Source of the DNA: Gemmatimonadales bacterium
Lineage (GTDB): Bacteria; Gemmatimonadota; Gemmatimonadetes; Gemmatimonadales; GWC2-71-9
Assembly: GCA_037189525.1 (NCBI GenBank)
Contig: JBBCJC010000005.1
Coordinates: forward strand, 608,001-672,000
Direction of reading: 5' to 3'
Length of the DNA: 64,000 bases
Below are positions 1 to 64,000 of this stretch, one piece after another (position 1 is the first letter of the stretch; every line of letters begins with the position of its first letter). The notes under the pieces were generated by a model. That model was not told where the DNA came from, made no database searches, and worked only from the letters and a program-made list of their open reading frames with translations. A program made the position numbers and the translations under genes.

Positions 1-1136
1 GAGACGCGGGTGACACCCGACGTCGCGACATCATAGACATAGATCTGCGGCCGATCGGCGTGCGGCGCGCGACGGCTGTTGAAGACCAGACGGGCTCCGT
101 CCGGGCTCCAGGTCGGAGCGCGATCCGGCCCGTCGTTCTCGGTGATCCGGCGCGACCCCGCGCCGTTGGCGCCCATCAGGCACAGCTCGTCGTTGTCGCC
201 ATCATTGTACTCACAGACGTAGGCTACCGTACCGGTGAGCTTGGAGATATCGAGCACGGTCGGATCGGTTACCTCAACCTCCAGCGGAGGCGCATCGAAG
301 TCCGAGTGATCGCCATGCAGGATGGAGAAAATGAGCTGGACCTGACCAACACTGGACGCGACGACTTCCAGGTGATCGCCGTGGACATCGATATCGATCA
401 CGCCTGCCGTCGAACCAGGTGCGAGGGCCGCGCCCAGCGTGAACTCACCCGGGAAGAACTGCAGCGTGTCGCCGTCCGCATCCAGGAAGGTGAGGTCGAG
501 CTCGACTTCCTCACCGAGCGGCAGCGCCAGTCGCCCATGCCAGTGCATGCCGGCGCCCGTGCCGTGCGTGTGGGCGACGTGTCCGCTCCCATCGCGGCGA
601 TCGAGACGAATCACGGCGATGTCGTCGGGATCTGCATGGTCGTCATGATCGTCGTGGTCGACCACCTCGACGGTCAGCGCCGGCGACTCCCACAGTGTGA
701 CGTTGCCTCGGCGCAGGACCAGGACCACGCCCACCGTTCCGACGCCGACGGCCGAGACGTCGACATGGTCGCCGTGCGGGGCCAAGGTCGCGACGCCCGA
801 CGGCGCGCCGGACGCCAGGTTCGCATGGATGGTGTATTCGCTGCCGAGCGGCACGGCCTCGCCGTCGCGGGTGATGAGCCGAACGGTGTAGGCCTTCTGA
901 TCACCCGGGTGGAGATGGATCCGGCCATGCCAGGTCATCCCGGCGCCGGAACCGTGGGTATGGACCACCTCGGTTCCCGAGGCCCGTTCGAGGACGACCG
1001 CGCTGGTGACCTCGAGCTCCTGATCCGGCCCCGTGTTGTCGCTACAGGCCGAGAGAATGAGCGGAACCGCGACGAGGCGCGCGAGCCTCCAGGCGTTCTG
1101 AACGAGTCCAATCCGATCTCGAGAATCTGTCGTCAT
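1..1136 (-). CDS. His-rich lipoprotein with two tandem ~120-aa domains followed by PD40/TolB-like repeats (runs off the left edge)
   Basis: Manual translation of the minus strand from ATG 1136 is open to position 1: MTTDSRDRIG...PLILSA|C (lipobox); HTHGSGAGMTWHGRI and HTHGTGAGMHWHGRL; DHDDHDDH; LHGDHSDFDAPPLEVEV; then DRAPTWSPDGARLVFNSRR...QIYVYD (PD40). Not in the ORF track because it has no stop inside the window. Confidence 0.85.
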   Translation of the reverse strand, partial: MTTDSRDRIGLVQNAWRLARLVAVPLILSACSDNTGPDQELEVTSAVVLERASGTEVVHTHGSGAGMTWHGRIHLHPGDQKAYTVRLITRDGEAVPLGSEYTIHANLASGAPSGVATLAPHGDHVDVSAVGVGTVGVVLVLRRGNVTLWESPALTVEVVDHDDHDDHADPDDIAVIRLDRRDGSGHVAHTHGTGAGMHWHGRLALPLGEEVELDLTFLDADGDTLQFFPGEFTLGAALAPGSTAGVIDIDVHGDHLEVVASSVGQVQLIFSILHGDHSDFDAPPLEVEVTDPTVLDISKLTGTVAYVCEYNDGDNDELCLMGANGAGSRRITENDGPDRAPTWSPDGARLVFNSRRAPHADRPQIYVYDVATSGVTRV

Positions 1137-1237
1137 GCTGGTCGTTCCGTATAGGGGGAATTGGTGAGCAGGGTGGCGAGGAACCCCTCGCCATCGGCAA
1201 CGACTGTCGTTGTCGCGCCGAAGGACATCACCTTCGA

Positions 1238-1279
1238 TATGGATATGTCGTTATCAATTGTATAGATATCTCATTATCA
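1238..1279 (-). promoter_or_regulatory. Tandem 19-bp imperfect direct repeat resembling Fur-family boxes
   Basis: Minus strand TGATAATGAGATATCTATA (1279-1261) and TGATAACGACATATCCATA (1256-1238), 16/19 identical, 23-bp period, in an AT-rich patch ~100 bp upstream of the His-rich lipoprotein. Confidence 0.55.
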
Positions 1280-1369
1280 CCTTGAGCGCAACCCGTCGAT
1301 AGTGATCGAGAAGCACACGCCTGCCCCCTTCCCTATACACGGGGGTTGCGAAGCCGTGTGCCCGGCAGT

Positions 1370-1395
1370 AACGTACAACCATATGGTTGTACGTT
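1370..1395. promoter_or_regulatory. Perfect 26-bp palindromic operator overlapping the ArsR start codon
   Basis: AACGTACAACCAT-ATGGTTGTACGTT is its own reverse complement; the ATG at 1383 lies at its centre. Confidence 0.85.
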
Positions 1396-1727
1396 CTCCC
1401 TGCTCCGAGGCCGAGCTCGATCGCGTCTTCCGCGCGCTCGCCGATACGACCCGACGCGATATCGTGGCGCGGGTCATGGTCGGCGAGCAGTCGGTCTCCA
1501 CTCTGGCGGCCCGCTACGCGATGTCGTTCGCGGCAGTCCAGAAGCATGTCGCCGTCCTCGAAGGGGCCGGCCTCGTACGCAAGTATGCCCGCGGCCGAGA
1601 ACGCCTGGTCCGCGGCAACCCCGAGCGGCTCGCCCGCGCGCGCGAGTTGCTGGCCCGGCTCGAGGATCTCTGGAAAGCGCGCTTCAGCCAGCTCGACTCC
1701 GTGCTCGCCCTGCCCACCAAGGAATGA
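1383..1727 (+). CDS. ArsR/SmtB-family winged-helix regulator
   Basis: LDRVFRALADTTRRDIV...SVSTLA...MSFAAVQKHVAVLEGAGLV...GRERLV; start moved to ATG 1383. Confidence 0.92.
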   Translation: MVVRSPCSEAELDRVFRALADTTRRDIVARVMVGEQSVSTLAARYAMSFAAVQKHVAVLEGAGLVRKYARGRERLVRGNPERLARARELLARLEDLWKARFSQLDSVLALPTKE

Positions 1728-1730
1728 GTC

Positions 1731-2699
1731 ATGCCCATTACATCCGTCACTTCCGATCCGAAGGCCCTGACCCTGACCGTCGTGGGCGACTATCCCGTTT
1801 CACTCGACCGTCTCTGGGACGCCTGGGCCGATCCTCGGCAGCTCGAGAAGTTCTGGGGTCCGGAAACCTGGCCGGCCCGCTTCACCCGTCATGACATGGC
1901 GGTGGGCGGCCGCTCCGAGTACTACATGACCGGACCGGACGGTACCCGGGCAGCCGGCTGGTGGCGCTTTCTCGCGGTCGAGCCGAAGCGCCGGATCGAA
2001 GTCGAGGACGGGTTCGCCGATGAGGCCGGCCGTCCCAACGCGACCATGCCGACCATGCGGATCGAGTTCCGTTTCGAAGCTACCGGCACCGGCTCGCGCT
2101 TCACGAGCGTCACCCGTTTCACGAGCATCGAGTCGATGGAGGAACTGGTGAAGATGGGAATGCTCGAAGGGATGCAGTCGGCGCTGGGACAGATGGATGG
2201 CGTGCTGGCCGATCTCGCTTCCTTCGCATCCAGCCGGGCGACCGAGGCCGAGATCCTGTCCGATACGACGGTGCGCATCACCCGCATCATTCGCGGTACG
2301 GTGGAGCAAGTCTGGCGTGCGCACCAGGAGCCCGAGCTGCTGCAGCGCTGGTTGCTGGGCCCCGACGGCTGGACCATGCCGGTCTGCCAGGTCGCACGGA
2401 AGGTGGGCGACACCTATCGCTACGAATGGGAAGCGGCCGACGGATCGCAGCGCTTCGGTTTCGAAGGCGAGCTGCTCGAACTGGAACCGCCCTATCGGTC
2501 CGTGACCACCGAACAGATGATCGGCACCGACGGGCCGAGCACGCGGAACGAACTCACGCTCACGCCGATGACGTCGGGTACCCTGCTTTCGATCGTGGTT
2601 ACCTATCCTAACGCCGAAGTGCGGGACGCAATTCTGGGCACCGGGATGACGGGTGGGATGGAGACGAGCTACGCCCGGCTCGAGACCGCCGTGCTCTAG
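1731..2699 (+). CDS. Tandem SRPBCC (AHSA1/START-like) domain protein
   Basis: Two repeats, LWDAWADPRQLEKFWGP and VWRAHQEPELLQRWLLGP, ending GMETSYARLE; 3 bp downstream of ArsR. Confidence 0.9.
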   Translation: MPITSVTSDPKALTLTVVGDYPVSLDRLWDAWADPRQLEKFWGPETWPARFTRHDMAVGGRSEYYMTGPDGTRAAGWWRFLAVEPKRRIEVEDGFADEAGRPNATMPTMRIEFRFEATGTGSRFTSVTRFTSIESMEELVKMGMLEGMQSALGQMDGVLADLASFASSRATEAEILSDTTVRITRIIRGTVEQVWRAHQEPELLQRWLLGPDGWTMPVCQVARKVGDTYRYEWEAADGSQRFGFEGELLELEPPYRSVTTEQMIGTDGPSTRNELTLTPMTSGTLLSIVVTYPNAEVRDAILGTGMTGGMETSYARLETAVL

Positions 2700-2711
2700 G
2701 TCGCTGGAACC

Positions 2712-2739
2712 CCCGCACGGTCGTCCCCGGCCGTGCGGG
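2712..2739 (+). terminator. GC-rich hairpin after the SRPBCC gene
   Basis: CCCGCACGG...CCGTGCGGG inverted repeat; no clear U-tract. Confidence 0.4.
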
Positions 2740-3084
2740 TATCCCCAATCTCGATTGGCCTTAATTTGCTCCACCAGCCTACCCGAAAATCAGTCAAACG
2801 CCATTTATGGCGGATTCTTTATCTGCAATTAACACCATTTTCATCCCCTCCGGTCTAAAATCGGTGTGCGTCTGACGCAACACTTTGTCTGACGCGTGCG
2901 ACAATCGGTCAGTGCCAACGGCAGAAAACCGCCCAGAATTGCGTCACTGTACGGTTTTTATTCGGCGGATTTCCGCCAAACCGGCAGTCCAACGATGGGC
3001 GCCCGCGGGCCTGCCACTTGCCTAGGCAGCGGACTCGTACGTGTGCCAGGTACCAACAAAACTCGACATCGGATCCCATTGATC

Positions 3085-6000
3085 GTGGCCATCACAGACC
3101 ATCGTCATATCGCTTTGCGTTCGCCCGCCAGCTCCGGGACAGGTGCGCAGCTGTTGCGCCGCTGGGCACAACGCGGCCTCCTCCTGGCCGGCCTCTTCGC
3201 CGGCACCGCATTCGTCGCACCTGCCGCTGCGCAGAACGTCGACCTGGTGCTCAACATCAGCGATGCGCCGGACCCGGCCATTGCCGGCGCGGTGGTGACT
3301 TACGCCGTTCGGGTGACCAACGATGCGGTCGCAACGACTGCGACCGGCGTGTCCGTCGCGGTGACCGTTCCGGCCGGATTCCTCTACGAAGGGATCAATG
3401 CACCGGGCGGGGTGGCGTGCAGCGGTATGGCGACGGGCGGCGCGGGACCTGGCGCGCTGACCTGTACGGTGCCCAACCTGGCGGCAAACGGCGAGATCGA
3501 CTTCGACCTGTTGCTGCGCACGACCCAGATGGGAACCCCCTCGGTCACGTTCGTGGTGTCCGGCGATCAGAACGATCCGGACGGCGGGAACAACACGGTC
3601 ATCGAACAGACGACGGTGACGGCCGGGTCCGACATGTACGTCACGATTGCCGGCCCCGCAACGATCGCCGCCGGCTCCCAGGCCAGCTACAGCCTGACGG
3701 TCGGCAATCTCGGCCCCAATACGACCGCAGGCGCCATCTCGGTCCAGTACCCCGTGCCGACCGGCTTCACCCTCACCGGCGGGCTACCCGGCGGATGCTC
3801 GCTGTCGGCCGGGACCATTACCTGCGCGGTCGCGGGCCCGATCGTCTCCGGCGGGAGCACCGTGGTCGGTCCGTTTACCGGGGTGATCAGCGCAGCGTCG
3901 CCGAGCACGGTGACGCACCTGGCCTCGGTGACATCTACGCAGGACCCGATCAGTGTCAACAACGCCGACGACCACAACACCGCCGTGACGGCAGGCAGTG
4001 ACCTGGCCCTGACCAAGGTCCGCAGCATCGGTGGCCCGTACCTCGTCGGGGATACCCTCGATTTCGTACTGACCCCGACCTTTACCGGCGACGTGCCGTT
4101 CGGCTTGCAGGTCGTCGACGTGGTACCCGGGAACTACACCATTCTGACCGGACAGTTCGCGGCGACGCAGGGCGCCTGGAGTTGCGGCGTCGCGGGGCAA
4201 ACCGTGACCTGTACCCGCGGGTCGGGCGGTCTCAGCGCCGGGTTCGAGGTGCCGCTTGGTCCGATCACGATTCCGGTCGTGATCGCATCGGCCGGCGTCG
4301 GCATTCAGAACACCGCGACGATTACCTCGTCATCTCCGGGTGATCCGGCTCCAGGCAACAACACGGCGACCGATGGGCCGATCAACCTAGAGACGCCGTT
4401 TGCAGACCTAACCATCCTCAAGACTGCGCCGCGCCCCGCGCTGACGGTGACGGGCGTTCCGTTCGACTTCACCATCATCGCCGGCAACCGCGGACCGAGC
4501 GGGTTCACGGGCACGCTGGTGGTGACCGACCAGGTACCGGTCGGGCTGACCGTCCAGGCCATCACGGCTCCCGGCTGGACCTGTACACCGCCCTCCCCGC
4601 TTCCGTTAGCGGGTCCGTTCGATCTGGTGTGCGAACGGGATTACCCGGCCGGCACACCGCTCCCGGCGGGAGCCGACGCGCCGGGCATCGTGGTGACGAC
4701 CTTCGCAACCCAGACCGGTGCGCTGCTGAATACCGGTGTGGTGAGCAGCCGCAACGCCGGGGTGCCCGACAACGATCTGACCAACAACACGCATTCGGTG
4801 CCAGTGACCGCCAGCCCTGGCCTGGACGCCGCCGACATCCGGATCCTCAAGAGCGTGATCGGACCGACGCCGGTTCCGGCCGGCGAGCAGCTCAGCTACC
4901 GGCTCGAGGTCGTCAACACCGGCCCGGCGACGGCCACCACCGTCTACCTGTATGACGTCTTCGATGCGCTGATCGACAATCAAGTCGGCGCCAGCCGCGG
5001 TTACGTGGGTGAGACGATCACGCCCGGCATCGTGGCGCCCGGTACCATCGCCTGCAGTACCGCGGTCGAGGGCGCCCTCAGCCGGGCGCTGACCTGCGAG
5101 ATCCCGACCCTGCCGGTTTGTACGGCAGGCGTGGACTGCCCGGTCTTCGAGGTCATGGTTCGTCCCTCGATTGCCACGACCGGAAGCCGGACCAACACGG
5201 CTGCCGGCGCCTCCTTCACCACCGCCGATCCGGATGTGAGCAACAACACGGCAACGGCAACGAGCCAGGTGGATGCGCGCGCCGACATCACCATCACCAA
5301 GGTCGGCACTCCTACGCCGGTGCCCGCCGGCCAGGGACTCGAATACGTCCTGACCGCGGTCAACAACGGTCCGAGTTCGGCCGAGAACGTCATCGTCGTC
5401 GATTCCCTGCCGCTGGGCGTCCGCTTCATCTCGGCGACGGCGTCGACCGGCAGCTGCGCAACGACTCCGGGCGTCGGGACGACGACGAGCGCCGGCAATC
5501 GAGTGATTTCCTGCTCGCTCGGCACGCTCGCGTGGGACACCCAGGAAACGATCACGATCCGGGTCCGGCCCACCTACCCGACCTACAACTCGACGATCGG
5601 CAACGTCGCGACGGTTACCACGACCACGACGGAGCCGGCGGCGCCAGGCGCCACCAACAACAGGGCCACGTTCGACGCGGCCGTGGGCGCGCCGCAGGTC
5701 GACCTGCTGGTGAACAAAGTCGACCTGCTCGACCCGCTGACGGTCGGCGACTCGACCGCCTATCGCATCATCGTCACCAATAACGGTCCCTCGGACGCCG
5801 AGAACGTCGTCATTACCGATCAGATGCCGGCGGGAGGACTGAGCTATCAGCGGCATCTGATCACGTCGGGTGGCAGCTGCGGCACCCTGCCGGCGGTAGG
5901 CGCGGTCGGCGGCCAGGCCGTATGCCAGATTCCCCGCCTCGAAGCCGGACGGAGCGATACCCTCCATGTCGTGATGCTCGGCGTGACGAGCGGAATCTGG

Positions 6001-9000
6001 AACAACCAGGTCACCGTGGCGTCCGACGAAACGACCGGCGGTTTCGAAACCGCGCCGGCCAACAATGCAACCGACGAGAATACGACCGTCCGGAGCCGAG
6101 TCGACCTGCAGTTGGTGAGCAAGACGGCCTCGAGCGATTCGGTCGGGGTCCGGGTGCCGTTTACCTGGGACCTGGTGGTGCGGAACAATGTCGGCGCCGG
6201 ATTGGCCGAAGCCGATTCGGTCCAGGTATCCGACGTTCTGCCGGCCAACATGGAGTTGACCGGAGCCCCGTCGGTGGTGAGTGTCACCGGCGGCAGCATC
6301 ACCAACGGCGCCTGTTCCGGCGTAGCCGGTGAGACCAGCTTCGTCTGCCAGCTGGGCACGGTCGACAACGGCGCCGTGGTGACGATCCGGGTTCCGGTTC
6401 GTGCCCTGGCGGTTCCGGCGGCGCCCGGCATCATGACCAACAGCGCCACGATCAGTACGACCCTGTCGCTCGACATCGTGCCCGGCAACAACGGCGGGTC
6501 GGGCGACGTCACGATCGTCGGCAGCGCCGTCTCGGGCAGCGTCTTCCGCGACTTCGACGCCGACGGCGTCATCGACGGGACGGACACCGGGATCGATGCC
6601 ATCACCATGACCCTGACCGGCACCGCCTTCGACGCCACGCCGATCTCGGTCACCACGACCACCGACGCCACCGGGGCCTACGCCTTCAGCGGGCTTCCCG
6701 CCGGGACGTATACGATTACCCGAGGGACCGTCTCCGAAGCGCACCTCTCGGCAGGTACGCAGATCGTCGGCACTCGCGGCGGCAATGCCGCGACCCTGGG
6801 ATCGATCTCCGCCATTGCCCTCGGCGACGGGGTTACCGGGACCGGCTACCTGTTCCCCTTCGTTCCCGCGGCGCGAATCGGTGTGGCCAAGCAGCTGATG
6901 GCGGCGCCCACCGCCGGCGCCGACGGCAGCTTCACCGCGACATTCCAGGTCCGGGTCCAGAACTACGGGCTGGAAAACCTGACCGGCGTCACGGTGCGCG
7001 ATCCGCTGGCTGGCGCGGCCCCCAACTTCGGTAGCTTCGTGACAGGCGGGGCGGCCGCGGTATTGACCGCGGGCCAATACACTGTCGAGTCGGCCCCGAC
7101 CCTGGTCGGCGCCTGCGTCGGCGGCACGCCGAACGCCGGATTCACCGGCGACGCGGCTCCAGCGCTGCTGACGCTTGCCTCGCTTGCCGCGAACGGCGGA
7201 GCTTGTACGGTCAGCTTTGCCGTACGGTTCCTGCCAAGCTCGCCCTTCCCGGCCGGCGGGTACGCCAACCAGGCCAACGCCGACGGCACGGGTGAACTCT
7301 CCGGGCAGACCCCGAGCGATCAGTCGCACGACGGGGTCGATCCTGATCCGGACGGCAACGGCGTACCAACCGATAACAATGATCCGACCCCGGTGCCGGT
7401 CTCGCCGGTTGCCGACGTCACCACCGATGTCACCCTCCCGGCCTCGGCCAACGCGGCCGATACGGTGCTCGCAACCGTGCTCTTCCGGAATGCGGGTCCC
7501 TTCCCGGCCGACGGGGCGACCTACACTCTGACGATGACGACGGGTCTCACCGGCGTCAGCTTTGCGAACCTGCCGGCCGGCGCCACCGCGAGCTACGACG
7601 CGACGACCGGAACGGTCACCTTGACCGGAATGCCGACGACCATTCCCGCCGGCACGATCGTATCGGGGAACGGTACCGATCCCATCTCGATCACCTACGT
7701 CCAGCCGGGAAGCGGTACGAGTACCGTCTCGAGCGGCATCGGCACGACCACGAGCCAGGGCGCCAACGTCCTGCCTGACACCGACACCGCCACGGTGTCC
7801 GGTGGTCTGGTGGCCGACGTGACGACGACGGTGGACTTCCCCGCAACGGTCAATGCCGGAGGAACGGTGACCGGCACGGTCGTCTTCACCAACGTGGGGC
7901 CGTCGACCGCGTCCAACGTGACCTATACGCTCCAGCTCGAGCCGGGCCTGACCGGTGTCGTCATAGGGAACCTCCCGGGCGGCGCCAGCGCGAGCTACGA
8001 CCCGGGCACCGGTGTGGTCACGCTCACCGGCATGCCTGCGTCGTTGACGCCGGGACAGATCGCCTCGGGCAATGGCACGACCGGTATTACGGTCAGCTAC
8101 GTCCAGCCGGCCACCGGCACCAGTACGGTGGCGAGCGAGATTACCACGACGACTCCGGAACCCGCTGGCCACGCACCGAATCAGGACAGCGCAACGATCA
8201 GCGGCGTTCCGATTGCCGATGTGACGACCGCGATCAGCTTCCCGCCGGGCGGGAATGTGGTCAACGCCGGCGATACGGTGACGGCCATCGTGAGCTTCTC
8301 AAACAACGGACCGTCCGATGCCGCCGGTGTGACCTACCGGATTGCGCTGGAGCCGGGCCTCGATCCGGCGCAGGTGAGCTTCGACAACCTGCCGGCCGGT
8401 GTGACCGCCAGCTACGGTGCCGGAACCGGCGACGTGACCTTTACCGGGATGCCGGCCACGCTGACACCGGGGCAAATTGCCTCGGGCAACGGCACCAGCG
8501 GCATCGTGGTGCGTTACATCCAGACCGTCACGGCCGACAGCTGGGTCCGGAGCTACATCACGACCACGACCGACCAGGGTGCCAACCTGGCGCCGGACAT
8601 GGCCCAGGCGCCGACCAACGGCCTGGCCATCGCGGACGTGACGACGTCGCTCAGCTTCCCGCCGAACGCGAACGCGGGCGAGACGGTCTCCGGTACGGTC
8701 CGCTTCACCAACCTCGGTCCGTCACCTGCGCAGAACGTCCTGTACGGCCTGCAGCTTTCGACCGGCTTGACCGGCGTCAGCTTCGGCAATCTGCCGGCGG
8801 GCGCCAGCGCCAGCTACGACCCCACGACGGGAACCGTCACCTTCACCGGCATGCCTGGTACGCTGAACCCGGGCCAGATCGCGTCCGGCGACGGCACCAC
8901 GTTCATCACCGTGGAGTATGTCCAGCCGGCCAGCGCCACCAGCGCGATCACCAGCACGATCGCGACCTCCACCGACGAAGGCGCCAACATCGGGCCGAAC

Positions 9001-12000
9001 CTGGCCACGGCCACGGTGGTCGGTAGTCCGATTGCCGACGTGACGACAAGCGTCGCCTTCCCGGCTACCGCCAACCCGGGGCAGCCGGTCAACGGAACGG
9101 TCATCTTCACCAACGCCGGTCCGTCGCCGGCCGCCAACGTCGGCTACACGCTGACGCTGACGCCCGGACTCACCGGCGTCGTGATCGGCAACCTGCCGGC
9201 CGGCGCAACCGCAAGCTACGACGCCACCACCGGAGTCGTGACGCTGACCGGGATGCCGGCCACGCTCATTCCCGGCCAGATCGCATCCGGCAACGGGACC
9301 AGCGGCATCACGGTCCAGTATACGCAGCCGGCGAGCGGGGTGAGCCAGATCAATACGGGCATCACCACCACGACCGATCAGGGCGCCAATCTGCTGCCTG
9401 ATACTGCGCAGGCGACGGTCGAGGGTCAGCTCGCCGATGTGACCACGTCGATCGTCCTGACTCCGACGGCCAACGCCGGCGATCCGGTTGTCGCCACGGT
9501 GCGCTTCCAGAACCTGGGACCGTCCATCGCACGTAGCGTGACCTATCGGATCACGCTGGTACCCGGTCTCACGGATGTCACGTTCGCCAACCTGGTCCCG
9601 GGCGCGACGGCCGTCTACAACGCCGTCACGGGCGAGGTGACCTTCACCGGCATGCCCCCGGCACTGACGCCGGGACAGATCGCCTCGGGCGACGGTGTGA
9701 ACGGGATCGAGGTCCGCTATACGCAGCCGGCGTCGGGCACGAGCCGAGTGACGAGCCACATCCGCACCGGAACCGATCAGGGCGCGAATGTGGCGCCCGA
9801 CGATGCGGAGGCCGTCGTCAGCGGCTCGCTGGTTGCCGACCTGGTGACGACCAAGACCGCGCCGACCGGCCCTGTTACCGCCGGCGCCGACGTGACCTAT
9901 CTGGTTCGGGTCGAGAACCGCGGGCCGTCCGACGTGCCCGCCGGCAGCCGGCTGACGGACACCCCGTCCGGTCTGACGCTGACGGCCGTGGCCTGCAGCG
10001 GCGCTACCGGTAACCTGTGCTCGACGGCGCCGACGGCCGCGCAGCTGACCGCGGGCGCTGTCCTGCCCGCGTTGCCCGCTACCCGGTTCTACGAGCTGTC
10101 GGTCACGGCACGGGTGCTCGGCAATGTCATGACGGCGACCAATACGGCCGCGGTCGTCGGACCGCCCACCGTGGTCGATCCGACGCCAGGCAATGACACT
10201 TCGACCGTCACGCGTCCGGTAACGCACGCGCCGGCGATCGGGATTGCGAAGCAACTGACGCACCGGGAAACGCTGGCCGGCGGCGGGCTCCGCGTCCGGT
10301 TCAGCATGCTGGTGCGCAACTATGGCACCGAACCCCTCGACGGCGTCCGGGTGACCGATGCGCTGGCAGGGTCTGCCGGCGGGACGTTCGGTACGCTGCA
10401 ACCTTCGGGCGTGCTCGCGGCCGGCACCTATCGGGTCGTCTCGGTCACCGCCAACGGGCTACTCCCCAACCCGGCCTTCGACGGCGACGGCAACCTCCTG
10501 CTGGCGAGCGGATCGCTCCCGGTCGGAGCGAGCGGCACGATCGAACTGACCGTGGACGTCGTCCCGCAGGCGGCCGATCGGGCCATTCTGAACGTGGCGC
10601 GAGCCGTGGGCACCGGTGCGACGAGCGGCACTCCGACGGAGGACGTCTCGCAGGACGGCACCGACCCTGATCCGGACGGGAATGGCGATCCGACCGACAA
10701 CGACGATCCGACTCCGGTTCCGGTTCCCGCCATTGCGGTCGTCAAATCGCTGGTGACGGTCGAGAACGCCGGGAACGGCCGTTACGACGCAACCTTCGCG
10801 ATCGTGGTGCGGAATGCCGGGACGGGACCGCTCACCATGGTTCAGGTCACGGATCGCCTGACGGCGTTCGGCAGCTACACCACCGAGGCGATGCCCGGCC
10901 CCGGCCAGTACACCGTGGTCGGCGCTCCGGTCATCACCAATGCGTTGAACGGCGCGTCGCTGACCGCGCAGCCGGCGGGCGTCTTTACCGGCGCCGATGC
11001 GAACATTGGCTTGCTGATTCCGGCCAGCAGTGTGCTGCCGCAAGGTCCGCCGAACGCGTCGAGCGCGGAAGTGCGCTTTACCGTGCGCTTCTTCCCGACC
11101 AACACCGGACCGTTCCGGAACGCGGCAGCGGCCGAGGCTGAAGGCCCGGGCGGCATCCCGGTTACCGGCGAAACCGAAACGCCGACGGAGGTACCGATCG
11201 AGCATCAGAGCATCGGTCTCGCCAAGTCTGCAGGCACTCCGGTCCAGACCGGCGACGGGCGCTTCCTGATCCCCTACCGGATCACGGTTCGCAACATGAG
11301 CAGCACCGTGACGGCGACGAACGTCCAGGTTCGTGACGACCTCACGGCCACATTCCCGAACGCCGTCTCGATCGTGATCCAGAGCGCCGCGCGCGTTACC
11401 GCGTGCACCGGGACGACCCTGGCGGTGGCCTCACCGGCGTTCGACGGAACCACTCAGACCGCCCTCCTCGCGGGCAATCAGTCGCTCGAGCCCGGAACGC
11501 AGTGCGTCATCGAGTTCTCGGTCGAAGTCGACTACGGCGTGGTCGCGCTGCCTGCGCAGCCGACGATCAATCGCGCCGAAGGCTCGACCTCCGGCACGCC
11601 CGGCGGACCCCCGATCGTGACGGATGGTTCGCAGAACGGCGACGATCCGGATCCGGACGGCGACGGCGATCCGACCAACAATGACGAGGGGACGCCCGTC
11701 ACGCTGACGCCGGACGAGCCGGCTCCGGTGGGCGCGTTCCAGATCGTCAAGACAAGTTCGCTCGTCAACGTCGCGGTCGGCCAGCTGGTGCCGTACACCA
11801 TCACGGTCACCAACATCTCGTCGGTGAACGTGCCGGATGCGCAGATTCGGGATCTGATCCCGGCCGGCTTCCGGTATCGGACCGGCACGGGCTCGGTCGA
11901 CGGCGTTCCGCGTGAACCGACCGTGAATGGACGGGCCCTGATCTGGGATAACCTGGCCTTCCGGCCCGGCCAGACGCGGGTGATCCGCCTGGTCCTGATG

Positions 12001-12726
12001 GTTGGCGCCGGAGTACAGACCGGTGAATACACCAACATCGCGCAGGTGTTCGATCCGGCCCCGCCGCCCACGAATCCGCTATCGGAAGTGGCCATGGCGA
12101 CGGTGCGAGTCGTGCCTGATCCGGTATTCGAGTGCTCGGACATCATCGGCAAGGTGTTCGACGACCGGAACGGCAACGGCGTCCAGGACCCGGGTGAACC
12201 CGGTCTGGCAAGCATCCGCGTCGCCACCGTGCGCGGCTGGCTGGTGACGACCGATGCCGACGGCCGGTACCACATCGCGTGCGCGGCATATCCCGACCGG
12301 GATCGCGGCAGCAACTTCGTCGTCAAGCTCGATGATGCGAGCCTGCCCACCGGCTACGCGACGACCAGCGAGAATCCGCGGGCCGTGCGCGTCACTCAGG
12401 GTAAGGTGACCGAGGTGAACTTCGGTGTCGCCCTGCCCCGAACGCTCCGGGTGGAAATGCGGGACGAAGCGTTCGAAGGCCGGACCACCGAGCTCGCCAC
12501 CGACTGGCGCGCATCGCTCGGTACGCTGCAGGACGATATCCGCGGCCGCGCGGCGGTGATCGAGTTGATCTACCGCGCCGGAACGGACGATCCACAACTG
12601 GCCCGCGCCCGACTCAAGGCGGTCGCGGACTACATACGAACACAGTGGCGACAGGAGCCGCTCAGGCATGTGGTGCGCATCGAAGAGGTCCTGGAGATGA
12701 CGAGCGGTCGGGAGGGCGGACGATGA
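3085..12726 (+). CDS. Giant (~3,200 aa) secreted DUF11/Ig-like repeat surface protein with SdrD_B-like domains and a degenerate OmpA-like C-terminal domain
   Basis: ORF open from 2896; true start uncertain (TTG 3079, GTG 3085 or TTG 3115) ahead of signal peptide RGLLLAGLFAGTAFVAPAAA|Q. Many DL-x3-K...Y-x-L-x-V-x-N-x-GP...NN repeats; SdrD_B-like GSVFRDFDADG and GKVFDDRNGNGVQD; Thr/Gly/Val/Ala/Pro-rich. Confidence 0.9.
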   Translation: MAITDHRHIALRSPASSGTGAQLLRRWAQRGLLLAGLFAGTAFVAPAAAQNVDLVLNISDAPDPAIAGAVVTYAVRVTNDAVATTATGVSVAVTVPAGFLYEGINAPGGVACSGMATGGAGPGALTCTVPNLAANGEIDFDLLLRTTQMGTPSVTFVVSGDQNDPDGGNNTVIEQTTVTAGSDMYVTIAGPATIAAGSQASYSLTVGNLGPNTTAGAISVQYPVPTGFTLTGGLPGGCSLSAGTITCAVAGPIVSGGSTVVGPFTGVISAASPSTVTHLASVTSTQDPISVNNADDHNTAVTAGSDLALTKVRSIGGPYLVGDTLDFVLTPTFTGDVPFGLQVVDVVPGNYTILTGQFAATQGAWSCGVAGQTVTCTRGSGGLSAGFEVPLGPITIPVVIASAGVGIQNTATITSSSPGDPAPGNNTATDGPINLETPFADLTILKTAPRPALTVTGVPFDFTIIAGNRGPSGFTGTLVVTDQVPVGLTVQAITAPGWTCTPPSPLPLAGPFDLVCERDYPAGTPLPAGADAPGIVVTTFATQTGALLNTGVVSSRNAGVPDNDLTNNTHSVPVTASPGLDAADIRILKSVIGPTPVPAGEQLSYRLEVVNTGPATATTVYLYDVFDALIDNQVGASRGYVGETITPGIVAPGTIACSTAVEGALSRALTCEIPTLPVCTAGVDCPVFEVMVRPSIATTGSRTNTAAGASFTTADPDVSNNTATATSQVDARADITITKVGTPTPVPAGQGLEYVLTAVNNGPSSAENVIVVDSLPLGVRFISATASTGSCATTPGVGTTTSAGNRVISCSLGTLAWDTQETITIRVRPTYPTYNSTIGNVATVTTTTTEPAAPGATNNRATFDAAVGAPQVDLLVNKVDLLDPLTVGDSTAYRIIVTNNGPSDAENVVITDQMPAGGLSYQRHLITSGGSCGTLPAVGAVGGQAVCQIPRLEAGRSDTLHVVMLGVTSGIWNNQVTVASDETTGGFETAPANNATDENTTVRSRVDLQLVSKTASSDSVGVRVPFTWDLVVRNNVGAGLAEADSVQVSDVLPANMELTGAPSVVSVTGGSITNGACSGVAGETSFVCQLGTVDNGAVVTIRVPVRALAVPAAPGIMTNSATISTTLSLDIVPGNNGGSGDVTIVGSAVSGSVFRDFDADGVIDGTDTGIDAITMTLTGTAFDATPISVTTTTDATGAYAFSGLPAGTYTITRGTVSEAHLSAGTQIVGTRGGNAATLGSISAIALGDGVTGTGYLFPFVPAARIGVAKQLMAAPTAGADGSFTATFQVRVQNYGLENLTGVTVRDPLAGAAPNFGSFVTGGAAAVLTAGQYTVESAPTLVGACVGGTPNAGFTGDAAPALLTLASLAANGGACTVSFAVRFLPSSPFPAGGYANQANADGTGELSGQTPSDQSHDGVDPDPDGNGVPTDNNDPTPVPVSPVADVTTDVTLPASANAADTVLATVLFRNAGPFPADGATYTLTMTTGLTGVSFANLPAGATASYDATTGTVTLTGMPTTIPAGTIVSGNGTDPISITYVQPGSGTSTVSSGIGTTTSQGANVLPDTDTATVSGGLVADVTTTVDFPATVNAGGTVTGTVVFTNVGPSTASNVTYTLQLEPGLTGVVIGNLPGGASASYDPGTGVVTLTGMPASLTPGQIASGNGTTGITVSYVQPATGTSTVASEITTTTPEPAGHAPNQDSATISGVPIADVTTAISFPPGGNVVNAGDTVTAIVSFSNNGPSDAAGVTYRIALEPGLDPAQVSFDNLPAGVTASYGAGTGDVTFTGMPATLTPGQIASGNGTSGIVVRYIQTVTADSWVRSYITTTTDQGANLAPDMAQAPTNGLAIADVTTSLSFPPNANAGETVSGTVRFTNLGPSPAQNVLYGLQLSTGLTGVSFGNLPAGASASYDPTTGTVTFTGMPGTLNPGQIASGDGTTFITVEYVQPASATSAITSTIATSTDEGANIGPNLATATVVGSPIADVTTSVAFPATANPGQPVNGTVIFTNAGPSPAANVGYTLTLTPGLTGVVIGNLPAGATASYDATTGVVTLTGMPATLIPGQIASGNGTSGITVQYTQPASGVSQINTGITTTTDQGANLLPDTAQATVEGQLADVTTSIVLTPTANAGDPVVATVRFQNLGPSIARSVTYRITLVPGLTDVTFANLVPGATAVYNAVTGEVTFTGMPPALTPGQIASGDGVNGIEVRYTQPASGTSRVTSHIRTGTDQGANVAPDDAEAVVSGSLVADLVTTKTAPTGPVTAGADVTYLVRVENRGPSDVPAGSRLTDTPSGLTLTAVACSGATGNLCSTAPTAAQLTAGAVLPALPATRFYELSVTARVLGNVMTATNTAAVVGPPTVVDPTPGNDTSTVTRPVTHAPAIGIAKQLTHRETLAGGGLRVRFSMLVRNYGTEPLDGVRVTDALAGSAGGTFGTLQPSGVLAAGTYRVVSVTANGLLPNPAFDGDGNLLLASGSLPVGASGTIELTVDVVPQAADRAILNVARAVGTGATSGTPTEDVSQDGTDPDPDGNGDPTDNDDPTPVPVPAIAVVKSLVTVENAGNGRYDATFAIVVRNAGTGPLTMVQVTDRLTAFGSYTTEAMPGPGQYTVVGAPVITNALNGASLTAQPAGVFTGADANIGLLIPASSVLPQGPPNASSAEVRFTVRFFPTNTGPFRNAAAAEAEGPGGIPVTGETETPTEVPIEHQSIGLAKSAGTPVQTGDGRFLIPYRITVRNMSSTVTATNVQVRDDLTATFPNAVSIVIQSAARVTACTGTTLAVASPAFDGTTQTALLAGNQSLEPGTQCVIEFSVEVDYGVVALPAQPTINRAEGSTSGTPGGPPIVTDGSQNGDDPDPDGDGDPTNNDEGTPVTLTPDEPAPVGAFQIVKTSSLVNVAVGQLVPYTITVTNISSVNVPDAQIRDLIPAGFRYRTGTGSVDGVPREPTVNGRALIWDNLAFRPGQTRVIRLVLMVGAGVQTGEYTNIAQVFDPAPPPTNPLSEVAMATVRVVPDPVFECSDIIGKVFDDRNGNGVQDPGEPGLASIRVATVRGWLVTTDADGRYHIACAAYPDRDRGSNFVVKLDDASLPTGYATTSENPRAVRVTQGKVTEVNFGVALPRTLRVEMRDEAFEGRTTELATDWRASLGTLQDDIRGRAAVIELIYRAGTDDPQLARARLKAVADYIRTQWRQEPLRHVVRIEEVLEMTSGREGGR
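7411..9834 (+). repeat. Six tandem ~134-codon intragenic repeats
   Basis: Units begin with ADVTT at 7411, 7813, 8215, 8632, 9034 and 9433 (periods 402, 402, 417, 402, 399, 402 bp); shared consensus GLTGVxFxNLPAGAxASYDxxTGxVTxTGMPxTLxPGQIASGNG. Confidence 0.92.
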
Positions 12727-15700
12727 ACCGCCATTGGGATGTGACCGTTTGGTCAGCACTCGTCCTGGGCCTTGGCACGGCGACGATCGCGAGTCCGCTC
12801 GCGGGTCAGGACCGGAAACCGTGTCCGCCAGCCGAACGGCCGGCGGGAACCCCGCTGCCGTTCCGGGTCACCGTCGACGGCGAGCCTCGGGTTCGCAGCG
12901 ACGTGATGCACGACGAGGACCGGACGCGCTGCGAAGATTCCGCCCTCGAACGGGCGAATATTCAGGTACGTGCCGATCTCCGGGAACGTACCCCGGTGCT
13001 CAACCTGACCGCTCCGCGGTCTGCGCTGCGCAATCAACCGGTGATGTTCACCGGCTATAGCAACTACGCCGCCTGGATCGCTCGATCCGAGCTGCGCATC
13101 CTCCCGGCGGAGGGCTCGACCGGCGCGCCGCCCCTCGCGGTGGCAGCATCGACCGATCCGAACACCCTGCAGTTCCGCTGGACGGTGCAGTTGCCGGAGA
13201 GCATCGAGCAGGTCCGTTATGTCCTTCGCGTCTACGATCGGGAAGGACGGTTCGACGAAACGGCGCCCAAGACGCTCGCCATCGTCGACCGGATCCGGAC
13301 CGAGAGCGACCGGGAGTCGGATGAACGCGAATCGCTGGTGGGTTACGGCGAGAACCACCGGTCGGTCATCAACATTCCGGTGGTTGGCGCCGCGATCACG
13401 GTCAACGGCGATCAGTTCGACGCGAAGGCGCGGGTAACCGTGTTCGGACGGACCGTGTCGGTGGCCGAGAACGGTCGCTTTGCCGCTCGCGAGATCATGC
13501 CGGTCGGTACGCATACCGTGACCATCATGGTGGAACAGGACGGCGCCCGTCACGAACTGACCCGGACGGTCGAGTTGCCGCAACGCGACTGGTTCCATCT
13601 GGCGGTGGCCGACTTCACGCTGGGTAAGAACTCGGTCACGGGTCCGGCGGCACTGGTCACCGGTCAGGATACCCGGCGCTATCGCGGGCAGCAGTATCTC
13701 GACGGCCGCCTGGGCTTCTACCTCAAGGGCGATCTCGGGTCCGAGACCGTCCTGACCGCCAGCGCGGACACCCGCGAGCAACCGATCGAGGACCTGTTCT
13801 CGAACTTCGGCGCGCGGGATCCGATGGCCCTGCTCCGCCGGCTCGACGTGAACTACTCCTATCCGGTCTACGGCGACGATGGGGTCCTGATCGACGATGC
13901 GCCGACCCAGGGCAAGTTCCACGTCCGCCTGGAACGGCACGATTCGCATCTGATGTGGGGCAGCTTTCAGACGCCGGTGACGGGCACCGATCTGGTCCGG
14001 TTCAATCGCGGCCTCTATGGCGGTGAGCTGCAGCTGCGCGCGCTGGGGTCGACCCAGTTCGGCGAGCGGCGCACGCGCGCCAACGTCTTCGCTGCCGATC
14101 CGGGCACGGCCGGCGCCCGCGACGAGTTCCGCGCCACCGGCGGTTCCCTCTACTACCTGCGCAATCAGGATGTCCTGCTCGGCTCCGAACAGGTCATGGT
14201 CGAGGTGCGCGATCGCGAATCGGGGCTGGTCCTCGAATCGACGACGCTGGTGCCGACGCAGGACTACGAGCTCAATGCCTTGCAGGGCCGCGTCGTGCTT
14301 CGCGCGCCGCTGTCCTCGATCGCGGAATCGCATGGCCTGGTGCGCACAGGCGCCCTGAGCGGCAACCCGGTGTACCTGGTGGTCGCGTACGAGCACACCC
14401 CGATGGGTATCCGGCTCGACAACTTCACCACCGGCGGGCGCGTCGCCCAATGGGTCGGCGATCACGTTCAGCTCGGCCTGACCGGCTACAAACAGGATGG
14501 TCTCGATCTCGGCCAGGAGCTCCTGGCCGGCGACGTGACTCTTCGCTACCGCCCCGGTACGTTCGTCACGGTGGAACGGGCCCGCTCGGAAGGACGCGGA
14601 ACCCAGGCCATGCGGTCGATCGACGGCGGCTTTGCCTTCACCCCCATCGCCAGCTCGGCAACCACGGCCTCGAAAGCCAACGCCAGCCGGGTCGAGGTCG
14701 GGATGGATCTGGCCGAGTTGAGCGGTGGCACCTCGCGCGGCCATGTCGGCCTCTACTGGCAGGATCGCGGCAACGGATTCTCCGCCCCGGGCCAACTCTC
14801 GACCGAGGCGACTCGGCAGGGCGGCAGCCAGCTGAGCATTCCGCTCAGCGACCAGGTGGCGGTCAGCGCCAAGGCCGATCTGCGTGAAGGCGATCTGTCC
14901 GGCAGCGCCCGCTCCCTGGAGTTCGGGACCGATCTCGGCCTCTCGCGCAACGTTCTGCTCCAGGGTGGCGTCCGCCACGAGCGCCGGGAAACCGGTCTGC
15001 TCGGCGGCAGCAGTGCGCTGCTCTCGGAAGTCGGCCAGCGCACCGACCTGATTGGCGTGCTGGGGTATCAGCCGGTCGACTCGCTTGGTGCGCCGCGCGG
15101 GTACAGCGTCTACGGGTTGCTCCAGGGCACCGTGAGTCGCGACGACAGCCGCAGCACCAACGATCGCTACGGCGTCGGTGGCAGGTTGCGGTTGTCGGAT
15201 CGGGTTGCCCTCTCGACGGAGGTGACCGATGGTACCGGCGGGATGGGCGGCAAGGTCGAGTCCGAGTTCCAGGTCTCCGACCGGACCAGCCTCTACCTCA
15301 ACTACCTGATGGACACCGACCGCGCCGACCAGGGATATCGCGGCCGGACCGGCAACCTGAGCGCCGGCGGGCGAGTCCGGTACTCCGAGGCCGTCAGCCT
15401 CTTTGCGGAGCGGCGGCAGCAATCGTCCGAGGCCGGCCCGTCCGGGCTGATCCATGCCTTCGGATTGGACCTGGCACCGTCGGACCGCTGGAGCTGGGGC
15501 CTCAAGCTGGAAGGTGGCACCATTGCCGATCCGAACTACGGCGATGTGGATCGGAAGGCGGCCTCCATCTTTGCCGGATACGCGACCGAGCGGCTCCGCT
15601 GGGGTGGCGCACTCGAGTACCGGACGGAAAAGACCGATCAGGTGGCAAAGCGGGTATCCTGGTTGAGCCGGAACAACGTCGGCGTCCAGCTGTCGGACGG

Positions 15701-16295
15701 CTGGCGAGCGCTCGGCCGCGCCAACGTGGCCGTGAGCACCGGCCCGGCCGGCACCAGCGGGCTCGATGCCGACTACACCGAACTCGTGGCCGGCCTGGCG
15801 TACCGCCCGGTGCGCAACAACCGGGTCAACGCGCTGTTCCGGTATACCTATCTCTACGATCTGACCAGCCCGGACCAGCTCGGCCCGCGGCTCGAGCTCA
15901 ACCCGTATGCGCAGCGCAGTCACGTGCTTTCGGTCGACGCCATCGCGCGAGCGGCCCGCTGGATCTCGATCGGCGGCAAAGTCGGACACCGGCGCGGCGA
16001 GATCCGCGATCGCTCCTCCGACATTGCTCCGTGGATGTCCAGCTCTGCCTGGCTGGCCATTGCACGTGGCGACCTGCATGTCGTGAAGCAGTGGGACGTC
16101 GTGGGCGAACTTCGCCGGCTGTCCGTGACCGAAGCGAACGATGCGCGGTCGGGTGTACTGCTCGGCGTCTACCGGCAGGTGGGCACGAACCTGCGGGTTG
16201 GGCTTGGCTACAACTTCACCGATTACTCGGACGATCTGACCGATCTGCGTTATCGGAGCCGCGGCTGGTTCCTGAACCTGCTCGGCGTGCTATAA
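12723..16295 (+). CDS. Large predicted outer-membrane beta-barrel protein (~1,190 aa), partner of the giant repeat protein
   Basis: ATGA overlap with the upstream stop; signal peptide; C-terminal half rich in alternating amphipathic strands, ending GLGYNFTDYSDDLTDLRYRSRGWFLNLLGVL. Confidence 0.85.
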   Translation: MNRHWDVTVWSALVLGLGTATIASPLAGQDRKPCPPAERPAGTPLPFRVTVDGEPRVRSDVMHDEDRTRCEDSALERANIQVRADLRERTPVLNLTAPRSALRNQPVMFTGYSNYAAWIARSELRILPAEGSTGAPPLAVAASTDPNTLQFRWTVQLPESIEQVRYVLRVYDREGRFDETAPKTLAIVDRIRTESDRESDERESLVGYGENHRSVINIPVVGAAITVNGDQFDAKARVTVFGRTVSVAENGRFAAREIMPVGTHTVTIMVEQDGARHELTRTVELPQRDWFHLAVADFTLGKNSVTGPAALVTGQDTRRYRGQQYLDGRLGFYLKGDLGSETVLTASADTREQPIEDLFSNFGARDPMALLRRLDVNYSYPVYGDDGVLIDDAPTQGKFHVRLERHDSHLMWGSFQTPVTGTDLVRFNRGLYGGELQLRALGSTQFGERRTRANVFAADPGTAGARDEFRATGGSLYYLRNQDVLLGSEQVMVEVRDRESGLVLESTTLVPTQDYELNALQGRVVLRAPLSSIAESHGLVRTGALSGNPVYLVVAYEHTPMGIRLDNFTTGGRVAQWVGDHVQLGLTGYKQDGLDLGQELLAGDVTLRYRPGTFVTVERARSEGRGTQAMRSIDGGFAFTPIASSATTASKANASRVEVGMDLAELSGGTSRGHVGLYWQDRGNGFSAPGQLSTEATRQGGSQLSIPLSDQVAVSAKADLREGDLSGSARSLEFGTDLGLSRNVLLQGGVRHERRETGLLGGSSALLSEVGQRTDLIGVLGYQPVDSLGAPRGYSVYGLLQGTVSRDDSRSTNDRYGVGGRLRLSDRVALSTEVTDGTGGMGGKVESEFQVSDRTSLYLNYLMDTDRADQGYRGRTGNLSAGGRVRYSEAVSLFAERRQQSSEAGPSGLIHAFGLDLAPSDRWSWGLKLEGGTIADPNYGDVDRKAASIFAGYATERLRWGGALEYRTEKTDQVAKRVSWLSRNNVGVQLSDGWRALGRANVAVSTGPAGTSGLDADYTELVAGLAYRPVRNNRVNALFRYTYLYDLTSPDQLGPRLELNPYAQRSHVLSVDAIARAARWISIGGKVGHRRGEIRDRSSDIAPWMSSSAWLAIARGDLHVVKQWDVVGELRRLSVTEANDARSGVLLGVYRQVGTNLRVGLGYNFTDYSDDLTDLRYRSRGWFLNLLGVL

Positions 16296-16930
16296 CGTTC
16301 TCTTGCCCCCTCGGTCGGGCCAGACCTGGCCGAGGGGGTGTTTGGAAGTGCTACCGCAAGTTCGTCCCGACGGATCGACGGACGATCTTCGGGTTCGACC
16401 TCCCCCTCCTCCCGTCGGCGCTCGGCCGGCGGTGTTGCAACGGCGATGACCTCGGAATCAGACAGCGCGCGTGCGACCATACCGAGCGTCTCGTACGCCT
16501 TCGTCTCTTCGGTCCGCACGTTTTCGAGCAGTGCAGCCTGTCCGGGAAAGCCCAGTTGCAGTGCCCGCGCATGTGCCGTCGCGTAACTCACGATTTTGTA
16601 TTGCGTGATCCGGAATGCGGACGCGGTCAGGCCGGCGTCCAGCACATCTCCTGAATAGTCGCCCATCAGCAGGTCACGGACCTCACCAATCAGACCGTCC
16701 ATTCCGGCGCAACGCTTGGCCTCCATGCTCACGTGGAGGCCCTCACACATCCATTCGAGGCGACGCGCATGAAAGCCGGCGTGCCTGCCGTGATTGGCGA
16801 GGGTCTGTCGAAGCATCGGCGCCGTTGCACTGCGTGCCATCTGCGACAAGACGACCGCCAGTTGTCTCTCGGCGTTCCGTAGGCCGCGAAGTTCGGCCCC
16901 ATACAGATCCCGAAGTGAAGCCCTTGGCAT
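16250..16930 (-). CDS. DUF892 / YciE-YciF ferritin-like protein
   Basis: LRDLYGAELRGLRNAERQL...CAGMDGLIGE...VLDAGL...YKIVSYATA; start at ATG 16930. Confidence 0.8.
   Translation of the reverse strand: MPRASLRDLYGAELRGLRNAERQLAVVLSQMARSATAPMLRQTLANHGRHAGFHARRLEWMCEGLHVSMEAKRCAGMDGLIGEVRDLLMGDYSGDVLDAGLTASAFRITQYKIVSYATAHARALQLGFPGQAALLENVRTEETKAYETLGMVARALSDSEVIAVATPPAERRREEGEVEPEDRPSIRRDELAVALPNTPSARSGPTEGARERYSTPSRFRNQPRLR
16306..16338. terminator. Hairpin between convergent genes
   Basis: CCCCCTCGG...CCGAGGGGG, 11 bp after the barrel stop codon. Confidence 0.5.
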
Positions 16931-17053
16931 AAATCCTCCAGCGGGAGTGGGACAGTGGTTGCTCCATTTCGTTCGGATAAAAGGGGAGACGCCGAGGGCG
17001 CGCTTCGGGACACGATCCACCGCGCTAGATTTGACCACTCCATCCAGCCACCG

Positions 17054-20000
17054 ATGACCCGACTGTTCGAATCCACGAACCGTGCAGCCGTCCTGCTCAT
17101 GCTGTCACTCACGGCATTGACGGGCCGAGGCGACAGCCCGACAGAACCGGTGCGCCGCGTATTCTTCAAGGACAGCCGGGCAGAATTGGCCCTGGCGCAA
17201 GTGAGGGGTGACTCCACCGTATCCATAGTGATCGCCGCCCGGCCCCGGGGCGCGGGTACCGTCGCGCGTGCCATCACACGGTTGGGTGGATCGATCCGCT
17301 ACCGCGCCGACGATGTCGACTACCTTCGCATCCGCCTGCCAACCGACTCGGCCGAACGCGTGTTCGATATCGCGGAGGTCCAAACGGCGGACATCGATGT
17401 CGCTGGGGCCTGGTCTCGCCCGTTCCTGCAGAGTGCCGACCCCGACGAGACCGATTTCACGGCGGCACCCAATACTCCGGCAACCGGCAGCGATCCGATC
17501 AGCCGCCCCTACTCTCCTCTGGCGGACCTCGACGCAGCCGCCTTTCGCGCGCAGCATCCCAGCTACGATGGCCGCGGAGTGACGATTGCCGTACTCGATG
17601 GACATCCGGACCTGCTGCTACCCGAGTTCCACCAGGCGCGCAGGCTGGACGGCACTCCAACCCGCAAGGTCATTCGGTACATCGACGTCAGCGACCCGAC
17701 CGAGCCCGACGATGTCACGCCGCACTGGGTCGCCATGCAGCCGACAACGGCCGCCAGCGACTCGCTCGTGACCGCTCGCGGAACCTATCGGACACCGCGC
17801 GCCGGACAATTCCGATTCGGCGTGCTCGATGAAGAGCGCTTTACCGGCAACGGCCTCGATCTGAACCGAGACAGCAATCCCGCCGGCGCCAGCCGGGTCT
17901 TCGGCGTTCTCTGGCACCCGGGCTCGGGTAAAGTCTGGGTCGATACGGACCAGGACTTCGACTTCAGCGATGAAACGGCCCTGCGGGACTATGCCGTCGC
18001 GGGTGAGTTCGGGCTTCTCGGCCGCGACAAACCGGACACCCCGGTGCGGGAGTCGGTCGCGTTCGGTGTCCAGATCGATGCGCAGCGCGGCTACGTCGTG
18101 ATCAATCCCGGGATCTACGGCCACGGCACGATGGTGAGCGGCGCGGCCGTCGCCAACAAAGCGACGGGTGGCCGAGTCGATGGCGTGGCACCACAAGCGC
18201 AGCTTGCAGCAATCAAGTATGCCCACCGGACCTCCGGCTTGATCGAAGGATTGATCTATGCCTACCGTGATCCGGATATCGACCTGGTGGTCCTTCAGCA
18301 GAACGTGGTCATTGCGATACCGTACCTCCTCCAAGACGGCCGCTTTACGGCCAGCGTCATCGCCGAACGTCTGGTGGCCCGATACGGGAAAGCTCTGTTC
18401 GTGCCCGCCAGCAACGTCCCGGGTATGAGTACGACCAGTGAGCACGGCGTACCGGACGCCGCGATCTCGGTTGGCGCGTATCAAAGCGCCGAGAACTACC
18501 TGATCAATTCGGGAATCGTCACGGCGGCGCGCGACAACCTGCATTCGGTCGGATCGTACGGTCCGGGCGGCAACGGAGCCATGCAGCCGGACCTGCTGGC
18601 GCCTGCTGCAGTACCGACGGTCAACCCCGGTATCGAGACGCCCTCCCATCGGTTGGGCCTTTACGCACTCGACCCCGGATACGGCCTTTGCAGCGGGACA
18701 TCGTGCGCCACGCCGGTCGCCGCCGGGGCTGCTGCCCTCCTGCTGAGCGCCGCGAAGCAGAACGGATTCGCCGTCTCGGCGGAGTTGCTTCGTGAATCGC
18801 TCTACGCAACGACCCGGACCTTACCGGGGATACCTATCTACCAGCAGGGCCGCGGGCTGCTCCAGGTGGGCGCTGCGTGGGAAGCGCTCCAGCAACTCGT
18901 CCGCGATGGTCCCCCACCGGTCATCGTCAGCTCCGGATCGGTTCGCACCAGGCTGAGCGACTGGCTCGAACAGCCCGGGGTCGGCACCGGCATCTACGAA
19001 CGAGAAGGCTGGCGCGCAGGACAGCGGGCGGAACGCTCGGTGACGTTGACTCGGATGACCGGTCCGCGCGAGCCGATTGCCTATGAGGTCGGCTGGACCA
19101 GTCACGACAGTACCTTCACCAGCCCGCCGCGGATCGAACTTCCGCTTCGGCGTCCGACGACCCTCCCCGTCAGCATCGCCCCGACGCACACCGGCGCCCA
19201 TTCGGCGACTCTGACGCTGCGCAACCCCGCCTATCCCGGACGACGCCAGCAGATGATGGCCGTAACGGTTGTCGCGCATCGCTTCGAGGTAACCAACGGT
19301 TATACCGCGGCCGACACCTTGCGTATTCCCCGCCCGGGCCGAGGAAGCATGTTCATCGAGGTTCCCGAGGGCACGAGGGCGCTCCGGGTGGGGCTCGACG
19401 CGACCGGCATCGTCCAGCTCGGACTGCGTCGGCCGGACGGACGCCAGGAACTGGGTTCGGAACCGAAGGCATCCGGTGCCCAGTCTCGGGTCGTACCCGA
19501 CCCGATGCCCGGGGTCTGGGAAGCGATCGTGACCGCCGTTCACGAGGTGGGCACCTACGCTCCGGACTATCCTCAGCCGCTGACCCCGATTTCCGCAATC
19601 CTCCGCGCTACCGTCTATCGCGTCGACGTGACGGGTGAGAGTCTCGCGGCAAGCAGCAGCATTGGCATGGGGCATCTGACTGCCATCAATCGCGGTGCAT
19701 CGTTCTCCGGGGCTGCGACCACGACATCGTTAGGCAGCGCCCGCCACCTGGAACGCGACATCGCGGCCCGGGAACAACACCGCTACGACATCGACGTCCC
19801 CCGTGGAGCCGCGGAACTGTTCATCGCCGCGGAAGGCGACTCCGAAGACGACCTCGACCTCTATCTCTTCGACTGCACCGGGCAGGCCCCCGCCCCATGC
19901 GTACCTGCCGGTGCGGCGGCCCATCCGGCGCGGGGAGACCGGCTGAGTTATCGCACCCCGGCGCCCGGACGATGGGCCGTCGTCGTCGATGCCGCCCGAT

Positions 20001-20326
20001 TGAGCGGACCCCGGACTCGCTATCGGTATCTCGATGTCATCATGAATCCCGCCCTCGGAGCCACCGCGGCCGCCGATGCCGACACCGTGCGACCGGCAGG
20101 CGCCAGCTGGCGTGTGCCGGTATCTGCCTGGCTCGCGGCGGATCCCGCCGGCGGACGCGTGCCGGTGGCCGTCCTCCAGGTCGCGAGCGATAGTGCGCTA
20201 ACCCATCATCAGCGTACCACCAGCCTCGAATTGATCGGTCCGAAGGTCAACGCAATTCTGGGTCGCACCATCATCGACGTGCGACAGGGCAGCACGCTTC
20301 TGCCCGAGCGTTCGACTCAAAACTGA
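17054..20326 (+). CDS. Secreted S8 subtilisin-family peptidase (tripeptidyl-peptidase II-like) with C-terminal beta domains
   Basis: GRGVTIAVLD (Asp), GHGTMVSG (His), QPDLLAP, SGTSCATP (Ser), DDLDLYLFDC. Confidence 0.88.
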   Translation: MTRLFESTNRAAVLLMLSLTALTGRGDSPTEPVRRVFFKDSRAELALAQVRGDSTVSIVIAARPRGAGTVARAITRLGGSIRYRADDVDYLRIRLPTDSAERVFDIAEVQTADIDVAGAWSRPFLQSADPDETDFTAAPNTPATGSDPISRPYSPLADLDAAAFRAQHPSYDGRGVTIAVLDGHPDLLLPEFHQARRLDGTPTRKVIRYIDVSDPTEPDDVTPHWVAMQPTTAASDSLVTARGTYRTPRAGQFRFGVLDEERFTGNGLDLNRDSNPAGASRVFGVLWHPGSGKVWVDTDQDFDFSDETALRDYAVAGEFGLLGRDKPDTPVRESVAFGVQIDAQRGYVVINPGIYGHGTMVSGAAVANKATGGRVDGVAPQAQLAAIKYAHRTSGLIEGLIYAYRDPDIDLVVLQQNVVIAIPYLLQDGRFTASVIAERLVARYGKALFVPASNVPGMSTTSEHGVPDAAISVGAYQSAENYLINSGIVTAARDNLHSVGSYGPGGNGAMQPDLLAPAAVPTVNPGIETPSHRLGLYALDPGYGLCSGTSCATPVAAGAAALLLSAAKQNGFAVSAELLRESLYATTRTLPGIPIYQQGRGLLQVGAAWEALQQLVRDGPPPVIVSSGSVRTRLSDWLEQPGVGTGIYEREGWRAGQRAERSVTLTRMTGPREPIAYEVGWTSHDSTFTSPPRIELPLRRPTTLPVSIAPTHTGAHSATLTLRNPAYPGRRQQMMAVTVVAHRFEVTNGYTAADTLRIPRPGRGSMFIEVPEGTRALRVGLDATGIVQLGLRRPDGRQELGSEPKASGAQSRVVPDPMPGVWEAIVTAVHEVGTYAPDYPQPLTPISAILRATVYRVDVTGESLAASSSIGMGHLTAINRGASFSGAATTTSLGSARHLERDIAAREQHRYDIDVPRGAAELFIAAEGDSEDDLDLYLFDCTGQAPAPCVPAGAAAHPARGDRLSYRTPAPGRWAVVVDAARLSGPRTRYRYLDVIMNPALGATAAADADTVRPAGASWRVPVSAWLAADPAGGRVPVAVLQVASDSALTHHQRTTSLELIGPKVNAILGRTIIDVRQGSTLLPERSTQN

Positions 20327-20364
20327 CGGATTGCGCCTGGCCGATTTGGCCGCATATTGGGCAG

Positions 20365-21906
20365 ATGACTGCTCCCGCCCAGCCGGCGACGCGCCTCGAT
20401 CGCGCCCTCGCCACCATCGAGCGAATCGGCAACAAGCTCCCCGACCCTGCGCTGCTCTTCGTGATCCTGATGGTCATCGCCTGGATTACGTCGGCACTGC
20501 TCGCATCGGTATCGTTCTCTGAGGTCGATCCGCGCACCGGCCAACCGATCACCATCATCAATCAGCTGACCGGTACGTCGATGGCCAAGTTCTTCTCGAA
20601 CATGGTCACCACGTTTACCGGATTCCATCCGCTGGGTGTCGTGCTGGTTGCTCTGCTGGGCGTCGGCGTCGCCGAGTACTCCGGGTTCATCAACGCCGGG
20701 CTCAAGTCGCTCCTCAGGGTGACCACACCCAAGCTCCTCACGCCGCTCACGATTTTCGTCGCGACGCTGAGCCATACGGCTGCCGATGCGGGATACGTGC
20801 TGGTGATTCCCCTGGGCGCCGTCATGTTTGCCGCCGCGGGGCGCCATCCGGTCGTCGGTATCGCCGCCGCCTTCGCAGGAGTGTCCGGCGGGTTCAGCGC
20901 CAACATCCTCCCCTCGGCGATCGATCCGCTGCTGCAGGGTCTGACCCAGTCGGCTGCGCAGATGATCGATCCCAGCCGCACAGTCAACCCGCTCAACAAC
21001 TGGTACTTCCTGATTGCGTCGACGGTGCTGATCGTGCTGGTCGGGTGGTTCGTTACCGATCGCGTCATCGAGCCCCGGTTGCGCTCGGTCGCGGTCGATG
21101 GCGGCGGCGATTCGATGCCGAAGCTGGAGCCGCTCAGCGAATCGGAGCGCCGTGGGCTCCGCGCAGGTACCGTCGCCATGCTGGCCGGGGTCGCGCTGCT
21201 CACCTGGATGTCCTGGCCCGACGACTCGGCGCTACGCTCCCCGTCGGGAGCGCTGACGACGGCCGACGCGCCACTGATGCAGTCGATCGTCCCCCTGATT
21301 TTTCTGCTCTTCCTGATTCCCGGCGTGATCCACGGCTACGCCGCCGGAACCATCACATCCCATCGTGACGTGATCAACGCCATGAGCAAGGCGATGAGCA
21401 CGATGGGACATTACATCGTGATCGCCTTCTTCGCTTCGCTCTTCATTGCGGCATTCGGCCAGTCGAATCTGGGCGCGCTGATTGCGATCAAGGGCGCCAA
21501 CACGCTCGAAGCGATGGCCATGCCCGCACAGATCACGATCATCGGGATCATCCTTATCACGATGGTGATCGATCTGGTGATCGGCTCCGCCTCGGCCAAG
21601 TGGGCCCTGCTGGCGCCGATCTTCGTCCCAATGCTGATGCAGCTCGGGATCTCGCCCGACCTGACCCAGGCGGCATACCGGGTGGGAGACTCGTCGGCCA
21701 ACATCATCACCCCGATGATGCCGTACTTCCCGCTGGTCGTGGTCTACGTCCAGAAATACGTATCGGGAGCCGGGATCGGCACTCTGGTGTCGACCATGCT
21801 CCCGTATACGGTGACCTTCATCATTACCTGGACGATTCTGCTGCTGGTGTTCTGGGGCCTCGACATCCCGCTCGGTCTGCAGGCCACCTATCACCTGACG
21901 CCCTGA
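20365..21906 (+). CDS. abgT: AbgT-family transporter
   Basis: IERIGNKLPDP, FTGFHPLG, AFAGVSGGFSAN, GSASAKWA, YRVGDSSANIITP. Confidence 0.95.
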   Translation: MTAPAQPATRLDRALATIERIGNKLPDPALLFVILMVIAWITSALLASVSFSEVDPRTGQPITIINQLTGTSMAKFFSNMVTTFTGFHPLGVVLVALLGVGVAEYSGFINAGLKSLLRVTTPKLLTPLTIFVATLSHTAADAGYVLVIPLGAVMFAAAGRHPVVGIAAAFAGVSGGFSANILPSAIDPLLQGLTQSAAQMIDPSRTVNPLNNWYFLIASTVLIVLVGWFVTDRVIEPRLRSVAVDGGGDSMPKLEPLSESERRGLRAGTVAMLAGVALLTWMSWPDDSALRSPSGALTTADAPLMQSIVPLIFLLFLIPGVIHGYAAGTITSHRDVINAMSKAMSTMGHYIVIAFFASLFIAAFGQSNLGALIAIKGANTLEAMAMPAQITIIGIILITMVIDLVIGSASAKWALLAPIFVPMLMQLGISPDLTQAAYRVGDSSANIITPMMPYFPLVVVYVQKYVSGAGIGTLVSTMLPYTVTFIITWTILLLVFWGLDIPLGLQATYHLTP

Positions 21907-21910
21907 CCGA

Positions 21911-22681
21911 TCAGCCCCCCGCCATCCGGGCGCGGACCTCGGTCGCGAAGTGCTCGGCGAGACGCTCCACCACCGTCCCGCCGAGCGCCGCGGTGGCGCC
22001 GCGCGGATCGCCGAGAATCCCGTTAGGCGTGAGCGCCTTGAGGCCGCGGCGGAACAGCTCGTCGGTATCGATCCGCCCCATCAGCCCCGGCTCATAACGA
22101 TCGACCTCCACCAGCGTCGGATGCCGATGCAACAGAACCGACGTTTCCGTGACGTCGGCATGAATGGCGTCCACATCCTGACGGAGCCCGTGCTCGGCGG
22201 CCGCGTCGTTCATCACCCGCATGATGTCGAGCAAGCCCTGTCGCCCGCCGAACGAGATGATCCGGATGCCCTTGGGAGCAAACTCGGCTTCGAGCTGCTG
22301 AGCGGCGCGCTCGAGGGGAGCGAAGTTACCCCCGTGGGCCGACAGCAGCACGAAGGTATCGAATCCGTGCGGGGCAAGCGAGCGGACGATCGCCACGACG
22401 GTGTCGATGAACACCGGCTCGGGAATCGACAGGCTTCCGGGAAAAGCCAGATGGTGATCCGAACATCCGGGCCGGACGACCGGTGCCATGATCGCGTTAC
22501 CCAACTTATGCGCCAAGCGCTCCCCGACCGCCTGACCGATGGCTGCGTCGGTCATGGTCGGCAGATGCGGCCCGTGCTGCTCGGTCGACCCGGTCATCAC
22601 CAGCGCGGTCCGCACGCCGGATGTGATCGCGGCCTCGACGTCAGTCCAGGTCAGATCCTCCAGCAACACCGATTTCAGCAC
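21911..22681 (-). CDS. Creatininase / creatinine amidohydrolase family protein
   Basis: GSTEQHGPHLP..TD, SDHHLAFPGSLS, AHGGN, HADVTETS, NGILGDP. Confidence 0.92.
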   Translation of the reverse strand: MLKSVLLEDLTWTDVEAAITSGVRTALVMTGSTEQHGPHLPTMTDAAIGQAVGERLAHKLGNAIMAPVVRPGCSDHHLAFPGSLSIPEPVFIDTVVAIVRSLAPHGFDTFVLLSAHGGNFAPLERAAQQLEAEFAPKGIRIISFGGRQGLLDIMRVMNDAAAEHGLRQDVDAIHADVTETSVLLHRHPTLVEVDRYEPGLMGRIDTDELFRRGLKALTPNGILGDPRGATAALGGTVVERLAEHFATEVRARMAGG

Positions 22682-22852
22682 TATTAGTCTCCTCGCGTAG
22701 TCTGATCAGGGTGACACGGCCCGCCGAAGGTGTACGGCAGCCCGGAGCATAGTATCGCGATGGGCGCCATCAGTCCACGTGCCCTCGCCGCTGGTATCCC
22801 TTACCTTCCACCCGGAGCAGAGCACTCTTTCGTCCCTCACACCGAACAGCCC

Positions 22853-25800
22853 ATGTCCCTGCCTTTCCTTCGCGTCCTCTTTCCCTCGGCTGTCGCCGTT
22901 CTGAGCCTGTATGGTACGGCAACCGCTCAGAGCGCGGCACAGAATGACAGCGCAGCCAAGGCGGCCACCGCTGCCAAAGGCTTGCCGCTGATCTCGACCC
23001 GCACACTGTCCTTTACGACGACCGAGGGATCCTGGCTGTCGATCGACATCGATCCGACCGGACGCACCCTCGTATTCGATCTGCTGGGCGATCTCTACAC
23101 GCTGCCGATCGCCGGCGGAACCGCAACCCGGATTACGAGCGGGTTTCCATACGACATGCAGGCGCGCTTCTCGCCCGACGGCAAATCGATCGTCTTCGTG
23201 AGCGATCGGGATGGCGCCGAGAATATCTGGGTCGCGGACGCCGACGGCGGAAACCCGCGCGCCATCACCACGACGGAGCGCGAGAACTACGTTTCGCCCA
23301 CCTGGGCACCCGACGGCCAGTACATCGTCGCGACCAAAGGCAACAACCTCTGGATCTGGCACAAGGACGGTGGTTCGGGAGTGCAGATGACCGGGCAGGC
23401 CCGTCCTGGCACGCCGCCCGCCCCGCCGCAGAGTCTCTACATCGGCGCGGCCTTCGGAGCCGATCCTGCCACGCTCTGGGTCAACGTCCGCGGCACACCA
23501 ACGCCGTCACTCGCGAGTGCGGTCCATCATGGTCACACCGACGGCGACCATGATACGCGAAGCACGTCCCGCGAAGTCGGTGCAATCCAGATCGCAGAGC
23601 TCGAACGAAGCACCGGACGGATCCGAATTCGCACCCATGAGCACGAAGGCGCCTTTCGTGCCGTGCCCAGCCCGGACGGCAAATGGCTGGTGTACGCTAC
23701 CCGGTTCGACGGTCGCTCGGCACTCAAGCTGCTCGATCTGACCACCGGCGAAGATCGCTGGCTCGTCATGGACGTTCAGCGTGACGACTACCAGGGCGGC
23801 GGCAGCCGCGATCGCGATCTCTACCCGGGGTCGGCATTTACTCCGGACTCCCGCGCCCTCATCACCAGCTATGGTGGCCAGATCCGTCGCATCGAGATCC
23901 CCTCGGGCCAGGTCAGCACGATTCCGTTCAGCGCCAGCGTGGATCAACCGCTTGGTCCGCTGGTCAAGTTCGAATATCCGATCAACGACTCGGTCCTGAC
24001 GGTCACGCAGATTCGCGGCGCCCGGCCGTCGCCGGACGGCAAGCGGCTCGCTTTCACGGCGCTCGACCGGCTCTGGATTGCGGACCTTCCGGCAAGCCCC
24101 GGCGGGCCGGGCAACGTGACGCGCACCCCGCCGGTGATCTGGAATGCCCGTCGCCTGACCGATGCCCAGGTCGTCGAACACGGCCCGGTCTGGTCGCCGG
24201 ATGGTCGCTATCTGGCGTATGTGACCTGGGACGATTCGGTTGGCGGGCAGATTCAGCGGATTCGCACCGACGGTCGCGCCACGCCCGAGCCGCTGACTCA
24301 CGCGCCCGCGTTCTATGACAAGCTCGCTTACACCAAGGACGGATCTCGCCTGCTTGCCGTTCGCGGCTCGAAGCAGCATCGGATGCGGACACTCGAAGAT
24401 TTCGGCAACCATGGATCGGCGGCCGAAATCGAATACGTCTGGCTGCCGGCCACCGGCGGCGAACCCACCCGGATCCGCTGGGCAGGCGGTGGTGTCACCC
24501 CGACCCGTGGCGTGCCGCACGTCGGCCCCGATACCTCGCGGGTATATGTCTGGACCGGCAGCGACGGGCTGGTGTCGATGCGGATGGATGGCAGCGACAG
24601 CCGCACGCTGCTCAAGGTGACCGGAGCATCGAGCCCGAGTTTCCAGGGCACTATGACCCCGTCCATTCCCGAAGAGGTCGTGCTCTCGCCCGATGGCCGT
24701 CGCGCGCTGGTCACGGTGCGCACCAATGTCTATATGATCACGGTTCCGCCGGTCGGTGGCGACGTCCCGCCTACCGTCTCCGTGGTGTTGCCGTCGACGG
24801 TACCGCTCTGGCGTCTGACCCGGGTCGGCGGAGAGTTTGCCGGCTGGAACCATGACGGCAGCCAGGCACACTACTCGATCGGACGGAGTTTCTTCCGATA
24901 CGATCTCGCGTTAGGCGATTCCCTGGTCCGCGACTCCGTCAGCCGCGCTCGCCCTCGGCCGGGAGCTGCCCGACCCGATTCGGCTCGGGCCGACTCCACG
25001 CAGAAGAGTGGCCAGGTCACCTTTGCGTACGAAGCGGGTCGAGTCGACATCGAGATCGTGGTCCCAAAGGATCGGCCGCGCGGCGTTGTGGCGCTCCGCG
25101 GCGCCCGGATCGTCACCATGAAAGGCGACGAGGTGATCCCGTCGGGTGACATCGTGGTCACCAACAATCGCATTACCGCGGTGGGGCCGACCGGCAGCGT
25201 CACGATTCCAGGGGACGCCCGCATCATCGACGTCGCCGGCAAGACGATTCTGCCCGGCTATGTCGACATCCATGCGCACAACTGGATGGCGTGGGGCGTC
25301 CACCGGACGCAGATCGCCCAGTTCCTGCCGCAACTGGCATACGGCATCACGACCCAGCGCGACCCGCAGACCATGGAAACCGATATCCTGACCTACTCGG
25401 ATCGGATGGAGATCGGCGAGTTGCTGGGGCCCCGCCTCTTTTCCACCGGCCCGGGTGTCTTTTCGTGGGACAACATCAAGAGCCTGGCCGATGCCCGCGA
25501 CGTGCTGCGCCGCTACGCCGACCACTACGGCACCCAGACCATCAAGCAGTACATGGCCGGCGACCGCAAGGTGCGCCAGTGGGTCATCATGGCCGCTCGC
25601 GAACTCGGCCTCACGCCGACCACCGAGGGCGGGATCAACTTCACCATGAACCTGACGCTGATGCAGGACGGCTATCCCGGCCTGGAGCACAACCTGCCGA
25701 TCAGCCCGTTCTATCGCGACGTGGTCGAGCTGCACCGCACCAGCGGACTGTTCTACACCCCGACCCTGATCGTCAGCTACGGCGGACCGATCGGGCGCAA

Positions 25801-26311
25801 CTACTACCTGACCCGCACCAACATCGACACGGTCGCCCGGCTGCGTCGCTTCACGCCGCACGATGAACTCGACAAATGGAAGAACAGCACCTTCCAGCGT
25901 GACGATCAGCAGGTGTTCAAGCTGCATGCGCAGCAGCTGGCCAAGATGCACGCGGCCGGCGGCAAGTTGGGCTTCGGCTCCCACGGCGAAGTGCAGGGCA
26001 TCGGTGCGCACTGGGAACTCTGGATGATGGCCAGCGGCGGCCTCGGCAACCATGAGGTCCTCCGCATCAGTACCCTGACCAGCGCCGATGCAATCGGACT
26101 TGCCAAGGATCTGGGTTCGCTCGAGGTCGGGAAGCTGGCGGACCTCCAGGTTCTGGATCGGAATCCGCTCGAGCAACTCGAGCACACCACTTCGGTCCGC
26201 TACGTGATGAAGAACGGCCGGCTCTACGACGCCATCACGCTCGACGAAATCTGGCCGCGGACCCGCGCCCTACCGACACAGTGGTGGTGGCGGCTGGAGC
26301 CGCCGGCGTAG
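22853..26311 (+). CDS. Secreted PD40 beta-propeller + amidohydrolase fusion protein
   Basis: Signal peptide; repeated SPDG/APDG motifs; GKTILPGYVDIHAH; GSLEVGKLADL; start at ATG 22853. Confidence 0.9.
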   Translation: MSLPFLRVLFPSAVAVLSLYGTATAQSAAQNDSAAKAATAAKGLPLISTRTLSFTTTEGSWLSIDIDPTGRTLVFDLLGDLYTLPIAGGTATRITSGFPYDMQARFSPDGKSIVFVSDRDGAENIWVADADGGNPRAITTTERENYVSPTWAPDGQYIVATKGNNLWIWHKDGGSGVQMTGQARPGTPPAPPQSLYIGAAFGADPATLWVNVRGTPTPSLASAVHHGHTDGDHDTRSTSREVGAIQIAELERSTGRIRIRTHEHEGAFRAVPSPDGKWLVYATRFDGRSALKLLDLTTGEDRWLVMDVQRDDYQGGGSRDRDLYPGSAFTPDSRALITSYGGQIRRIEIPSGQVSTIPFSASVDQPLGPLVKFEYPINDSVLTVTQIRGARPSPDGKRLAFTALDRLWIADLPASPGGPGNVTRTPPVIWNARRLTDAQVVEHGPVWSPDGRYLAYVTWDDSVGGQIQRIRTDGRATPEPLTHAPAFYDKLAYTKDGSRLLAVRGSKQHRMRTLEDFGNHGSAAEIEYVWLPATGGEPTRIRWAGGGVTPTRGVPHVGPDTSRVYVWTGSDGLVSMRMDGSDSRTLLKVTGASSPSFQGTMTPSIPEEVVLSPDGRRALVTVRTNVYMITVPPVGGDVPPTVSVVLPSTVPLWRLTRVGGEFAGWNHDGSQAHYSIGRSFFRYDLALGDSLVRDSVSRARPRPGAARPDSARADSTQKSGQVTFAYEAGRVDIEIVVPKDRPRGVVALRGARIVTMKGDEVIPSGDIVVTNNRITAVGPTGSVTIPGDARIIDVAGKTILPGYVDIHAHNWMAWGVHRTQIAQFLPQLAYGITTQRDPQTMETDILTYSDRMEIGELLGPRLFSTGPGVFSWDNIKSLADARDVLRRYADHYGTQTIKQYMAGDRKVRQWVIMAARELGLTPTTEGGINFTMNLTLMQDGYPGLEHNLPISPFYRDVVELHRTSGLFYTPTLIVSYGGPIGRNYYLTRTNIDTVARLRRFTPHDELDKWKNSTFQRDDQQVFKLHAQQLAKMHAAGGKLGFGSHGEVQGIGAHWELWMMASGGLGNHEVLRISTLTSADAIGLAKDLGSLEVGKLADLQVLDRNPLEQLEHTTSVRYVMKNGRLYDAITLDEIWPRTRALPTQWWWRLEPPA

Positions 26312-26617
26312 CCCCCACCTCGACCGCTGGAGCGGCGGGGAGGCAAATGGGCCCCAATCGCTGGGCCATCCCTCCCCGTCGTGGCGCTGGCCATGGTCAC
26401 CGTCGGGCTCGTTGCGACAGCCGGCCCAGCCCGGCGAGGCCTCCGAGTGGAGCCTCCCCGCGGCCCTCCAATCCGACGAATGGTCATTCCAGGCCCACTT
26501 TGGACCATCCCCGCGCAGGAAACACAGCAAATCGGTAGACTTCTGCGTAGTAAAGGCGGACTCGGCGACTTCTGGCCGGGCCCGCCGTTCAACCTTTTGC
26601 CAGATCCCTGCGACTTG

Positions 26618-27736
26618 ATGAATCCGACCTACCGCTCTGCCCGATATAGTTCCTTCCTTTGGCTGGTCGTGGCGTCGAGCCTCGTCGGCATGGGCTGCCG
26701 CAAAGCGCCCCCGCCCCGATCCGCGGCCGTCCCCGTCACCACCGCCCGGGTGGAGCAGCGGACCGTGCCCTTCGAAGTCACCGCGCCCGGTACCGTAGAG
26801 CCGATCAAGGCGGTTGCCGTCACGGCCCAGGTCAGCGGCCTGATCACGGCCGTCCATTTTCAGGAAGGGGCCCTGGTCGAGGCAGGCCAGATTCTGTTTG
26901 AAATCGATCCCCGGCCGTACCGCAACGCATTGCAGCAGGCCGAAGCCACCCTGGCCCGCGATCTGGTCCAGCTGGAAAATGCCCGTCGTCAGGTGGAGCG
27001 GTATCAGGGTCTGGCGCAAAGCGAGTATATCACGTCCGAGCAGTACGAGTCCCTCAAGGCCACCGCCGCCGGCCTGGCCGCCACGGTCCAGTCCGACTCG
27101 GCCACGGTCGACAACGCCCGGCTCAACCTCGAGTACACGACCATCCGGGCCCCGATTTCAGGCCGTACCGGGGGACTCCTGGTCAAGCAGGGCAACCAGG
27201 TCAGGGCCCAGTCGGCCGAGCCGATGGTGCTGGTCAACCAGACCCAGCCGATCATGATCCGGTTTTCGGTCCCGGCCAGCTATCTCCAGACCATCCGGGC
27301 CCAGCGCGGCGAGCGGCTTCGGATCCGGGCGGCCACCACGACCGACACCACGACGCTGCTCGGCGCGCTGTCGTTCGTTGATAACGCCGTCGACACCACC
27401 ACCGGCGCGATCCTGCTCAAGGGCCAGTTCTCCAATGCCAACGGCCTGCTCTGGCCCGGGCAGTTCGTCACCACCACGCTCGAGCTCTACCAGGAAAAAG
27501 ACGCCATCCTGGTGCCGAACGCCGCGATCGTCACGGCGGATGCCGGCAGCTATGTCTTCGTGATCGACCAGGAGCGGAAAGCGGCAATGCGCAACGTCGT
27601 GTTGGGGCGCACGGTCGGGGAGTACCAAATCGTCACCGTTGGACTCGAACCCGGCGAACGGGTGGTTACCGACGGCCAGCTCCGGCTCACCCCCGGCGCA
27701 ACCGTCGACATCAAGAATCTCGATCCCGGGGCCTGA
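26618..27736 (+). CDS. RND efflux periplasmic adaptor (MdtA-like MFP), lipoprotein
   Basis: LVGMGC lipobox; QVSGLITAVHFQEG; TTIRAPISGRTG; VDNAVDTTTG; GLEPGERVVTDGQ. Confidence 0.93.
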   Translation: MNPTYRSARYSSFLWLVVASSLVGMGCRKAPPPRSAAVPVTTARVEQRTVPFEVTAPGTVEPIKAVAVTAQVSGLITAVHFQEGALVEAGQILFEIDPRPYRNALQQAEATLARDLVQLENARRQVERYQGLAQSEYITSEQYESLKATAAGLAATVQSDSATVDNARLNLEYTTIRAPISGRTGGLLVKQGNQVRAQSAEPMVLVNQTQPIMIRFSVPASYLQTIRAQRGERLRIRAATTTDTTTLLGALSFVDNAVDTTTGAILLKGQFSNANGLLWPGQFVTTTLELYQEKDAILVPNAAIVTADAGSYVFVIDQERKAAMRNVVLGRTVGEYQIVTVGLEPGERVVTDGQLRLTPGATVDIKNLDPGA

Positions 27737-27739
27737 CCG

Positions 27740-30700
27740 ATGAATATTGCCGAGCCGTTCATCAAGCGACCAATCGCCACGACGCTGATCATGACGGGTG
27801 TCATGATTTTCGGCGCACTCGGCTACCGTCAGCTTCCGGTCAGCGATCTACCCACGATTGACTATCCGACCATCAACGTGAGTGCCAACCTGTCGGGCGC
27901 CAATCCCGAGAGCATGGCCTCCGCGGTCGCGACACCGCTGGAGCGGGCCTTTTCGACCATTCCCGGCGTCGAGCAAATCACCTCGACGAGCCGGCAAGGA
28001 TCGACCGACATCACGCTCCAGTTTTCGCTCTCCCGCAACATCGACGCCGCTGCGCAGGACGTGCAGACCGCGATTTCCCGTACCGTACGGCGGATGCCCG
28101 ACGACATGCGGGATCCGCCCAGCTACAACAAGTCGAACCCGTCCGACCAGCCGATCATCTACTACTCAGTCACCTCGGAAACGCTCCCGATCTCGACCGT
28201 CAACGAGTACGCCGAGACGATGATCGCGCAGAAACTGTCGACCATCGACGGTGTGGCGCAGGTCAACCTGATGGGCGAACAGCGGTACGCGGTGCGGGTC
28301 CAGATCGACCCGCGCGCGCTCGCCTACCGGCGGATCGGGATCGATGAAGTCGTCTCGGCGGTGACCAGCAACAACATCAGCACGCCGGCCGGATCGGTCT
28401 GGGGCCGCACCAAGGTGCTGGCGCTCCAGTCGAACGGTCAGTTGCAGAGTTCCGCCGCATTCCGGGACATCACCGTCGCCTATCGGAACGGTTCGCCGGT
28501 GCGGCTGGGCGACCTGGGGTTGGTGGTCGACGCGGTCGCCAATCCGCGCCAGGGCAACTGGTACAACGGCGTCCGAACCATCACTCTCGCCGTCAACCGG
28601 CAGCCGGGCTCCAACACCGTCGAGGTGGCCGACCGGGTCACCGCGATGGTCGATCAGATCATCGAACAGCTGCCGCCGTCGATCAAAGTCAACCGGCTGT
28701 ACGACCGTTCGGTCACGATCCGCGAGTCGGTGGCGGAAGTGAAGTTCACTCTGGCCCTGACCCTCGGGCTGGTGGTGCTGGTGATCTTCCTCTTCCTGCG
28801 CAACCTGCCGGCCACCGTGATCCCGAGTATGGCGCTCCCGCTCTCGATCGTGGGCACCTTCGGCGTCATGGCCATGGCCGGATTCAGTATCGACAACCTG
28901 TCGATGATGGCCCTCACGCTCGCGGTAGGCTTCGTGGTCGACGATGCCATCGTGATGCTCGAGAACATCGTCCGCCATCTGGAGATGGGCAAAACACCAC
29001 TCCAGGCCTCACTCGATGGCGCGCGCGAGATCGGCTTCACCATCGTCTCGATGACCATCTCGCTGGTGGCGGTTTTCATCCCGATCATGTTCATGCCCGG
29101 GCTGCTCGGACGGCTGTTCCATGAGTTCGCCATCGTCATCGGCGTGGCGATCCTGCTCTCGGGATTCGTGTCGCTGACGCTGACCCCGATGATGTGCGCC
29201 CGTTTCCTCAAGCAGGATCATCAGGTCAAGCGCGGGCGGCTCTATCAGATCACCGAGGCGGGATACGAGTGGTCGCTCGATCTCTACCGCCGAACTCTGC
29301 TCTGGGTGATGACCCACAAGCGGACCACGCTGGCCTTTTCCTTCGCGATTCTGGTGGGCACGGGCATCCTCTTCGCCGTGGTTCCGAAGGGATTCATCCC
29401 GAGCCAGGACGTCGGCGCCGTATTCGGCAGTCTCGAAGCGGCCGAGGGTACTTCATTCGAGCAGATGACCGAACACTTCCGTCGTGTCGGCGGCGTGATT
29501 CGGGAAAATCCGAACGTCGAAGCCGTACAGATCTCATCGTGGGGCAGCTGGGGACGGGTCAGCGTCTACCTCAAGCCGTACCATGAGCGCAGCGCGCGTG
29601 CCCAGGAAGTGATCCATCAGCTGGCGGGACCACTCTCGCAAGTTCCCGGCGTGCGCGTATTTCTGAGCAATCCGCCCGCCATTCGCATCGGTGGGCGCCA
29701 GAGCCGGAGCGAGTATCAGTTCACCCTGCAAAGCCCCGAACTCGACGTCCTGTACGAGAGTGCGACCGCGCTCGAAACCAAGATGCGCGAGTTGCCCGGC
29801 CTCACCGACGTGACCAGCGACCTGCAGATCCGGAATCCGCAGCTCAGGGTCAATGTCGATCGCGACCGGGCCGCGGCACTGGGCCTCAACATCAGCCAGG
29901 TCCAGAACGCGCTCTACAACGCTTTCGGCTCACGACAGATCTCGACCATCTGGGGCAGCACCAACGAGTATGCCGTGATCCTGGAACTCCTGCCGGAGTT
30001 CCAGGGCGACCCGTCGGCCATCAACCTGCTCCACGTCCGGTCGCCGCGCACGGGAGCGCTGATTCCGTTGGGCTCGGTCGCGTCGATCGAGCCGGTGTTG
30101 GGACCGCTGTCGGTCAACCATTCGGGCCAGCTACCGTCGGTCACGCTGGCCTTCAACCTCGCGGCCGGCATGCCGTTGGGTGACGCGGTTTCCGCGGTTC
30201 GCCAGCTTGCCGATCAGACCCTCCCGTCGAGTATTACGACGAGCTTTGGCGGAACGGCGCAGGCCTTCCAGCAATCGCAGGCGGGCCTGGCCTTCCTGCT
30301 GATCGTGGCCGTGCTGGTGATTTATCTGGTGCTCGGTGTGCTGTACGAGAGCTTCATTCACCCGATCACGATTCTTTCGGGTCTGCCGTTTGCCGTGTTC
30401 GGCGCACTGCTCACCTTATTGATCTTCGGGATCAGCCTCGACATTTACGCTTACGTCGGATTGATCCTATTGGTCGGCATCGTCAAGAAGAACGCGATCA
30501 TGATGATCGACTTTGCGGTGGAGGCCGAGCGGCGGGAGGGTAAACCACCCGAGGAAGCCATCGTGGAGGCCTGTCTGGTCCGCTTCCGGCCGATCATGAT
30601 GACGACGATGTGCGCCCTGATGGGCACCCTTCCCATCGCGCTCGCGTGGGGCGCCGGCGCCGAAGCGCGGCGGCCGCTCGGTGTGGCGGTGGTCGGCGGT

Positions 30701-30868
30701 CTGGCCTTCTCGCAGATCGTCACGCTGTACGTGACGCCCGTGTTCTTCACCTATCTCGACTCGTTCCAGAAATGGCTTGGCGCGCGGTTCGGCCGGGGGC
30801 GGCGGCGAACCGGAGCGACTGATGCGCCTGTTGCGCAACCGGCAATGATGGAAAGCGGCAGCTCGTAA
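27740..30868 (+). CDS. RND efflux permease (MdtB/MdtC-like)
   Basis: FIKRPIATTL; GFVVDDAIVMLENI; GIVKKNAIMMIDFA; RFRPIMMTT. Confidence 0.96.
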   Translation: MNIAEPFIKRPIATTLIMTGVMIFGALGYRQLPVSDLPTIDYPTINVSANLSGANPESMASAVATPLERAFSTIPGVEQITSTSRQGSTDITLQFSLSRNIDAAAQDVQTAISRTVRRMPDDMRDPPSYNKSNPSDQPIIYYSVTSETLPISTVNEYAETMIAQKLSTIDGVAQVNLMGEQRYAVRVQIDPRALAYRRIGIDEVVSAVTSNNISTPAGSVWGRTKVLALQSNGQLQSSAAFRDITVAYRNGSPVRLGDLGLVVDAVANPRQGNWYNGVRTITLAVNRQPGSNTVEVADRVTAMVDQIIEQLPPSIKVNRLYDRSVTIRESVAEVKFTLALTLGLVVLVIFLFLRNLPATVIPSMALPLSIVGTFGVMAMAGFSIDNLSMMALTLAVGFVVDDAIVMLENIVRHLEMGKTPLQASLDGAREIGFTIVSMTISLVAVFIPIMFMPGLLGRLFHEFAIVIGVAILLSGFVSLTLTPMMCARFLKQDHQVKRGRLYQITEAGYEWSLDLYRRTLLWVMTHKRTTLAFSFAILVGTGILFAVVPKGFIPSQDVGAVFGSLEAAEGTSFEQMTEHFRRVGGVIRENPNVEAVQISSWGSWGRVSVYLKPYHERSARAQEVIHQLAGPLSQVPGVRVFLSNPPAIRIGGRQSRSEYQFTLQSPELDVLYESATALETKMRELPGLTDVTSDLQIRNPQLRVNVDRDRAAALGLNISQVQNALYNAFGSRQISTIWGSTNEYAVILELLPEFQGDPSAINLLHVRSPRTGALIPLGSVASIEPVLGPLSVNHSGQLPSVTLAFNLAAGMPLGDAVSAVRQLADQTLPSSITTSFGGTAQAFQQSQAGLAFLLIVAVLVIYLVLGVLYESFIHPITILSGLPFAVFGALLTLLIFGISLDIYAYVGLILLVGIVKKNAIMMIDFAVEAERREGKPPEEAIVEACLVRFRPIMMTTMCALMGTLPIALAWGAGAEARRPLGVAVVGGLAFSQIVTLYVTPVFFTYLDSFQKWLGARFGRGRRRTGATDAPVAQPAMMESGSS

Positions 30869-30895
30869 GCCGCGATCAGGCGAATAGGATGGATC

Positions 30896-30932
30896 CAAAG
30901 CGGGCGGTGCCGACCAGGCGCCGCCCGCTTTG
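30896..30932 (+). terminator. Probable intrinsic terminator
   Basis: CAAAGCGGGCGG...CCGCCCGCTTTG inverted repeat after the RND gene. Confidence 0.7.
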
Positions 30933-31066
30933 TGTTCTGCGACCCGAAGCTAATTGCGGCGTTCGGGTACGGTCTGCGCCAACTTGGTTATGTTCTTCGG
31001 CGCAGGCAGGCAACAATAGCGGATGCCCAGTTGCATTCCCTCCTGCCGAGGCGGTACGTTGTGGTC

Positions 31067-31615
31067 ATGCCTGCATTGGTCCCGCGGTACACGATCGATC
31101 AGTTGGAGTCGTTCCCGGACGACGGGAACCGGTACGAACTCCTGGACGGAGTTCTGCTCGTGACGCCGGCCCCGAACGTCTCTCACGAGGCCATCGTGGA
31201 GCGGCTTTACATCGCGGTGCGCAGCTATCTCGGCGAATCCGTGCACATCTTCACCCGCGGTGCCGTGCAGGTTCCGCCGAGCAACCATTTCGAGCCCGAC
31301 CTGCTGGTCATACCACGCATGCCCCGTCTGCCGAAGAAATGGTCTGACATACCCGATGTCTGGCTGGCAGTCGAAGTATCGGGTTGGGGCTCACGCATCT
31401 ACGATCGCGACTTCAAGCACGACGCCTATCACAGACTGGGTGTACGGACCACCTGGCGTATCGACATCCTGGACCGAACCGCCACCTGCACGAACAAGGG
31501 ACGCGGGAAGGCCTTCCCGACCCGGGATGAGATCGTGTGGCAGGCTCCCGGGTCGGATGAGGCGCTTCGTTTATCCGTACCTTCCTTGTTCGAAGGTATC
31601 GAGGACGACGACTAG
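31067..31615 (+). CDS. Uma2/DUF820 putative restriction-endonuclease-fold protein
   Basis: PDDGNRYELLDGVLLVTPAP..SH; EPDLLV; LAVEVS...SRIYDRDFK..Y...GV. Confidence 0.9.
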   Translation: MPALVPRYTIDQLESFPDDGNRYELLDGVLLVTPAPNVSHEAIVERLYIAVRSYLGESVHIFTRGAVQVPPSNHFEPDLLVIPRMPRLPKKWSDIPDVWLAVEVSGWGSRIYDRDFKHDAYHRLGVRTTWRIDILDRTATCTNKGRGKAFPTRDEIVWQAPGSDEALRLSVPSLFEGIEDDD

Positions 31616-31618
31616 CCC

Positions 31619-32986
31619 CTACTGGCGCAGCAGGATATTGTGGGCGTACCCGCCATCCACCCGCAGCTGAACCGGCTTGCCGTCCTTGCGATCGAACGTC
31701 AAGAGCGAGTTCCCCGCGCTGAAGGAGTCGCCACCCCGGTAGCTGAGCGGCTGCCACGGCCCGTTCAGCGCTCGCTTGATCCGCACCTGGCCCGCACTGT
31801 CGGAAATCCACACGGTCATCGGACGCCCCCGCCCCGGCCCCGTATAGGTTCCGCCGAACTCCGCGGCATTCCCGGCAAAGGTCCGGGTCTGCTCCGGCGC
31901 CGGACCGAGCACGATACGCGCAATAGCCGCGGCCATGGCATCGGGCCGAGCCGGCCCCTGGGAATTGAGCAACACGACGACCGTCAGATCCTGCTCCGGC
32001 CAATACGCAGCAAACGACGCAAAGCCGTTGATATCGCCGCCGTGGGAAATTGCCGGCCGGCCCGCCAGATCGATCAGCGCAAATCCCATCCCATAGCGCA
32101 GCTTGGTACCGTCGTTGAGCACAGCCGGCGCCACCAGGTCCTGATACGACTTCCGGCTCAGGATCCGATCGCTTTTGTGGAGCGCCTGGTTCCAGGCCGC
32201 CAGGTCACCCGCCGTGGAACAGAGCGACCCCGCCGCAAACGGCCACCGATGGTTGACGAAGCCTTTGATGATGAGCCCGGTCGAATCCGTGTCGTAGCCG
32301 TGCGCGTGACCCTTCCGGATCGTGCGCTCGTTGCAGTAGTAGGACCGTGACATGCCGGCCGGCGCAAACAGATGTTTGGCGACATAATCGGCATACGACA
32401 TCCCGCTCACCTTTTCGACCAGCAGCCCGGCCAGGAAATAGCCCGAATTGTTGTAGGTCTGCTGCTCGCCCGTCGGGAAGTCGAACGGCTTGCCCTGGAC
32501 CACCCGGACCAGCGAGTCACGCGGCACGTTGCTTTGCGAGATGGTCCGAAACTCCGGAATCTCGGTAATGCCTTTGATCCCCGAGGTGTGATCGAGCAGC
32601 CGGCGAATCGAGATCCGATGCCCCTGCGTCTGATAGTCCGGCAAGTATTTGGTGATGTCGGCATCGAGATCGATCTTGCCCTCCGCAGCGAGCTGCAGGA
32701 TGGCCACCGCGGTGAACTGCTTGGTCACCGACCCGATTTCGTAGCTCGCATTGGGCGGGGTCGCCACATCGTGCTCCAGGTCGGCAAACCCGTAACCCTT
32801 GAGGACCAGCGTGTCCTTGCCGCGAATCACCGCGACCGAACCTCCGGCCAACCGCCCCGCCTTGATGGGCGCATTGACGAGCGAGTCGATCGCCGCCACC
32901 ATCGCCGCCCGGTCGGGCTGCTGCTGCCCGGCTCCGGCCACCAGCAGGAACGCCATCGACCCCATCAGCCACGGCTTCATCGTCAC
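31619..32986 (-). CDS. Secreted serine hydrolase (beta-lactamase class C-like)
   Basis: GSVTK (SxxK), LLDHTSG, YNNSGY, HGGDING. Confidence 0.92.
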   Translation of the reverse strand: MTMKPWLMGSMAFLLVAGAGQQQPDRAAMVAAIDSLVNAPIKAGRLAGGSVAVIRGKDTLVLKGYGFADLEHDVATPPNASYEIGSVTKQFTAVAILQLAAEGKIDLDADITKYLPDYQTQGHRISIRRLLDHTSGIKGITEIPEFRTISQSNVPRDSLVRVVQGKPFDFPTGEQQTYNNSGYFLAGLLVEKVSGMSYADYVAKHLFAPAGMSRSYYCNERTIRKGHAHGYDTDSTGLIIKGFVNHRWPFAAGSLCSTAGDLAAWNQALHKSDRILSRKSYQDLVAPAVLNDGTKLRYGMGFALIDLAGRPAISHGGDINGFASFAAYWPEQDLTVVVLLNSQGPARPDAMAAAIARIVLGPAPEQTRTFAGNAAEFGGTYTGPGRGRPMTVWISDSAGQVRIKRALNGPWQPLSYRGGDSFSAGNSLLTFDRKDGKPVQLRVDGGYAHNILLRQ

Positions 32987-33141
32987 CTCTGTTCCTCTCA
33001 GTCACATCTGTGGATTGGACCGCCCCGGACGTCGGACCCGGCACCGCGCTGTACGATCCGGACCCGGCCCGGGTTTCGTTCGGCGGTTCGGCCAGCCGAG
33101 CCCGCTTCCCTCTGCGCGGCCCCGTTTCTATCCTCCATCCC

Positions 33142-34695
33142 ATGACTCGTATTGGCGTCTTCGGCTGGGGCCTCGTTGCCCCAAAATCTCCTGATATCGA
33201 GACCTTCGCGGCCAACCTGGCAACCGGCACGAGCTGGCTCGAGCCGTTCAACGGTTTCGGCCCGGATTCCTTCCTGGTCGGCCGGCCATCCTTCGATATC
33301 GAACGGTATCGCGGCTGGGTCAGCGATCGGTTTCCGCCCCGCCGCTTTGCCCAGCTGGTCGAGAAGATGGACGAGCCCACTCTCTTCGCGCTCGGATCGT
33401 TCATCCAGGCGCTCGGGCAGAATCCCGGTATCGAACAGGACCTCCAGGCCCTGGGCGGCGCCGCCCATGTCTACGTCGCCCCCGGCCTGGGTGCCATTGG
33501 CACCTACCACGACTCGGCGCTCGAACTCTATCATGCCCAAAGGCGCTGGGATCGATTCTGGGCCGATCCGGTCCGTAACCCGGCCCTGGCGGCACACCTG
33601 GACGGTGCAATCGACCCGGCCGCCCCGCCGTCGCCCGAAGGGGCCTCGATCGACGAACGGGATGCGCGGGAGAGCGCCTGGTGGCACTACTGGGCCGCGA
33701 AGGCCCCCGGGCTGGCCGCCTACCTCGACACCCTCCGGAGCATCGAAGGGCTCAACGTCGAGGGCGACATCGAAGCCGGTAAGATCAAGATGATGCGGGA
33801 CAAGAGCCGGCGGACCGCCGCGCTCGAAGCCGAGTCCGGAGCGCCCCTGCCGCCGTGGAAATCCGTCTCGGCCAACACGATCTGGAATATCCACAACACG
33901 CCTGCTGCGCAAATTTCGATGCTGGGCAAGATCACCGGCGTCGCCTTTGCCCCGGTCGGCGCCTGCTCGACCTTCGGGCTCGGTCTCAAGCTGGCCATCG
34001 ACGCCATCCGGCGCGGGGAAGCGAAGGCCGTGGTCGTCGGCGCGACCGACCCTTCGCCGCACCCGCTCGTCGTCGGCGCGTTTTATCAGGGCCGAGTCAT
34101 TTCGGCCGATGGCGACGTGTCGAAGCCCCTGCACGGGCTCCGGGGTACCCACGTGGCCGGCGGCGCGGTGGTCTGGATCGTCGGCGACTACGACTACTTC
34201 ACGGCCAAAGGCTATCGCCCGCTGGGCATGGAGCCCGTCAGCGTAGGGACGAGTTCCGATGCGCACCACATCATCACGCCAAGCACCGAAGGCCCCCTGG
34301 CAGCGATCCGCCAGGCCCTCGACCAGGCCCATGCCACGCCGGACGAGATCGGCACCTGGGATCTCCACGCCACGGCCACCCCGGGCGATTTCCTGGAAGT
34401 CGACAACATGCGGCGCGTGATCCCGTCGTCGGTGCTGGTGACGGCCCGCAAGGGAACCTTCGGCCACGGCATGGGCGGCGGCGGCGGCTGGGAGCTCACG
34501 GCCCAGTACCTTGGCGTCGAGCGCGGCAGCCTGTTCCCCACCCCGCTCAAGGCCTCGGAACTGCACCCGTCGATTCGGGCGGTCCATCCGCTCTTTGTCT
34601 TCGACGAGGCCGTCCCCGCGCCGGGTGGCCTCGCCGGCAAGCTCTCGATGGGCATCGGCGGGATCAACGCCTGCGTGCTCTCCCGCCCGTGGTAA
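33142..34695 (+). CDS. Beta-ketoacyl synthase (FabF/FabB-like) with large internal insertion
   Basis: IGVFGWGLVAP; GACST (Cys); SDAHHI; DLHATAT; KGTFGHGMG; MGIGGINA; start at ATG 33142. Confidence 0.85.
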   Translation: MTRIGVFGWGLVAPKSPDIETFAANLATGTSWLEPFNGFGPDSFLVGRPSFDIERYRGWVSDRFPPRRFAQLVEKMDEPTLFALGSFIQALGQNPGIEQDLQALGGAAHVYVAPGLGAIGTYHDSALELYHAQRRWDRFWADPVRNPALAAHLDGAIDPAAPPSPEGASIDERDARESAWWHYWAAKAPGLAAYLDTLRSIEGLNVEGDIEAGKIKMMRDKSRRTAALEAESGAPLPPWKSVSANTIWNIHNTPAAQISMLGKITGVAFAPVGACSTFGLGLKLAIDAIRRGEAKAVVVGATDPSPHPLVVGAFYQGRVISADGDVSKPLHGLRGTHVAGGAVVWIVGDYDYFTAKGYRPLGMEPVSVGTSSDAHHIITPSTEGPLAAIRQALDQAHATPDEIGTWDLHATATPGDFLEVDNMRRVIPSSVLVTARKGTFGHGMGGGGGWELTAQYLGVERGSLFPTPLKASELHPSIRAVHPLFVFDEAVPAPGGLAGKLSMGIGGINACVLSRPW

Positions 34696-34743
34696 CGTCT
34701 CTCCGGGCTTGACGGTCTGCCGATTCTGGCGGCATACTCCCGA

Positions 34744-35928
34744 ATGCCCAAGACATATCCTGCGGTCACCATGTCCCGTCGAGGCATGGTGACTGCCGTC
34801 GGAGCCGCGCTGCTCGGCGCGCCGGCCATCGTACGCGGTCGCTATCAGCTCTTTGCCCAATCGCAGACGCGATACTCGGCCCGCGCCATCAAGCTGGTCG
34901 AAGAGTCGCTCACGATCGACATGTTGAACCAGTTCCGGTTCCCCGACTTCGCGGATAAGCCGCCGCTGTCGACCCGCTGGATCCAGCAGCCGGGCAGCTT
35001 TACCGCGGAGCAGTTTGCCGTCTATCGCGATTCGGGGCTCAAGGTCTTTGCCCTGGGCCATGGCGCCGGCGATTACGCCGCCGGCGTCAAGTACTTCGCC
35101 GACTGGAACGGCTTTCTGGCAGCCTACAGCGACTGGCTGATCCGGATCGACGACCTGGGCGACTTCGACCGCGTCCGCCAGCCGGGCAAGGTCGGAATCA
35201 TGCTCACCTTCCAGGGCTCCGATCATTTTCGCAGCCCCGAGGATGTCGACACCTTCTGGTCGCTCGGCCAGCGCGCTTCGCAGCTCACCTACAACTACGC
35301 CAACCGGATTGGCGCCGGTTTCCTGGAAAACGTCGACGGCGGCCTCACCGTCTTCGGCGAACGGATCGTCGACCGGATGAATCAGGTAGGCATGGCGGTG
35401 GACCTGTCGCACTGCGGCGACCAGACCACGCTCGACGGCATTGCCGCCTCGAAGAAGCCGGTCATCTTTTCGCACGCCAGCTGCCGGGCGCTCGTCCCCG
35501 AGTCGCTCCGCTGCAAAACCGACGACGCCATCCGTGCGCTTGCCAAGCAGGGCGGCGTCATGGGCATCCCGTTCCTCCGCTTCATGGTGCACGGCGAAGA
35601 ACCGGTAACGGTCGAGCACGTGCTCAACCACTTCGACCATGTCGCCAAGCTGGTGGGGGTCGAACACGTCGGGGTCGGCAGCGACATGGACCTGGTCGGC
35701 AACCCCAATCCGGTCAACGGGCCGCCGATCACCGAAACGCCGAACTGGGAACGGTATCGTCTGCACCGCGACCCCGAGGGCCGCATTACCGTGTCAGGGC
35801 TGGATCATCCGAAACGCACCTACGATCTGGCCGAAGGTCTGATCCGGCGGCGTTATGCGGATCGCGACATCGCGCTGATCCTGGGCGGTAACTTTGCCCG
35901 CGTGCTCGGAAAGATCTGGCCGGCCTGA
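34744..35928 (+). CDS. Membrane dipeptidase (M19) family protein, possible Tat substrate
   Basis: SRRGMV signal; QLTYN; GLTVFGERIVDRMN; DLSHCG; FSHASC; VGVEHVGVGSD; ILGGNFARV. Confidence 0.9.
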   Translation: MPKTYPAVTMSRRGMVTAVGAALLGAPAIVRGRYQLFAQSQTRYSARAIKLVEESLTIDMLNQFRFPDFADKPPLSTRWIQQPGSFTAEQFAVYRDSGLKVFALGHGAGDYAAGVKYFADWNGFLAAYSDWLIRIDDLGDFDRVRQPGKVGIMLTFQGSDHFRSPEDVDTFWSLGQRASQLTYNYANRIGAGFLENVDGGLTVFGERIVDRMNQVGMAVDLSHCGDQTTLDGIAASKKPVIFSHASCRALVPESLRCKTDDAIRALAKQGGVMGIPFLRFMVHGEEPVTVEHVLNHFDHVAKLVGVEHVGVGSDMDLVGNPNPVNGPPITETPNWERYRLHRDPEGRITVSGLDHPKRTYDLAEGLIRRRYADRDIALILGGNFARVLGKIWPA

Positions 35929-35996
35929 CATCCCTGGCTGCCACCGCCCCATATCACGACCGGTGTGACCACCGCACCGGCAGGTCAAGAGCGACC

Positions 35997-36281
35997 GTGC
36001 GCACCAGACGAATCGTTTTCAGCTATCTGGCTATCATCGGCATCGGATTGGGGCCGCTGCTGATGGCGCTGGGCGCCGGTGCCGTCGCCAGCGGACTGGG
36101 CTGCAGGCTGAATGAAGCGGCAGCCTATCCCTGTCAGCTCGGCCCCTTCGATATCGGTGATACACTCTACAGTTTCGGGGTGATGGGATGGCTGAGCCTG
36201 GTTACCCTCCCGCTCGGTGCGCTGGCACTGGCCGGATTCACCCTGTACCTCCTGGTCCAACGACTGCGACGGGCCCGATGA
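35997..36281 (+). CDS. Small two-TM membrane protein
   Basis: Two hydrophobic helices flanking GCRLNEAAAYPC; stop overlaps the next ATG. Confidence 0.7.
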   Translation: MRTRRIVFSYLAIIGIGLGPLLMALGAGAVASGLGCRLNEAAAYPCQLGPFDIGDTLYSFGVMGWLSLVTLPLGALALAGFTLYLLVQRLRRAR

Positions 36282-37564
36282 GTCGACGTGTGCTTGCTGC
36301 CATCGTGTTCCTGACGTCGGGGCTGCTGGCTGCTCCGGCTGGTGCGCAAGAGGCCCTCCTGCTCCGCGAGCCCACCATCGTCGACGGACGCGGTGGCGCG
36401 CCGGTGACCGGGCATAGCGTGCTGATCCGCGAGGGGCGGATCGTGGCAATCGGCCCGGTCGACCGCCTCGACACCGGCGGTGCACGCATCATCGACCTGC
36501 GCGGCAAGTATCTCCTCCCCGGGCTGATCGACACGCACCTGCACAGTCCGCCCGATTCGGGAGCAGTCGCGGCCCGGATGTCATGGCTCTTCCGGAACGG
36601 CATCACCACGGCGAGGGACATGGCCGCCGATGCCCGCATCCTCGGCGTCGTGGCCAAAGCAACCGAACCGGCCAATGTCGCAAGCGCCCGGCTACGCTAC
36701 ATGGCCTTCTGGGCCGGGCCGTCCTTCTATCAGGTCGACAAACGCCCGATCGGCTCCACCCAGGGCAAACCGCTCGGTACGGTACCGTGGTTCCTGGCGG
36801 TGGCCAGCGCCGAGGGACTCGATCACCATGCTGACGAGGCCGCAGCGCTCGGCGCGCACGCGCTCAAGCTCTACACCGATCTGCCGGCCCCAGTTTTTCG
36901 GGCCGCCGTGGCGGCGGCCCATCGCAGCGGCCTGCTCGCCGCAAGCCACGCAGCGGTCTTTCCCCAACGCCCCAGCGCCGTCATCGCCGCCGGCGTCGAC
37001 GCCATTTCCCACTCCGCTCTTCTGGTTTGGGAAGCGGTCGACTCACTGCCGTCCCGCTTTCATACCGAGCCGCATACTAACTTCGGCCCGATCGGACCCT
37101 ACGCGCGCGTCCCTCCTGACGAACCACGGATCATCGCCGTGCTCGACAGCCTGCAGCGCCGCGGCACCATCCTCGATGCCACCGTACTCGCGATCGAAAA
37201 GGGCATCTCGCCGGAAGCATCGGCCTGGTCCTTGCGGGTGACCGCGCTGGCCCGGCAGCGAGGAGTGGCCATCAGCACCGGCACCGACCGCCCCGAAGCG
37301 CCCGACCCGAATCGACAGCCGGCACTGTTCGACGAGATCGAACTGTTGGTCCGCCAGGCCGGCTTCACACCGAGCGAAGCGATCACTGCCGCGACCTTGA
37401 ACGGCGCGCGCGCGATCGGCATCGCCGCCGATTACGGCACGATCGAAGTCGGCAAAGTGGCCGACCTCGTCGTCCTCGATGCGGATCCGACGGCTAACAT
37501 CGCGAACCTCCGCCGCATCTCAGCGACGATCAAAGCTGGAATGGTCTACACCACAATACCGTAG
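36278..37564 (+). CDS. Secreted amidohydrolase family protein
   Basis: GKYLLPGLIDTHLH; GITTARD; LKLY; GTD; GTIEVGKVADL. Confidence 0.9.
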   Translation: MSRRVLAAIVFLTSGLLAAPAGAQEALLLREPTIVDGRGGAPVTGHSVLIREGRIVAIGPVDRLDTGGARIIDLRGKYLLPGLIDTHLHSPPDSGAVAARMSWLFRNGITTARDMAADARILGVVAKATEPANVASARLRYMAFWAGPSFYQVDKRPIGSTQGKPLGTVPWFLAVASAEGLDHHADEAAALGAHALKLYTDLPAPVFRAAVAAAHRSGLLAASHAAVFPQRPSAVIAAGVDAISHSALLVWEAVDSLPSRFHTEPHTNFGPIGPYARVPPDEPRIIAVLDSLQRRGTILDATVLAIEKGISPEASAWSLRVTALARQRGVAISTGTDRPEAPDPNRQPALFDEIELLVRQAGFTPSEAITAATLNGARAIGIAADYGTIEVGKVADLVVLDADPTANIANLRRISATIKAGMVYTTIP

Positions 37565-37721
37565 CACCCGGTCAGACAGCCCGCTGTCGCGACACGAATC
37601 GACACGGTCGACGATGTCGATTCGTTACACGTCACCCCACGCCTCTTCGCACAAGTCTTTTACCGAGCGCCCTTTGGCTGCTCGACCTCGGCTGGCGCGC
37701 CGATTGCGCCATTCCCCCACC

Positions 37722-38192
37722 ATGAAGCGCGTCCTGCTTGCCATCCTGCTGACGGGATGTACGGTCAATCCGGTCGAAACGGGCCGGGAAGAGCTGTATT
37801 CCGGCTACTTCCTGTCTCGCGTCGACGATCAGTTCCTGCCTGTGCAAACCGGAGAACAGCCCGAAGGCATGATCCTGACGGGTGGATTCATCGGCTTCCT
37901 GAACGGCACGGCCAGGTACGACTCACACGGCGAGCGCATCGTGAGCGGTCTCGTCCGCCGCTCGAGCGTGGTACGGCCAGCTGGCGGTGGCGCCGAGACG
38001 CTCCAGCAGATCGAGCTGGAGTATCAGTTCAGCCAAGGCATCCTGCGGATCGATCTCTGCCCGCCAGAAGCCAATTGCCTCGTGCCGGCCGAACTGGTCG
38101 GTCCTGCCGACACCGACCAGCTCGAACTGACCCTGATGTTGAACGGTACGGCCCGGTCGAGCTATCGCTATCATGCCGCCCTACCGGATTGA
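37722..38192 (+). CDS. Hypothetical lipoprotein
   Basis: MKRVLLAILLTG|C lipobox. Confidence 0.7.
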   Translation: MKRVLLAILLTGCTVNPVETGREELYSGYFLSRVDDQFLPVQTGEQPEGMILTGGFIGFLNGTARYDSHGERIVSGLVRRSSVVRPAGGGAETLQQIELEYQFSQGILRIDLCPPEANCLVPAELVGPADTDQLELTLMLNGTARSSYRYHAALPD

Positions 38193-38232
38193 TGCACCGA
38201 CGCAGGCCTCAACAGCAGTCGTGTGAGCGCGG

Positions 38233-40779
38233 CTACCGATTGATCCAATAAGACATCTTGAGCAGGAAGGTGTTCGTCGCCGGGGTCCGGAACAGCGCGC
38301 CCAGATCGCCGGAGAAGGAGCGCTCGCCGTAGCGCGTTTCCCGGTCGAAGCGGCCGTGCTGCCAGACCAGAAAGATTGCCGACCCCGGGCGATACTCCCA
38401 TCGCACCACCGCATTCGATCGAAACTGTTTGACGTTGAACTCGGCCGGATCGCCGGCGCCCGCGTACGGACGATACCGATCGTCATAGTCGGCGGCCCGG
38501 GGATCGGCCAGCTCGCGAATATTGCTGAAACGTCCCTTGCTGATGAACGGCTGGAGATACAACTGGACCGTCAGGTCCGGTGACGCCGTGTAGTCCACCC
38601 GGCCAACCACACTGGCCGTTCGCTGCGTCAGACGCCCGAAGGTGTAGTGCGTCGCCCCGCCGGCATCGACCACATTGTCATACCACTGGCGATCATCTTC
38701 GTTCCATCCGAAGCCCAGGCCCAGCGATGAGCTCCACCGGCTCGACACCCGGAAACGCATCGACGGGTCGATGCTGTACGATCGGCTCCGACCACCGTCC
38801 CGTCCGCCCGTGCTGAACCACAGGGATGGAATGATCACCATCCTGCTGTCGCCCTCGATACCGCCCCAGGCGGATTGGAAATTGTCCGTGCGCACCGCCG
38901 GACCGCCCCGAGCGCAGCGATCACAGTAGGCCTCACCCAGTCCGCTCGACGTTACCCCGCCATGAAGCCACCAGTTGTTCGGGAACGAGAAGTGCACGTT
39001 GGTATTGAAGGATCGCTCCAGCAGCAGCCCCTCCGTGTTCCACTCGCTCGCCTGATTGAAATTCCAGAACAGCTGGCGGAAAAACGGCCCGGGTTGGTTG
39101 AAGGCGAGTTGCATCCAGGTTGCCTGCGCCTGCCAGTCGGCCCGGCGGAGAAACCCCAGGTCGTTGATCTCGAACCCGGGCGAGACCCGCTGATAGCTCG
39201 TCTCGAACCGAACCTTGCCTCCCCCGACCTTGGCCAGCCGCAGTTGCTGGGCAGTGCCCGACAGGCTCGTCCGCGTAGGGTCGAAGCTCAACTCGGCGTC
39301 GGGACGCTGGAAGTAGTGCACGGAACTGGTCTGAGTCGCCGCGATGGATGCAGGATCGCCGGCCACGCGCGACCCGATCAACTGGCCCGACAGTTCGAAC
39401 TGATTACGTGCAAAGCGATGCCGGAAATCGACGCCGCCCACCACTGCGCTCGACCTGAGCGCATCCTCGGTCCAGCCGTCGTTGGCCCGCTGCACCATGG
39501 TGCCGATCACGCCGATGCCGGAGGCGCCCCGCCGGAAATCTTTGGTGAGACGTGCGACGGTGTAGCTGGTGCGCGGTTCGATGGTTCGGTCGCCGGTGCC
39601 GACCTCGCGCCCCGTCACCGCTTCGAGCAGGCCAACCGACCAGCCACTGGGCGTTCGCCCCGTCAGCTTGGCAGCGCCGAGGATCGTCGTGCCCGTCGGT
39701 GAGGTGGCGTCGCCGTAGCGATCCGAGAGCGAGGGCGCCCGGCCGATCCGCCGCGAGTAGAACAGCATTTCGTTGCCGCAGTCCCGGACGACATAACAAT
39801 TGACCCGCATGCTGAGCAAGCTGCCGCCCTCGATGAAGAAAGGGCGCCGCTCTCCGAAGAACGTCTCGAACGCCGTGAGGTTGAGCTGCGCCGGATCGGC
39901 CTCGACCTGCCCGAAGTCCGGATTGACGGTCGCATCGAGCGTCAGGTTCGACGACACCCCGAACTTGAGGTCGACGCCGCCCGCCAGTCGCTGCGGATGC
40001 CGGGCTCCGGTACCCTCGAAGACCGTCTCGTTCTTGGTGAGCAGATACGGGCTGATCTCCGCCCGCCGCGGCGACGGCAGCCCCTCGAAGCCGGTCACCT
40101 CACCCAGCTGCGACGCGATCCCCGCCTGATTCCGCTGAAAACTCGGCCAGCTGACCCGTTCCTTATGCCGCTCGATATCCCGCCAGATCCCGACTCCGAA
40201 GGTGTGGCTGTCCGCCGCGCCGTAACGGAGTTGCGACAGCGGAATCCGAAACTCCGCCGTCCAGCCGAGCGAATCGACCGTCGTCCCGACATCCCAGACG
40301 CCGTCCCATGCGACGTCCTCGTTGGAATCGTTGTAGAGAGAAAAGTCCAGCTTGACGCCCGCCGGATTGACCGCAAATTGAAATCCCGACCGGCGATCGT
40401 GATAGGAGTCGACGATGACTTTGACCTGATCGGTCGGCCCGCGCACATCTCGGCGCGAGAGCAGCCGGAGCAGCTTATCGGGCTCCGGGTCGAACATTCG
40501 GACAAAGATGTAAAGGTTCCGACTGTCGTACGCGATTCGGGCCTCGGTCCGGTACCTGGGTACCTTGCCCTCGATCGGTTCGAACTCGTAGAAGTCGGTA
40601 ATCGGAACGGCGACCCGCCAGATCGCGTCGTCATCGCGCCCGTCGACCAGCGGACTCTGATCGGCGCGCACGGCAGCGGCTCGCCGTTCGGGCGGTGCCG
40701 CTGCAACATGCGCAGCCGGAATCACGGCTGTGGCCTGAAACAGGCCAATGGATAGGGCTACCAGCATCCGGTCGTCCAA
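38233..40779 (-). CDS. DUF5916 / CBM9-like N-terminal domain outer-membrane protein
   Basis: VDGRDDDAIW; GWTAEFRIPLSQLRY; TVNPDFGQVEAD; ERRPFFIEG; FYSRRIG; RWEYRPGS; FLLKMSYW. Confidence 0.9.
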   Translation of the reverse strand: MDDRMLVALSIGLFQATAVIPAAHVAAAPPERRAAAVRADQSPLVDGRDDDAIWRVAVPITDFYEFEPIEGKVPRYRTEARIAYDSRNLYIFVRMFDPEPDKLLRLLSRRDVRGPTDQVKVIVDSYHDRRSGFQFAVNPAGVKLDFSLYNDSNEDVAWDGVWDVGTTVDSLGWTAEFRIPLSQLRYGAADSHTFGVGIWRDIERHKERVSWPSFQRNQAGIASQLGEVTGFEGLPSPRRAEISPYLLTKNETVFEGTGARHPQRLAGGVDLKFGVSSNLTLDATVNPDFGQVEADPAQLNLTAFETFFGERRPFFIEGGSLLSMRVNCYVVRDCGNEMLFYSRRIGRAPSLSDRYGDATSPTGTTILGAAKLTGRTPSGWSVGLLEAVTGREVGTGDRTIEPRTSYTVARLTKDFRRGASGIGVIGTMVQRANDGWTEDALRSSAVVGGVDFRHRFARNQFELSGQLIGSRVAGDPASIAATQTSSVHYFQRPDAELSFDPTRTSLSGTAQQLRLAKVGGGKVRFETSYQRVSPGFEINDLGFLRRADWQAQATWMQLAFNQPGPFFRQLFWNFNQASEWNTEGLLLERSFNTNVHFSFPNNWWLHGGVTSSGLGEAYCDRCARGGPAVRTDNFQSAWGGIEGDSRMVIIPSLWFSTGGRDGGRSRSYSIDPSMRFRVSSRWSSSLGLGFGWNEDDRQWYDNVVDAGGATHYTFGRLTQRTASVVGRVDYTASPDLTVQLYLQPFISKGRFSNIRELADPRAADYDDRYRPYAGAGDPAEFNVKQFRSNAVVRWEYRPGSAIFLVWQHGRFDRETRYGERSFSGDLGALFRTPATNTFLLKMSYWINR

Positions 40780-40834
40780 GCGGGGAACGACCGTTAGACT
40801 CCTCCTGTCCGCGAAACGTTGCTTGGCTCTGGCC

Positions 40835-42244
40835 CTACTTGCCGTTGTTGGAAAAGTTGATCAGCCGCCCGACCAGGACGTCGAGCGCGGTGCCGGTGCG
40901 CCCGCCCTCGTCGTACCCGTTGGTCGTGGCGATGACCGCCAGGCCGCGGCCAAGTCCAACCCACGCCACCGAATGATTGGTCGTGTTGCTGCCGCTGTGG
41001 GTCACCGTTCTGCCGTTGGCCCATGAACGGGTCGTCGTGATCCACCCGATCGCGTAGAGATCGGACGAGCTGGCCGAGAGTGTGGTAATGCCGGTGGTGA
41101 GGTGCCGGCCGCTGGCGGCGCTGATCAACGCTCCCGAACCGCCATCAGCTTTCATCATCTCTTGAATCACCCGCGCCCAATCGCGGATCGGCATATGCGC
41201 CCGACCCGCTGCCGACAGCCCCGGCGGGTTGTCGCAAGCCTCGCAGGCCACCCAGGTGTTGTTCTGGAACCGATGCGCCACCGGCTGATCCTGCGAACCG
41301 GCCGGCGCCTGCGGCCCCCAGCCGGCGCCGTTGACACCCAGCGGACCCCAGAGATGCTGCTGCATCAGGTCTTCGTAGGTACCACCCATGGCCCGCTCGA
41401 TCATGGCGCCCGCAATCACGAACCCGACATTGCTGTAGAAATAGGTGCCGTAGCTCACCGCCGGCGCATTGGTCAGACCATATCGCGCCAGCAGTTCGCG
41501 CTGCTCGCGGGCCGTGTTTGCGGCATACTGCGGCGTGCCGGGATCGTTGCGCACTCCACTTCGGTTAGCCAGCAGATCCTGCAAGGTGACGTTCTGGAAT
41601 TCGGCCCGGATCTGAGCCGACCACTCGGGGAACCAATCGACCACCTTGGCATCCCAGGTGATGTCTCCCCGGTCGACCGCAATCGCAGCAAGCGCGCCCG
41701 TCTGCGCCTTGAGATTGGAACCGATGTGCCACTTGTCGTCGATGGTGACTCGCGCCGTGCCTCCCGCCCGGCGGAACCCGCCGACCCCGGCACGAATCTC
41801 GGTGAGCGAGATGATGGCGCCTGCCATGGCCGGCATGTTGTGCGCCGCCCGCACCGAATCCACGATCCGATCCAGACTCGGCGCTTTGACCTCGATCTGG
41901 GCCGTTCCGTTCACCGATCCCGACGTTGCGGTGATCGTCGCCGTGCCGGCGCCGACCGCCGTGATGACGCCGCTGCCGCTCACCGTGGCGACCCCCTGGG
42001 CATTCGAACCCCAGGTAAAGGTCGTGGCCACGGCAGCTCCGCTGGCCGAGCGCCCTTCCGCCTGCGCGGTAACCGTCATACCGGGATAGAGATCACCACT
42101 CGGCACCGACACGGCAACCGTGGCCACGGCGGCAGGCGGGGGTGGCGGCGGGGGCGGTGGAGGCGTCGGACCCGACGGCCCACCCCCTCCACACCCGGCA
42201 GCGACGAACACACCGGCGGCAACCAGCCAGGCGCGATTGATCAT
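40835..42244 (-). CDS. Lipoprotein: poly-Pro linker, Ig-like (Big_2) domain and serine hydrolase domain
   Basis: VAAG|C; Pro run; WGSNAQGVATVSGSGVITAVGAGTATITAT; GSNLK; YSNVGF; HSGSNT. Confidence 0.88.
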   Translation of the reverse strand: MINRAWLVAAGVFVAAGCGGGGPSGPTPPPPPPPPPPAAVATVAVSVPSGDLYPGMTVTAQAEGRSASGAAVATTFTWGSNAQGVATVSGSGVITAVGAGTATITATSGSVNGTAQIEVKAPSLDRIVDSVRAAHNMPAMAGAIISLTEIRAGVGGFRRAGGTARVTIDDKWHIGSNLKAQTGALAAIAVDRGDITWDAKVVDWFPEWSAQIRAEFQNVTLQDLLANRSGVRNDPGTPQYAANTAREQRELLARYGLTNAPAVSYGTYFYSNVGFVIAGAMIERAMGGTYEDLMQQHLWGPLGVNGAGWGPQAPAGSQDQPVAHRFQNNTWVACEACDNPPGLSAAGRAHMPIRDWARVIQEMMKADGGSGALISAASGRHLTTGITTLSASSSDLYAIGWITTTRSWANGRTVTHSGSNTTNHSVAWVGLGRGLAVIATTNGYDEGGRTGTALDVLVGRLINFSNNGK

Positions 42245-42329
42245 GGGTTCCTCCTCAAAGAACGAGGGCGAATATGTAGGATGTGACGCGCAATCCGAGC
42301 CCGATCAGGATCACACGATGCCGCCCGAC

Positions 42330-43106
42330 TCAATATCGGAGCGCGAGCCAGACGAAACTTCCAAGACCGACCGCCACGACCGCCCGGTGGACCCAGACAG
42401 GACCGACCCGCTGCGCCAGCAATGATCCGCCGTAGCCTCCCGCCAGACTCCCGATCGCCATCGCAAAGGCCACCGGCCACAGCACCACGCCACCACCGGC
42501 AAAGAGAAGCCCGGCCGCGATGGTCGTCAGCAGTCCGCCCCAGGACTTGAGGCCATTCATCTCATGGATGTCGGTAAAGCCGAGGATGCCGAGAACGGCC
42601 AGCATGATGATGCCCATCCCCGCGCCAAAGTACCCGCCATAGACGCCCACGAGGAACTGGGATACGATGAACGCCGGCCCCGCTCGAACCGCCTGGTGGG
42701 CCTCTCCCGATGCGCCCTGGCGCCGGCGGAGCCATCGCACGACCGGCCCCTGAACCATGAAGAGCGCGGTCGCACCGAGGACCAGGAACGGTACCACGCG
42801 GCTGAAGGTCTGTGATCCGGTCACCAGCACGAGCCACCCGCCGGTCAATCCGCCCAGCACGCTCGGCACGCTGAACGGAACCAGCCACGATCGGTTCCGG
42901 GCGAGTTGCGCCCGATAGCCCCAGGCGCCGCCTAACGCGCCGGTCAGGAGCGACAGGCGACTGGTGGCGTTGGCCACCAGCGGATCGACTCCCAGCGCGA
43001 CGATCATCGGGAAGGTCACCAGCGTCCCTCCGCCGGCCACCGAATTGATGGCCGCGCCGAGGGCCGCCGAGAGGGCGGCGATGAAGAGGACACCGGCCTC
43101 GGGCAC
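42330..43106 (-). CDS. TauE/SafE (TSUP) family membrane transporter
   Basis: INSVAGGGTLVTFP; ANATS; GVYGGYFGAGMG; start at GTG 43106. Confidence 0.9.
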   Translation of the reverse strand: MPEAGVLFIAALSAALGAAINSVAGGGTLVTFPMIVALGVDPLVANATSRLSLLTGALGGAWGYRAQLARNRSWLVPFSVPSVLGGLTGGWLVLVTGSQTFSRVVPFLVLGATALFMVQGPVVRWLRRRQGASGEAHQAVRAGPAFIVSQFLVGVYGGYFGAGMGIIMLAVLGILGFTDIHEMNGLKSWGGLLTTIAAGLLFAGGGVVLWPVAFAMAIGSLAGGYGGSLLAQRVGPVWVHRAVVAVGLGSFVWLALRY

Positions 43107-43108
43107 GC

Positions 43109-43369
43109 TTATCCCCGCATCCGGCGAACGACGGTATTGGGCGACCAGGTGGTTCGGACCCACCGGCCGGCCGCATCCAGCACCGCCACCGTCACGGACC
43201 CGCTGCCTCGGCTCACCACCTTACCTTCGAGCGAAAGGCCGTCGACGAAAAAGCGGTCGCCCGAGGCCAGATCGTTGACCGCACAGGGCGGATCCAGCCG
43301 GACTTCGAGTCCGAGCGTGAGCTGCGCGGTCGGGCCGCGATCGGCGGCCAGATGGTAGATATCGCCCAT
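43109..43369 (-). CDS. Small hypothetical protein
   Basis: 86-aa ORF ending 2 bp before the TauE start; fills the gap; no recognised motif. Confidence 0.5.
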   Translation of the reverse strand: MGDIYHLAADRGPTAQLTLGLEVRLDPPCAVNDLASGDRFFVDGLSLEGKVVSRGSGSVTVAVLDAAGRWVRTTWSPNTVVRRMRG

Positions 43370-43471
43370 GACGGCAGGGAAAGTAATTAAGTTTGGCCAC
43401 GCTCGCGGTCCGGTCGTGGCCGGCCGTGGCGCACACCGTCAATGTCGTCTCTCACTTCGATGGGCTCTCTC

Positions 43472-44653
43472 ATGTCCAACCGCTCCCTCGGACCGTCGAC
43501 GCATGCCGTTTGGGCCGGCGAAACCGATCGCGACAATACCGCACACGCTACGCAGGTACCGATCGTCCTCAGCGCCTCGTTCGGCTATGCCGACCTCGAT
43601 CAATGGCGCGACGTGGCCACCGGCAAACGACCGGGGCACAACTACAGCCGGAATACCAATCCGACCGTGGCGGTGCTCGAGGAGAAAATCCGGATTCTGG
43701 AAGGCGGCGAAGCGGCCACCAGTTTCGCGAGCGGCATGGCGGCGGTCAGCGGCACGCTCTTCGGATTGCTCAAGCCGGGCGATCGGGTCGTCACGGTCAA
43801 GGATACGTACGGCGGCACGACCCGTCTCTTCATCGAATTCCTGCCGCGATGGGGCGTGACGGTGCGACAGGTCGACACCACCGACCACGACGCCATCGAG
43901 CGTGAGATCCGGGCCGGCTGCACCCTGCTCTATCTCGAAACGCCGACCAACCCGACGCTCAAGGTTCTCGATATCGAGCGGCTGGCCAAAGCGGGACACG
44001 CCGCGGGCGCCATCGTGGTGGTCGACAACACTTTCGGCACCCCGATCAACACCAACCCGCTCGCGCTGGGCGCCGACCTGGTACTCCACAGCGCCACCAA
44101 GTTCCTCTGCGGCCACGAAGACGCCTTGGGCGGAGTGCTCACCGGCAAGGCCGAACTGATCAAGCAGGTGTATCAGTACCGCGAGATCCACGGCGCCGTG
44201 CTGGGAGCGGATGCGGCATATCGCATCATCCGGGGAATGAAGACGCTGGCGCTCCGGGTGCGGCATCAGAACACGTCGGCCCTGGCGATTGCGACCTTCC
44301 TGTCGCAGCACCCCGCCGTGGCGCGCGTCTTCTATCCCGGCCTGCCAAGTCACGAGGGCCATGCGATTGCCCGGCGGCAGATGCGCGGCTTCGGCGGCGT
44401 GCTGAGTTTCGAACTCGCGGCCGGCGGCAAGGATCTGAAGCGATTCCTGGGCGCCCTCGGGATCGCGTACTGCGCACCGAGCCTGGGCGCGGTACAGACG
44501 CTGGCGGGCGTGCCGGCCACGACCAGCCATGTCGAGTGTACCGCGGAAGAGCGGGTCGCCATGGGTATTCCGGAAAGCCTGGTGCGCTACTCGGTGGGCA
44601 TCGAAGACACGGACGATCTGATTGCCGACCTGTCGGCCGCGCTCGGAGGCTGA
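43472..44653 (+). CDS. Cys/Met metabolism PLP-dependent enzyme (cystathionine gamma-synthase/lyase family)
   Basis: YSRNTNPT; FASGMAA; LETPTNP; VDNTF; HSATKFLCGH; SLG; VRYSVGIED. Confidence 0.95.
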   Translation: MSNRSLGPSTHAVWAGETDRDNTAHATQVPIVLSASFGYADLDQWRDVATGKRPGHNYSRNTNPTVAVLEEKIRILEGGEAATSFASGMAAVSGTLFGLLKPGDRVVTVKDTYGGTTRLFIEFLPRWGVTVRQVDTTDHDAIEREIRAGCTLLYLETPTNPTLKVLDIERLAKAGHAAGAIVVVDNTFGTPINTNPLALGADLVLHSATKFLCGHEDALGGVLTGKAELIKQVYQYREIHGAVLGADAAYRIIRGMKTLALRVRHQNTSALAIATFLSQHPAVARVFYPGLPSHEGHAIARRQMRGFGGVLSFELAAGGKDLKRFLGALGIAYCAPSLGAVQTLAGVPATTSHVECTAEERVAMGIPESLVRYSVGIEDTDDLIADLSAALGG

Positions 44654-44655
44654 CC

Positions 44656-45333
44656 ATGCCGAGCACGTTCCGCTGGAGCCCGATGCTGTTCGCGTTGGGC
44701 GCAGCCGCCCTGCTCGGTGCCTGCGCAAAGCGCGACCCGCTGTTGAGCCCTGCGCCGAAAGAGCTCAGCCGCGCGGCACCGGACAGCTTCGATGTCCGGG
44801 TCGAGTCGAGCCGCGGACCGTTCGTCATCCGGGCTCGGCGCGACTGGAGTCCGGCCGGGGTCGACCGCTTCCACTATCTGGTGCGCAACCGCTACTACGA
44901 TGAGACGCGATTCTTTCGGGTCGTGAGCGGTTTCGTGGTGCAGTGGGGCATCCCCGGTGTCCCGGCCGTTGCCGCCGCCTGGGAAAATCGCACCATTCCG
45001 GATGAACCGGTCAAGGCGAGTAACGTGCGCGGGCGGCTCTCGTACGCGCGTGGAGGCCCCGACACCCGGGGCACTCAGCTGTTCATCAACCTGGCCGACA
45101 ATGCCCGCCTCGACTCGACCGGCGGCTTCGGCTTTCCGCCGATCGGCGAAGTGGTCGATGGTATGGCAGTGGTCGATTCGCTCAACGCGGAGTACGGTGG
45201 GACCAACACGGACCGGAAGCCCGGACCATCACAGGCGGAGATCCGGTCGGAAGGCAATGCCTATCTGACTCGGGAGTTCCCGCGCCTCGATTTCATTCGC
45301 ACGGCCCGGATCGTACGGAGCTGGCGAAAATAA
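44656..45333 (+). CDS. Cyclophilin-type peptidyl-prolyl isomerase, lipoprotein
   Basis: LLGA|C; FFRVVSGFVVQWG; GTQLFINLADN; GEVVDGMAVVD. Confidence 0.92.
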   Translation: MPSTFRWSPMLFALGAAALLGACAKRDPLLSPAPKELSRAAPDSFDVRVESSRGPFVIRARRDWSPAGVDRFHYLVRNRYYDETRFFRVVSGFVVQWGIPGVPAVAAAWENRTIPDEPVKASNVRGRLSYARGGPDTRGTQLFINLADNARLDSTGGFGFPPIGEVVDGMAVVDSLNAEYGGTNTDRKPGPSQAEIRSEGNAYLTREFPRLDFIRTARIVRSWRK

Positions 45334-45335
45334 GA

Positions 45336-45908
45336 TCAGCGGGGCTGCGCAGGCTGATAGACCCTGCGCCATTCGAGCTTGCGCACCCCTCCCTCCGCCG
45401 TGATGTCGACCACCAGCAAGCCGCTGGTCGGATCGACCCGATAGCGCTCCTTGACCGTCATCCGCCCGGCTTTGCGCTCGAGTTCCAGGCGGCCGTCCTT
45501 CCAGCGCGCCGTCGTTCGGGTGACCACAGCGCCGACGGTATCGACCGACGCCCGTTTGCCGTCCAGGAAGAGCGTCTCCGGCGGCCGCAGATCGGCGCCG
45601 ACTGCGATGGTCGAATCACTCAGCTCGATCGCCAGTTGCCGGGGCGCCCGAAACTGCTCGAGCAACTCCCGCGTCTCGGCCGGCGACCGTTCCTCCCGTC
45701 CACCAAACCGACCCCGAATGCCCCCGGCGCCAGGCTGGAGCCCGCCACTCCGCCGACGCCCGAGTTGGTCGCCGGGCTGCTCACTCCGGTCCGGATCGAA
45801 GCGCCATGAGCCGGCCAGGGTCGGCACAGAATCGGTCGGCCCCGGCCGTATCTCGGCCTGACCAGTGGCAATCGACGTCAACGTCAGTACCGTCAACAGC
45901 AGCATCAT
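45336..45908 (-). CDS. Hypothetical secreted protein
   Basis: Signal peptide; LAGSWRFDPDRSE; Gly/Arg-rich loop; ends RRVY. Confidence 0.7.
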   Translation of the reverse strand: MMLLLTVLTLTSIATGQAEIRPGPTDSVPTLAGSWRFDPDRSEQPGDQLGRRRSGGLQPGAGGIRGRFGGREERSPAETRELLEQFRAPRQLAIELSDSTIAVGADLRPPETLFLDGKRASVDTVGAVVTRTTARWKDGRLELERKAGRMTVKERYRVDPTSGLLVVDITAEGGVRKLEWRRVYQPAQPR

Positions 45909-46032
45909 GAATCACTCGGAATCTGGAAACACCTGCGGGACCTGAACAGTACCAGGACAGACGGAACCGGGCAGCCAATGTTAAGCCCGCAATGCAGAGC
46001 GACGATCGAGGCGGTACCACCCCGCACTGCCG

Positions 46033-46683
46033 TCATTTCGCCCCGCCCCGATGGGACGTCCGACCTGAACGCCGCGGACGCCGACTCGAGACCGGCACGC
46101 GGCGATACGGACCAAGCGCGATCGCGAGATCGCGCCGCAGCCAGACCTCCGGCGTCCCCTCGCGGAAGAAGGCATGCGCGAGCATCGACCCGCTCACGAC
46201 CGCATGCACCAGCCGGGCCAGCGCGTCGGCATCGGTATCGTCACGGAGTTCTCCCACGCTGACCGCTTCTTCGATCCAGCTCACCAGCGCCCGCCGAGTG
46301 GCCACCGCATGTTCCCGGACGTGGGCAAACATCTCGGGATCGGTCAGATCCAGTTGCAGGTAGGCCAGGTGGTGCGCCAGCGTTGCCGGCGTCTCGGCCA
46401 TCCCGGCCACGCTCGCTGCGTATGATTCCAGCGCGCCAAGCGGCGATCCTGCCTCGGCACGCAGGGCGCGAAGCATCACGTCCGCGCCCCCCGCAAAGCG
46501 AGCGGAAAAAGCGCGCATCAGGCCCAGCTTCGAGCCGAAACGCTGGACCAGCGCGCCGGCCGTAATCCCGGCCTCCCGGCCGACCAGCGCCAGAGTCAGT
46601 TCGGCGGGCTCGACCCGACCCATAACCCGATGCAGCGCATCGAAGACGGCGTCGTCGGATACCTTACGCGGACGAGGACTCAC
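46033..46683 (-). CDS. TetR/AcrR-family regulator
   Basis: RPRKVSD...LTLALVGREAGITAGALVQRFGSK. Confidence 0.9.
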   Translation of the reverse strand: MSPRPRKVSDDAVFDALHRVMGRVEPAELTLALVGREAGITAGALVQRFGSKLGLMRAFSARFAGGADVMLRALRAEAGSPLGALESYAASVAGMAETPATLAHHLAYLQLDLTDPEMFAHVREHAVATRRALVSWIEEAVSVGELRDDTDADALARLVHAVVSGSMLAHAFFREGTPEVWLRRDLAIALGPYRRVPVSSRRPRRSGRTSHRGGAK

Positions 46684-46718
46684 CGGGCTGGCTCAAACAT
46701 CATGGGACTTGACCATTT

Positions 46719-46759
46719 TCTAAATCGTCGTTTAGATAATAACTATATCGTCGTTTAGA
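46719..46759. promoter_or_regulatory. Paired palindromic operators between tetR and the SDR gene
   Basis: TCTAAA-TCGTCG-TTTAGA (46719-46736) and aCTAtA-TCGTCG-TTTAGA (46742-46759), 23-bp period. Confidence 0.75.
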
Positions 46760-46778
46760 ATCATAACGGGAGGGAGCC

Positions 46779-47708
46779 ATGCCGACCCGGAAACGGACCC
46801 GAAAGCTGGTGGCAGTCGTCATGGGCGGAAGCCGCGGGGCCGGACGCGGCATTACCCTCGCCCTGGGCGATGCGGGCGCGACCGTCTATGTGGCCGGCCG
46901 AACCAGGCGCGGAGGCCCTGCCCCGCGAGATAGCGCTCCAGGCACGATCGACGATACGGCGGACGAGGTCAGCGCCCGGGGCGGCCAAGGCATCGCCGTC
47001 CCGACCGATGCCACCGACCCGGGCCAGGTCGCGGCCCTCTTCGAACGGGTTGCCGCCGAGCAGGACGGGCTCGACCTCCTGGCCAATGCCGTCTGGGGCG
47101 CGGCCGACGGAGCGGACTCGGCGGCCGAATCGATGGCCGCCTGGAACACCCCGTTCTGGGAGCTGCCGGCCACCATCTGGCGCCACCAGATGGACGGCGG
47201 CCCGACAGCTTATTTCCTCGCCAGCCGCGAGGCGCTCCGCCTGATGGTCCCCAAGCGGCGCGGGCTGATCGTGGGGGTGACGGACGGCTTCTTGGAGGGC
47301 ACACCCGAGACCGTCTTGAACGGAGATCGCTTCGGGGAGTACTCCGGCAACCTGCTCTGGGACCTCTCCCACGTCACCATCAACCGTCTGATGGCCACCA
47401 TCGCGGCCGACGCCAAGCGGCATCGGATCGCGGTCATTACGCTGATGCCTGGATTCATGCAGACCGAGCGGGTGGCCAGGACCATGACGTCCGACGCGAT
47501 CCGGCGTCAGTTCCGCTATGACCTGAGCGAATCGACCGAGTACCTCGGGCGGGCGGTTGCTGCGCTGGCCGCCGATCGCAAAGTGCTGAGCAAGACCGGG
47601 AGGATCCACTTCGTCGCCGACCTGGCGCGGGAGTATGGTTTTACCGACATCGATGGCGTACAGGTGCCGAGGTTCAACCCGTTCGGGGCTACGCCCGCGA
47701 AGACCTGA
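46779..47708 (+). CDS. SDR-family oxidoreductase (DHRS1-like)
   Basis: VAVVMGGSRGAGRGI; TVYVAGR; LDLLAN; PGFMQTE; ESTEYLGRAV. Confidence 0.9.
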   Translation: MPTRKRTRKLVAVVMGGSRGAGRGITLALGDAGATVYVAGRTRRGGPAPRDSAPGTIDDTADEVSARGGQGIAVPTDATDPGQVAALFERVAAEQDGLDLLANAVWGAADGADSAAESMAAWNTPFWELPATIWRHQMDGGPTAYFLASREALRLMVPKRRGLIVGVTDGFLEGTPETVLNGDRFGEYSGNLLWDLSHVTINRLMATIAADAKRHRIAVITLMPGFMQTERVARTMTSDAIRRQFRYDLSESTEYLGRAVAALAADRKVLSKTGRIHFVADLAREYGFTDIDGVQVPRFNPFGATPAKT

Positions 47709-47950
47709 CCCGGCCGACAGTCAGTCAGCGCCGGAATGCCAAGCTCGAGCTGGAAACGTCGCGTCATGCTGCACCAGGATTGTCCCGGAGTCTGACCGAT
47801 GCAGAGCGATCGCAGCGGCTGGACCGCCGATCAGCAAATACCAGTAACGCCGAGCGACGCTCCTGGGCCAACAGCCACAGGACAGCCACACGGAGGATCG
47901 GATGATGAACGAGCGATTTGTAAACGGAGGAGTGACAACGACTTCTGAAG

Positions 47951-48022
47951 AGCCAGCGGTCGGGATTGAACCGACGACCGCTCGATTACGAATCGAGTGC
48001 TCTACCACTGAGCTACGCTGGC
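47951..48022 (-). tRNA. trnT: tRNA-Thr(CGT)
   Basis: GCCAGCG TAGCTCAGTGGTAGAGC A CTCGA TT-CGT-AA TCGAG ... GGTTCAATCC ... CGCTGGC T; CCA not encoded. Confidence 0.95.
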
Positions 48023-48064
48023 GTTTTGTCCCGTAACGCCACTCTTGCCGGCGCCGTAAACCTA

Positions 48065-48146
48065 TGCCCTGACTCGGATTCGAACCGAGATGCCTTTCGG
48101 CACTACCCCCTCAAGATAGCGTGTCTACCAGTTTCACCATCAGGGC
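48065..48146 (-). tRNA. trnL: tRNA-Leu(GAG)
   Basis: GCCCTGA TGGTGAAACTGGTAGACAC G CTATC TT-GAG-GG GGTAG, long variable arm, CTCGGTTCGAATCCGAG TCAGGGC A. Confidence 0.95.
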
Positions 48147-48204
48147 GCGGGCAACATTATACGTTACTTGGACTTACCGGTCAATCGCCCAACGGGGCCG
48201 GAGT

Positions 48205-48750
48205 TCAGTCCCGCCGCCCGCCAAACCGCCGGGTTATTCCAGCCGTCAGATCCACCGCGGTCTGCCGAAACGGGTCGATCGACCGCACCCGCACCTCGCC
48301 GCGCAGACCCCAGTCTCCCATCAGAATCCTGGCGCCACCGGCCCAGTGCAAGGTCGCATAGGTGAAGCCACGCCCCGACAGGTACTCGGTAAAACCGACC
48401 CCGACACCCGTGTAGGGACGCACCGGACCAACCGGCAGCTGGGCCTGAAAGCTCACCTCGGGCAACAGATACTCGATCCGGCCGGCCGCCTGTGAACGGT
48501 AGCTGAGAAAGGTGATCCCGGGCTCGACCAGCAGGAATCGCCCGACCGGCACATCGAACCGCAGTCCGCCCGTCACGCCGTTGCCATCGGCTCCCTGATC
48601 GATACGGGAAATCCCGCCCACGAAGCTCACCGCCGATCGAGGGCGGTCCGCATCGTCATCCTCTCGTGACCAGCGACTCTGCGCAGCAAGACTCGACGAT
48701 GCCCCCGCGGCGAGGAGCCCCACCAGGAGCCATGGCGTGGCCCTGGTCAT
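48205..48750 (-). CDS. Small outer-membrane beta-barrel protein
   Basis: Signal peptide; VRPYTGVGVG; AGGARI; LRGEVR; terminal strand LTAGITRRF. Confidence 0.75.
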   Translation of the reverse strand: MTRATPWLLVGLLAAGASSSLAAQSRWSREDDDADRPRSAVSFVGGISRIDQGADGNGVTGGLRFDVPVGRFLLVEPGITFLSYRSQAAGRIEYLLPEVSFQAQLPVGPVRPYTGVGVGFTEYLSGRGFTYATLHWAGGARILMGDWGLRGEVRVRSIDPFRQTAVDLTAGITRRFGGRRD

Positions 48751-49175
48751 TGGCGGCGCAGCGTCAGGGTAAAGGAACCGCTCTCATCAGTGCGCTGGAT
48801 GACCACGTACGCATTCAGCTGGGGCGGATTGGCCGTGAAGCGGAGCTCATTGAGGTAGCCCGACGGGCTTTGGTACTTGAAGAGCAGCACATCATCACTG
48901 TGAATCGAGTAGGTCCCCGTGATCGCTTCATCGATCGGACGGTCCTGCACCCCGCCCACAGAAGGCACCACGAGCCGGCCACCCAGCGTTCCGTCGGGAT
49001 TGACGTCGAGATCGACCGACGCTCCGCGCGCCAGCATGTCGGTGACGACGCCGTTGAGTTCGATCCGGAACCGGATCGCCTCATACGAGCCGGTAATCTC
49101 CGACGGGTCGACTCCACCGCATCCCGCAGCCAGCAGCACACCCGCGAACGCAACATTACGCCAGATTGCCCTCAT
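48747..49175 (-). CDS. Hypothetical lipoprotein (lipocalin-like)
   Basis: LAAG|C; ITGSY; ATGA overlap with the next gene. Confidence 0.7.
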   Translation of the reverse strand: MRAIWRNVAFAGVLLAAGCGGVDPSEITGSYEAIRFRIELNGVVTDMLARGASVDLDVNPDGTLGGRLVVPSVGGVQDRPIDEAITGTYSIHSDDVLLFKYQSPSGYLNELRFTANPPQLNAYVVIQRTDESGSFTLTLRRQ

Positions 49176-49204
49176 GCCCTTCCTCCATCGCAGACCGTAA
49201 CTAT

Positions 49205-49345
49205 CGATGAAGGCCGCCCGTGTCGCGAGCGGCCTTCATCGTGACGAGATCGTCACGTAGGAATAGGGGGTGCGGCGGTAGAACGGAAGCCCGGTCTTGT
49301 CGGAGACGCGTGGTTTGTTTGTGCTCCCGCCCTACCGTCGCACCC
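49205..49345 (-). other. Cluster of intergenic hairpins (terminator and/or structured RNA)
   Basis: 13-bp perfect stem 49205-49241; short stem 49240-49257; 23-bp stem 49268-49345. Confidence 0.5.
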
Positions 49346-49358
49346 GCGAAATCTGGGG

Positions 49359-49994
49359 TCAGCGGCCCGGCTGCAGTGTGAGCGCCACGCCCACGGTCAG
49401 CAGCCGATTGTGGAACGTCGGGAGGAGCTCTCCCACATCATTCCGAATTTGCGACCGATGCTGCATCAGATCGATGGTCGGCGTGAGATAGAGCGACCGA
49501 CTCAGTCGAATCTCATAGCCGGCGCCCACGGTCCATCCGAAACCGTCCTCGTGCAAATCCGTACCGTCGACGTCTTCGCCCGACCGGGTGAGACCGACAC
49601 CAGTCTTGAGGAACAGGCCGGCGGTCCGAATCGGGTAGATCTGCCCGATCATGAAGACGCCACCGAGGTAGCTGCGTACGTTGCCTTCGACCTCCGCATC
49701 GTATCGCGAATCGGTCCAGCCGGTGATTTCGCCGCCCAGTCGGAGATACGGATTGACCGTGCCGCCCAGACGCAGATTGAAGGTGGGCTTGGTGAGCCCC
49801 TCCGTGTATTCGGTGGCAGGCTCGAGCCGGCTCGACTCGGTGCCGGCTCCGAGACCCAGATTGAGCCAGAAACCGCGCCGTTCGCTGCTCGGCGTCACAT
49901 CCACCAGACCTCGCCGGCGCTGAGCTTCGGCGCCATGCACGGCCGCAACGGACAACGCGAGCGCGAGAGCAGTACCTACGATTCGAGAGCGCAT
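49359..49994 (-). CDS. Outer-membrane beta-barrel domain protein
   Basis: Signal peptide; RGFWLNLGLGAG; LFLKTGVG; GWTVGAGYEIRL. Confidence 0.8.
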   Translation of the reverse strand: MRSRIVGTALALALSVAAVHGAEAQRRRGLVDVTPSSERRGFWLNLGLGAGTESSRLEPATEYTEGLTKPTFNLRLGGTVNPYLRLGGEITGWTDSRYDAEVEGNVRSYLGGVFMIGQIYPIRTAGLFLKTGVGLTRSGEDVDGTDLHEDGFGWTVGAGYEIRLSRSLYLTPTIDLMQHRSQIRNDVGELLPTFHNRLLTVGVALTLQPGR

Positions 49995-50177
49995 AGTTCA
50001 CTTTCCTCACGGTATCGACGCTGAAAAACGCTTCGATGACGGGAACCAGCCATCGCAAGCAGCGGGCCGAACTTTTCGAATCCCGTTATCTTATTGCTGG
50101 AGCACGACTTACTGCCACAACGGTCGCCCCGACCAGGAGCTGTCCCTGACCTGATGTCCACTTTTGTTGACACCCGA

Positions 50178-50915
50178 ATGTCCTCAGGAAGGAAATCCCT
50201 CCTCCTGCTCACCGTCCTCGTCGCGGCCGGCTGCGCCGGACTCGGTGTCTGGCAGCTTTCGCGACTGGCCGAGCGGCAGGAGCGCAATGCGCTGGCCCTG
50301 GCCCAGCGGGACCTGCCGGTCGTCGACTTGAACCGGATGTCGCTGCCCGAGCCGGTCAGCTACCGGCGGGTGACCATCTCGGGGATCTACGATTTCGAAG
50401 GCGAACTGGTCATTCGGGGCCGGCTGCTGCGTGGCAATCCCGGTGTGCAGATCGTCACCCCCATCCGCATCGCAGGCAGCGACACGGCCGTGCTGATCAA
50501 TCGCGGTTTCGTGCCGACACCGGATGCCGGATTTCCCGCCAGCTCCGCCGGATACCGCGAAGACCCCGCAGCCGACATCGCGGGCATTGCAGTGGCCGTC
50601 CCGGACGAGGGCGATGGCGCGCCGCTCGACACTCCCAAAGGCGAGACCTGGCGACGACTCGACCTGACGGCCCTCCGCGCGCGCTATCCCTATCCGATCG
50701 CGTCGTATTATGTACTGATTGAAGTCGATACGCTGGCGACCCGCGACCACACCATCCGCGGGCGAGTGCTGCCGGTTCGGGTGGAACCGCCGCCGCTCGA
50801 CGACGGGCCCCATCTCTCCTACGCGTTGCAGTGGTTTATGATCGGCGGGGCGGCGCTCGGATTCGGACTCGTCTTCATCCGGCGACGGCGGCCGGTGTCA
50901 CCCGTACCGGATTGA
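50178..50915 (+). CDS. SURF1/Shy1-family cytochrome oxidase assembly protein
   Basis: LGVWQLSR; YRRVTISG; VTP; INRGFVP; HLSYALQWF. Alternative start at 50154. Confidence 0.93.
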   Translation: MSSGRKSLLLLTVLVAAGCAGLGVWQLSRLAERQERNALALAQRDLPVVDLNRMSLPEPVSYRRVTISGIYDFEGELVIRGRLLRGNPGVQIVTPIRIAGSDTAVLINRGFVPTPDAGFPASSAGYREDPAADIAGIAVAVPDEGDGAPLDTPKGETWRRLDLTALRARYPYPIASYYVLIEVDTLATRDHTIRGRVLPVRVEPPPLDDGPHLSYALQWFMIGGAALGFGLVFIRRRRPVSPVPD

Positions 50916-50950
50916 GCAGACCCAGGCTGCGCAGCCGCTCGCTGTGCAGA

Positions 50951-51352
50951 TCAGCGCGCGGCGGAGTCGGCGGCCTTCCGGCGGGTCCGCTTGGGCGGGT
51001 GATACGGAAAGACTTCCTGCAATTCGGGGCGTTCGAGAAACTCGGGACAGATGGTCCGGTCGTACTCGTACGGTCCGCCGGTCTCGGCATCGAACCAGGG
51101 AAAGCCGCGGCAGACCGCGGGATAGTATGGCTTGTCGTGAATCGAGCATCCCTGGCCGACAAAGAAGATGCAGCGGCCGCCCTTGATCCGGGTCCGCAGC
51201 TCTCCCCAGCGGGTCTCGTAGACCTTGCCCTCGCCATGGTCGGCCTTGATGGCCGCCGCCTCTTCCTCGCTCACCGTCGCGCCCCAACTGCAGCAGATGG
51301 ACTGATGCGGACACGGATAACACGGCAACTGAGGCAACGGCACCGAATTCAT
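50951..51352 (-). CDS. YkgJ-family cysteine-cluster protein
   Basis: CYPC...CC; RCIF; CSIH; PAVCRGFP; CP. Confidence 0.8.
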   Translation of the reverse strand: MNSVPLPQLPCYPCPHQSICCSWGATVSEEEAAAIKADHGEGKVYETRWGELRTRIKGGRCIFFVGQGCSIHDKPYYPAVCRGFPWFDAETGGPYEYDRTICPEFLERPELQEVFPYHPPKRTRRKAADSAAR

Positions 51353-51458
51353 GGATCCGCGAGGGAACGGGGGAGAAGGAACGCGATGGCGGGCGCCGTA
51401 CGCAGGGCGCGCGACCGTTTGACTATCGCCGTGAATCGGCTGAGATTATACCCCGCCA

Positions 51459-51532
51459 GCGTCCGTAGCTCAATTGGATAGAGCATCAGACTTCGGATCT
51501 GAGGGTTGGGGGTTCGAGTCCCTCCGGGCGCA
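51459..51532 (+). tRNA. trnR: tRNA-Arg(TCG)
   Basis: GCGTCCG TAGCTCAATTGGATAGAGC A TCAGA CT-TCG-GA TCTGA ... GGTTCGAGTCC ... CGGGCGC A; A20 Arg identity base present. Confidence 0.95.
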
Positions 51533-51589
51533 TCGATCGATTCCAGGGGCGGGCCCGAGCCCCTCCGCAAGCAAGATCGCGTTGCTATC

Positions 51590-52810
51590 GTGGCTCTCTT
51601 AGACACTCTCCGACGGTACTACTCCGACTCGTATACGACGCGCTTTACGGCCGTCGTCACCGAAGCCACAGCGCTGGACGGGCATCCGGCGGTCGTGCTC
51701 GACCAGACCTATTTCTATCCGTCATCGGGCGGGCAACCGCACGACACCGGCACACTCAACGGCATCCACGTCACCGATGTCATCGTCCGCGATGACGGCG
51801 CCGTCGTGCACCGGCTCGAGGCCCCGATCGCTCTCGGTCCGGTGACCGGCGAGATCGATTGGACCCGCCGGCGTGACCACATGCAGCAGCATACCGCGCA
51901 GCATATCCTGTCACAGGCCTTCATCCGGATCGCCGACGCGCCCACCATCGGATTTCACTTGGGTCAGGACTACGTCTCGATCGACCTGGACGTGGCCGAG
52001 CTCGATGACGAACAGCGCAGCGCGGCCTTTGCCCTCGCGCGCGAGACCATCGAACGGGCCACGCCGGTCCGGGCCTGGTTTCCCGATAATGCGGAGCTGG
52101 CGACGATCGCCCTTCGGAAGACGCCCGATGTCGAGGGCGCCCTTCGGATCGTTGCCATCGGCGACTTCGATATCTCTGCCTGCGGCGGCACCCACGTAGC
52201 CAACACCGCCGAGATCGGCCTGATCCACTGGCTCCGGACCGAGCGGCTCAAGCGGGGCGTGCGCATCGCCTTCCACGCCGGCGACCGCGCCCAGCGCGAC
52301 TACGAGATCAAGCAGCGCATCACGACCGGGCTCGGCGCCACCCTCAGTTGCTCGCTCACCGAGTTGCCCGATGCGGTGACCCGCCTCCAGGCGGAGCTGC
52401 AGACCGCCCGCCGCGAGATCGCGCGCTTCCGCGACGAGGATCTCGACCGCGAAGCTGCGGAGCTCGTGAAGTCCGCTGCCGAAGGCCCCGACGGCGGCCG
52501 GCGGATCGTGGCCGTGTGGGCCAGTCGGCCGGTCGATGAGCTCCGCGCCCTCACCCTCAAGGCTACCGCAAGCCCGGGAGTCGTTGCGCTGCTGGCCAGC
52601 GCGTCGGCCGAGCGGACTCAGCTCGCGTTCGGCCGGTCGGAAGACCTCACGATCAACCTCAAGCCAGCTCTCGATGCCGCGCTGGCCGCGCTGGGCGGAG
52701 GTAAAGGCGGGGGCTCGAGGTTGATGCAGGCCGGGGCTGCCGGAGCGCCGATCGACACGGTCCGGCGGGCGCTGGATGCGGCGCTGCACCGGCTGGACGG
52801 TACCGGATGA
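51590..52810 (+). CDS. alaX: AlaX-L alanyl-tRNA editing protein with DHHA1-like C-terminal domain
   Basis: FYPSSGGQPHDTG; HMQQHTAQH; CGGTHV; GGKGGG. Confidence 0.9.
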   Translation: MALLDTLRRYYSDSYTTRFTAVVTEATALDGHPAVVLDQTYFYPSSGGQPHDTGTLNGIHVTDVIVRDDGAVVHRLEAPIALGPVTGEIDWTRRRDHMQQHTAQHILSQAFIRIADAPTIGFHLGQDYVSIDLDVAELDDEQRSAAFALARETIERATPVRAWFPDNAELATIALRKTPDVEGALRIVAIGDFDISACGGTHVANTAEIGLIHWLRTERLKRGVRIAFHAGDRAQRDYEIKQRITTGLGATLSCSLTELPDAVTRLQAELQTARREIARFRDEDLDREAAELVKSAAEGPDGGRRIVAVWASRPVDELRALTLKATASPGVVALLASASAERTQLAFGRSEDLTINLKPALDAALAALGGGKGGGSRLMQAGAAGAPIDTVRRALDAALHRLDGTG

Positions 52811-53457
52811 CACCCCGCGATGCCGCCGTCGGCTCCAGACGTCCTTCCCGGACCGTCCTCCTTCTGATTGCCGCGCTCGGCCTCCTGATTGCTGCGCATC
52901 TACTCGACCCGGCCGCCGTCATTCATCTCCGCTACCCTGCCGCCAACGATCGCGACTGGGGCCGTCTCCTCCGCATCCTGGGGTTCGCGCCCACCTGGCT
53001 TCTGGTCGCCGCTGCGTTCTGGATGCACGGCCGAGGCGGCAGCGACGACGAGAGTATCGCGGCGCGGGATACGGCGCTCGCCATTCTCGCCGCCATCGCC
53101 ATCGGAGGCCTGGGCGCCGAAGCTCTCAAGCTGATTTTCCGCCGAGAACGCCCCCTGCCGACCTTTCAGGGCTATTCGTTCCGGCCCTTTGCCGATCGTC
53201 CGTTCAGCACCGGTCGTCTGGGCCTGCCCAGCAGCCATACCATGGTGGCCTTTGCCGGCGCCGCGACTCTGGCGTCCCGCTATCCGCGGACCGGGTGGAT
53301 CGTCCTCGGTATGGCCGCCGGCTGCGGACTGACCCGAATCTTTGCCGGTGCGCATTTCCTGAGCGACGTCGTGGCAGGCGCCATCGGCGGGATCATTGCC
53401 GGCGTTGCGGCAACGCGCTGGGTCGCCGCGCGCCGCCAGAAGGTACGACTCGCATGA
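52807..53457 (+). CDS. PAP2-family phosphatase
   Basis: K-x6-RP, PSSH, TRIFAGAHFLSDV. Confidence 0.9.
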   Translation: MTPRDAAVGSRRPSRTVLLLIAALGLLIAAHLLDPAAVIHLRYPAANDRDWGRLLRILGFAPTWLLVAAAFWMHGRGGSDDESIAARDTALAILAAIAIGGLGAEALKLIFRRERPLPTFQGYSFRPFADRPFSTGRLGLPSSHTMVAFAGAATLASRYPRTGWIVLGMAAGCGLTRIFAGAHFLSDVVAGAIGGIIAGVAATRWVAARRQKVRLA

Positions 53458-54056
53458 TCCGCTACGCACTGCTCAGCCTGGCGCTGCTGGTAGGGGGCTG
53501 CCGCGATCCGATTCCGGAAATTGCGGCGGACATCTCCGGGCATCCGCTCCCGAGTCCGGTGCCCCGCCCCGATTTCGTTCTGACCGACATGCGAGGGGGT
53601 AGCTACCATTTCGGCGATCGCACCCGGGGCCGCCTGACGCTGCTGTTCTTCGGCTACACCCACTGCCCCGACGTGTGTCCGGCCACCATGGAAAATCTGG
53701 GCGCCGTGATGAACCGGATGCCGGCCGTGGAGCGCGCAAAGCTGGACGTGGTCTTCGTCACCACCGACCCGGAACGGGATACCCCCGAACGGCTGCAACA
53801 GTGGCTCGGTCGCTTCGAAGGCGAAGTGGTGGGCCTGACCGGCACCATCGCGGAAGTCGAAGCTGCCCAGCGAGCGGCTCGGGTCGGCGTTGCCATTCGC
53901 GATACGGCCAGCGGCAACTACGCCGTCTCGCATGCGGCGCAGGTCCTGGTCTTCTCACCCGACGATTCGAGCCATGTGGCTTATCCGTTCGGGACCCGGC
54001 AGGCGAGTTGGGCCGCTGACATTCCCAAGCTCCTCGAACGGTGGACAGGCTCATGA
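53454..54056 (+). CDS. SCO-family copper chaperone, lipoprotein
   Basis: FFGYTHCPDVCP; DPERDTP; VSH; start at ATG 53454. Confidence 0.93.
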   Translation: MIRYALLSLALLVGGCRDPIPEIAADISGHPLPSPVPRPDFVLTDMRGGSYHFGDRTRGRLTLLFFGYTHCPDVCPATMENLGAVMNRMPAVERAKLDVVFVTTDPERDTPERLQQWLGRFEGEVVGLTGTIAEVEAAQRAARVGVAIRDTASGNYAVSHAAQVLVFSPDDSSHVAYPFGTRQASWAADIPKLLERWTGS

Positions 54057-54874
54057 CGTGGTGGTGTTCGGCAACCGGTTTACCCTGGTCGTGGAGCTGG
54101 CAGGCCTACCCCGGCGTCTGGCTCTTCATTGCCTTGCTGGGATTCAGTTACTGGCGCTTCGGTCGCGCGCCGGAAGATACCCAGGCCACGCGGTACTTTC
54201 TGAGCGGCCTGCTGGTTCTCTGGATTGCCCTCGATTGGCCGCTTGGTACGCTTGGCACCTATCTGGCCAGCGCCCATACCGGCCAGTTCATTCTGATTAC
54301 GCTGGGTGCGCCGGCGCTGTTGCTGCTGGGTCTCAAGCCCCGCCTGGCGGCGCTCGCGTCCGCCGATACGTTCGGCGCCCGGACCCTGCGGTTTCTGGCC
54401 CGGCCGGCGCCGGCATTCGTCGGCTACACCGTCCTTATGCTTGGTACGCATCTCCCGGATATCGTCGATCCGTTCATGGCCACCCAGTGGGGCACCTTCC
54501 TGATCGACATGCTGTGGCTCCTGGCCGGCCTGTTCCTCTGGTGGCCGGTGACGGCGCCCGAAGGATTCCGCCGGCTGGCCCCGCCCGCGGCCATGGGCTA
54601 CCTCTTCGTGCAGACCATTCCCGGTACCGCCCCGGCGGCGTTTCTGGTCTTTTCCCAGTATCCGCTCTACCGGCTCTATGAACTGGCGCCCAGGGTTACC
54701 GAAGTGCTGACCCCGCGTTACGACCATCAGGTCGCCGGGCTCCTGATGAAGATCGTCGGCGACCCCGTGGTCTGGATCGGCATCTCGGTGATCTTTTTCC
54801 GATGGGCTAACGCCGAGCGCCAGGCGGACCGTACCAGAACCCGAACCGAATCGGCGGCATCGCGCCCGGGCTGA
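54053..54874 (+). CDS. ctaG: Caa3-type cytochrome c oxidase assembly factor CtaG-like
   Basis: DWPL; YLASAH; APALLLLG; WWPV; PLY..Y; DHQVAGLLMK. Confidence 0.8.
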   Translation: MTWWCSATGLPWSWSWQAYPGVWLFIALLGFSYWRFGRAPEDTQATRYFLSGLLVLWIALDWPLGTLGTYLASAHTGQFILITLGAPALLLLGLKPRLAALASADTFGARTLRFLARPAPAFVGYTVLMLGTHLPDIVDPFMATQWGTFLIDMLWLLAGLFLWWPVTAPEGFRRLAPPAAMGYLFVQTIPGTAPAAFLVFSQYPLYRLYELAPRVTEVLTPRYDHQVAGLLMKIVGDPVVWIGISVIFFRWANAERQADRTRTRTESAASRPG

Positions 54875-54914
54875 GAGTCGCGCCCGGGGCGAGATTCCCC
54901 GCTCTGAGATTGCC

Positions 54915-55880
54915 ATGGATTGGGATTCGACACTCCTTCCCCCCGCCCTTGCCCGATGGCTCGGCTACTCGGCCGCCTTTCTGATCATCGGCGCTGCGGC
55001 GTTCCGTTCGATCGTCCTGCCGCGAGCCGCGCGCTCGGGCGGCGATCCGGCACCCGCAGCTCGACGCGCAGTGACCATTGCGCGCCTGGCGAGCGTGTTG
55101 CTCGCGGTGGCGCTCCTGGGCCGCCTCTACTTCCAGGCCCGGTCGCTGATCGATCCAGAGGAACCGGTAACCCGGGATATTCTCCAGGCCATCCTGCAGG
55201 GACAATGGGGTAAAGGCTGGCTGGCCCAGGCGGCCGCGACGCTCGCTGCGCTGATCGGCTGGCGCCTGGTGGGCCGAACGGCGGCGTCTCCGGTGGGCAC
55301 GGCAGTCGCCAACCTCGCGGCGGTGCTGCTGGTCCTGACCATGCCGCTGACCGGCCACGCGGTCGGTCTGCCGGCGGCCGGGCGGCTTGGCTACCCGATG
55401 ACGGCGCTGCACGTGGGAACCGCGGCGGTCTGGCTCGGGACTCTGGCCGTCATGGTCATGGTCGCCCTGGGCCGCCGATCGGATCCGTCCCCCGTGGCAA
55501 CCGGTGCGCTGATCGGGGCTTTCTCTCCCGTCGCTCTGGTGACGGGACTGACCGCCATCGTCGCGGGCGTCATCGTCACCTGGCGCTACGTGGGCGGACT
55601 GGATGCGCTCGTCGGCACCGACTACGGCCGAGTCCTGTTGCTCAAGATCGGCCTGCTGACCATCATCGCGCTGCTTGGCGCGTACAACTGGCGCGTGGTG
55701 CTCCCCCGGCTCCAGCGGGACGGCAACACGCCGATCCGGCCCTCGGCCTCGCTCGAGGTAGGTGTGGGTGTCCTGCTGCTTGCTGCGACGGCATTGCTCG
55801 TTTCCTTCGGCGCTCCGGCCGGTCTGAGCGATGAAGACGCCGATACCGGGGAACATCAGGAAACCGCCATCCTGCCATAG
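54915..55880 (+). CDS. copD: CopD-family copper membrane protein
   Basis: LTGHA; LHVGTAAVWLG; FS; TDYGRVLLLKI; LGAYN; LE. Confidence 0.85.
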   Translation: MDWDSTLLPPALARWLGYSAAFLIIGAAAFRSIVLPRAARSGGDPAPAARRAVTIARLASVLLAVALLGRLYFQARSLIDPEEPVTRDILQAILQGQWGKGWLAQAAATLAALIGWRLVGRTAASPVGTAVANLAAVLLVLTMPLTGHAVGLPAAGRLGYPMTALHVGTAAVWLGTLAVMVMVALGRRSDPSPVATGALIGAFSPVALVTGLTAIVAGVIVTWRYVGGLDALVGTDYGRVLLLKIGLLTIIALLGAYNWRVVLPRLQRDGNTPIRPSASLEVGVGVLLLAATALLVSFGAPAGLSDEDADTGEHQETAILP

Positions 55881-56076
55881 GCGAGAGGGGGCAGGCAAAC
55901 CTTGCCGCCCGTCCGCCATTCCTTCCCTCTTTTCCTCGAAGAAATCACCGTTTCGTCGCGTTCTCGGGCCTTTCCACCCTGGCCCCGAGCTTGCTGAAGA
56001 GAAGGCGATTGCCCTGCCCCGACCGGGACCCGGTCCGGCGGCATGAGGGCACCGATCAAAACTCTGAGGACCGTTC

Positions 56077-56742
56077 ATGATCAATCGCGCAACTCTCGGC
56101 ACCCTGGCGCTCGGTGCGCTGCTCGTCGCCGCGCCCGTTTCGGCCCAGACCGGCCTTGCCGTTCGTGCCAGCACGTTAGGCCTGGGCGGCGAACTCTCGT
56201 TCCGCGCCACGCCGTCCGTCAGCATTCGCCTCGGGGGCAACGCCTTGTCGCTCACCCGCGATATGACCGTCGACGACATCGACTATCAGGTGGAGCCCGC
56301 CCTCAAGAGCGCCACCGCCATCCTGGACGTCCATCCGCTCGGCGGAGGATTTCGCATCTCCGGCGGTCTGGTTTGGAGCGACAATCGAGCCGACATCGAA
56401 GCGCGCCTCAACGGCCCGATTACGATCGGCAATCGCACCTACACGCCGGATCAGGTCGGATCGCTGACGGGTGGAGTCGAGTACGACAAAAGCCTGGCCC
56501 CCTATCTCGGCATCGGAATCGGCGGCGGCGGCAAGGTTTCGCTGCTCCTGGATGCCGGGGTCGTTTTCAGCGGCCATCCGACGGCCGCCCTCTCCGGGAC
56601 CACCAACCTGACCGGACCGGAGCGCGACATCTTCAATGAAAACGTCGAACGCGAAGTTGCCGACTTCCAGGCGGAAATCGACAGTCGCTCCTACCTCAAG
56701 TTCTATCCGGTCGTTTCGCTCGGACTCCGGATCCGCCTCTGA
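56077..56742 (+). CDS. Outer-membrane beta-barrel protein
   Basis: Signal peptide; ASTLGLGGE; GFRISGG; APYLGIG; YPVVSLGLRIRL. Confidence 0.8.
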   Translation: MINRATLGTLALGALLVAAPVSAQTGLAVRASTLGLGGELSFRATPSVSIRLGGNALSLTRDMTVDDIDYQVEPALKSATAILDVHPLGGGFRISGGLVWSDNRADIEARLNGPITIGNRTYTPDQVGSLTGGVEYDKSLAPYLGIGIGGGGKVSLLLDAGVVFSGHPTAALSGTTNLTGPERDIFNENVEREVADFQAEIDSRSYLKFYPVVSLGLRIRL

Positions 56743-56752
56743 GATAGCAATC

Positions 56753-56786
56753 GCCCCGACAGCGGACACATCGTCGCTGTCGGGGC
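56753..56786. terminator. Hairpin between convergent genes
   Basis: GCCCCGACAGCG...CGCTGTCGGGGC 12-bp stem. Confidence 0.65.
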
Positions 56787-56858
56787 ACGTGTCAGGTGCG
56801 GTTGAAGCGGCTGGCCATCCAGGCTGACATAGCCAATCCGCTCGAGTTCGGCACCGAG

Positions 56859-58280
56859 TCAACCTTCGCCCATTGCCGTCCGCGCTCGCTCCGCCTCACC
56901 GACGGAGGCCCGCGCGGCGGCGCCGCTCCGCCACGCAACGACGCCGAAGAGAGTCCAGGCAAGGATCACGAACCACTCGAGCGGAAACGCACCTGCCGCA
57001 TCGACCCAATGCTGGCGAAGCTGGCCAATCAGGAGAAACAGGCTGCTCAACGCAGCCAGCACGGCCACCAGCGGCCCGGCCGGCAATCGGTACGGCCGCG
57101 GCCGATCGGGATCGACCCGCCGGAGACGCGGCAGCGAAAGCGACGTGAAAAAGTAGGCCAGTGACGCGGCGGCCGACCCTACGCTCACGATCGGAATGAC
57201 CCCACTCCGGCCGAGAAAACTCGCCAGCAGACCGAACACGGTAATGAACCCGATCGCCATCACGGGCGCCCCCGTCTTTGGGTCCAGTTTCCCGAATGCC
57301 GGGCCTACCATCCGCGACCGGCTCAATGCAAAGAGCAATCGGGACCCCGCCAGCGATGCGCCATTGCCGACCGTGATGATGCCGAGAACGCCGGTGACGA
57401 GCACCAGCCGAGTCAGAAACTCGTTACCGAATCGGAGCCTGAACGCCGAGGCGGCCGGCAGTTCCTGCGCAAGAATCGGCTGCCATGGCGTCACCATCCC
57501 GATGGCCAGCGCCGCCACCGCGTAATAGACCGCCGCAGCCAGGATGACCGCGACGACCATGAGGCCGAGCATCCGGGTCGAGGTTCCGGGGCTGCGCTCT
57601 TCGAAGAGCTGGGGGATCTCACTGAAACCGCTCAGGAACCACGGAACGGTGACCGTGACGGCCAGAATCCCCGACCAGGTCGCCGCCCCGCCGGCCGAGC
57701 CGAAAGCCGGATCGAGATTGCCTAACGAACCGCCGAACAGGCCGGCCCCGATGAACACGAGCGAGAGGCCGATCTTCCCGTAGGTCAGCCAATCCTGAAA
57801 CTTGGCCGCGCCGTGTACTCCCCGATAATTGAGCAGTGCCAGCCATGCCGTCCATCCCAATGAAATCAGCAAGCTGACCAGATGGATGTCCTGGCCGCGC
57901 CATCGATAGAGGAACGGGCCTCGAAGCCCCGGGAAGAGGACATCGAGCATCCATGCCAAGGTGATTGCGATGTACGGCACCACGAACGTCAGCATCAGCA
58001 TGATGGCCCATCCGACCACGAAGCCGACCCGAGGCCCGAACGCGCGATCGACGTAGACCGCTTCACCACCGGCGACTGGATAAGCAGACCCCAGCTCCGC
58101 ATAGCAGAGCCCGACCAGCGCCATCAGCAGACCGCCGAACAAGAATGCGACGACGGTGCCGATCGGGCCGGCCTGCCCGAACCAGACGCCCAGGTAGATG
58201 ATCCACCCGACGCCGACGATGCCACCGAACCCGATCGAAAAGAACTGCACACCACCGAGTGACTTCTTGAGATCGGTCAT
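56859..58280 (-). CDS. APC-family amino acid permease
   Basis: LKKSLG; GGIVGVG; YAELGSAYPVAGGE; SRLLFALSR; RPYRLP; about 12 hydrophobic segments. Confidence 0.93.
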   Translation of the reverse strand: MTDLKKSLGGVQFFSIGFGGIVGVGWIIYLGVWFGQAGPIGTVVAFLFGGLLMALVGLCYAELGSAYPVAGGEAVYVDRAFGPRVGFVVGWAIMLMLTFVVPYIAITLAWMLDVLFPGLRGPFLYRWRGQDIHLVSLLISLGWTAWLALLNYRGVHGAAKFQDWLTYGKIGLSLVFIGAGLFGGSLGNLDPAFGSAGGAATWSGILAVTVTVPWFLSGFSEIPQLFEERSPGTSTRMLGLMVVAVILAAAVYYAVAALAIGMVTPWQPILAQELPAASAFRLRFGNEFLTRLVLVTGVLGIITVGNGASLAGSRLLFALSRSRMVGPAFGKLDPKTGAPVMAIGFITVFGLLASFLGRSGVIPIVSVGSAAASLAYFFTSLSLPRLRRVDPDRPRPYRLPAGPLVAVLAALSSLFLLIGQLRQHWVDAAGAFPLEWFVILAWTLFGVVAWRSGAAARASVGEAERARTAMGEG

Positions 58281-58325
58281 AGCGTCGTCGCGGCCGGATG
58301 AGGGGCGAGGGAAGTCAGGATGCGA

Positions 58326-59288
58326 TCAGTAACTGGACGGTGTGGCGGACAGACCAAGCATCCGGCGCGCTTCGGCCGGGGTTGCCACGCCGCGGTTGAG
58401 TTCCTCGGCCAGGTGAGCCGCGCGAGCGACCAGCTGCGCATTACCCGTGGCCTTCTGTCCGCGGCGGAAATAAACATTATCCTCGAGTCCGACCCGCACA
58501 TGACCGCCAAGCAGGATGGCGAACGTCGTCATCGGCAGCTGGTGCGGACCGATACCCGAGGTGAGCCAGAGCGTGTTCTCGGGCATTTCGCGCACCAGAT
58601 TGATGACGTTCTCGAAGGTCGGCCAGCTCGAAGTCTGATAACCCATGACCGTCTGGATCCAGTAGGGAGCTTCGAGTACGCCGGCCTGGATCAGATCTCG
58701 CATGACCCACGGACCGCCGCTGTGGTAGGTCTCGAGTTCCGGCTTGACGCCCCACTTCTTCATTTCCGCCGCAAAGCGATTGACCAGGCGATAGCTGAAG
58801 GGCAAACACTCGTCGTAAACGACTTCCTCCCGCGGATACGGCAGCGGCGGCTTTCGCGCCGCCAGTTTGAACTTGCTCATGTCGGGAGTCAGGTTGAGTG
58901 ATGCCACCTCCGGCCGAGCCGGGAGACATTGCAGCCGTTCCTCCATCGTCATGTCCGGCCCGCCGCCGGTCGTATTGTTGATGATGATCTCGGGGCACCG
59001 CTCCCGAATTTTCCGGTTGACCTCGAGCCAAACTTCGGTCGTCGTCGCCGGCCGCGTCGTATTTTCCGGGTTCCGCGCGTGGACATGGACCATCGACGCT
59101 CCGGCCTGGTACGCTTCGTACACCGAATCCGCGATTTCATCGGCCGTTTCAGGCAGATGATCGTTGGACTCTTTGCCTTGGACACCGCCGTTACAGGCGC
59201 AGACGATGATGACCGGCGGCATCTTCCCGACGCGCTCGAGATATTCGTACGTATCCGCGTAGCGCCAGAGATAATCGTAGTTCGACAT
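58326..59288 (-). CDS. Beta-keto acid cleavage enzyme (BKACE / DUF849, Kce family)
   Basis: VIIVCACNG; AGASMVHVHAR; NNTTGGG; KPELE; GGHVRVGLEDN; start at ATG 59288. Confidence 0.93.
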   Translation of the reverse strand: MSNYDYLWRYADTYEYLERVGKMPPVIIVCACNGGVQGKESNDHLPETADEIADSVYEAYQAGASMVHVHARNPENTTRPATTTEVWLEVNRKIRERCPEIIINNTTGGGPDMTMEERLQCLPARPEVASLNLTPDMSKFKLAARKPPLPYPREEVVYDECLPFSYRLVNRFAAEMKKWGVKPELETYHSGGPWVMRDLIQAGVLEAPYWIQTVMGYQTSSWPTFENVINLVREMPENTLWLTSGIGPHQLPMTTFAILLGGHVRVGLEDNVYFRRGQKATGNAQLVARAAHLAEELNRGVATPAEARRMLGLSATPSSY

Positions 59289-59320
59289 CGATTGGGCGAT
59301 TCTGGTCTTGAGGGTGAGCG

Positions 59321-60385
59321 TTACGATCGGACCGCTCGGCGAGACCGGCGGTCCGAGGTTCGTGATTGTCGAATCCTGCCGGACGACGAGCGCTGCCCGG
59401 ATTTGAGCGACCGAATCGCCTCGACCAGTCGATCCCGGCGGGTCCGCTGCGCCGCCAGCGGTTCGGGCGCCAGCCGCGCGGTCTCCCGACCGATCCGTCT
59501 GAGTAACAGCCGATCCAATCGTACTGCATCGTTCAAATCCCGCCAGAGCCCGGCGTAGGACGGGCCATATCGGGTGAAATACTCCTCGACGCCATCGTCG
59601 GCATTGGTGTTGGCGACCCCGAACGGCCCCATCAACGCCCATCGGAGACCCAGACCGCTCCGAATCGAATCCTCGACGGCCAGGACATCGCAGACGCCCC
59701 GCGCCACCAGATCGAGCGCCTCTCGAACCAGCGCGGCCTGCATCCGGTTGAGCACGAAGCCGGGAACGAACTTGCGGAGCAGCACCGGCGTCTGCCCCAG
59801 TTCGCGCATGAACCCCACCACGTCACGAACGACACCTGGCGCGGTCCGTTCCCCGCCGAGAATTTCCACCGCGGGGATGACGTGGGGCGGATTGACAGGA
59901 TGGACCACGAGGCAGCGGCGCGCTCCGGGCAGACTGCGGGCAATTTTCGTCATGTCGATTGCGGAGGTACTGCTCCCGATCACCGCACCTACCGGAGCTA
60001 TGCGATCGATGGCGCGATACAGCGCCCGTTTGATATCGAGCGACTCGGGGCCGTTCTCCTGGATGTAGTCGACATCGGCCAACGCCTCATCCAATGATGC
60101 AGACGGATGGACACGGGCCAGCATCGTCTTGGCTTTGGCCACAGACAACGCACCGCACGCGACCCGCTCCGCGAGATCATCGCGCAACCACGCGAGCGCA
60201 CTCGCAAGGCGGGCGGGATCGGCATCGAACACTCGGACCCGGCACCCGGCGCGGGCAAAAACCTGCACCCAGCTCCGGCCGATGACACCCGCACCGATCA
60301 CGGCAACGGATCGGAATCGCGGCCTTCCACGCGCACGCCGTTTTCCCGCACGCGGACGTACTACGCGCTCAGCAGTTTTCGTCAC
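59321..60385 (-). CDS. 3-hydroxyacyl dehydrogenase family protein (L-carnitine dehydrogenase / lambda-crystallin-like)
   Basis: IGAGVIGRSW; QENGPE; GSSTS; HPVNPPH; GFVLNRMQ; GLGLRWALMGPF. Confidence 0.9.
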   Translation of the reverse strand: MTKTAERVVRPRAGKRRARGRPRFRSVAVIGAGVIGRSWVQVFARAGCRVRVFDADPARLASALAWLRDDLAERVACGALSVAKAKTMLARVHPSASLDEALADVDYIQENGPESLDIKRALYRAIDRIAPVGAVIGSSTSAIDMTKIARSLPGARRCLVVHPVNPPHVIPAVEILGGERTAPGVVRDVVGFMRELGQTPVLLRKFVPGFVLNRMQAALVREALDLVARGVCDVLAVEDSIRSGLGLRWALMGPFGVANTNADDGVEEYFTRYGPSYAGLWRDLNDAVRLDRLLLRRIGRETARLAPEPLAAQRTRRDRLVEAIRSLKSGQRSSSGRIRQSRTSDRRSRRAVRS

Positions 60386-60388
60386 ACA

Positions 60389-63300
60389 TCAATTCCATGG
60401 TGGGAGATAGGACGCGCGCACCGACCACAGCGTAGCCAGCGTCGCGCCGTCGTAGAGCCAGCCGCCTTTCATCACGTACGCGATGTCGGCAGTATGGCGA
60501 ATGTCGGTGAGCGGATTGCCGTTGAGGACGACCAGATCGGCCAGCTTGCCCGGAACGATCGAGCCGAGTTCGGATTCGAGACCAATGAAACGGGCGCCGT
60601 GCATGGTTCCAACTGTCAGCACTTCGAGCGGCGTCATCGCCTCGGCCAGCGCCCACGCTTCCCAGTGGGTTCCGATGCCGGGCTGTTCTCCGTGCTCACC
60701 CAGACCACTGTACGCCCCGGCACGCAGCAGTTCCGCCGCCGTCTCCGCCATGAACGGAAAGGAGAACTCGGACTTGGGAAGCACCCGTTCGCCGGCCGTC
60801 ATCCGATCGAGGAGTGCGCGGGGGAAGAACCGCAGATACTTGGGATCCCGATCGAGCCCGGCTCGGGGCCGGAAGTAGGTCTTGGCGCCGTGGACGTGCC
60901 CGGCCACGATGACGGTCGGCGGATTCTGGATGCCGGCCTGGCCGAAGAAGGTGATCACGTCTCGATAGACCGGAAACGGGGCGACCAGGTGCTCCCAGCC
61001 GGTCTGACCATCCAGCGCCAGGCCGACATCGAAATAGAGCGGCCCGCCCTCTCCTGTCTGGGTAATCCCTCGCCTCCGGGCGGCCTGCAGCAACAACTGA
61101 TGCTGGCGCCGCGAGGTCTGGCGGAAATTCTTGATACTGACCGCCCCCTGATCCTCCCGCCGGTCGATCTCGAACGACGCTTGCTCCGCAGTTGCGATCT
61201 CGACCTGGTCGCCCCAGGCCATGCCGCTGGTGATCAGGACATCGGCGGTCGTATAGGTCCGCGGTCCGACGATCCGCCCGGCATCGATCAACTCGGCGAG
61301 CGGAAAGACCGAGCGTGACACCGCCGCCGGATCGACGATCGTCGTGACCCCGTACGCCAGCGCCGATGCGGACGCCGGACGATGACGCGGAATCACCCCG
61401 CTCGGCTCCGAGGTGTGATGGGCGTGCACGTCGACCAATCCCGGGATGATCGTCTTTCCCCGCAGATCGATGACGCGGGACACGCCGGTGGTATCACAAT
61501 CGCCGACACAAGTGATCCGCGCTCCTCGGACCACGACGGTTCCCGACGGGATGACACGGTCGCCGTCGATCGTGATGATTCGGGCGCCCGTCAGGGCAAT
61601 CGCTCCGGACGGTAGCGGTCTCGGTACCTCGAGGACGACCGGTACCACCGTCACCGTACCGCGTCGCACGTCGTAAGTGATGTAGCGGTCGGCGCTGCTC
61701 ATTTCGAGCGTCGTGGCATCGCGCCACCCGGCGTAGCTGCCACCCAACGAACCCACCCGAGTGCGCCCCGGTATCTCGACGTTGGGATCGGTCGAGATGA
61801 TCACGTTAGGCGAAGTGAGCGCATGGAGGTCCTGAACCCAGACACTCCCGGCGGCTTCAAACGCAAGCCAGCGGCCGTCGGGTGACAGCGCCGGATACGG
61901 AAAGGCACCCGCTCGCCGCGCAGGAAGCGTCGCGACCAGCGTCGGCTCACCGCCGGCCAACGGGACCCGACGCACCTGAATCACCTGTCGAAGTGCCTCG
62001 TCGGAAGGGAATGGCCGATAGAGACTGCCTAGACCGGCCGCGTTCTCCATTTGATCCGCGATGCTCAGATCGGCACCCAGGATCGACAACTCGCGCGGCT
62101 CGCGAACCTGACCGAGCGGCGCGCCAATCATGCCATCCGTACCAACCGATACGATCTGCCACTCGCCTGCGGTGTTCCAGCCGTTCCATTCGGGCGGACG
62201 AGCCCCAGGGCCGCGCATCACGAACAGACGACCATCGGCCGTGAGCACCGGCGCGTAGTACTCCGCGGGATCGCGCGTCATCCGAACGGGAGTTCCACCC
62301 GATGGTGAGGCCGTCCACACCTGGCCGCGCGCCCGATCATCCCAGGTGACAAACACCAGACGATCTCCATCCGGCGACCATCGGGGCGTCAGAACCACGC
62401 CGGTGGTCGAATCTCCAGCGAGATGCCGCGGTGCGCCCGACGGCAGATCCATCACCCAGAGCTGCCCGACCGCGACGAATGCCAGTTGCTTTCCGTCCGG
62501 AGAACCCACGGGCCACTGAATGGCACGCGCCCGGAAACCGGAATCCGCAATGGTCACCCGGCTGCGAGGTTGCTCGGAAACGACCCGGTGCACCCGTGCG
62601 GAAAATGGGATGGTCGTCACGGTGCCGGTCGCAACCTCGACTTTCCGCAGCTTGCCGCCTTCGGACAGGACGATCGAGGCACCATCGGGAGTCCATGCAT
62701 ATGCAGGTACCGCGCGATACGCATACTGCGCATTCACCTGGGTCAGATCCTTGGTGATCGGCGCAATTACCCGCCGCTCGGCGCCGCTGCTCAGGTCACG
62801 TACAACCAATGCCGTTCGAGGTCGGAAGACGTGGCCGCGATACTCCATCGTTTCAGCCGGTTCCTCGATCGCAAACGCCATCCGGCGACCGTCTCGCGAG
62901 AGCACGGGAACCAGCGCAGCCGGAAGATCGACGCCGACATCCGCGGCATACCCGGTGTTCCGCAGTGCCTCGAGCGCCTCGGGAGACAGTTCCGCTGGAT
63001 CGCTGCTCCGCACGTTGTCCACCCGGCCGGACGTCAGTTCGAGCCGTTGGATCCGATGACCGGCGGTCAGCAGACCCAACCCTTCACCGGTCGAGTACGA
63101 GACGTGGAAATAGAGAAAGCGTCCCGTCGAGTCGAACGCCGGCGCCTCATAGTGCATCAGCTGCCCGCCAAGCAGGCGCGCCGGCGGAGACCCGTCCAGC
63201 GGCAAACGCCAGAGCTCGGAAGTTTGCCGATGCCAGCCGCGACCCGGCGTCCGAAAGACGCGAACGGCCACCACGCTCCGGCCGTCCGGAGCCCATGCCG

Positions 63301-63727
63301 GATCGGTAAAGCGCGTCGCCTGGTCCGCAAAGATCGGTCTCGGCGCGCTGCCGTCGCTGTGCATTACCCAGACATTGTTCTGCCCGCCGCGATCGGAAAT
63401 GAAGGCGATGGACTGCCCGTCCGGCGACACCGCGGGATCGAAGTTCAGCGCATTGCCGCCCGATTCGGTGAGTGGCCGGGCCTCGCCCCCCTCGATCGGC
63501 AATCGATAGATCTGCGCCAGCAGATCGAATACGAGCCACGTCCCGTCGGGCGACACATCGACCGACATCCAGGTGCCCTCGTCTGTCGTGAAGTCGATAA
63601 CCCGGGTGACCCCCTGAGGCGGCAGCAGGCCGTCGGGCGTTACCGTTCGATCAGCCGGCGCGACCGGACGACACCCCAGCATCACGGCCAGCAGCGTGCC
63701 GATCGCCCCGATGATCCGTACCTTCAT
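60389..63727 (-). CDS. Lipoprotein PD40 beta-propeller + amidohydrolase fusion
   Basis: VMLG|C; FTTDEGTWMSVDVSPDG; GKTIIPGLVDVHAH; GSIVPGKLADL. Confidence 0.9.
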   Translation of the reverse strand: MKVRIIGAIGTLLAVMLGCRPVAPADRTVTPDGLLPPQGVTRVIDFTTDEGTWMSVDVSPDGTWLVFDLLAQIYRLPIEGGEARPLTESGGNALNFDPAVSPDGQSIAFISDRGGQNNVWVMHSDGSAPRPIFADQATRFTDPAWAPDGRSVVAVRVFRTPGRGWHRQTSELWRLPLDGSPPARLLGGQLMHYEAPAFDSTGRFLYFHVSYSTGEGLGLLTAGHRIQRLELTSGRVDNVRSSDPAELSPEALEALRNTGYAADVGVDLPAALVPVLSRDGRRMAFAIEEPAETMEYRGHVFRPRTALVVRDLSSGAERRVIAPITKDLTQVNAQYAYRAVPAYAWTPDGASIVLSEGGKLRKVEVATGTVTTIPFSARVHRVVSEQPRSRVTIADSGFRARAIQWPVGSPDGKQLAFVAVGQLWVMDLPSGAPRHLAGDSTTGVVLTPRWSPDGDRLVFVTWDDRARGQVWTASPSGGTPVRMTRDPAEYYAPVLTADGRLFVMRGPGARPPEWNGWNTAGEWQIVSVGTDGMIGAPLGQVREPRELSILGADLSIADQMENAAGLGSLYRPFPSDEALRQVIQVRRVPLAGGEPTLVATLPARRAGAFPYPALSPDGRWLAFEAAGSVWVQDLHALTSPNVIISTDPNVEIPGRTRVGSLGGSYAGWRDATTLEMSSADRYITYDVRRGTVTVVPVVLEVPRPLPSGAIALTGARIITIDGDRVIPSGTVVVRGARITCVGDCDTTGVSRVIDLRGKTIIPGLVDVHAHHTSEPSGVIPRHRPASASALAYGVTTIVDPAAVSRSVFPLAELIDAGRIVGPRTYTTADVLITSGMAWGDQVEIATAEQASFEIDRREDQGAVSIKNFRQTSRRQHQLLLQAARRRGITQTGEGGPLYFDVGLALDGQTGWEHLVAPFPVYRDVITFFGQAGIQNPPTVIVAGHVHGAKTYFRPRAGLDRDPKYLRFFPRALLDRMTAGERVLPKSEFSFPFMAETAAELLRAGAYSGLGEHGEQPGIGTHWEAWALAEAMTPLEVLTVGTMHGARFIGLESELGSIVPGKLADLVVLNGNPLTDIRHTADIAYVMKGGWLYDGATLATLWSVRASYLPPWN

Positions 63728-63826
63728 TCTTCCGCTCCTCGGGTCCGACGTGAGACCCAACGCCGTCCTTGTTGCCCCTGCGGGCCGACCTTACCTTCCG
63801 CAACACCCTCCACCGCTTGTCGAACC

Positions 63827-64000
63827 GTGACCGGAACCTGGAACCCGATTTCGACGTCGACCTTGAGCGATCGGGTCTATTCCGCGCTCCGCGACGGCAT
63901 TTTGCGCGGCGTCCCTGCCCCCGGCGAGTTCGTTCGGGAACAGGATGTCAGCGCTTCGCTCGGCGTCAGTCGCACGCCGGTGCGCGAAGCGCTGGCGCAG
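63827..64000 (+). CDS. GntR-family regulator (runs off the right edge)
   Basis: Manual translation: TLSDRVYSALRDGILRG...PGEFVREQDVSASLGVSRTPVREALAQ. Confidence 0.9.
   Translation, partial: MTGTWNPISTSTLSDRVYSALRDGILRGVPAPGEFVREQDVSASLGVSRTPVREALAQ

Follow-up and report, generated by a model that had tools for sequence, protein, structure and literature searches.

A giant Ig-repeat protein and a giant outer-membrane barrel protein, encoded side by side in a Gemmatimonadales bacterium, probably constitute a dedicated translocon and anchor for a fibrillar adhesin, in which the logic of type V secretion would be combined with a pore of the size of SprA. We infer export and binding; because relatives of the two genes are adjacent or fused in nearly every readable locus, the barrel is likely a private export-and-anchor pore. 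The genes overlap on the + strand of the window (the whole stretch of 64,000 nucleotides analyzed), with ORF1 at positions 3085 to 12726 and ORF2 at 12723 to 16295. The preliminary description had a giant repeat gene overlapping a barrel gene, and this was borne out: the products are 3,213 and 1,190 amino acids (aa) long, the ATG of ORF2 overlaps the TGA of ORF1 (ATGA), and a GGAG-like site lies upstream of ORF2. Each gene occurs once in the source genome (98% complete), and no clear GC signal of horizontal transfer was detected (0.65 to 0.69 at the locus versus 0.63 to 0.69 elsewhere). None of the nine flanking ORFs scanned with Pfam was related to the pair; they comprise a PD40 protein, SRPBCC, DUF892, an S8 peptidase, AbgT, an amidohydrolase, one ORF without a family, and an RND-type HlyD/AcrB pair about 10 kb downstream.

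ORF1 (Pfam and NCBIfam) is a putative fibrillar adhesin of the DUF11/CLIPPER type. Its length is counted from a GTG at 3085, and since the frame is already open from 2896, the start codon is uncertain. A likely Sec signal peptide covers aa 1 to 49 (3085 to 3231); the N termini of both proteins were judged to be Sec signals by eye. The stalk (3232 to 11736), which varies between loci, consists of about 20 Ig-like repeats (DUF11, DUF7507, and one SdrD_B). For the whole protein, Pfam gave 16 DUF11, 2 SdrD_B, and 3 DUF7507 stretches, which may overlap, in line with the roughly 20 repeats first described. The last DUF11 domain (11737 to 12105), conserved in the alignment across loci, and the conserved SdrD_B-like domain behind it (12106 to 12435) form a candidate barrel-recognition module, 40 to 50% identical between loci while the stalks differ, and with a fold that resembles Gram-positive pilins in structural matching. 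Lys, Asp, and Asn at module positions 5, 39, and 100 are conserved in at least 90% of cases in the last DUF11 domain, where the triad was examined, and match by sequence the CLIPPER isopeptide triad; together with the signal peptide and the tandem DUF11 stalk, ORF1 thus has the features by which CLIPPER/DUF11 adhesins are recognized. The protein ends in a degenerate OmpA-like domain (12436 to 12723; HHalign 77%, E value of 2e-5) without the GHxD and NxxLS segments. This tail is missing in loci L110 to L112, three partners that stop directly after SdrD_B, indicating that the tail is dispensable; other loci have a canonical OmpA domain. Among metagenome loci, the repeat ORFs of the partners ranged from about 500 to 3,900 aa (some incomplete).

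The product of ORF2 was predicted with AlphaFold2 to be a 40-stranded beta-barrel (aa 290 to 1189; 13590 to 16289), preceded by Ig-like domains (aa 64 to 285; 12912 to 13577; Pfam and model) that are predicted to be periplasmic and ahead of which homologs have one to three additional OmpA domains. The only Pfam match was Glucodextran_B (Ig-like, aa 223 to 285), and none was found in NCBIfam or among PDB sequences. The model (pLDDT of 80, pTM of 0.76) has 40 consecutive strands with long and short loops mostly alternating, and the 40-strand geometry predicts a C-alpha diameter of about 71 to 74 Å. A long, highly conserved loop between strands 3 and 4 (aa 350 to 397; 13770 to 13913), with low pLDDT, is a candidate plug or cargo-binding loop, and a beta domain inserted between strands 7 and 8 (aa 460 to 568; 14100 to 14426) is predicted to lie on the extracellular side. 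Coevolution within the barrel was measured by mean-field DCA, which replaced plain mutual information, as the latter proved noisy. The best coevolving partner was the sequence neighbor for 38 of the 40 strands, and strands 7 and 8 paired across the inserted domain (z of 16), in line with the giant outer-membrane barrel initially proposed. Coevolution of strands 1 and 40 ranked 292nd of 740 nonadjacent pairs, with 5 of the 39 true neighbor pairs also weak; the predicted closure rests on the model, indirectly (small porins aligned across residues 294 to 1190 in the structural search), and on the published contact map of what we take to be the same family. No solved structure matched the model well (Foldseek TM-scores of ≤0.21 of the query, with SlpA the best at 0.21).

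These barrels very likely correspond to two orphan families, of 40 and 38 strands, that Solan et al. predicted in 2021 (PMC8346858), an identification made from shared features and not from accessions. The “Large single barrel” family 002 of that study (1,194 proteins) has 40 strands, as in the ORF2 model and its neighbor coevolution, and a published contact map with a closing signal. Family 003 (849 proteins) has 38, as does a homologous subfamily here that lacks exactly one hairpin (strands 18 and 19), and the listed homolog “6H3I_A fragment” agrees with the SprA-fragment match that we found. The available text and supplement of that study give no partner, gene context, or function (“DUF11”, 0 matches). 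A literature search, with most subscription journals outside it, found no description of an adhesin-barrel pair. By these predictions, the 40- or 38-strand barrel would be the largest known type of outer-membrane barrel. Members are labeled OmpA, MotB, or TonB-dependent receptor in databases; the OmpA/MotB-like and DUF11 annotations named in the preliminary description were right, and many of the barrels have N-terminal OmpA domains.

The coupling of the two genes was followed in both directions, using loci chosen by similarity to the query, which are therefore neither random nor independent. Starting from the cargo, the best 80 of 558 confirmed metagenome loci contained 59 distinct modules; the barrel gene came next in 56, one was fused, two ended early, and no module without a barrel was found (0 of 59). 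Starting from the barrel, 20 loci were taken from the 46 positive among 401 genomes of a second phylum sample; the module-bearing gene was directly upstream in 18, one was fused, and in another the repeat gene was downstream and incomplete. Of the 150 closest representatives, 35 proved to be single-chain fusions of up to 7,400 aa in which the module precedes the barrel, matching the order of the separate genes, and the module was present in 31 of the 36 representatives in that set longer than 1,650 aa. In fusions such as P0045 and P0209, the module comes within 7 to 42 residues of the N-terminal domain of the barrel protein. One fusion (P0187), with nine DUF11 stretches, shares 47% identity across the barrel protein, and nine further fused ORFs (1,900 to 5,200 aa) were found in the window's own phylum. 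The survey for co-occurrence or fusion proposed at the outset thus turned up both, and independent occurrence, which had been named as a finding against the pairing, was not seen in any readable locus (56 of 59 adjacent; 19 of 20 paired or fused). A search for related loci with a single protein gave three; one of them (L002) begins at the barrel gene and so does not count either way, but its genome has the module on another contig. The SdrD_B domain alone matched in 83 of 251 genomes (E values of 1e-4 to 1e-11), these being generic SdrD_B domains that say nothing about co-occurrence. The SdrD-module profile had no match at an E value of <1e-8 in 13 of the 15 fusions with a 38-strand barrel, so the module is either divergent or not universal. 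Interchain mutual information reached a top z of 7.3 versus 5.9 for two shuffled pairings (125 pairs, Neff of 103), although the top barrel columns were those that dominated the phylogenetic noise in the plain mutual information. The barrel family comprises 2,979 representatives at 50% clustering (E value of ≤0.001) and was found in 46 of 401 genomes of one phylum sample; the pair is coupled and fused across phyla and is present on pSymA of Sinorhizobium meliloti T073.

According to the mechanism that we propose, Sec would take both proteins across the inner membrane, and the barrel would be inserted by BAM. Once in the periplasm, the repeats would fold and become locked by disulfides and CLIPPER isopeptide bonds, a state that would call for a wide pore. 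The DUF11+SdrD_B module would dock at or in the barrel, and the stalk would exit by way of the lumen, leaving the OmpA-like C-terminal part in the periplasm as a stopper or cell wall tether, with the adhesin held at the surface by the conserved C-terminal module. Fused forms would take the same steps within one chain, in the manner of autotransporters.

One-to-one pairing also fits a dedicated anchor, that is, an adhesin secreted elsewhere (by type II secretion, for example) whose C-terminal module the barrel binds from outside, as PorP/SprF-like barrels anchor T9SS type B cargo. No motor or energizer gene was seen linked to the pair at the locus, and the two secretins of the source genome mean that another export route exists. 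Still, a 40-strand lumen far exceeds what an anchor needs, and some fusions (P0221, and others with OmpA-like tails) place OmpA domains between module and barrel. Because OmpA domains are periplasmic, the chain of such a fusion must itself traverse the membrane if its stalk is at the surface, and anchoring alone seems unlikely to us. We give less credence to a periplasmic role, in which the repeat protein would tie the barrel to the cell wall and the barrel would stabilize the envelope or take up large solutes. OmpA domains do occur on both partners, SlpA is an example of a large structural barrel, and the TonB-dependent receptor label of some members would suit an import pore; however, the stalk is by estimate far longer than the periplasm is wide (roughly 80 to 100 nm for about 20 tandem Ig domains, versus 15 to 25 nm), partners bear adhesin-type domains, including Calx-beta and LapA, and the ORF2 model has neither a TonB plug nor an N-terminal plug domain.

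An usher-like platform that assembles separate DUF11 subunits into a pilus, with the giant protein as a prefused fiber, is more a variant of the export-and-anchor explanation than an alternative to it, and as a distinct mechanism we hold it to be improbable. In the 38-strand type, each of the 15 fusion loci read has one to five small DUF11-like genes (150 to 440 aa) beside the DUF11-barrel fusion, many of them with signal-like N termini, and the module fold is pilin-like; against this, small subunits are missing from the locus in the window, no gene for a chaperone was recognized, and the barrel is not FimD-like (TMq of 0.12). That ORF2 forms an open sheet or a series of small barrels is very improbable: many homologs have weak matches to PF13505 (8-strand barrel), multibarrel chains exist (PMC8346858), and strands 1 and 40 gave no closure signal in our DCA, but no sub-barrel closure signal appeared for 8, 10, 12, 14, 16, or 20 strands (scores of 0.4 to 1.4; null 95th percentile of 1.44), the strands are joined by short linkers, the fold matches listed include no 8-strand barrel, and the published 40-strand family does show closure.

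Returning to export and anchoring, we lean slightly toward a broader view, namely, that 40- and 38-strand barrels belong to an unnamed, widespread secretion system exporting folded, isopeptide-locked adhesins via a C-terminal DUF11+SdrD_B module, from one chain or two genes, and that the 38-strand form may assemble fibers from small DUF11 subunits. If this is true, the largest predicted beta-barrels, a large family concealed under the labels OmpA, MotB, and TonB-dependent receptor, would acquire a function; it would also explain how isopeptide-stabilized adhesins reach the surface of Gram-negative bacteria and would mean one more route of secretion beyond the types examined here. Surface display and wide nanopores are conceivable uses of a pore for folded domains that needs only one or two genes.

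The pair had been placed outside type I, V, and IX secretion and described as having none of the usual export features of giant adhesins, and both statements stand on the features tested. No RTX, TPS, POTRA, autotransporter, sortase-anchor, or T9SS C-terminal domain was found in ORF1 or ORF2 (Pfam at an E value of ≤0.1, NCBIfam). Type I adhesins (LapA, Bap, and SiiE) likewise have giant Ig-repeat stalks, which a periplasmic stopper retains in a pore of the outer membrane, whereas ORF1 has a Sec-type N terminus and no RTX repeats, and its stopper would be C-terminal; no ABC/MFP/TolC genes are linked, the nearest MFP being in the AcrB-type RND pair 10 kb away. The TonB-dependent receptor or TpsB that could have spoken against a new system did not emerge from the model (40 strands, TM-scores of ≤0.21). 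TonB receptor and Plug families had no match (40 strands versus 22), nor did usher families (40 versus 24). Type XI systems (DUF560/Slam) combine TPR domains with a 14-strand DUF560 barrel; no DUF560 match was found, and the strand count differs.

With type V, the fused forms share a Sec signal, an N-terminal passenger, and a C-terminal barrel, and the split forms share the adjacent cargo and barrel genes of type Vb. However, type V barrels have 12 or 16 strands, whereas ORF2 has a predicted 40, and unlike in type V, the passenger is an isopeptide-type Ig chain with its conserved element C-terminal. The Va autotransporter family, with its 12-strand barrel, had no match, and neither did POTRA, ShlB, or hemagglutinin-activity families (Vb) in the pair; the N-terminal domains of ORF2 are all-beta and Ig-like in the AlphaFold2 model, not POTRA.

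As for the cargo, DUF11 domains are stalks of fibrillar adhesins (PMC12617251) and form a polar filament in Litorilinea (bioRxiv 2025.08.19.671072). Acinetobacter silvestris B9T28_05395 (PMC12617251) has, like ORF1, a Gram-negative DUF11 stalk and an OmpA-like C-terminal anchor, and its structure (PDB 9IFR) matches the DUF11+SdrD_B module (TMt of 0.67); that paper has no match for “barrel” or “secretion”.

The T9SS translocon SprA/Sov has 36 strands (PMC10994853) and gave the longest and the best full-length structural alignment with ORF2 (Z of 16.0, 625 residues, rmsd of 13.0 Å), although no whole-barrel sequence homology was found. SprA_N and TIGR04189 did not match ORF2, SprA_N was not found in the source genome (98% complete) or 21 congeners (it matched in 14 of 41 relatives), ORF1 had no type A or B CTD (Por_Secre_tail, CHU_C, and TIGR04131), and PorV, plug, and motor genes (PorKLMN, hub) were absent from the nine flanking ORFs. 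The inserted domains of ORF2 and SprA share a short motif, and the insert profile ranked SprA second in the PDB (E value of 0.38, not significant library-wide; the motif idea predates this test). Like ORF2, SprA/Sov is a very large monomeric barrel, and its cargo is recognized via a C-terminal domain, as we propose for ORF1. The ORF2 barrel, however, has 900 residues versus about 2,400 in SprA and, unlike SprA, appears private to one cargo, to which it is often fused.

The giant repeat protein ORF1 (window 3085-12726, + strand, 3,213 aa) and the outer-membrane barrel protein ORF2 (12723-16295, + strand, 1,190 aa) overlap at ATGA, the stop codon of one sharing bases with the start of the other. 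The preliminary description of a giant DUF11 repeat protein overlapping a barrel-type protein agrees with the ORFs and with the Pfam stretches on ORF1 (16 DUF11, 2 SdrD_B, 3 DUF7507). For ORF2, a weak Ig-like match was the sole family match in Pfam, and NCBIfam families and PDB sequences gave none. None of nine neighboring ORFs scanned was related to the pair. Each of the two genes occurs once in the genome (98% complete), and the closest named relative, a Gemmatimonadaceae MAG, carries the same pair (71% identity). Several ORF1 repeats contain recurrent Asp/Gly/Pro-rich DPDPDGNG-type loops (about 4357-4500, 7300-7400, 10700-10800, and 11640-11730), possibly Ca-binding sites. Elsewhere in the window, a lipoprotein-like protein (60-1136, - strand, running past the window start) combines PD40 repeats with repeated Ig-like segments rich in His/Asp and is a possible metal binder, and 26381-30868 (+) encodes an RND efflux pair (HlyD_D23 adaptor and AcrB family), not a T1SS.

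The preliminary description had proposed following the pairing through co-occurrence and fusion. Among 59 distinct loci from the best 80 of 558 metagenome loci on the cargo side, the barrel was next in 56, fused in 1, and lacking in none, 2 ending too early. Starting from the barrel, a Pseudomonadota-centered sample gave matches in 46 of 401 genomes; in 20 loci (19 drawn from the top full-length matches, one from a weaker match), a gene with the conserved C-terminal DUF11 and SdrD_B-like module was directly upstream in 18 and fused in 1, one having no clear reading. Module-barrel fusions, up to 7,402 aa, made up 35 of the best 150 of 2,979 representatives. Of 251 genomes in the window's phylum, 12 matched, largely with fused giants, and split pairs are found in records of S. 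meliloti, Vibrio campbellii, and Ralstonia. The pair is real, conserved, and widespread, and the link between barrel and DUF11 adhesin is near-obligate in these samples, which lean to close relatives and whose loci are not independent. Locus L099 (6244-12243) has three consecutive Ig-repeat genes upstream of a single 40-strand barrel, the full module on the last only and the other two finishing in a DUF11-like domain, possibly a multicargo or chain-assembly locus. L108 (11982-17501) has the inverted order, barrel then repeat protein (running off the locus end).

The last 329 residues of ORF1 are modeled (pLDDT 92) as a DUF11, an SdrD_B-like, and an alpha/beta domain; similar structures are SdrD, UafA, Gram-positive pilins, and CLIPPER (a DUF11 isopeptide domain, PDB 9IFR). 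At the tail lies an OmpA-like domain in degenerate form (HHalign 77%, E 2e-5). Because this tail varies among partners at other loci, being canonical in some and absent from three, DUF11 plus SdrD_B is the constant element in this subfamily.

Strands, which the preliminary description had wanted counted on a predicted structure, number 40 in the prediction: the AlphaFold2 model of ORF2 (109 homologs; pLDDT 80, pTM 0.76) has Ig-like domains (aa 64-285) and then 40 strands (aa 290-1189) by DSSP secondary structure. A 48-residue loop follows strand 3, and strands 7 and 8 are separated by an inserted beta domain of 109 residues. In mean-field DCA (357 sequences, Neff 260), the best partner was a sequence neighbor in 38 of 40 strands, and strands 7 and 8 paired across the insert (z 16). 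Of 39 neighbor pairs, 34 lay above the 95th percentile of non-neighbors. Closure of strand 1 on 40 gave no signal (rank 292 of 740). By geometry, the C-alpha diameter is 71 to 74 Å, versus 64 Å for 36 strands. Foldseek matched the model poorly, and to smaller barrels only (TMq ≤0.21). VIA-align placed SprA, the 36-strand T9SS translocon (Z 16.0 over 625 residues; rmsd 13), level with maltoporin (Z 16.4 over 284 residues). Porins of 12 to 18 strands aligned between residues 290 (approximately) and 1190, which would fit barrel ends that join at a seam. Close homologs P0006 to P0010 (64% identity) have N termini extended by 300 to 500 aa; Pfam gave no match for P0006.

The insert profile matched all 5 SprA_N-bearing proteins (per-sequence E 8e-8 to 2e-6), each match being confined to a short motif; none of 55 control sequences, shuffled or reversed, matched. 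Against the PDB, SprA came second (E 0.38), and the Atlas lead was likewise SprA_N (0.79, 31% of members). SprA_N-bearing proteins of 2,070 to 2,600 aa occur in 14 of 41 relatives (among them G069:C7, G677:C28, G673:C36, G040:C2, and G036:C5, genome:contig; L139-L143) and none was found in the window's genus, T9SS-like translocons being patchily distributed in the phylum.

A distant subfamily (27 barrels) aligns along the entire barrel (HHalign 100%, 782 columns) but is missing strands 18 and 19, and therefore has 38 strands. Of 16 further, weaker barrel loci, 15 are DUF11-barrel fusions (1,660 to 2,260 aa), only 2 matched by the SdrD profile, and one is a split pair. One to five small DUF11-like genes adjoin each fusion. 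In these operons (L118-L133; e.g., L121, 208-11956, and L120, 3658-12581), the small genes precede the fusion and encode about 160 aa and 330 to 440 aa, many with signal-like N termini; they may represent an isopeptide pilus of Gram-negative bacteria.

The available parts of Solan et al. 2021 (PMC8346858) predict one superfamily with a 40-strand family (1,194 proteins, with a closing signal) and a 38-strand family (849 proteins), annotated "6H3I fragment-6R2Q". Since the SprA fragment agrees as well as the two strand counts, our barrels very likely, if unproven, belong to these families, and the barrel size was likely predicted earlier in print. The text covered there names no partner or function; figure S1 and the contact maps may show domain architectures. 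SprA is still termed the largest known barrel in the passages of a 2026 preprint (10.64898/2026.03.07.710327). Our literature search found no account of the pair, and neither the barrel's tie to DUF11 adhesins nor the fusions, the C-terminal module, or the pilin-like operons turned up in print.

Fusions run in the order signal, repeats, module, OmpA(-like) domain, Ig, barrel. OmpA domains and the barrel N terminus are periplasmic, and therefore any stalk displayed at the surface has to pass the membrane via the barrel. We favor, with moderate confidence, a putative translocon-anchor of the repeat adhesin, in which the stalk would cross the outer membrane inside the barrel lumen. A barrel that is an anchor only seems unlikely, and a periplasmic strut is less probable still; as doubtful as the strut is a fiber-assembly variant. 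That the second protein is a multibarrel is very improbable, DCA giving no signal of sub-barrel closure. Many cargo repeats carry cysteine pairs, and DUF11 isopeptide bonds confer heat and protease resistance (excerpts of PMC12617251, which present a CLIPPER adhesin of a Gram-negative bacterium whose anchor is OmpA-like and leave export undescribed). Such domains are likely folded by the time of export, which would call for a wide pore; the repeats would then leave, folded, through the barrel.

As the preliminary description had held for T1/T5/T9, the pair differs from T1SS, T5SS, T9SS, T11SS, and chaperone-usher systems on the features tested (SprA mechanism from excerpts of PMC10994853). It appears most like a type V system in its logic, with a SprA-sized pore.
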